Source of the DNA: Salpingoeca rosetta
Lineage: Eukaryota > Protista > Choanoflagellata
DNA length: 64,000 nucleotides
Direction: 5' to 3'
Assembly (NCBI GenBank): GCA_033442325.1
Contig: JAWQFM010000036.1
Coordinates: 376,719-440,718 of the forward strand
Numbering within the stretch: position 1 is the stretch's first letter; every line of letters begins with the position of its first letter. Positions 1 to 64,000 of this stretch are shown piece after piece. The position numbers and the translations under genes were made by a program. A model generated the notes under the pieces. It saw only the letters and a program-made list of their open reading frames with translations. It had not been told where the DNA came from and searched no databases.

Positions 1-3000
1 GCGGTGACCACAACGCTGTACACGGGCACCGCCTCCCTGTCCAGCACCACACGCGTGGTGATCTGGCCCGTCTCAGCGTCAATCGCAAACTCGCTTGCGT
101 GTGTGGCCAGCGAGAAGCGCACAGCCTGCGTGCCATCCTCGTCTGCGTCCTGTGCCGCCACGCGCACAACGGCCGTGTCGACGGCCGCATTTTCCAGAAC
201 AGAGGCAGCGTATGCCGTCTGCGAGAACGCGGGCGCGTTGTCGTTCACATCATCAACGGTGATGCGCACAGTGAGTGCCACGCGGTTTGTGGGCTGTGGT
301 GGCGGGAATGACGGTGACGCGGGCGTACCCTCTGCCAGGGCGAGCGTCGTTGCATCCGCCACCTCCAGGGTCAGCGTGTATGTGACAAACGTCTCGTAGT
401 CCAGTGGCTTTGCCACAGACAGCCTACCAGACGTGGCGTTGATGGCAAACGCACCGTCCAAGTTGCCGCCCACAATCGCGTAGCGTACAGCGCCGTTGGT
501 GTTGGTGTTGGTGTTGGTGTTGGTGCTGGTGCTGGTGGTGCTGTCGCTGGCGTGGTACTCGTCTGCGTCTGTCGCCACATATGTAAACACCTCGCTGCCC
601 ACCGCTGCGCTCTCCGCAATGCGGAAGCTGGTGGCCGCCTGTGACGCCGCTGTGAGCATGGGCGCGTTGTCGTTGACGTCCAGTACCGTCACCAGCACCG
701 TCGCGGTGACCGTGTTCTGCATGGCACCGTCGACGTTGTCTGTGGCGACAACCTCAAAGCTGTACGCTGCCTTGGACTCGCGATCAAGCGGCGCAGTTGT
801 GGTGATGACGCCAGCTGGCGAAACGGCAAAGACAGAAGCATCCGTGCCAGCAAGCGCCAGAGCAACCCGCGCGTTGTTGCCGCTGTCTGCATCGCTCACC
901 TCAACGCTCAGCACGCTCGTTGCTGTGGTGGCCGCCTCGCTCACCGCAGCGGTGAACGTGCCAGAGATAGGCAGGTTGTCAAACACGGGAGCGTTGTCGT
1001 TGGCGTCGGTCAGGGTCACTGTGACACGTGCGGGCAGCAGCGTCATGCGGGGTGCAGGCATGTGCCCGTCGCTTGCCGTCACCTCAAGCACGTACGTGCG
1101 CACGTCCTGCTCGTAGTCCAGAGCTGTCAGCGTCGTGATGACGCCCGTGCTGGCGTTGATGGCAAACACGGAGCTCACACTCACGCCGTTCACTTCCGAG
1201 TCTGCGAGCACGTACGACACGTGCGTGTTGGCTGCGCTGTCTGCATCTGTGGCCATCACACTGGCAACAGCGGTGCCGACATCAGCGTTCTCAACAAGCG
1301 TTGCCTGCACATCCGTGTCCACAAACACGGGGTTGTTGTCGTTGATGTCAACCACATTCACCGTCACCACTGCCGTCGTCTCGCGGCCATCTGGGTTGCT
1401 GGCAACAACAACAAGTGTGTGTGTCTGGTGCATCTCAAAGTCCAGCGCGCCCACGGGCGTCACCTCGCCAGTGAATCGGCCAATCGTAAAGGCGAGTGGC
1501 TCTGGCGCGGAGACCTCATTGGCAGCTCGCAGCGTGTACTCCACCTGTGCGTTTGTGCCCACGTCTTCGTCCGTGCTGGAGACACGCAACACAACGTCGG
1601 CTGTGGTGGCGTTCTCAAACACCGACACTTGCATGGGCAGGTCAACAAACACGGGGGCGTTGTCGTTGACATCAAGCACCGTGAGCACAATGGTTGCGTC
1701 CGTGGACAGCTGCACGGGTGCGCCGCTGTCACGCGCGCGCACCACGAGCGTGTGTGTCTCCGCGGTCTCGCGATCAAGCTGTCCGCCCGTCAGCCGCACT
1801 TCGCCCGTGGTCGCATCCACGGAAAACAGGGGCGCGGTGGCATTGATGAGCGAGTACGTGACGCGGGCGTTTGCGCCGGCGTCGGCATCACTCGCAGCAA
1901 CCGTGCCCAGCAGCGTGTTGGGTGCCGCATCCTCGGATACAGACCACGCGTAGTAGGCGTTGCTGGTGAACACGGGCGCGTTGTCGTTGACATCGCCCAC
2001 CACCACGGGCACAGCCACCGTGGCCGTGAGGGGCGGCTCGCCGTTGTCTGCCGCCTGCACCGTCAGGTTGTATGCAGCATCGGTTTCACGATCCAGAGGG
2101 CCCGTGGTCCGCACGACACCAGTTGCCGCGTCAATTGCAAACAGGCCCGCGGCGTTTCCGCCCACAATAGAGTACGACACGCGGTTGAACCCGGCCGTGA
2201 TGTCCGCATCGGTGGCAAACGGCGCGGCCGCAACCTTGCCTGCAGGCAAATTCTCCGCGACCACCTGCGCGCCGACATCGGCGTTGAAGACGGGCGCCTC
2301 GTCGTTGGCGTCCACCAGCGATACGACCACCAGCACGTCCGCAGTCTTGGGCTGCGGTGTGCCTTGGTCCGACGCGCGCATCGTAAGCGTGTAGGAAACA
2401 ACGCTCTCAAAGTCCAGGCGCCGCGCAACAGACACGACACCCGTGGTAGGGTCCACGGCAAAGTCGCTGTTGGTGTTGCCGGCCACAATAGCATACGCCA
2501 CGGTGCCGTTGCCGCCCAGGTCAGCGTCACGGGCTGCCACCTGCACGCCAATGGGCGTGCCTGGCGCCGCGTCCTCCAGCACTATAACAGATGTAAAGTC
2601 GCCATGCGCATACACGGGGGCGTTGTCGTTGATGTCCAGGACATGCAGCGTCACGGTGACGCTGGTCACCAGCGGCGTGGCGCTCACGTCTGCTGCCGTC
2701 ACCTGCACCTGGTACGTGTCCTGTGTCTCGCGGTCAAGTGCACGGCGCGTGTACATGGCACCCGTGGTCGCGTTGATGCGCAGGACATCCGTGTCGCCGC
2801 CTGCAAGCGCATACACAATGCGGGCGTTGTCGCCAATATCCGCGCTGGTGGCACGCACCGTGCCCACAAACTGCACGGCGTTGTCGTTGTTGTTCGCTGC
2901 ACCGGTCACGCCAGCGGTGCTACCGTCCGCCTCCGCCACGGTGAAAGCGTAGCTCTGCTGCTCAAACACGGGCGGGTTGTCGTTGATGTCCGTGATGTGC

Positions 3001-6000
3001 ACAGTGACGTTGACAGCGGAGGACGGGCCAGTCGCGTCGTTCAGGTTGGCAGCCACCACCGCCAGCACATACCCGTTTGGTGCCGCCTCGCGATCAAGGC
3101 TGGCGGTCGTGGTGATGGCCCCACTAGTGCCGTTGATGGCAAACCGGCCATCAAATGTGTCTGCAAGCGTATACACCACCACTGCGTTGTCGCCCGCGTC
3201 GATATCGGTCGCCTGCACCGTCACCACGTGCTCGCCAGCAGGGCGGTTCTCAACCAGGTTGATGGGGCCGTACGCCGGCTGTGCAAAGCGCGGGGCGTTG
3301 TCGTTGATGTCCGTGCTCACCACGCGAACGGTGAAGGACGTGGACAGCTGCTGCGGTGTGGTGCCGACGTCGCTCGCCACCACACGTGCCGCGTACACCT
3401 CCCGCTGTTCCCTGTCCGTGCTGGCAATGTACAGCACGCCGTCGACAATCGAGAACATGCTTGCCTGTGCATACGCTGTGTCGATCCTCAGCGTCGGCTG
3501 TGCGTTGGGCGCGCTGTCTGCGTCTGTCACGTTCACGGCAGTCAAAGCAGTGCGCACGCCTGCTTCCTCCTGCACGGTAAACGACAGCTCCGTGCCGTCC
3601 GCAACGGCATTGCCACCGTCCACCGTCACGACAGGTGCGTTGTCGTTTTCGTCGACAACGTCCAGCACCAGCCTGCGCTGCGCCATGCGTGCTGCAGCTG
3701 CGTCCACGCCAGTCCCGCTCGCGCCGCCATCGCTGACAGACACGACAACGGTGACCTCCGTGTGGGTCTCGTAGTCCAGGGGCGCAAGCAGGGTCAGCTC
3801 GCCCGTGGCCGCGTTGAGCGACAGCGACGACGCAAGCTCAGCCGGCTGCACGGAAACAATGGCAAAGGCGAGGGTGGTCGCCTCGTCAGCGTCTCGCGCA
3901 ATGAACGCTGTCACGGTGCGGGGCGTGTTGCCGTTCTCGTTCACAGACACGCGCGCCGGCGGTGCGGCAGTGTCAAACACGGGGTCATTGTCGTTGACAT
4001 CCAGCACGTTCACCACCACGGTTGTGGTCGCCACCTGCCTGTCATCTGCGTTGCTAGCTTGGTCCGTGGCCACGACAACAAACGTGTATGCGCCCACATC
4101 CTCGCGGTCCAGGGCGCTGCTGACGGAAATCACGCCCGTCTGCGCATCAATGACAAACGGCAGCAAGGCGGCTGTGTTGTCGATGGCAAAGGCAACGGCG
4201 CCGTTGTCGCCAGCATCGGCGTCAGGTGCATACACGCGACCAGCGGCGGCTGGTGCCGACGTATTCTCAGACACGTTGAATACGTAGCCAACAGCACCAT
4301 CAGTGGCACTGCCATCGGCGTCAACAAACACGGGCGCGTTGTCGTTCTCGTCCAGGATGGCGACGGTGATGTTGAAGTCGACGCTGCGGGGTGACGGAGA
4401 CCCAGCATCGCTGACGCGCACCAGCAAGCGGTACTCGGCATACGTCTCGCTGTCCACCGCCGACTGCACCACCAGCACGCCCGAGGCCGGCTCAAGGAAG
4501 AACGGGTTTGCACCACTGCCATCGGGCGCCAGCATCGTCCACGTCTCGCCGCCATCACCTCCCATGCTAACGCTGCTGTTGGATGCCGCTGTATTGGTGC
4601 GCGGCTTTGCGGCTACCGATACGAGCGTAAAGGTGAGCGCAGCGTTGTCGCCGCTGTCTGCATCTGTGGCTGCAAAGTTGTACAGCTGCTGCACGGGAAC
4701 AACGCCCTCCGACACCTCCAGGCGCGCACCGGGCGGCATGTTGGTGATGACCGGCGTGTTGTCGTTGACATCGGTGACTGTGACGTCCACCCGCGCGGAG
4801 GAAATGAGGGGCGAGTTGCCGCTGAAGGCAAGCACGCGGAACGAGTATGATGGCGTCTGCTCAAAGTCCAGTGGTGCCGCGAGCGTCACCTCGCCCGTGG
4901 TGGCGTTGATGGCAAACGGGTTGTGAGAGCCTGTAATGTAGAGGTCATACGTGAGTGGGTCGTTGATACCCGTGTCCGGGTCGCTTGCTGCGACGGTCAC
5001 CAGCACCGTGCCCACGACAGCATCCTCAGCCACGGTGTGCGCGTACACGCCCTGCTGAAAGCGGGGTGCGTTGTCGTCGACGTCGCCAACCTCAACCGTG
5101 ACGTTGAGCGTCGCCGTGGCCTGGCGCACGCCCTGGTCTGTCGCCGTCACCATCAGGTTGTGCACAGCAACAGCCTCGTGGTCCAGCCCTGGGCCGCGGG
5201 GCGCGACCGTGATGTTGCTTGCATACACCGTGACGGGCTCGGCAATGCCAGGTACGGCAACAACCACCACACGAGCAGGGGTAAGTGCAAACGCGCCGGC
5301 ATCGTTGCCCGTGGCGAACGCAAACGCAATCTCACCCTCGCTGCCGACGTCGCCGTCCACCGCATACACGGTACCGACAACGGATCCCAGCGCCGCGTCC
5401 TCAAGCACATGCTGCGTGGTGGCGGATATGGGGCCCGCCTCTGCCGGTCCGTCATCACCGGACACAAACACGGGCACAAACTTGTTGGTGGCGACCACGA
5501 CCACGTCCAGCACGGCGCTGCCGGTCAGCTCGGGTGCAGCTGTGTTGGCGGCAACAAGCGACAGGCGAACCGTCATGGCCCCGCGCACGGCCTCCGGCAG
5601 CGGACCAACAAACACCACGTCAAACACGTTCTCTGTTGCGGTCGTCGTCGTGTTGACTGCAAACGCGCCGGCAAGGGCGCTCTCCACCGTCGATGATGGC
5701 GATGGTGGCGATGGGGCTGTGATGGCAACGGATGTGATGCGGTTGACAAGCGACACATCGCCGTCAACAACACTGACACGGGCCAGGGCGACTGGGCCCT
5801 CCTGCACGTCCGAGATGGTCACCGTGTACGTGCTCTGCTCAAAGCGCGGGGCAACGTCGTTGGCGTCCGTGACAAACACGCGCACATGTGCGGTGGAGGA
5901 TCGGCTGCTGGCACCGCCGTCCCGCGCAGTCACTGACAGCATGTATGTCGCCTGCGCGTCCGTCTCCAAGTCGATGCTGCTGGTGCGGGTGGTGATCACA

Positions 6001-9000
6001 CCCGTGGCCGCATCAATCGCAAAGAGCGCGCGCGAGGCCACATCAAGCTCATACTGCACTCGCGCATTGTCGCCGGCGTCCGCGTCCGTGGCGGTGACGG
6101 TGGCCACCACCACGCCCTGCTCGCCCTCCGCAATCGTGGCGTTGTACTGCGCAAACTCAAACACGGGCGTGTTGTCGTTGATGTCGGCGATGGTCACCTG
6201 CATGGTGTGTGTGGATGCCAGGTCACTTCCCGGGTTGTATGCGGTCACCACGACGTCGCCCGTGATGGCCTGTGCAGCCAGGGCCTCGCGGTCAATGTCA
6301 GCAGCAACGGCAAGCGCCCCCGTCGTTGGCGACAGGGTGAAGAAGCGCGCAAACGCTCCGCCAGTGATGTTGTAGCGGACAGCAGAGGCCGGCGTGTTGG
6401 CCTGGTCGGCGTCCGTCGCCACAAGCTCTTGCACGACCGTGCCGACAGCGGTGTGCTCAGCCACGTCCAGGCGCGCCGGTGGCGGTCCCGTAAACACGGG
6501 GGCATTGTCGTTGATGTCCGCAATGGTGACGGCGACCGTGACATCAGCAGCGGCAAGCCCGTCTGATGCCGTCACCGTCACAGTCACGGCATCGCCATCC
6601 GTCTCCCTGTCGAGCGGACGTGCAAGCACAAGGGAAGCGTCGCCCGTGTCACCGTCCTGCACCACCGCAAACATTGTCGGCTCGCTCACGGTGTATGTGA
6701 GGGTGGAGAAGGCGGGCGTTGTGTCGGCATCGGAGAAGCCAAGCGAGGCAACCACGACAGTGCTGGCAGGCAGCTCCTCCTGCACCGTCGCCGCCAGGGA
6801 TGACTGGAGCACGCGCGGTGGCTCGTCGTTGACGTCAACTACTGCAATCGTCACCGTGTGCTGCACCGTGTTCACGTCATTGGTGCTGGTACTGGTGGAA
6901 GCAGGGCGATCGCGCACTTGCACGCGAAGGGAGTGTGTCTGCTTCGCCTCGTAGTTGAGCGGTGCCACCAGCGTCACCTCGCCTGTGCGCGCGTCCACGG
7001 CAAACGCATCGCTGTCGCTAAAGTCCGACAGGAGCGCAAAGGAGAGGTTGGCGTTGGGCGGCGTATCTGTATCGACGGCAACCACGCGCGTCACCAGCGT
7101 GCCAACCGGCGTGTCCTCGCTCACGTTCACAGCGGCGCGCGGTGCAGTGACGGTGGGCACCACGTCGTTCACGTCGGCGATTGTGATGGTGAGCAGCGTG
7201 GTGGTGTTGACGCCGTGGAACGGATCCTCAACAACGATCGTCACCTGCAGCGACGTCACGGCCTCGCGGTCAATGCTCTGCACGAGCGACACGACGCCCG
7301 TCGCACGGTCAACCGCCAGCAGCGATTCTGCCGTTGTGGTGGCATCGCCGTTCGCCAGGTAGAAGCGTGGCGCGGTCGTGGTGGTGTCGGCGTCCGTGGT
7401 GGCGATGGTGGTGAGCACGGTGCCGGGTGCGTCTGCCTCGGAGACGGTCAGGGCAACGCGGTCCATTGCAGCAACAGCCGCGTTGTCGTCCACGTCACCA
7501 ACTGTCACCGTGATGTTGAGCGATGCCGTCTGCGCAGGTGTGCCCAGGTCACTTGCCAGCACGATGAGCGTGTAAGCAGCGGTTGCCTCGCGGTCGAGTG
7601 GCGACGTCACTGTCACCGCGCCCGTCGTCGCGTCCACGTCAAACGCCGCGTCCGCGCTTGGTGTGCTGTCTGCAGAGACGAGCGAGTACTGCACCAGGTT
7701 GCTGGGCGACGTGTTGTCGGCGTCGGCAGCGCTGACGGTGGTGAGCAGGGTGGGCACGGCCACGTCCTCGGCCACGGCGAGCGACAACGCGGTGCCCTCG
7801 CGGAAGACGGGGGCGTTGTCGTTCGTGTCGCGCACGACAACAAACACCTTCGTGGACGAGGTGCGGCTGTTGGCACCGGCGCGGTCGCGGGCAAAGACGT
7901 CAAAGTTAAACAGCTGCTGCGATGCCGTGTCCTCCGCATCAAACGTGCGCATGGCTGTGATGGCGCCCGTGGACGCGTCAATGGCGAAGGTCTGCAGTGC
8001 GGCGGCGTCACCCACGATGGAGTAGTCGATCACGCCGTTGCTGTTCGCGTCATCGTCCACAGCTTGCACCGTCAGCACGTGTGCGCCCACGGGCTGCCCT
8101 TCGTCCACCTCGACAATGTACATGCTGGACTCAAACTGCGGCGTGTTGTCGTTGACATCGAGCACGCTGATGACCACTTGCATGCGGTCAGTCTGGCCCG
8201 TGGCTGTGTCCGTGGCAATGAGCGTGGCGACATACGTGCTCTGCGTCTCCCTGTCGAGGGGCGTGGCCGTGGAGATGGCGCCCGTGTCAGCATTGACGCT
8301 GAAGAGGGCTGAGGACACGCCTTGGATGGTAAAGGCCACGGCCGCATTGCCCCCGCTGACACCGCTTGTGTCCAGGCGCACGTTGCTTGCGGGCAACACA
8401 AGCGTGCCTGCACTGGCGTTCTCTTCCACGGTCGCGTTGACGCGCATGTCCAAGAGCATGTCCTTGGTATTGTCGAGCACGGTGAGGGACCAGGTGCGCA
8501 GCACAGTTGCGTTTGCATCCAGCAGCTGCAGCGTTGCTGTCTCGTCGCCCTCAACCACGGCATCGGCAACAGCCGTGATGCTCACGGCAAACGACGACGA
8601 CGACGACGACGACGACGGTGTCAGGTGCACCTCCAGCACAGCTGCTGTTGCTGTTGCAACGGCAGGGAGGATGTCGCCCCGATCGCCAAAGTAGAGGTCG
8701 GTGCTAGTCTCAGCAATGGGGGTGAGCGCCACGTCCTCAAGCGTGCCGTCCGAGGAGAGGGAGACGGAGCCGGCCGTCACCACTGCCAGCTGCTGCGGGC
8801 TGCACTGCACAGCTGCAACCGCGTGCGTGATGGCAGACACCTCGCTCACGTCCACAAACGCATTCACGTCAGCGTCAAACTGGTACTCGATTGCAGCCAG
8901 CCGCTCCACAGACACAAACAGCCCAAGAGGCTGCTGTTGCTGTTGTTGCTGTTGTTGCTGCTGTTGTTGGGCCATTGGTGAGCCCACGGTGAAGAGGAGG

Positions 9001-11389
9001 GCGTGCACAGCCACTTTGTTTTCCGTGTCGAGAGCAATGGATTGGGTGTGGCCCACATGCATGGGTGCGGCAGTGGCCGTCGTGGCTGCAGCCGTGATGG
9101 CGGTGTGGGCGTTGAGAAGACGGAAGATGGCCACGGTGCTGCCTTGATCGGCAACAAGCGCAACTGTCAGGTCGCAGTCACCGGCAATGCTGGATGACGG
9201 CTGGCAGACAGCAGACACAGACTCTGCACCAGAGGTGGCGAGCGTGAGCATGGGCGCAAAGGTGCCGTCAGCCTGCATGCGCCACACGCTGCTTGGCGTG
9301 TCGAACGACGCCTGCTGCGAGTCGTACTTGTTTGCGAGCACAACCAGGACGTGATCCTGGTCATCGACAGCGCTGTTGGCGGGGACGTGGACGGCGGTGA
9401 CGTCTGTCGCGCCCTGCGTCGCCAACTCCTGCACCTGCACGTATGCACCGAGCGTGGCGTTGAAGCGGAGCACGGGCGAGGCCAAGTTGGTGTTGCCGCT
9501 GTTGTCCTGCGAGTTGGAGAATATGAGCGTCGTCGCATCGCCCCGCTGCGCAAACGCACATGCGGATGCGCCCACCGTGGACACGCGCTGCAACAGCACA
9601 AACTGCTGCGTAGTCGTGTCCCACGCGTACACGTTCGATTTGGTCGCAAAGTCGTTGCCTGTTCGCGTGTTGGCGATAGCGAGATGCTCAACGCCACCCA
9701 CGCGCGCGCGACACAAACCAGCGGGCTTGTCGGAGACGACAAGCGTCTGCACCAGCTCAAGCGTCGTGGCGTCGTACACGTTCACGGAACCTGTGCCCAC
9801 GCCTTGCTCGGAGACAATGTGCAGTTGCGTGCCCGGCTCTGGCCACGAGCACACCACGCTTGCCGGGCTCCTTGCCGTGTTCACCGATCTCAGTGGCACA
9901 ACCGCAAAGTTTGAAGCTAACGATAAGAATGAAGTGAACAGTTGAGGACGGGTGAGTCAATTTGGTTGTGTGTGTGTGTGGGTGTGTGGGTGTGTGATTG
10001 TGTGTGTGTGTGTGTGTGTGTGGGACACAACAGACGGTTTGCAGGTCCCATGTTTCCTTTTTGTTCATGTGTGTTTGCGTCCGGAGTCCGTGTATAGGGG
10101 GTTTGTTTATTTTTTTTATTTTTTTTTGTGTTTGTATTGTATTTTATACATTTGAATTTGGATTTCTTCTCTTTCNNNNNNNNNNNNNNNNNNNNNNNNN
10201 NNNNNNNNNNNNNNNNNNNNNNNNNNNNNNNNNNNNNNNNNNNNNNNNNNNNNNNNNNNNNNNNNNNNNNNNNNNNNNNNNNNNNNNNNNNNNNNNNNNN
10301 NNNNNNNNNNNNNNNNNNNNNNNNNNNNNNNNNNNNNNNNNNNNNNNNNNNNNNNNNNNNNNNNNNNNNNNNNNNNNNNNNNNNNNNNNNNNNNNNNNNN
10401 NNNNNNNNNNNNNNNNNNNNNNNNNNNNNNNNNNNNNNNNNNNNNNNNNNNNNNNNNNNNNNNNNNNNNNNNNNNNNNNNNNNNNNNNNNNNNNNNNNNN
10501 NNNNNNNNNNNNNNNNNNNNNNNNNNNNNNNNNNNNNNNNNNNNNNNNNNNNNNNNNNNNNNNNNNNNNNNNNNNNNNNNNNNNNNNNNNNNNNNNNNNN
10601 NNNNNNNNNNNNNNNNNNNNNNNNNNNNNNNNNNNNNNNNNNNNNNNNNNNNNNNNNNNNNNNNNNNNNNNNNNNNNNNNNNNNNNNNNNNNNNNNNNNN
10701 NNNNNNNNNNNNNNNNNNNNNNNNNNNNNNNNNNNNNNNNNNNNNNNNNNNNNNNNNNNNNNNNNNNNNNNNNNNNNNNNNNNNNNNNNNNNNNNNNNNN
10801 NNNNNNNNNNNNNNNNNNNNNNNNNNNNNNNNNNNNNNNNNNNNNNNNNNNNNNNNNNNNNNNNNNNNNNNNNNNNNNNNNNNNNNNNNNNNNNNNNNNN
10901 NNNNNNNNNNNNNNGTTGTGTGTGTGTGTGGTGGTGTGGTGTGTGATGTGTGTGTGTGTGTGTGTGTGGCGAACACAACAGTACGTTTGTCAGTGCACAT
11001 GTGTGCGTGTGTACGTGTGTGTGTGCGTCCGTGTGTGTGTGTGTGTGCAGGCAAACGAGCTAGCATGTCGTCGCTTTGAGCTGCAACAGAAATAGAAACA
11101 CGCACGAAGGTGCACACGTCATCTATCGCACGAAGGTAGGTGCTACACAAACACATTACATCCCCCTTATACCTTGCGCGCGGGTGCTCCAAGTTGCAGT
11201 TTGCGAGGTGCCGGTGAGGTACACTTGATCAAGGCCATCCACAAAGACATCGACGTCAGTGGATTCTCCTTCACGGAGCGAGATGGCGATGGGGTCGTCT
11301 TGTGCATTGCATGCTGCTGTCGCCAGTAGCGTGCACACCAGAGTGGCGCCAAGCAGCAGCCGGGCAAACCGACCAACTGCTGTTCTCAT
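1..11389 (-). CDS. Giant cadherin-repeat protein, 3' end outside the window: signal peptide, Calx-beta-like segments, EAR/EPTP-like repeats and about 25 cadherin repeats. Exons 11389-11173 and 9916-<1
   Basis: ATG at 11389 gives MRTAVGRFARLLLGATLVCTLLATAACNA (signal peptide). The donor CAAG|GTATAA (11173) and acceptor TCGTTAG|CT (9916) are phase-compatible (G+CT=Ala). Exon 2 appears open for more than 3300 codons to the window edge; the ORF track lists no stop-terminated ORF in this frame. About 24 DxNDN/DxNDxxP linkers occur roughly every 330 nt between 8150 and 240, with LDRE/LDYE/LDFE and AxDxD motifs. Confidence 0.95.
10176..10914. other. Assembly gap (N run) inside cadherin intron 1
   Basis: Run of N flanked by (TG)n. 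Confidence 1.
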
Positions 11390-12537
11390 CCTGTTGACGT
11401 GTATGAGCGCTACACAGGCAGGGTAATGGGAAATGGGAATGTGAGCGTGAGAGCGGGTAATAGGGGGGGGGGGGCATGATCCTATGATCGGGTGGTTGGG
11501 TAGCGATTGTGCATGGCAGGATGATAGGTAACGCGTAGGGCGTGGCAATGGAGCAGCAGTTTGTGCGATGATGCGAGGCGGGCAAAACACCTCCGCTATA
11601 TGCTCACCTTTCTTCCGAGAAGCGTCACCACAAAACAAACGGGACAACAAGCACCCAGTTGCTCGTGCGGCGCTGGGTGACGTCGGGATGGGGATGGGGA
11701 TGGGGATGGATTGGTGGGTGTTGAAAGTGAGTGTGTGTCGTGGTATGTGTGTGTGTGTGTGTGTTTCGTGGTATGTGTGTGTGTGTGTGTTTGTGTGCGT
11801 GGCTGTGTTGTGTGTGATTGTTGTTTGTGGGTGGGGCGTCGATGGTTTTATTGCTCAAAGTTGGGGAATAGGGGAAGGGGCGAAGAGGAAAATTCACACA
11901 CATCATTCACGAAAGGAGGGAGTGGGCTAACGGTAATTTGAAGTTGGCGGCAATAGTGTTGTTGTTGTTGTTCTGTTGTCGCTGTGGTGGTGCTGCGTTT
12001 CGTTGAGGTGAACACGAATGCGGCAGCACTACCAGCAAGCGCATCATGTGCTAGTTACATACTTCTTCTTCTCCATGTTGTTCAGACAGTGAGTGCTTGC
12101 CAATCGTTTTCCGAGTTGGCGACACCGCACCAACAATGTGTGCGTGTGACTGAACATGCAACGGGCTCTCTGGATTGCTTGGATTGGGGGGTTCAATACG
12201 AAGAATAGAAAGCAAGATGGAAACCTGCGTTCAGATCGATTAGGAACGAAAAAGGGAAAGGGAAAGGGAAGAAACAGCGCAAGCAACAGTGAAGAGAGGG
12301 GAGGGGGGAGGCACGCCACCATGAGGGGCGTGAAGAAAGACAACGCGCAGCAGCGCAAAGCGAGAGAAAAAACGACGCAAATGAGAAACACAACACCAAC
12401 TAGTTGGAGGGGGGGGGGGAACGACATCCAATCACGCCAAATCTCGTCGTCTGTTCACATGTCGATACACACATACACACACACACACACACACACGAAT
12501 GTAAAGAGACAACACAACGCATGTTTGACGCCAACAA

Positions 12538-12915
12538 TCACAGGTCGTCGTTGTCGTCGAGGGAGGATGGCACTCCAACGAGGCCGCATGTTGCATCCTG
12601 CATGTCATTGAAGATGTTCAAGGCGGCCGAGGCAGAAAATGGGGCTGCCTTGGCTGTCGCTGATGGTGCCGTTCCAAAGCAGAACGGGTCTGGTGCAAAC
12701 TCATCCAGACTCAAGTCCAGCGCGTCATCCGAGCCGTTAGCATCACCAAACGCTCTGCACACACACACACACACACAAGTGTGCGTGAAGCAGTGTTTCA
12801 TCCACGAATTGTGGAGTGGTGTTGCATGGCAGATGAGAGCGTGTACGTGTTGACATGTGGGATGCCTTCGCGTCGCCGACACACACACACAGACAGACTC
12901 ACACGCACGCATACT

Positions 12916-12954
<39 letters not shown>

Positions 12955-13959
12955 TGCCAGCTTGTCCTGGAATGGGTCTGGGATGTGCATGTCATCGTCG
13001 TTCATGGGCATCCTCTCAACAGGCTTGTCCCACCATGCTCGCGTTTCCTTCCGCTGCTGCTGTTGCTGTGTTGCTTTCATCGTGCTTGCAGGCATGGCCA
13101 GCCCCTTGGTGGCGTTGGCCTGCTTGAGGGCGCCTGGGCGGAGGGCGAGCTTGCTACTGCTGCTGGTGTTGGGGTTGATGGAACTGTTGGTGCCTGACTG
13201 GTCAGCGCGCACACCAAGCTTCTTGGACGCCTTGCGCGCCGATGGGAAGCCGGGCGTCTTGCCGGCCTTGAGCACGTGGCTGTTGTTGCTCACATCGCCC
13301 AGTGCACGCCGCGGCGTCGCAGCCACAGTCTTGTTTGGGAAAGGAGTGGGTGAGGGGAAGGTGTTGAAGTGGAGGGAGTGAGAGACGCAGTATGTGGTCG
13401 CGTATGAAGTGCGTATATGTTTGTGGATGTCACGAAGCGAGAATGTTTGTGGATGACACAAACATGCGTTTCTCTCCATCTTCGTCTCTGTTTTCTTGTG
13501 AAGAGAGCAAACAACGAACAACACGCCACAAGTGGCGCCCGCCACGCGTTTGCGCACCATTGCTCAGTTGCCTACCTTGGCTGTAACTGGGGTCATGGAC
13601 GGTTGTGTGTTGAGACCGTCCTTGCGAGACGCAAGCCCTGGTGAGTTGTATTGAAATGGCGCGCGCGTGCGTGTGCGTGTGCGTGTGTGTGTGTGTGCGT
13701 GTGTGTATGGTGTGTAGAATAGCAGCGGTGATGAACGGGTGTGAGCGAGGAGTGTTGGTTGACGTGAGGGAATGGCACACCGTAGAGAATAGTCCAAGGG
13801 TTGACAAGGAAAAGCGAAGAAACTCAAACGTACAGGGACACACTAAACACCAAACACATGGACACACGCACACACACCTTTTCTTGGGGAGCGCATCTTG
13901 TTGGCAGCGGTGCCTGGTCGCCCAATGTCTGGGTCGACAAATACGGTGAACGTGGACAT
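12538..13959 (-). CDS. Securin-like D-box protein, 245 aa. Exons 13959-13878, 13637-13576, 13329-12953, 12754-12538
   Basis: All three GT-AG introns are phase-consistent. The protein reads MSTFTVFVDPDIGRPGT...ASRKDGLN...TPRRALGDVSN (RxxLxxxxN destruction box), then a basic disordered middle, WWDKPVERMPMNDDD, and an acidic C-terminus. Confidence 0.6.
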
Positions 13960-14138
13960 GGCGTTGCTGTTTCGTGGGGTTGCCTGAAAGGAGCGTGAGC
14001 GCCAACGACGGTTGTGTGGCAGCGCGCCAAGAGTAGCAGGTTGCACATGAGCACGCGAACTACACACAAACACACACACAGGCAGGCAGGCAGGCAGGTA
14101 GACAGACGACAGACGGACACACACACACACACACACAC

Positions 14139-14201
<63 letters not shown>

Positions 14202-14360
14202 ACACACAGACACACACACACACAGAGACACACACACACACACACACAGACACACACGCACTCGCTGGTTCAAAATTTGCCCGCCGACTGGCTTGTTGTG
14301 GTGACGGGAGTTGTGAGAAAATAAGGCAAATTTTCCCAACTTCGATCAAGAAAACCAACG

Positions 14361-15723
14361 ATGATGACGACTGCGCGCTGGCTCGCAGTTGTTGTTGCTG
14401 CGACTGCTGTGCTGCTAGCGTGCTGTGACAAGGCACTTGCGTCGAGCCCAAAGGACTACAACCAACACGTGAGTACAGCAAAACGACGTGTGCGCGTACG
14501 TGTGCGTGTTTGTTTGTGTGAGTGCGTGTGCGAAACATGTATCTTTCCTTCCCGAACACACTGTTGTCCACACATACAAGCACGCATGCATGGTTTTCGA
14601 TGGTTTCCGTCTACTGATTCTCCATACTGCACAGGTAACCGTGTCCGTGCTTGGCGCACGCTGGAGTTATGACTCTGCCGTTGTGGCGGCAAGGGTAGTT
14701 CATGTCGTGCAGGCGCTCCACAGTAGGTACGGTGACTATTCCGTCTCTTCCTCTCTTTTTTGTTTGTTTTGTGTTGGAGAAGTACGCGCTCATCAGCATC
14801 GTTATTGCAGAAACAACATGTTGCAGCGTGTTCTATGTTTCAGCGCCGCGCAGCAACTTCCCGCGTTCACATCACAGCGTTGTTGTGCATGCACATATAT
14901 AGAGGCCACAATGTCACGCTTCGATTGCAAGAGTGCTGGCGGGAGGATGGTGCGTGCAAGACGCGGCAGCGGCAGACTGGCGAGCCACCTCTGTGGTGGT
15001 ACCCACGCGTGCTCATGTCAGCAGATGCAGCGCAAGGGGAGCCAATCACCTATTCAGGAGCGCTTACGACGCATGCACTGGATGCATACATTACGCAGCT
15101 CGCACAGCCGCTCCAACCCATCGACTTCAACGCTGGTCTTTCGCGCACAAACGCAGATGGCAGCACAGAGAATGCGAAAGAAGCCGAGCAAAGTGCAGCG
15201 TATACAGAGGATGACAGGCACATGGTGGAGGTGGCGGGGTACGATGAAGGGCACGTGGTTGAGGAGGAAGAGGAGGAGGAGGAAGAAGTCGGTGCGCGCG
15301 AAGACACGGCAGCAGGCACCAGGCAGAAACTCAATGATCGTGATCATGCTGAGGACGATTATGGTGATGATGATGGTGATGGTGATGATGATGGTGGTGG
15401 TAATGAGTGTTGTACAGAGCAGAGGCGTGCAGACGAGTGGCAGCAGATGTGTGAGGACAAAGTGTGTATCGTGATATTTGACGACGTGCATGACAGGGCT
15501 TCAGCTGCTGCTGGTGATGATGGCAATGACGACGACAGCAACGGGGGCGACGGGAGGTCCCATCCGACAAACCAGGCCAGTGTTGTGCGCGCACACCTAC
15601 GCGCACACGCACACACACGCCCACGGCGCCCGCCTGTCATGCACATCGCGAGTCGTCTGATTGCGGAGTTTCAAGATGCGTTTCTGCCACGGCAGGTCGA
15701 ACTGCTTGCATCACCGCTGGTGG

Positions 15724-15795
<72 letters not shown>

Positions 15796-16504
15796 GCAAT
15801 AGTGGCGATACGAGGGACGAGCATTCGCGCATGGGCGCAAACAGCAGCAACGGCAGGGGTGATGGTGGCAGTGGTGGTGCGTCGTCGAAATCGTGGCTGC
15901 TGTCTCTTCATCAGCGGCCATCAACGACCCCTGTGGCCGTCTTTCCTCCAGGCACCAGCCGCCCGAGCAAAGTGAGCAAATGCTGTTTGCAAGTGTGTGC
16001 GTGTTGTTTGCACGTGTGTGCGTGTGTGGTGTATGTGTGTGTATGTGTGTGTTTTTCCCACTTTCGTCTTTGGTGATGAAGCACGGCAAGTACGGGCCTG
16101 TCACCTCGTCAACCATCCATCCCCTCCGTTCATCCAATACCATCTGGTGTCTTTCCGTGTGTGTTTGTCTCTTCATGCACATGTCCCTCTCTCCCCTCCC
16201 TCTCCCTCCTCCCTTGTACCTGTCGTCGTGTCAGGTTGTGCATTGTGGCGGCGGCACCAGCGGTGTCAGCGCGTGTGTTCACGACATTCGCGCAGCAGCC
16301 GCGCCCTGGATCGCCACACTCGCGTCAACGCAATTCGACCAGGTGCCATGCGTGTGTGCAAGTGTGTGTGTGTGCATGTGTGTGTGCATGTGTGTGTGCA
16401 TGTGTGCATGTGTGTGTGCATGTGTGTGTGCATGTGTGCATGACCTTTGCGTAACACGCCACACATGCTTGGTCCTGCTCATGAGTAACAACACAACTTC
16501 CCAT

Positions 16505-16552
<48 letters not shown>

Positions 16553-17092
16553 CTGTTGGCTGCACATACATGTCAATGTTGAACAAACAGATTGTGGGCA
16601 GTGACCAGGATGACTCATCAACACTGCACGTCGTTGGGTTTGTGTCATTCAAATCCATTCACACACGCACGCGCACGCGTAGTGGTGCTAGCGCTCACAA
16701 CACTGCTGTTTCAGTTGACGGTGAGTGGTGGCGGTGGCTGTAATGATGATTGTGGTTGTGGTTGTGCCCCAACTGACTTTGGAAGTGGAGTGCATGGCTT
16801 TGGATGCAACGCTTGTTGGGTCAGTGCTGATGGAGGTTAGGCCATGCTTGAGAACATGCTGTGTATTTCGTTTCCATTCACACACACACACACACATGGT
16901 CGTGCTCTTGCCAGAGGTTGGTGGTGATGCGAATTTCACGGCCGCAGCGACGGGCACTGGCGCAAGACAACAGCAGCAACAACAACAACAACAACAACAG
17001 CAGCAGCAGCAGCAGCAACAACAACAACAACAGCAACAACAACAACAACAACAATTGCAGCAGCAGCAGCAGCAGCAACAACAACAACAATT

Positions 17093-17129
<37 letters not shown>

Positions 17130-17138
17130 CAACAATTG

Positions 17139-17179
<41 letters not shown>

Positions 17180-17197
17180 GCAACAACAACAACAATT

Positions 17198-17246
<49 letters not shown>

Positions 17247-17254
17247 CAACAATT

Positions 17255-17316
<62 letters not shown>

Positions 17317-17913
17317 AGCAGCAGCAACGCCTTCAGCCCGCGTTGGTTGGAAGCATGCTGTTTCCAGCACTGCCTTCCCTGCTTGACGTGGAGGGGGAGG
17401 ATGCTGCCACACACGATGGCACCGCTGACGCTGATAGGGCGTGTGGGGAGGAGTGTGCGTTTGTGAAGGCATTCAAGACGCTGCACGCGATGCTTGCAAG
17501 CACGTGTGGCGACACCGCCCAACACCAACGCGGCCGCGAACAAGCGCAAACACCCGATTGCTCATTTCAGGTCAGAGCCTGGAGGTCAAGAGAGGTTGTG
17601 TATATGTGTGCATGAGTGAGGGGTGGGAGAGAGTGAGTACGTGTGTAAGTGTATTTGTGTGAGTGTGTTTGCAAATGTGTGTATGTGTGCGTATGTCTGC
17701 AGGCAACGTGTTGTTGCTTGAATGCTTGCATGCAGTGAACCAACCAAACAAAGGCAGCTCTCCAACGCTCATCGCCCCCAGCTCCTGCTCCCCCCCCCCC
17801 ATCTTCCATGTTCCATTGCAGCTTCACTTTGGAGATGCTGATCGACTCCGTCACATTGCGCGGCGGGCGCACGTGCCAGATACGGTATGCGAGGTCGCTG
17901 TGGACAGAAGCAT

Positions 17914-17961
<48 letters not shown>

Positions 17962-18522
17962 CTGCTCTGCTTGTGAAGTGATGAACACCTACAGACGCAA
18001 AACCAGCGCCACACACCCACACACCCACATACATACATAAAGACACACACGCACACACATTCACACGCACATGATTCTTCTGGTTGCTTGTTGTCTTTGC
18101 AGGCGAAGTGGGCAGTGGTGGTGTATGATCGCACACGCAGCGCCGTCACCACCCTGTGCAGCCATGACGATGTGGATGTTGGTGATGATGTGGATGTTGG
18201 TGATGATGTTGGGTGTCGTGATGGTGTTGGGTGTCATGGTGATGATGGTGACGGTGCGTGCAGCAGGGGCAGACGCGACCCGGACCGCCACGACAACGGC
18301 GATGACAACAGCGATGACAACAGCGATGACAACAGCGGCGCAGACAACACCGACAGCCAGCGTGTTCGTGACGAACATCATCGTGCTTATCTTCATGGCT
18401 ACCGCCAGCATCTTGGCAATCAGGCGGCATGCAATGCAGCGTTTGCTGGTGGCGCACATGTGTCTGCAGTGTCGTTGCTGGCGTGGTTGCGCTGCACTCG
18501 TGATGCCGGTGGCGGTGGTTGA
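14361..18522 (+). CDS. Secreted or ER multi-exon hypothetical protein with acidic and polyQ inserts, possibly non-catalytic thioredoxin/PDI-like; exon structure approximate
   Basis: Signal peptide [27 protein letters not shown]. Coding blocks lie at about 14635-14725, 14903-15971, 16236-16343, 16714-16835, 16917-17570, 17822-17884 and 18103-18522, bounded by [20 protein letters not shown] and [13 protein letters not shown] resemble PDI b-domain segments; no CxxC active site seen. Confidence 0.45.
16968..17327 (+). repeat. CAG/CAA trinucleotide tract of about 120 codons (polyQ), punctuated by TTG (Leu)
   Basis: Directly visible as repeated (CAG)n(CAA)nTTG units inside a likely exon. Confidence 0.9.
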
Positions 18523-18529
18523 ATATGTA

Positions 18530-18560
<31 letters not shown>

Positions 18561-18561
18561 C

Positions 18562-18598
<37 letters not shown>

Positions 18599-19023
18599 CA
18601 CGCATTGATTATTGCTTGTTTAGTGGCCCATTGAATATCACGTGGAATGGCGAGTATGTGGAAACGCAAAGGCGCAAAGAGAGACAACGAGTTGGAAACA
18701 GGCAAGCACACATACACACAGATACACGAATACGAATACGTAGGTACACAGATGCACACAGACACAGACACAGACACACACACACACACACACACACAGA
18801 CACACACAGACAGACAGACAGACAGACACACATACACACACACACACACAGACACGAGAAAGGGCGAATACGAACACGCAGGTACACAGATGCACATACA
18901 CAGCTGCTCATAACCTATTTCTCCTCCTCCCCGCCCCCTCCATCATCCCAGAATCCACTATCGTTCTCATCGTTTGCACTGCCGTTCCGTACCATCACCC
19001 TTTACCGCCACCATCACAATTCC

Positions 19024-19977
19024 TTAACGTAACCCCGTGTCATCATCCCCACCACCACCACCACCACCACCACCACCACCACCACCACCACTGCGCCTGC
19101 CACGTTCACTGCTCTCACCAAAGGATGCGAGGGTGCGGTCGAGCTTGGCGTTGGCGTGCCTGTACAGCTCCATCTCGTGCCGCAACACGCCGTCCAACAC
19201 CTCCGCCCGCTGCGCTTCCGCCGGCACCGCGGACTTGTGCGCGTTCTGGTGCACGTGCGTGGTGCCTTCCACCAAGGCATCGGCCTGCTCGCGGCTCAGC
19301 CCCATGGTGAGCGCGAGCGCGCGGATCGTGTCTCCCATGCGTTCGGTCGTGCCGACAACGGCAAACGTGTCCAGGTTGTCCTTGGCCACGCGCAGCGCCA
19401 AGTCCATATCCTTGCGCACGGCCTTCACATCGTCGGGGTGCAGGTAGGTGGCCGGGAATGAGGGCAGAACGTCTGCATAGAACTGAAACTGGTACACGTG
19501 TGCAAGGTTATCCTGCTGCAGCCAGCGCACGAAGTCGTTGTTGTGCTCGGCCGGGTCCACGTGCCAGTGCTTGTTCCACATGGACCAACGATGCTCTAGC
19601 GGGTGCCTCAGCAATGCAATGGTGCGGAAGTTGTTGCACGGTAAGCTCAGGTACACGGATATCGAGTCGTGGCTCGTCACAAAGTCGCACGTGTCCCAGC
19701 GTGTCAGGTTGGCCACGAGCTTGTCTTGGGCTTGCTTATCAATATAGAATTGCCCAAAACAGTTGCCTTTCTTGGATCCCAGCCGCATCGAATCCCTGTC
19801 GAAGAATGGGCGGGAGAGAGCGTGACATTGGGGGAGAGCGGGGACATTGGGAGAGAGCGTGACAGCGAAACAACAGGGGCACAGAGTGAACTTGTGAGCA
19901 TGCACACGCCAATCGCGTCCAGCGAAGGTGGTCACAACAGATGGCTTCAAACAAAACACAACCCGATCCCATGTGGT

Positions 19978-20055
<78 letters not shown>

Positions 20056-20573
20056 CTGAGGTCATGAGCTGATCGAAGCACGCACGCAAGCCGCAGGCAA
20101 GCATGCCACCAACAAACCCGCACCAATCTCGCCCTCCTCACCCACACCCCGTCCGCAATCCCCCCCCCTTTGTCTTTGTCGTACGTGACGTAGTTTCCTG
20201 GACAAGGACGAGGTGTGCGATCGAGCGCTTTGTTTAGGACCTTGACGATACTTGCGTGAAGGCTTGTTCCACCGCTAAGCGGGAAGTGGACAAGAAAGAA
20301 AGGCGAGTTCTTGCAGGCGATCTTGGGGATCACGTGCGGTCGAAAGAAACACTGATCGCCCACGACAGCTGTCTTGGCATGCTCCAGCACGGCCTTGCCT
20401 ACTCCACCACCACCACCTCTGGACGACGCCGTGTACGTATCCACCACCAGCAAGAACACCACAAGCGCAGCGAACGCGCCAAGCAACCGAAGGCGACTCC
20501 TTATCCTCTTGTCGCCGCCACCTCTGCCGCTCCCTGACTGTTGCTGTTGCTGTTGCTGTTGTAGCGTCGTCAT
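19024..20573 (-). CDS. Type II membrane sulfotransferase-like protein, paralog A. Exons 20573-20185 and 19795-19024
   Basis: N-terminal TM (LLGAFAALVVFLLVV). 5'-PSB-like FLVHFPLSGGTSL, 3'-PB-like IALLRHPLEHRWSMW, FAVVGTTERM and HEMELYRHA. Phase-2 intron GTCAC|GTACGA...GACAG|G. Confidence 0.85.
19050..19419 (-). repeat. Copy 1 of a near-identical segment of about 350 bp, inverted relative to 38071-38420
   Basis: Encodes VRKDMDLALRVAKDNLDTFAVVGTTERM...ERxRRSGGG, with only a handful of nucleotide differences from the copy in paralog B. Confidence 0.9.
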
Positions 20574-20679
20574 CGTCCTTGCTGTTGTGGCTCCTCCTTC
20601 TCACTGCTGTTGTCGTGGCGAACAAAAAAGTAAAACTGAATTCAGTTGGATAGCACCGCAGCGACTGAATTCAGTGTGT

Positions 20680-20719
<40 letters not shown>

Positions 20720-20723
20720 GTGC

Positions 20724-20804
<81 letters not shown>

Positions 20805-21125
20805 TGTGTGTATGTGCGCGCATGTTTTGCGTTGCGTGAAAACGTCGCCTCTCCGGTCTCTCGGTTGTTGTCCACCAGCACACACACACACACATGTACG
20901 TCTGGCACTTGCTTGCACACCTTCGTTGAAGGCTCGTTTATATCCTACGAGAGATGTGACCTGCCTTGTCACAAGAGCGCTTGAGAAACTGTGTAACATC
21001 ATGTGACGTCAAGCAGTTGAACAAATGTACAAGCAAGAATAGATTACAGTAGTGCCATCACCCGAGCAAGCGGCTCCATCATGCACGTTGCTTTTGCTTT
21101 CCAACCCTTCCATGGCGATGTCATA

Positions 21126-26531
<5,406 letters not shown>

Positions 26532-26836
26532 GAAGGATGGGAGCTCGTGTGCGTTCTTGCGTGTGTGCGTATGCGTTGTGCGTATGCGTTGTGCGTCTGC
26601 GTTGTGTGTGTGTGGGTGCGTGAACGTGGAGTGTGGGTGTGAATGGGCAGTGTGAACGGGCAGTGAGAACGTGGAGTGTGAGCGAGTGCTCGGTTTGGTC
26701 GGTGGCAAGTTTGGACGATTTGCGACTGCATTAACGTTTTTCTTCAACGCAGACAAGAAGGATTGAAAGTCGTCCCTTGCGGTGGCACACACACAGTCGC
26801 ACGCACACACACACAGACAGACACACACACACACAC

Positions 26837-26947
<111 letters not shown>

Positions 26948-26983
26948 GTGCGCGCACGCGTAGGCGCAAAGGATCATGGGTTA

Positions 26984-28120
26984 TTAGTTGCCCGTGCGTC
27001 CACGCAGCCACCTGACGTATTCCTTGAGAGAGATGCTGCCATCGTGGTTGGCGTCCAGCTCAGCCAGCGCATCATCAAGCGAACCAAGGTCATATCTACG
27101 CATGACACATGGGAGCAAAAGGTGTGTGAGGGAGAAAAAGCAAACGTTGGGCTGAATATTCGCGGTGCATACGCAACCAGTGTGGTGGCCTTGCGCAAAC
27201 AGTTGCGCTTGTGAATGCACTTGTGTTTGTTGCATTTCTCTCAATCTCTCAAATCTCTCTCTGTTTCTAGCTCATCCCAACCCCCCAATCCCCATCGTTG
27301 TATCCTCCCTCTGAGTACCACGTACGATTGCTTGAGGTTGTCGTAGAGGGAAGCAAACTCTTCGCGCGAGATGGCGCCGTTGCGATCTTTGTCAAAGTAG
27401 TTGAAGTGGTCCGTCGTCACTTGCAGCCACTGCACACAGGTGCATGCGTGTGAGTGCATGCGTGTGAGTGAATGAGTGCGAGAGTGCGTGAATGAACGAG
27501 TGAGAGACAGAGAGAGTGAGTGTATGTTAGCGCAAGTAAAGCTGAGAGTGAGAGAGAGCGAGAGAGAGTGTGTGTGTGTGCGTGGCATTGGCTGTGTGGG
27601 TGTGTTAGCACAAGTGATGGCGAGAGCGAGAGGGCGCGTGTTCACATGGGTACATTGACTGATCAACAACGCAAACAAACAGTATCACATGGCTGCACAG
27701 CAAAGAAAACGCACCTGCGCCCACTCTTCGGCCTTCTTCTGGTTCTCCTGCTCATCCTTCAGCACCTATGATGGGTGATGACACATGTGTATATGCATGT
27801 GAGAGTGAGAATGGGCGGAGGGTGCATGAAGTAGTTGACGAGGCTGTGTGTACACACAAGTCACCAACAAGCAAAGCACACACGCACACATGACGTGTGC
27901 CATTGCATGCGTGCCCGTGGTAAACGCACCTGGAACCTGTCCTTCTGTGCCCACCACTTCTTGAACTCGTCATATGTGATCTTTCCAGATTGATCCTTGT
28001 CGATGATGCGCAGGGAGGTCTCAATCTGTTGTGCGTGCGTGTGTGTGTGCGTGTGTGTGTGTGCGTGTGTGTGCGCGCGTGTATGTGTGAATGTGTGTGA
28101 GTGTGAGTGTGTGAGTGTGA

Positions 28121-28165
<45 letters not shown>

Positions 28166-28792
28166 TTCGGAACACAATGCGTGGTGAGCGTGATGCAAGG
28201 ATGCACGCGACAAAGCATCATCTTTGCGAAGGTGCGTGTTGGGTTACATCCAATTACAACAAAATGACTCGCCTCCTCATCAGACATGGGGTGTCCAAGT
28301 TTGTACACAATCTGCAAAGTGAGGTGTGGTGGGTGTGCGTGAGGATAGGGACGAAGCAGAAGGGAAGGACGTTCAAAGTTGCAACAAGAGAGACGTGACA
28401 CGAACATGGCACATGGGAGGAGAAAGGTAGTGCGTGTATGATAGGCGCGGCATTGCAAGACACTTTGCACACCAACACACACACACACACACACCAACAT
28501 CCACACACACACAGACACACGCACACATCCACACACACGTACTGACCGCCTTGAGCTCGCTGGCGTCGATGTTGCCCGACTTGTCTTGGTCGTGCGCGTC
28601 AAAGATGATCTGCACCCGTCCGTGTGAGCAAGAGAGTGAGGGGATGAGGGAGGAAGGCCCTGTCTCTCCGTCTCGCTTTCCCTCTCTGTTTGCGTGCACG
28701 GAAACGAAGGCAGATCTCCTACCACAAGCCCCCCACCCAAACAAGTCTACCCATCCACGGTTCCGTGTACCCACCCTTGAGAGCAGAGGCAT
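26984..28792 (-). CDS. Calmodulin-like protein with 4 EF hands, 7 exons
   Basis: EF loops DQDKSGNIDASE, DKDQSGKITYDE, DKDRNGAISREE and DANHDGSISLKE. Exons join in phase: MPLLSR|IIFDAH..ELKA|IVYKLGHPMSDEE|IETSLRII..FQ|VLKDEQ..WAQ|WLQ..KQS|YDLG..GN*. Confidence 0.9.
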
Positions 28793-29372
28793 GGCGAGGG
28801 TTACAGCTGGTCTTGTCTGTCACACTGTCAGGAACAAGACAGCAAGCAAGAGTAAGATGAACGCAAAGGCAGCAAGTCAGCAACAGGCACCTGCTTGCTC
28901 GATGTGACAGGCAAACAAACAGACAACTCACAAAGAGTGGGAGGAGTTTGTTTGGATTTCTGCTCCGTGTTGTGTGTGTGTGTGTGTGTGAGTGCATTTT
29001 GCGGCAGTGGTGCTTGTTTGTGGCGTGCTGTTGTGTTGTGTTGTTGTCCTTCCACTGCACCAAGGTGACACCCATCCTCGTCCGCCACCTGTTCCACAGC
29101 ACGGCCGCCCTCCGCCCTCGGCTGGACGCAAGGCCATGTTCATCTTTGGCACGGAAACCTTCACCTTTGAGGTAAGGGAGTGGGCCAATACACACTCTCT
29201 CGTGCCACTGACTGGCGACACCATCTCCCGGTTGTCACTCACCAGGTGCTTTGTTCTGTAATGTCCTCCTGTCACGCTATGCACGGCGCTGCTTCAGGGT
29301 CGCTTCCTTGGGACGGTTCCTATCAACTCTGTTCGGGCAGATGGCGAGGAGCGCCTCTCCGCAGCATGGCAG

Positions 29373-30423
29373 ATGCTGACGCTCAAGCTCGACAAGCTGC
29401 ACGTACGTTGGGTGTGTGTGTGTGTGTTTGTGTGTGTGTATGTATGTGTATGTTTGTGTGTGCGTGTGTGTATGTTTGTGTATGTTCGTGCGTGTGTGTG
29501 TGCGTGTGTATGTTTGTGTATGTGTGTGCGTGTATGTGTGCATGTGCGCGTACATGCGCGCCCATCTGTCTGGTCTCTGTCTCCATCCGCGCTCCACTCT
29601 TCCTTCCTCTGTGCGTGTGTGCCATTGTGGACGTACGCCATGTCACGCGTGCACACCCTTGCACCGCCTATCAAACAGGAGCGGCTGATTGACGAGACTA
29701 TGGCCAGCAAGCACGGCGGTAATGCAACCGACGCCCTTAGACGGAAGATTGATAAGGCGAGTCAGTGCACATGTGGTGTGGTGTGGTGTGCATGTGTGTG
29801 CATGTGTGTGTGTGCGTGTGTGCGTGTGTGCGTGCGTGCGTGCGTGCGTGTGCGTATGTGTGTATGCGTGTGTGTACGTGTGTGTGCATGTGTGCGTGCG
29901 TGTGGTGATAGTGGGTGTGGGGTTAACTTTTCCCCGTTCTCACCACTGCTGCGCTGCACCATCGCAACAGCAACTCCAAAAGCACGGTCGTGATGTGCGA
30001 AGAGGAGAAGCGTCGGTGTTGGACATATCGGCTACTCATGTTACAGTAAGCACGCATACGATGCTACACATGCGTGGATTGTGTGCGTGCGTGCACGTGT
30101 GTGTGTATCTTTGTCGCGCACCGCTGTGACACCTCTTGTTCACCTCCTCACGCACACACACATACACAACGTACGTGGCGTGCCCAGCTCAAGGCGCGAT
30201 GGGACATCAGCGTGGAGCCGACGCGGTTCGCATCGCTGCGCATTGCGGAAGTCGGCGTCCTGCCATCAACGATACCGGATATGGGCTGCGTTGGATTTGT
30301 CTACGAAGGTGCGATGATCGTCTGCACACGTGTGCATGTGTGTGTGTGTGCGCGTACGTGTCAATGTGTGTGCGTGCGTGTCAATGTGTGTGTGTGTGTG
30401 TGTCATCCACATCGAGCACCGCT

Positions 30424-30466
<43 letters not shown>

Positions 30467-31225
30467 CTCTGTCTGTCTCCCTGTCTGTCTGTCTCTGTCT
30501 CTCTCCCTGTGTGCTTTCAGGCCGTCGGTCCAAGTTCCACGCGATGCTCGTGCCAAAGGAGGAGAGCACAAAGTGCAGTGACGCAATCAAGGAATCGGTG
30601 AGCGAGCCCGTGTGTGCAATGTCGTGTACAACATGTATGTGTGTGTGCGTGCGCGTGTGTGTGTGTGTGTGTGTACGTGAAGCAGCTGCAGGAGCACCAG
30701 CAGTAGCAGCAGCAGCAGCAGTAGTAGTGGCAGCAGCAGTAGCAGCAGTGGCACTGCCTCAGAACACGTTTGTGAACGAAGTCCACCATTTCCACCCAAC
30801 ATCCATCCCCCGCTCATGCACCCCTCTAACAATCACATGCCCTTTGCACATCACCACCCTCTCGCCGTTCGTAACAACTGACGCACGCGCGCGTGTGTAT
30901 ATGTTGTTTTTTGGCTGCTGCTGCTGCGACTGCTGTTGCTGCTGTTGCCCTGAACAACAGGTTCGTCTTGCCCGCAAAGCGGAGCGCGAGGCCGAGGAAA
31001 CAAACGTTCCAAACCCGGACTTGACTGCCGATACAGAAACATCGGCGAGTGTGGACTCATTGTCCACCCTCGCTCGCCGCGCCCGCACAAGCAGCAGCAG
31101 CAGCAGTGCTGATGGTGGCGGTGATAATGCAAACACGATTCGGTTTGGGATTGGATTTAAACGCCAGTCATCCATTCGGGTAATTGAAAGGGTGGTGGTG
31201 GTGGTGGTGGGGAGTAAGTGTCGAC

Positions 31226-31262
<37 letters not shown>

Positions 31263-31702
31263 CGTGTGTGTGCATGCGTGCGTGTATTTTTGTATGTGCG
31301 TGTGTGTGTGTGTGTGTATGTGCGTGTTTGTAATACTCATGCTTCACCATGTTCGCCAACTTAACATCACAATCGTCACCATGTACACCACGGCATTGTG
31401 CACGACCAGCTCAACGCACGGCTGCAACGAAAAGCGTCCATTGGTCTTCGAAGGAAAGGCCGAGGACAGGTATGTGATGATGATGGTGGTGGTGGTGGTG
31501 GTCCAAATCGTGGTCGGCTCTCCAACAGCGTGCGTTGATTGTGCACACACTTCACCCTTCATGCCGTTTGCTTGCATGCACGTGCCTCACCATACCGTGC
31601 ACACATGTCACATCATCTCCACGTTTGCAATCGCACATTTCATCAGCGGTCCTCCACCGTGTCCGCGTCATCCATGACGAGTCTTCGTAAGCGCCTCACG
31701 TG

Positions 31703-31737
<35 letters not shown>

Positions 31738-32446
31738 TGTGTATGTGTGTGTGTGTGTGTGTGTTGCTGTGTCATGGCATGTGTGCACAATGTGATGCAA
31801 ATTCTTTGAGTGTTTGCACATTGAATGTCACTTCTTCTCCACATACGCACACACACACACACACACACTACCTGTCACACACACTCTCTCACTATTTCTT
31901 ACACCCCCCCCCCACGTCTCTCTCTCTCTCACACACACACACACACGCTCACTCACACACACATCTACCTCTGCGCACGTCTTGCTTTTCAGCTGACAGC
32001 CGGGAGTCGAGTACATCAAACACACGCGTGAACAGCACCATCGATATCAGCAGCAGCTGCGGTGATAGTGGTGACAGTGGCGGCAGACGAGATCATGCCC
32101 GCGATTCAGCGGCCACATCAATGCAAGCAGCTACTACAACAACAACAGCAACAACAACAAGCGTGCCCGTAATGTCGGCGCCCATGCATGCCATGCCTGC
32201 AAGCAACAGTGAAACCACACGCAGCTGTGATGATGCATGCGACGGCACCGATGACGATGATTTGCTGGCTGATGTTGATGAAGGGCTCTTCGACGCTGTT
32301 GATGTTATTGCGGAGGTGAACAAGTGACGCATTGTGCTGTTGTGCTGTGCTGTGGTGTGTTGAGTTGCGTTGTGGTGTTCTGCATGATTTTCTTGTCTCA
32401 GAGTCTGGGGGGTGGGGAATTCTTGTTGCTTTTGCTCCCGATTGTA

Positions 32447-32505
<59 letters not shown>

Positions 32506-32822
32506 ATTTGCACATTTGCACATTGGCATGCGCACGCTCACGCGCACCCCCCCCCCCACACACACACACTCGTTGCATCGTGCCTGCCTCGTTGCACCAC
32601 TCGTGTCTTCAGGAGGACGTGGGGGACATGGACGTGAGCGCGTTTGGTTTTGGATTTGATGGCGGCGAAGAATTGGAGCAGGTCGAAGAATTGGAGCAGG
32701 TTGAAGAATTGGAGGAGGCGGATGGATTTGCCCACATGTCAATCGACGATGAGGTCGACGACATACGCGCGCACAATGGTGATGGTGATGGTGATGGCGA
32801 TGATGATGTGTTTGGGTTTTGA
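29373..32822 (+). CDS. Multi-exon protein with an N-terminal PTB/PH-fold-like domain and a disordered acidic tail
   Basis: In-phase exon chain: [10 protein letters not shown]|ERLID..RRKIDK|[17 protein letters not shown]|[14 protein letters not shown]|[16 protein letters not shown]|VRLARK..RQSSIR|[10 protein letters not shown]..|..|EDVGD..DDDVFGF*. The pattern of helix, VLDIS strand, FVY strand, FH strand and terminal helix resembles PTB domains; the fold call is inference. Confidence 0.55.
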
Positions 32823-32933
32823 GGGGAAAGGGGGCGGGAAGACCCGTGTGCAATGGGCGAATTCTTATGTATGACAAAAGCGCGTGGGTGAAAACGAACA
32901 AGGTGATGTCGCCGCAAGGACACCAACGAGACT

Positions 32934-33027
<94 letters not shown>

Positions 33028-33159
33028 GCACACACACACACACACACACAAAACAGGGATCGTACCCACACATACGTATAATGAAAGGAACCAAAATACA
33101 CGAACACAGCACCGCATGACGAGTTGCACAAGTTCATGGCATTGCGTCATGTCATTGCG

Positions 33160-36310
<3,151 letters not shown>

Positions 36311-36813
36311 CGTGACTGGTGCGTGCGTATGTTTTTGTTTCCCCTCCTCCTCAATCACACAGCGGCTCTGCGATGTCGTCGAGGCACACAGACGCAGCAG
36401 CCATAAAGTGTGAGGAAAGTGTGATCAATGTGACATGGCACGACCGGCCGGGACTCAGTGGTTCACACCGCGCACACGTACACACGCCCGCACACATGCC
36501 AACAGCACGTCGCAGCCTCGAGCACAGCAGCCATTCTATCACGATGCAATCCCCTAGCACCACAATACCAGCACCAGCAGCACGACTTGCTTCCCCCAAC
36601 ACCTCCCCACACCAACCACGCACAACACAACAGCAACTCTGCCTGCCTTTCGTTTTGCTTTTCGTTGTGAGGCGCGATAATTACAGCAAGATATGCCAAC
36701 CTGGCGTGTTTGTTATGATTCGCCACAAAAGACTTTCAAGGCAGACAAGCTTACGTCATTCCAGAGAATTCGTTGAAAACATTTATTGAATTTCCGAAAC
36801 CTACGCCGACACC

Positions 36814-38439
36814 ATGAACAGCACCGCTGCACGCCAGCAGCAACAGCGCCAGCGCACAACAGCCACAGCAGCGACTGGCGCAGCAGCCAACAAGAAGAAG
36901 ACGCGTGCGTTCTATGGTGCGGTGGGGCTGGTGTTCCTGGCGCTGGTCACTGTGTTGATAACGTCGTCGTCGCCGTCGTCGTCTTCGTCGCTGCTTCCCT
37001 TCTCGTCATCGTCGTCGTCGTCGTCCAACCGCGCAGCGCAACGAGCCGCGTCGGACAAGGCAGCAGCAGCCACGTTCGACAAGGACGGCAAGGCAGCCAC
37101 CAACGAAAACGTGGGCTGTGACGGTAGCGGTGATGGGACGCAGGAGAAGGGGGCAGGCGGGTGCAATCAGTGTGACCTGCGGCCCAGGGTGACGCCCAAG
37201 GTTGCGTGTCATAACGCGCCCATCTTCCTTGCGCATTTCCCCTTGAGCGGCGGCACCAGCTTGCACGGGCGCATCGCAAAGGCCTCGAAGCTTCTCCACG
37301 ACGACGGCAAGCCTCGCCCTTGCCCAGGCAACCTTGTCACGTAAGCACATGTGTTGGTGTATGGAGTGGCGGGGTGGGGGATGGCGAAGAAGATTTTTTT
37401 GGTTGATGTGGATGCGTGCCTCTTTTTGTCGCTGCTTGGAGAGCGAAGGAGGGTGGGGGCGTGTTCGCCAACGTTTCTACTCACCGACACCCACACGCAT
37501 ATCCACTCTCATACACACACACACACACTACACTCGCACACGCATATCCACTCTCACATACACACACACTCACACTCACGCACACTCACATACACACACA
37601 CTCACACACACACACACACTCACACACACACACACACACTCTCTCTCTCTCCTTCTTCTCAACCTCAACGCTCATGCGGGCATTCTCTTGTTAGGGAGTC
37701 GATGCGGTCGTGGGGAAAAACAAAGCAGTGTCCAGGGCAGGGCTACATGGACGAGAAGCGACAGGCCAGCTTTGCATCGAATTTGACGCAGTGGGACAAC
37801 TGTGACTTCTTCACCAGCCACGACCCCTCGTCCGTGCTTCTGTATCTGCCGTGCAGCAACTTCCGCCCCGTCGCATTGTTGAGACACCCGCTCGAGCATC
37901 GATGGTCCATGTGGAACAAGCAATGGCACGTGCACCCATACGAGCACCACCGCAACTTCACCTACTGGCTCCTGCACGACAAGCTGGCCAAGACATACCA
38001 GCTCTATTTTTACGCCGATGCCCTGTCCATCTTTCCCGTCACATACCTGCACCCCGGTGACCTGAACCCGGTGCGCAAGGATATGGACTTGGCGCTGCGC
38101 GTGGCCAAGGACAACCTGGACACGTTTGCGGTTGTCGGCACGACCGAACGCATGGGAGACACGATCCGCGCGCTCGCGCTCACCATGGGGCTGAGCCGCG
38201 AGCAGGCCGATGCCTTGGTGGAAGGCACCACGCACGTGCACCAGAACGCGCACAAGTCCGCGGTGCCGGAGGAAGCGCAGCGGGCGGAGGTGTTGGACGG
38301 CGTGTTGTGGCACGAGATGGAGCTCTACAGGCACGCCAATGCCAAGCTCGACCACACCCTCGCATCCTTTGGTGAGAGCAGTGAACGTGACAGGCGCAGT
38401 GGTGGTGGTGGTGGTGGTGGTGACAAGTCACACAGTTGA
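36814..38439 (+). CDS. Type II membrane sulfotransferase-like protein, paralog B. Exons 36814-37340 and 37695-38439
   Basis: TM AFYGAVGLVFLALVTVLI; motifs FLAHFPLSGGTSL and VALLRHPLEHRWSMW. The intron is at the same position and phase as in paralog A (PCPGNxVT|). Confidence 0.85.
38071..38420 (+). repeat. Copy 2 of the near-identical segment of about 350 bp (see 19050-19419)
   Basis: Reverse complement of 19050-19419 apart from a few substitutions. Confidence 0.9.
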
Positions 38440-38622
38440 CACAAGCAAGGGCATCATGAAAAGGGTTGGCGTGTCTGTGTCTGTGACGAATTTCACATAA
38501 AGTTATCCGTGAATTCTCAACAACCAAAACAAATCCCAGCAGCCAGTGGTTCTTGGTTGTGCGCACTCACTTTGCGTTCTTTGCTGTGGATGAAGTGTGG
38601 GTGACAAACCATCAACGACGAT

Positions 38623-39249
38623 ATGGGAACGCGAACTGTGGCCGTGCAGGCTGTGGCCATGCTGGTGTGTGCTGCTGCAGTGTTTGGTTCGGTAACAGGC
38701 GCCAGCGATGTTGGCTGCCGCAACAAGCTGGCTCAGACACCACCCATGGGGTAGGTAGGCGTTGCCGCCACGCCGTGTGCTGCTTGTTTGTTTGTTTGTT
38801 TGTTCGTTCGTTTGTTCGTTTGTTTGTTCGTGTTGTGCAATCCTTTGCGTGTGTGTGGGTGATCGGTGTGCGCCTGTCGTCATTCCCCGTCACCCGCTGT
38901 CGTCTTCTTCGTTGGCTGTGCCAACATCAATGTGGCCAATCTCATTTGTGCTGTTGATTCGTGCAAACAAACGACGACGATGACATCAATAACAACAACA
39001 ACAACAACAAATGACAGGTGGATGAGCTGGGAAATCTTCCGCTGCCAGATGGACTGCAAAACATATCCAAACTCTTGCATCAACGCTGATCTGTACAAGA
39101 CTACGGCTGATGCTATGAAGGCCAAGGGCTTCCTCGACGCAGGCTACGAGTGAGACTGGGGGCGATCATTGTTGATGAGCATTGTCGATGAACATGTGTG
39201 CCTGTGTTTATGTGTGCTTGTGTTTATGTGTGCTTGAATGCTCGTGTGC

Positions 39250-39339
<90 letters not shown>

Positions 39340-40465
39340 ATGTGTGCTCCCATCTCGTTGCATGTTACGACTCATGCCTGCATGAGTGCATCTGCTGTTC
39401 ATACCCGTTTGCGCATTCCGAACATCCCCTCACCTCAATGTTACTGCCGCAGCACGGTGCACATCGACGACTGCTGGGAGGCCGATGCCCGCGACCCCAA
39501 CACCGGCCGCCTCGCCGCCAACGCCGACCGCTTTCCAGGCGGTATCGCGCCGCTTGCAGACTACATCCACAAGCTCGGTCTCAAGTTTGGCCTGTACACC
39601 GCAGAAAGCAAGACCACGTGCACGGGGCACGTTGGCTCGTATCTCAATGAGATTCTGGATGCGCAGACGTTTGCCGACTGGGGCGTCGACTACCTCAAGG
39701 TTCGCTCATGTGTGTTCACTTGTGCGTGTGTGTGTTCATGTGCGTGTGTGTGTTTCTGTGTGCGTGCGTGCATGTGTGTGTGTGTGTGTGTGTGTGTGCG
39801 CTTGCGTTTACATGTGTTTGCTCATCGAGTTGATCGATCGAGCGAGCGTTGTTTTCTCGGTTGTCCATTTCTTGACTCGTTCAGTATCACCAGCATTCTT
39901 CAGCCTCGTTCTCACTCCACGTTCTGTTCACCTTCAACATCTCCCCCCTTCCACACCTTCCACACCTTCCACACCTCACACGTTCAACACCACCACCACA
40001 CCTCACACGTTCAACACCACCACCACCACACCTCACACGTTCAACACCACGTTCAACACCACCACCACCATCTCCTTCTGCTTTGCGTGGTAGGTGGACG
40101 GGTGCAACCCGAACAAGACGTACTACCCCACCGGCTACACCGCCATGGGCACCGCTCTTCAGATCTCTGGCCGTGACATTGTGTACTCGTGCTCGTGGCC
40201 CGCATATCTTGGCAGCAACGAGACAACGAAGCCATACAACACCATGATTGGCATTGGCTGTAACCTGTGGCGCAACTGGCATGATATTCAGTGCAACTGG
40301 AAGTCCCTTTCAAGCATCATTGACCACTGGGGCGACTATGGACAGGTGCTTGCAAGCTACGCCGGCCCCGGTCACTGGAATGATCCGGTAGGATGCTCGT
40401 CGGGGTTGTGATGCTGTCGTGGTGTTGTGCTGCGCTGTGTGTGTGTGTGCGCGCGTGTGTGTGTG

Positions 40466-40518
<53 letters not shown>

Positions 40519-41266
40519 GTGTCGTGTTTGGCCTTATTGCCGACGCTTCTTCACTCCATGATTACTTCTCCTCCCGTGTTCCGGCCTTAATTGAACACTT
40601 TTTTCACACACACACACACGCACACACACACATGCACACACACACACACGTTCACATGCATCTACACTGTATCAGGATATGCTGTTGATTGGCAACGATT
40701 GCATCACGGACGACCAGGCGCGCACGCAAATGGCAATTTGGTCCATTGTTGCTGCCCCGCTCATCATGGGCAATGACGTCCGCAACATCACCGCCTCCAC
40801 ACGCGCCATCCTTCTGAATCGTGACGCAATCGCCGTCAACCAGGATCCCCTCGGACAGGCCGGTTTCCGCATTTCGCCCAAGGGCGCCACGGAGGTGTGG
40901 GCGCGCAACATCACCAACGCCGTTGCTGTCGCTCTCCTGAACAAGGGATCGCAATCGTCGTCATCAGCCGACAGCGAGGCTTCGCGTGCCCAAACCATGC
41001 GTTTGGATTTGCCTGCAGGCAACGACGGCCAGGGTCCGGTGTTCACCCACGTCGACCGTGACGCTCAGCTGCGCGCACGCAGCGCAGCCGCCACCGCAGC
41101 CAACACCACCACCATCACCGTCAACTTTTCCGACATTGGCGTGTCTGGTTCCGCTGATGTGTATGACATCTGGGCGGGCAAGACCGTTGGAACGTTCAGC
41201 AAGTCCTACTCTGCTCTCGTTCCGGAAGGCGGCACCGCTTTCCTGCGCATCACGCCCAAGAAGTGA
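38623..41266 (+). CDS. NAGA: GH27 alpha-N-acetylgalactosaminidase (NAGA-like), 5 exons
   Basis: Signal peptide, then LAQTPPMG|WMSWEIFRC, HIDDCW, RFPGGI, LKFGLY, DAQTFADWGVDYLK|VDGC (nucleophile Asp), YSCSWPAY, CNLWRNWHDI (acid/base Asp) and GPGHWNDP|DMLLIGN. SCSWPAY is the NAGA-type pocket, whereas alpha-Gal A has SCEWPLY. Confidence 0.9.
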
Positions 41267-41596
41267 CGCCCTTTGTTTGGTCCCTCGTGTTTGTTGACGT
41301 GTGCGTGTGTGTATGTGTGTGCGTGCGTGTGCGTGTGTGTGTGTTGGGGGAAATGGGATGGAGGTGGTGTGATCGGCTTGTCTTTTGAATGTGACGTTGC
41401 TTGTCGCTGAGTGGTTGACTTGCCTGTGCTGCTGCTGTTGCTGCTAAAGCATGTGATGGTGTGTTGATTGCTTTCCGTCACGATTTACAATGAAAAGGGT
41501 GTTGGAGGAAGAATAAGTTTACATTCAGCGCAAACAACGCGTGTGCGCGTGTGCATACGTGTGCCTGTGAACTGTGTGTGTGCGTGCGTGTGTGTG

Positions 41597-54863
<13,267 letters not shown>

Positions 54864-55483
54864 CTTTTCTTTGCGCCTCAGGAGCCTCAAATCAACACCA
54901 CCACCACCACCAACCACCAAACTTCGTGCAACAACACAACCCCAAACACAACCCAAAGGAAACGAACCAAATGTCGTATCACCAACCAACCGACGCTCCG
55001 ACCTACGGGACACCACCACAAGCCACAGCAAGCGGCAAATGAGGCACTGAGAAGTAATGAACTGAGAAGTGAGCACACAAACAAAGCGCTGTCTTCCACC
55101 CACCACCCACAACCCACAACCGCAGCAATGCAACTGTCGTGTCTTGTTCTGTTGCCGAAAATCATCGAATGATACCATCTATTCCTCCACAACCACAACC
55201 AACCAGCAACAAAGAACGAACGACTCACTGACTGCTGCGCGCACCGCACCACTCGCTTCCACGCTCTTTACACACATACACACACATACACACACATACA
55301 CACACACACACACACACACATACACACATACACACATACACACATACACACACACATACACACACACAGCTCACACACACACAGCTCACATACACACACT
55401 TACCTGCACAAGCACACAACAACAACAACAAACAGCAACTACAAACAGCAACAAGCAACAACAGCACCAACAACAACAACAAC

Positions 55484-57988
55484 ATGGACGATGCCGCTGA
55501 ACGCGATGCTGAGCTGCTGCAGGGTGACGCGCGGCGCAACAATCCAGCTGCGGTGCTGGTGGAGTTGCTGCAGATGATGGGGAGCAATGAGCCGACCATG
55601 TCCCATGCCGTGTTTGCCATGCTCAACATGGTTGCGCCGAGCTGTCCGTGGGTCTCTGTTGAAGAAGCACCAGCGGACGTCGTGCGTGAGATGTCACGGG
55701 TGATCACCTCCTACTTGCGCTGGCCGTCCGTGAGTAATCCCTTGCACCAGAATATCCTCTTCCTGCTGCTGGACAGGCCCATTGGTGGAGCCGTCTGCGC
55801 ACACATCGACGTCATCTCGCTCATCGTCAGCGAGCTGGACCGCGTGCGGCCAGGCCTGGTGCAGGGTGAGGAGTACAGCCGCCTGCGGGGCACCTACTTC
55901 GTGCTCATCTGTAACATGCTGCACTGCCCGCGCTCCCGCGACGCCATCTCCCGCCAGTTTCTGCAGAGTCCACTCTTGCAGGCGATATTGGACATCATCA
56001 ACCCGCCCCGCAGTCGGCTCGAGGAGCAGCAGCAGCGGCGGCGGCAACAACGGCGCCGTCAGCGAGAGTTTGCATCCCAGTTTGCGGCCACCGCTCAACC
56101 CATGGACACGGACACCAGCAGCGGTGTTGCGCGTGATGCCAGTGACCGTGTTGACAGTGATGATGATCATGATGATCATGATGGCAGTGGTGGTGAACGC
56201 CGGCAAGCGGCAGAGGAGGGCGACGGCTCCTCGTCTGATTCCGACGCGGCAGGGCGCGAAATGCGACTCAGTCAGCGTCGCCATCACCGCGATCATCATC
56301 GTCGTCATCAGCATCATCGTTATCGTTATCGCGACTGGGATGGCGAGGAAGGGGCTGCCACAGACGACCCAGACACATACACCAGCACCGACACAGACGA
56401 TGGCGATGATGATGATGATGACGACGACGACGACGGCGATGGTGGCAACGCCCGCCGCGCAATCTTCTTGACTGCATCGGACGGCGTGCTGTACGAGAGA
56501 CACATGGCGTTTCTGACCCTCAACTGGGTTGGTGGGTGTGAGGTTGGCACGCACTTCCTTCTTGACCACCTCGACATGCTGACACAGACGCTGGAGCGCT
56601 CACGCCACCGTGTGGAGATGGTGCTCACGCTGGCCAACCTCAGCTCGTATCTGCACGACGACACGCACGCGCTGCGACGGGTGGCGACGTGCGGCACGGT
56701 ACCCATCCTCGTCACTGTCGTGCACCACGACAAGATTGACCGCGGGTCTGTCGGCGCACTCATGGGGCTGCTCAACATGTACGTACACGTGCCACCGAGC
56801 CACCACAGGTACCTCGCCACGCCAACGGAGATGGGATTCCCGAGCACGTACAACCCCTCGGTCAAGTTTAGTGAGCGCAGGACAGCGGCAACGCCCAGCG
56901 GCCGCGGGGGGCGCAGCAGTGGTGGTGATCAGCCATGGTACGGCAGGCTCTTACCCAGGGGGGCACCTCGCAACAGTGGTGATGGTGGTGGTGGTGAAGA
57001 TGCCATGGATGAACGACATGACTCTGCTGTTGACAACGACCGCGATGGTGATGATGATGATGGTGATGGTGATGTTGATGATGATGGTGTTGATGGTGGT
57101 ATGGAGGGTCATGGCAACACCGTGGCGGACAGGCCCGCGTTTCTTGTGACGGACCACCACATACAGCTGCTGTTGGACTGCCTCGACTGCTCAATCCGGA
57201 ACGAAGCGCACGGCAACGTGCTGTGGTCGCCATGGCACCCCTGCCAGGCCCTCGCCGCACTCGCCTGCGTGCCCTCGTTCGTGCCCAAACTCATTGCGAA
57301 ACGCACGCACGTGCGACTGGTGGAGGCATTGCGTGTGCCACGCACAGGACGGCAGGCCGAGCCCGTGTGCGACGAACGCTATGCCCTCAAGGCATTGCGA
57401 CAGCTCGTCCGCATGTCGTCTGCATTGCGCAACGACACCGACATTATGCAATGTGTGCGGCACGCGCTCGCCCGCGCGCAGAGCGAAGCAGCGCGCACAC
57501 ACGCGGTTGAGATTGCGGAGGTGATGTCCATGCACGGGGTGGCGCTTCCATCCCTCTCGCACATGTGTCGACGACGGCTGCGACACCTGTTTGATCAGAT
57601 GCTCACGGAGCGCATTGTCAGCGATGGCAGTGGTGATGGTGATGATGGTACGAGCGGAGAGATGCGGGAAGGACGACATCAAACACAGCGGCCGACTGCA
57701 ACTGCATCTGCATCAATCGACACTCCCACAACAGCACCAGCACCAGCAACAACGGCACCAACACCAGCAACAACGGCACCAACACCAGAAACAACTGCAA
57801 CAACGGCACCAACACCAGCAACACCAGCACCGCGGGCGGTGACCATTTCCCCACACGTGACGATTGTTCCGTCGCCGATGGACGAGGACGAACGCGTGCG
57901 CGTGTATTCATTTCAAGCGGGCGGGCGGGAGAGCGACGTGCCCGTTCCCCTCATGTCAGAGGAGGATGATGAAGAAGAGGAGGAGTAC

Positions 57989-58067
<79 letters not shown>

Positions 58068-58294
58068 GCACTCGAAGCAGGGGTAGTAATGGTAGAAGAG
58101 GGTATGCTCGTGACGGTGGAAGCAGTCGTGGTGAGAGGGGTGATGGTATGGCTGAGCGGAGACGCGTGGCACGTGAGCGTGTGCTAACTGCGTGTCGGGG
58201 AACGTTTGAGACGAGTCACGATGCGTATGTGACGTTTGTTCGCGCCATGAACACGCCGCCCGCCATTGAGGCGTTTCTCTTGTACGAGGACTGA
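55484..58294 (+). CDS. Intronless 936-aa protein with helical (ARM-like) repeats, acidic inserts and a split C-terminal SOCS box
   Basis: Continuous ORF with coding-like composition and helical segments such as VLTLANLSS, VPILVTVV and ALMGLLNM. BC-box LPSLSHMCRRRLR at about 57545-57583 and terminal TPPAIEAFLLYED*. Confidence 0.75.
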
Positions 58295-58303
58295 TGTGCG
58301 CGC

Positions 58304-58398
<95 letters not shown>

Positions 58399-58647
58399 TC
58401 ATGTCGCTTTTACCTCAGCTCGTACGTTTTGGTTCATTATTAGCGGTTCAGTAGGGCTTCGGCCCACAATGTAACAACCACAGTCACGCTGAAGAACGCG
58501 AGCATGTGCTCACGACAAAGGATAACAAGAGATTGTGACTGTGAAGGCGTGGTGAAAAATAGAGAAGAGCGAAACGGCAGTCACATAGGAACACACAAAC
58601 ACACACAAACACACACACACACACATACACGCATACACACAGTGTCA

Positions 58648-61057
<2,410 letters not shown>

Positions 61058-61368
61058 CACCAACACCACCACGGGGTTGTTCCAATTTCAAAAGTATCTT
61101 AGGCAGAAATGGCTGTTTCAAGATCTGCTGAGGCGATCTTGGCGTTGTATGGGTGTCAAACCATGATTTGCAGCCCTGCGTGTGCCCTGTCCATTGCACC
61201 CCTTGGGTTGACCATACACCTTGCCTGGACCGAGTTTGAGCGATTTTATTGGAAAGACATGGTGGGGGTAGGTGGTCGGTTATGCAGGCCAGGGGGGGGG
61301 GGGGTTCAGGTAAAACTGTCAAGAAGAGGCTACAGCGCATCCATGCGCTTGCTTACACAAGGCACACG

Positions 61369-62509
61369 TTAGGTGGCGTTATCGTGAGTAGCTACATGCC
61401 GTGTGACTGCTGATTGGTGAGGTGATGGCGGTGGTGGTGGTGGTGGTGGTGGCAGGGGCGGCAGGAGCGGCGACGCTTGTGCACGCACGTCGTTGAACTG
61501 GGCCTCGTAGCCATCTGGGAAGAAGTTCTGCTGGTCCTCATGTGACAGATGAGTAAGGTGCTTGTCACGGAGGGCACGCAAGTCTTGCTGGCGCTCTTTA
61601 GATATGTGGAAGCGCTCGAGAGGTGCAACGTGGCTGAACAGGTCCTCGCTGATGCTGGATGGGCGGAAGAGGGTCGTGTATGCATACCACTCCTCTGATG
61701 CTCGGGCGCGAAGCTGTACGGCCCCCGGCGCGGAGGGCCGGAACCAGAAATGGTGGAAGTCGCTGATGCCCGCGATCCTTCGAGCACCCGCGCGCTCAAA
61801 GGACTGCGAGAATGCGGACTGCTTGACGGTGGACGCGTCCACAGCGCTGTTTGTTCGGCTCGATCCGTCAATAACTTCCATAAACTGTCGCGGGTTGTAC
61901 ACGTCCTTGTTCTTGAGGGCATGCTTGAACACGCCAAAGTGGGCGTCGTTGGCAGCTTTGGTGTGGCCCGGGATCATAAAGTGCAGGATAATCTCCTGAT
62001 GACGCAGGACTGAGCGCGCGCTGAGGTACTGCATCACACAGTTGTTCTTGTTCTGCGCCGCCGTGCTGTCCGCCAGGATGTACACACGCTCAGCCTCTGG
62101 GTAGCCCTCCAGCACGTGGTGCAGAAGCGACACCATGAAGTCTGCGCCCTGCACCATGGCGCGTTGTGTCTCAGGAACAACGTAGTTGACTTGATGCGCC
62201 GTGCCCAAGTTGGCAATGCCGAAAACATCGACAGCCAAGCCGGTGGTGTAGCAGATGTCTTTGGGCTCTTGGGTGAGATGTGGCAGCCTGCACGTCCCAG
62301 CCTTGTCCATGCTCAATGCCAAGGTGTTGGCGTGAAGGGCGGCGAAGCGTGCGTGGGCGTGGTAGAACGCACGCTCCAGTCGAGTGGGCAGCAAGTGCAG
62401 CTTGAGCTGGACGTGGTTCTGCAAGTCAGCAACCAGCACCGTGTCGGAAGCGTTGGGCAAGATGAGTGTGTGGGACCACCGTTGCAAACAATGCCTTCAA
62501 CATGATGCA

Positions 62510-62596
<87 letters not shown>

Positions 62597-62597
62597 C

Positions 62598-62629
<32 letters not shown>

Positions 62630-62647
62630 GCGTGTGTGTGTATGTGC

Positions 62648-62696
<49 letters not shown>

Positions 62697-62974
62697 CGTG
62701 TGTGTGTGCGTGCGTGTGTGTGTGCGTGCGTGCGTGCGTGCGCGCGTGTGTGTGTATGTGCGGGTGGGTGTATGTGTATATGTGTGACAGCCCACCTTGG
62801 TTCGCCGCAACTCCATGCAGCGGTTGCACAAATCCGTGCGGAGCTTGTCGCTGACAACCCAGGGCATATGCCGACGCCAGACGTACACAAAGTCCCCGTA
62901 GGACAGGGCATCCCCTTGAACAACAAGCAGCACGACATGGGCCAAGCTGAGTGAGCGCTCGCTCGAGTTTGAGT

Positions 62975-63052
<78 letters not shown>

Positions 63053-63734
63053 CGTGCGTGTGTGTGTGTGTGTGCGTGTGTGTGCGTGTGTGTGTGTGTG
63101 CGTGTGTGTGCGTGTGTGTGTATGTGTGTGTGCGTGTGTGTGTATGTGTGTGTGTGTGTGTATGTGTGTGTGTGTGTGTGTNNNNNNNNNNNNNNNNNNN
63201 NNNNNNNNNNNNNNNNNNNNNNNNNNNNNNNNNNNNNNNNNNNNNNNNNNNNNNNNNNNNNNNNNNNNNNNNNNNNNNNNNGCGCTGACCTCCAGTAGTG
63301 CTTGGAGACGTGTCCTTATGCACTCTCAGGTAGTCCTCGTGCATTGCCTTCTTGGTCTTGTCAACGGGGAGGAGCAGCATCGGGCCCCGCTGTCCAGGGT
63401 TTGGCAGGCCATCCACCCGCGCGATGGCGTCAATCACTGCGAGGGCAAACTTGGTGCGAGGGTGCTTCACATTCTTCGTGTTGCCCGGGCGCTTCGTTGG
63501 AGTCGGCACAACGTGCTCGTTGCGCAGGTCTTGAAGTGCGTTGGCAATCATGCGAGAGCCCATGCCCGTGACTTTCATGAACGACGTCTTGCACAAAGTT
63601 GCGCCTGACCATGGCACGCAGGGCATGTGTGCATAAAGCTGCGAGAATGAGGAGTGCTTTGGGAGCAAGTGGCGCGGCTTGCAGTGCCACTCATGTACGT
63701 GGCACCGACAAAACATGACCTTCGTCAGCACGCA

Positions 63735-63815
<81 letters not shown>

Positions 63816-64000
63816 ACACACACGGACAGCCCTCAGCAATCACGCACCTAACACGCACCTAACACACAGTACTTGGGGCGGAGTCGGTGTGCTGTGACGG
63901 GGACGGAGTCGTCATGATGCCGTTTGGCGCGGCTCTTGCGGGGCTTGCCTTTGGGGGGTGTGCCTGCCGCTCCAGAGACACACGTCGCCAGGAGGCTCTG
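61369..64000 (-). mobile_element. Intron-containing Sola-like DDD transposase gene, 5' end outside the window. Exons about 63640-63291, 62914-62796 and 62418-61369
   Basis: Motifs LCKTSFMKVTGMG, WRRHMPWV..RTDLCNRC, LSMDKAGTCRLPH..ICY..VFGI (D1), ILADSTAAQNKNN (D2) and FMIPGHTKAANDAHFG (D3). This motif order is typical of Sola-type transposases; the family is recognised from memory. Confidence 0.7.
63182..63281. other. Assembly gap (100 N) in a transposase intron
   Basis: Run of N. Confidence 1.

What the first reader, a model, noticed from the sequence alone, without database searches (positions are those of the whole stretch)
8520..11389. Cadherin headed by EAR/EPTP propeller repeats and a Calx-beta-like motif, a VLGR1/TSPEAR-like head on a cadherin stalk
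Seen: before the first cadherin repeat (about 8450), exon 2 encodes at least three repeats of about 45 aa: LAIANTRTGNDFATKSNVYAWDTTTQQFVLLQRVSTVGA, LIFSNSQDNSGNTNLASPVLRFNATLGAYVQVQELATQGA and VVLANKYDSQQASFDTPSSVWRMQADGTFAPMLTLATSGA (about 9685-9225). These are followed by VSITAVADAVVEGDETATLQL (about 8585-8525). Established: the first pattern is the EAR/EPTP signature (S-x-I/V-Y-x-W...F...Q-x-I-x-T-x-G-A) of LGI, TSPEAR and ADGRV1/VLGR1; the second is the acidic Calx-beta motif. In animals ADGRV1 (EAR plus Calx-beta) and CDH23/PCDH15 are separate stereocilia-link proteins. Inference: a pre-animal protein uniting these modules, and a candidate inter-microvillar link in a collar. The supplied ORF track misses it entirely.
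Basis: partly seen in the sequence, partly recalled or inferred. Interest (0 to 1): 0.85.

Follow-up and report, generated by a model that had tools for sequence, protein, structure and literature searches.

The report
EAR-propeller-headed giant cadherin gene
A transcribed gene of a choanoflagellate-type genome encodes a giant calcium-binding cadherin rod whose outer tip is an EAR/EPTP beta-propeller instead of a normal cadherin tip. At least three, probably four, other protist loci share this design, so the far end probably binds a different partner than animal cadherins do.

Summary
The assembly gap (10176-10914) lies upstream, inside the putative intron between a signal-peptide exon (11389-11173) and exon 2 (from 9916). 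It does not touch the head-stalk fusion.

The head is a true EPTP/EAR relative. It gave 309 hits, best E 5.8e-49, and every hit I scanned in Pfam carries EPTP. Named animal ADGRV1-like and TSPEAR-like proteins are among the hits. An alignment-based AlphaFold model (pTM 0.78) is a beta-propeller whose best Foldseek matches are LGI1 EPTP.

Only three blades keep the canonical repeat sequence. Six blades are modelled and the seventh is unresolved.

The Calx-beta claim is only partly supported. Pfam finds nothing. A Calx-beta model built from an animal ADGRV1-like protein matches the motif better than 2,000 shuffles. That is where ADGRV1-type proteins carry a Calx-beta C-terminal half.

EAR-headed cadherins form a small family: three further loci, probably a fourth, plus a paralogue this scan had already reported elsewhere in the same genome. 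Stranded RNA reads cover the gene at low depth.

The collar-link role and the "ancestral union" idea are untested. Choanoflagellates also have a separate ADGRV1 orthologue.

The parts
11173..11389 (-). Putative exon 1: ATG, signal-peptide-like start (about 28 residues, nt 11389-11306), then 44 mature residues. GT donor at 11172-11171.
   Evidence: Sequence read. The join to 9916 is in phase. Stranded RNA reads cover 11075-11328 in the same orientation as exon 2. No junction reads were listed.
9917..11172 (-). Putative intron holding the assembly gap (N at 10176-10914), flanked by (CA)n-type microsatellites.
   Evidence: RNA depth on the gene's strand is zero from 9932 to 11074, and a few reads of the opposite orientation lie at 10948-11201. 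DNA contigs of other runs stop at 9958. The content of the gap is unknown.
8760..9866 (-). EPTP/EAR beta-propeller (exon-2 residues about 17-385). Six four-stranded blades are modelled and the seventh is ill-defined.
   Evidence: AlphaFold2 with alignment A1: pTM 0.78, pLDDT above 90 for residues about 45-240. Foldseek's top 7 matches are LGI1 EPTP, E 1.4e-11. VIA-align gives Z 23.1 to LGI1, tied with other propellers. 309 homologues, best E 5.8e-49.
9225..9704 (-).
   Evidence: Blade HMM 46.5, 35.0 and 17.7 bits. Pfam EPTP 23.7 bits.
8931..8969 (-). Run of 13 glutamines inserted in blade 6.
   Evidence: Low-confidence helix in the model.
8469..8759 (-). Segment of about 97 residues between propeller and first cadherin repeat. 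Candidate diverged Calx-beta (C-terminal half), with an 8-serine run at 8592-8615.
   Evidence: Not a cadherin repeat. No Pfam family. Language-model neighbours are Calx-beta clusters at 0.80, a lead only. A profile of three family members against the Calx-beta alignment gives hhalign P 0.008 over HMM positions 49-93.
8514..8603 (-). Calx-beta-like acidic motif region (contains VSITAVADAVVEGDETATLQL, 8585-8523).
   Evidence: HMM from the Calx-beta repeats of ADGRV1-like P0114: 11.4 bits, HMM 67-97, 0 of 2,000 shuffles as high. In full-length context the score is only 4.1 bits, about the level of the best chance hits in 718,540 background residues.
3..8468 (-). 25 contiguous cadherin (EC) repeats. 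The 25th is cut by the window edge, so the C-terminus lies outside the window.
   Evidence: Pfam Cadherin E=0, 24 stretches. The own-repeat HMM finds 25 repeats, and 22 of 24 complete linkers carry DxNDxxP-type calcium motifs. RNA reads cover 7900-8661 across the head-stalk boundary.

Best explanation
This is one transcribed minus-strand gene for a giant secreted or membrane-anchored cadherin. Exon 1 supplies a signal peptide. Exon 2 encodes, without interruption, an EPTP/EAR beta-propeller, a roughly 100-residue connector that is probably a diverged Calx-beta remnant, and at least 25 cadherin repeats that almost all keep their calcium-binding linker motifs. Shown: the architecture, the homology of the head, the propeller fold, transcription, and the recurrence of the same design at other loci. 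Inferred: the cadherin array forms a calcium-stiffened rod more than 100 nm long, which holds the propeller far from the cell surface. Because the first cadherin repeat is capped, binding is probably done by the propeller, a protein- or ligand-binding module in LGI1, to a different partner rather than by a cadherin tip-to-tip handshake. The module was most likely acquired by domain shuffling within holozoans, perhaps from the Calx-beta/EAR cassette of the ADGRV1 lineage.
For: One open frame 9956..3. Cadherin and EPTP by Pfam. The head has 309 homologues, best E 5.8e-49. All 24 hits scanned in Pfam carry EPTP. The hits include the animal ADGRV1-like P0114 at E 8.4e-09 and the TSPEAR-like P0135 at E 4.6e-08. 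The family profile hits only LGI1 in the PDB, E 2.2e-33. Propeller model pTM 0.78, with best Foldseek matches LGI1 EPTP. 25 EC repeats with 22 of 24 calcium linkers. Stranded RNA reads cover exon 2 and exon 1 and none lie on the gene's strand between them. The same head-then-cadherin order occurs in P0104/L001, P0119/L002 and P0063. The heads of these loci, plus P0032 whose downstream gene is unannotated, form a clade with the window's head at 96/86 support. A paralogue was reported by this scan elsewhere in the genome.
Against: Only three blades keep the repeat sequence, and the rest are recognisable only in the model at pLDDT 50-75. The seventh blade and the propeller closure are unresolved. 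No ligand, localisation or phenotype is known. The C-terminus (membrane anchor, tail) lies outside the window. No spliced read confirms the exon 1-exon 2 join, and the gap may hide exons. Geometry alone does not separate this model from Sec13-type propellers. The Calx-beta assignment fails Pfam and is not seen in homologue P0104 taken alone.
Confidence: 0.6

Rival explanations
1. Collar link: the protein spans between neighbouring microvilli of the feeding collar, as CDH23/PCDH15 and ADGRV1 do between stereocilia, with the propeller as the joining end.
For: The rod length and calcium motifs suit a filamentous link. The module is related to the EAR domain of ADGRV1. Sponge choanocytes express VLGR1 and cadherins with microvillar-link partners (PMC4942974).
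Against: There are no localisation data for this protein. RNA depth is low in the two runs laid. Choanoflagellates have a separate ADGRV1 orthologue (PMC12716839).
Confidence: 0.15
2. Receptor for matrix, theca or bacteria: the propeller binds extracellular matrix, theca material or prey or cue bacteria, and the cadherin rod is only a spacer.
For: The closest EPTP relatives are bacterial and dinoflagellate surface proteins combined with many other adhesion modules such as C1q, F5/8C, bacterial Ig and tail-fibre chaperone domains. This shows a general-purpose binding head.
Against: There is no binding evidence. This overlaps the best explanation and differs only in the class of ligand.
Confidence: 0.15
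3. Passive cap: adhesion is homophilic through the cadherin repeats, and the degenerate propeller has no binding role.
For: Four of seven blades have lost the repeat consensus and one carries a poly-Q insert. The window's head has the longest branch in the trees.
Against: The head-plus-stalk design is kept at several divergent loci. Three blades remain under recognisable constraint.
Confidence: 0.07
4. Gene-model artefact: head and stalk belong to different genes or are brought together by misassembly.
For: An assembly gap lies nearby (10176-10914).
Against: The gap is upstream of exon 2. Head and EC1 are contiguous in one frame. Independent contigs of other runs span 7900-8925 and 8973-9958 without differences, and RNA reads cross the boundary. 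Other loci show the same order.
Confidence: 0.03

Closest known systems
ADGRV1 / VLGR1 (EAR domain flanked by Calx-beta repeats)
   Same: It has an EAR/EPTP propeller that is significantly similar to this head: the Tubulanus ADGRV1-like P0114 scores E 8.4e-09. In ADGRV1-type proteins a Calx-beta N-terminal half directly precedes the propeller, and a C-terminal half follows it in P0097. Here a Calx-beta-like motif follows the propeller at the matching place.
   Different: There is no array of Calx-beta repeats and no GAIN/7TM in the part seen; the stalk is made of cadherin repeats. No Calx-beta N-terminal half was detected before the propeller. The tree link to ADGRV1 EARs is unstable. Choanoflagellates have their own ADGRV1 orthologue (PMC12716839).
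LGI1 EPTP domain (7-bladed propeller that binds ADAM22/23)
   Same: It is the best Foldseek match of the model (E 1.4e-11, TM 0.53/0.63). It is also the only PDB family hit by the profile of this head's relatives.
   Different: There is no direct sequence hit between the head and LGI1. There is no LRR domain. LGI1 is a small secreted protein, not the tip of a cadherin.
TSPEAR
   Same: EAR repeats; a mollusc TSPEAR-like protein (P0135) is among the hits.
   Different: No laminin-G/TSPN domain here, and a cadherin stalk instead.
FAT4 / CDH23-like giant cadherins and other choanoflagellate cadherins
   Same: Long arrays of calcium-binding EC repeats. The best full-length matches are about 30% identical FAT4/CDH23-like proteins.
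   Different: None of the 120 best cadherin matches carries EPTP. Here EC1 is not the N-terminal tip, so a CDH23/PCDH15-type EC1-2 handshake is unlikely.
EAR-headed cadherin paralogue in the same genome (scan finding s1-433368)
   Same: According to the scan's note: EAR head, about 24 cadherin repeats, same genome.
   Different: It is a different locus.

Membership tests
EPTP/EAR repeat family (Pfam PF03736) | Tandem repeats of about 45-50 residues matching the EPTP profile above Pfam's cutoff | tested here: met
   23.7 bits against a cutoff of 21 on the head alone, but 15.3 bits, below the cutoff, when the whole protein is scored. Three repeats score 46.5, 35.0 and 17.7 bits on a homologue-derived blade HMM.
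EPTP/EAR repeat family (Pfam PF03736) | Significant similarity to accepted members | tested here: met
   309 hits at E<=1e-3, best 5.8e-49. All 24 hits scanned in Pfam carry EPTP, and named ADGRV1-like and TSPEAR-like animal proteins are among the hits.
EPTP/EAR repeat family (Pfam PF03736) | Seven-bladed beta-propeller fold | tested here: inconclusive
   The model shows six clear blades. The region for a seventh (residues 356-398, perhaps with exon-1 strands that were not in the model) has pLDDT below 50. VIA-align ties it with six-bladed Sec13 and seven-bladed LGI1.
Calx-beta domain (Pfam PF03160) | Match to the Calx-beta profile above the curated cutoff | tested here: not met
   No hit at E<=10 on the head, on the 118-residue segment or on longer pieces; none on exon 1 or on the P0104 connector.
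Calx-beta domain (Pfam PF03160) | Acidic strand motif (..DD..E..E.F.V.L) in the right place in a domain-sized segment | tested here: inconclusive
   The ADGRV1-derived HMM gives 11.4 bits over HMM 67-97, with 0 of 2,000 shuffles as high. L002 gives 9.0 bits over HMM 38-79 at the same position. Family hhalign P 0.008. In full-length context the score is only 4.1 bits, and the acidic residues are not kept in P0104 or L002.
Calx-beta domain (Pfam PF03160) | Beta-sandwich fold | not tested
The confident model stops at residue 398, before this segment.
Cadherin superfamily | Tandem EC repeats with calcium-binding linker motifs | tested here: met
   Pfam Cadherin E=0. 25 repeats, with 22 of 24 linkers DxNDxxP-type and LDRE-type motifs in most.
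Cadherin superfamily | Membrane anchor and cytoplasmic tail | not testable with these tools
   The frame runs off the window at nt 3.
ADGRV1 / VLGR1 | Long Calx-beta array plus GAIN and seven-transmembrane domains | tested here: not met
   Only Cadherin-type families follow the head over 2,800 residues. The C-terminus was not seen.
CDH23 / PCDH15 tip-link cadherins | EC1 at the free N-terminus, forming the EC1-2 handshake | tested here: not met
   EC1 starts at residue 483 of exon 2, behind the propeller and connector.
LGI / TSPEAR | LRR (LGI) or laminin-G/TSPN (TSPEAR) domain before the EAR propeller | tested here: not met
   No such Pfam family in the head or in exon 1.

The most novel reading that the evidence does not exclude
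EAR-headed cadherins are a conserved, so far undescribed family of choanoflagellate-type protists. Their tip is the same split Calx-beta-plus-EAR cassette that sits inside ADGRV1/VLGR1. One ancient binding module would then have been mounted on two kinds of long stalk (Calx-beta array and cadherin array) before animals arose, and its ligand could be shared between the collar of choanoflagellates and the ankle links of hair cells.
Probability: 0.25. Interest if true: 0.75.

Novelty: new variant of a known kind. Interest (0 to 1): 0.55.

Why it matters
Choanoflagellate cadherins are used to work out what cadherins did before animal cell-cell adhesion existed. A cadherin whose tip is replaced by an EAR propeller shows that the cadherin rod can serve as a stalk for an unrelated binding head. 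It also gives a concrete, testable module, the propeller, for finding a pre-animal cadherin ligand in a species where tagging and knockouts are possible (PMC7314544). On the full-length protein the EPTP signal falls below Pfam's cutoff, so routine annotation would probably miss the head. None of the library papers that mention both choanoflagellates and EPTP describes such a cadherin. If the weak Calx-beta/ADGRV1 link holds, it would tie this head to the Usher-protein toolkit.

Tried and rejected
- Single-sequence AlphaFold of the 488-residue head gave pLDDT 35 and was unusable.
- phmmer of the head, and of the connector, against PDB sequences found nothing meaningful.
- A word-indexed protein search with the head region, for lengths 1,825-5,806, found no hit and not even a self-hit. 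The window's protein is therefore not in that collection at that length.
- The same search with the P0104 head found no further EPTP-plus-cadherin protein.
- A metagenome scan with the two-head alignment returned 318 pattern matches, none confirmed.
- I tested whether the connector is a degenerate cadherin repeat ('EC0'). The own-repeat HMM and hhalign gave no match, so I rejected this.
- I tested whether the mature part of exon 1 is the N-terminal half of a split Calx-beta. It scored -0.2 bits, and 450 of 2,000 shuffles scored as high. This is not supported.
- A sister relation of the cadherin heads to ADGRV1 EARs had 96/97 support in a 40-row tree. It was lost when the window's head and P0114 were left out, so I treat it as a possible long-branch artefact.
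- The careful 92-row tree did not finish.
- Nichols et al. 2012 (PMC3420208), the catalogue of S. rosetta cadherin architectures, is not held in the library. I could not check whether this architecture was drawn there.
- Searches for the accession numbers of the related loci in papers found nothing.


Full report
**1. What is in the sequence**

The minus strand holds one open frame from 9956 to 3, 3,318 codons, which runs off the low end of the window. That is why the mechanical ORF list omits it.

An AG acceptor at 9918-9917 puts the start of exon 2 at 9916. Upstream, an ATG at 11389 opens a 72-codon stretch with a signal-peptide-like start. It ends at 11173 before a GT. The join is in phase: one base plus two bases make an Ala codon.

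**2. The assembly gap**

The N run 10176-10914 lies between those two exons, flanked by (CA)n-type repeats. It is therefore upstream of everything the finding rests on.

I laid two stranded RNA runs and two contig sets on 7900-11700. The results were:
- RNA reads cover 7900-9931 and 11075-11328, nearly all in one orientation (first mate on +, which in most stranded libraries means a minus-strand RNA).
- No RNA reads of that orientation lie between the two exons. A few reads of the opposite orientation lie at 10948-11201.
- Depth is low: 20 and 68 reads from about a quarter of each run.
- No junction reached the three-read threshold.
- Contigs of other runs end at 9958, so nothing bridges the gap.

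The exon 1-exon 2 join is thus consistent with all the data but not directly shown. Exons hidden in the gap cannot be excluded. Independent contigs reproduce 7900-8925 and 8973-9958 without differences, and reads cross the head-stalk boundary.

**3. The head is an EPTP/EAR propeller**

Sequence evidence:
- Pfam gives EPTP 23.7 bits (cutoff 21) on the head alone. It gives 15.3 bits on the full protein, so routine annotation would miss it.
- An exhaustive HMMER search with the 488-residue head found 309 proteins at E<=1e-3, best 5.8e-49.
- All 24 hits I scanned in Pfam carry EPTP; the ten best score 167-991 bits.
- The similarity covers head residues about 43-240.
Outside them there are only faint remnants.

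Structure evidence:
- With an alignment of 90 homologous propellers (A1, whose consensus is seven EPTP repeats), AlphaFold2 gives pTM 0.78.
- pLDDT is above 90 for residues 45-240. Six four-stranded blades are modelled, and the tail after residue 356 is poorly defined.
- Foldseek's seven best PDB matches are all LGI1 EPTP (E 1.4e-11 to 9.8e-10), about 50-fold or more ahead of the next match, a designed propeller at 4.5e-08.
- The A1 profile hits only LGI1 among PDB sequences (E 2.2e-33).
- By geometry alone, LGI1 (Z 23.1) ties with Sec13/Seh1-type propellers (Z 24).
- The family assignment therefore rests on sequence. The blade count (six or seven) is open, and the missing blade may need exon-1 residues that were not modelled.

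**4. The stalk**

A repeat HMM built from the protein itself finds 25 back-to-back cadherin repeats, from residue 483 (nt 8468) to the window edge. Of 24 complete linkers, 22 carry DxNDxxP-type calcium motifs. Pfam reports only cadherin-type families there. This is the sequence signature of a calcium-stiffened rod. At about 4.5 nm per repeat (general knowledge of cadherin structures), the part seen would exceed 100 nm.

**5. The connector and the Calx-beta question**

About 97 residues (8759-8469) separate the propeller from EC1. The negative results are:
- No Pfam family matches them at E<=10.
- They are not a cadherin repeat.

A language-model search puts Calx-beta clusters nearest, at 0.80, which is only a lead.

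One EPTP hit, P0114, is named ADGRV1-like (Tubulanus). Pfam finds 11 Calx-beta stretches in it, plus EPTP. I built a Calx-beta HMM from its repeats. Four results point towards Calx-beta:
- The window's connector scores 11.4 bits over HMM positions 67-97. No shuffle out of 2,000 reaches this.
- In homologue L002 the neighbouring HMM positions 38-79 match at the same place, at 9.0 bits.
- A three-sequence family profile aligns to HMM 49-93 with hhalign P 0.008.
- In P0114 a Calx-beta N-terminal half (HMM 1-55) lies about 50 residues before the first detected blade. In P0097 a C-terminal half (HMM 49-116, 45.5 bits) follows the propeller about 40 residues after its last blade. ADGRV1-type EARs therefore appear to sit inside a split Calx-beta, and the window's motif lies where the C-terminal half would be.

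Four results weigh against it:
- In full-length context the window's score drops to 4.1 bits. That is the level of the best chance hits in 718,540 residues of background.
- P0104 alone shows nothing.
- The acidic residues are not kept in the homologues.
- No N-terminal half is detectable in exon 1.

I rate a diverged Calx-beta remnant at roughly even odds. Its fold was not tested.

**6. A family, not a one-off**

- Among the 150 listed EPTP hits, P0104 also matches the cadherin region. It carries both Pfam families and aligns colinearly with the window's head, connector and EC1. Its contig (L001) continues with more than 30 cadherin repeats after an apparent intron.
- P0119 (L002) and P0063 are EPTP heads followed on the same strand by cadherin genes. 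P0032 is a close relative of these heads, but the gene after it is unannotated.
- In a 40-row maximum-likelihood tree, these four heads and the window's head form a clade (96/86). The four alone have support of 100.
- None of the 120 best full-length cadherin matches (FAT4/CDH23-like, about 30% identity) carries EPTP.
- The scan had already reported an EAR-headed cadherin at another locus of this genome, which it attributes to Salpingoeca rosetta. I did not verify the species or see that sequence.

**7. Relation to animal proteins**

The best-scoring EPTP relatives are microbial: a bacterial protein and Symbiodinium 'TSPEAR' proteins. These carry varied partners, such as C1q, F5/8C, a tyrosine kinase, bacterial Ig and a tail-fibre chaperone domain. 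Animal ADGRV1-like and TSPEAR-like proteins appear further down the list.

One tree joins the cadherin heads to ADGRV1-type EARs (96/97). The join vanishes when two long branches are removed.

Published work finds ADGRV1/VLGR1 orthologues in choanoflagellates themselves (PMC12716839, PMC4942974). The cadherin is therefore better read as a product of domain shuffling than as an ancestral protein that animals later split.

**8. Function**

Nothing here tests function. The most economical reading is a rigid cadherin stalk that presents a propeller as a heterophilic binding tip. Reasons: EC1 is not free, and EPTP propellers bind partner proteins in LGI1 (titles of the LGI1-ADAM22 structures). A collar-link role is possible but unsupported.

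**9. Verdict**

This is a new variant of a known kind, a cadherin with an EAR-propeller head. It is of moderate interest, and this scan has already seen it once as a paralogue.

Noticed in passing
window 9959-10010 and 10915-11075: Long (CA)n/(CACA..) microsatellites flank the assembly gap on both sides, and contigs of other runs also stop at 9958. The repeat is the likely cause of the gap.
   Followed up: partly
window 8931-8969 and 8592-8615: A run of 13 glutamines sits inside propeller blade 6, and a run of 8 serines sits inside the connector. Both were flagged as repeats when reads were laid.
   Followed up: no
window 11456-11700: RNA reads of the opposite orientation (first mate on -) lie just upstream of the cadherin's ATG in run X15. 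This suggests a divergent transcript or a neighbouring plus-strand gene.
   Followed up: no
window 1062-4394 (+) and other long plus-strand ORFs: Antisense ORFs of up to 1,110 codons lie opposite the cadherin coding sequence. The RNA orientation and Pfam hits favour the minus strand, so these look like shadows of G+C-rich coding DNA.
   Followed up: partly
P0114 (ADGRV1-like, Tubulanus) 1428-1818 and 580-803; P0097 445-512: In ADGRV1-type proteins the EAR propeller appears to be inserted inside a Calx-beta domain (N-terminal half before it, C-terminal half after it). A PAN domain seems likewise inserted in another Calx-beta of P0114.
   Followed up: partly
P0064 (2,739 aa, Logan assembly): This protein has nine EPTP stretches, an Ig-like domain and a C-terminal tyrosine kinase. 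It is an EPTP-headed receptor tyrosine kinase of unknown organism.
   Followed up: no
P0001, P0003-P0005, P0008, P0010, P0033, P0053, P0076, P0143: EPTP propellers are common in bacterial and dinoflagellate proteins and are joined to many different modules (C1q, Kelch/TIG, DUF7483, F5/8C, Lcl_C/invasin, Peptidase_S74). The domain is far from animal-specific.
   Followed up: partly
L001 2755-2900 and window intron: The homologous gene in L001 also has a microsatellite-rich stretch just upstream of the propeller exon, translated as VRVCTVRVCTV in the automatic gene call. This hints at a similar exon 1-intron-exon 2 layout.
   Followed up: no
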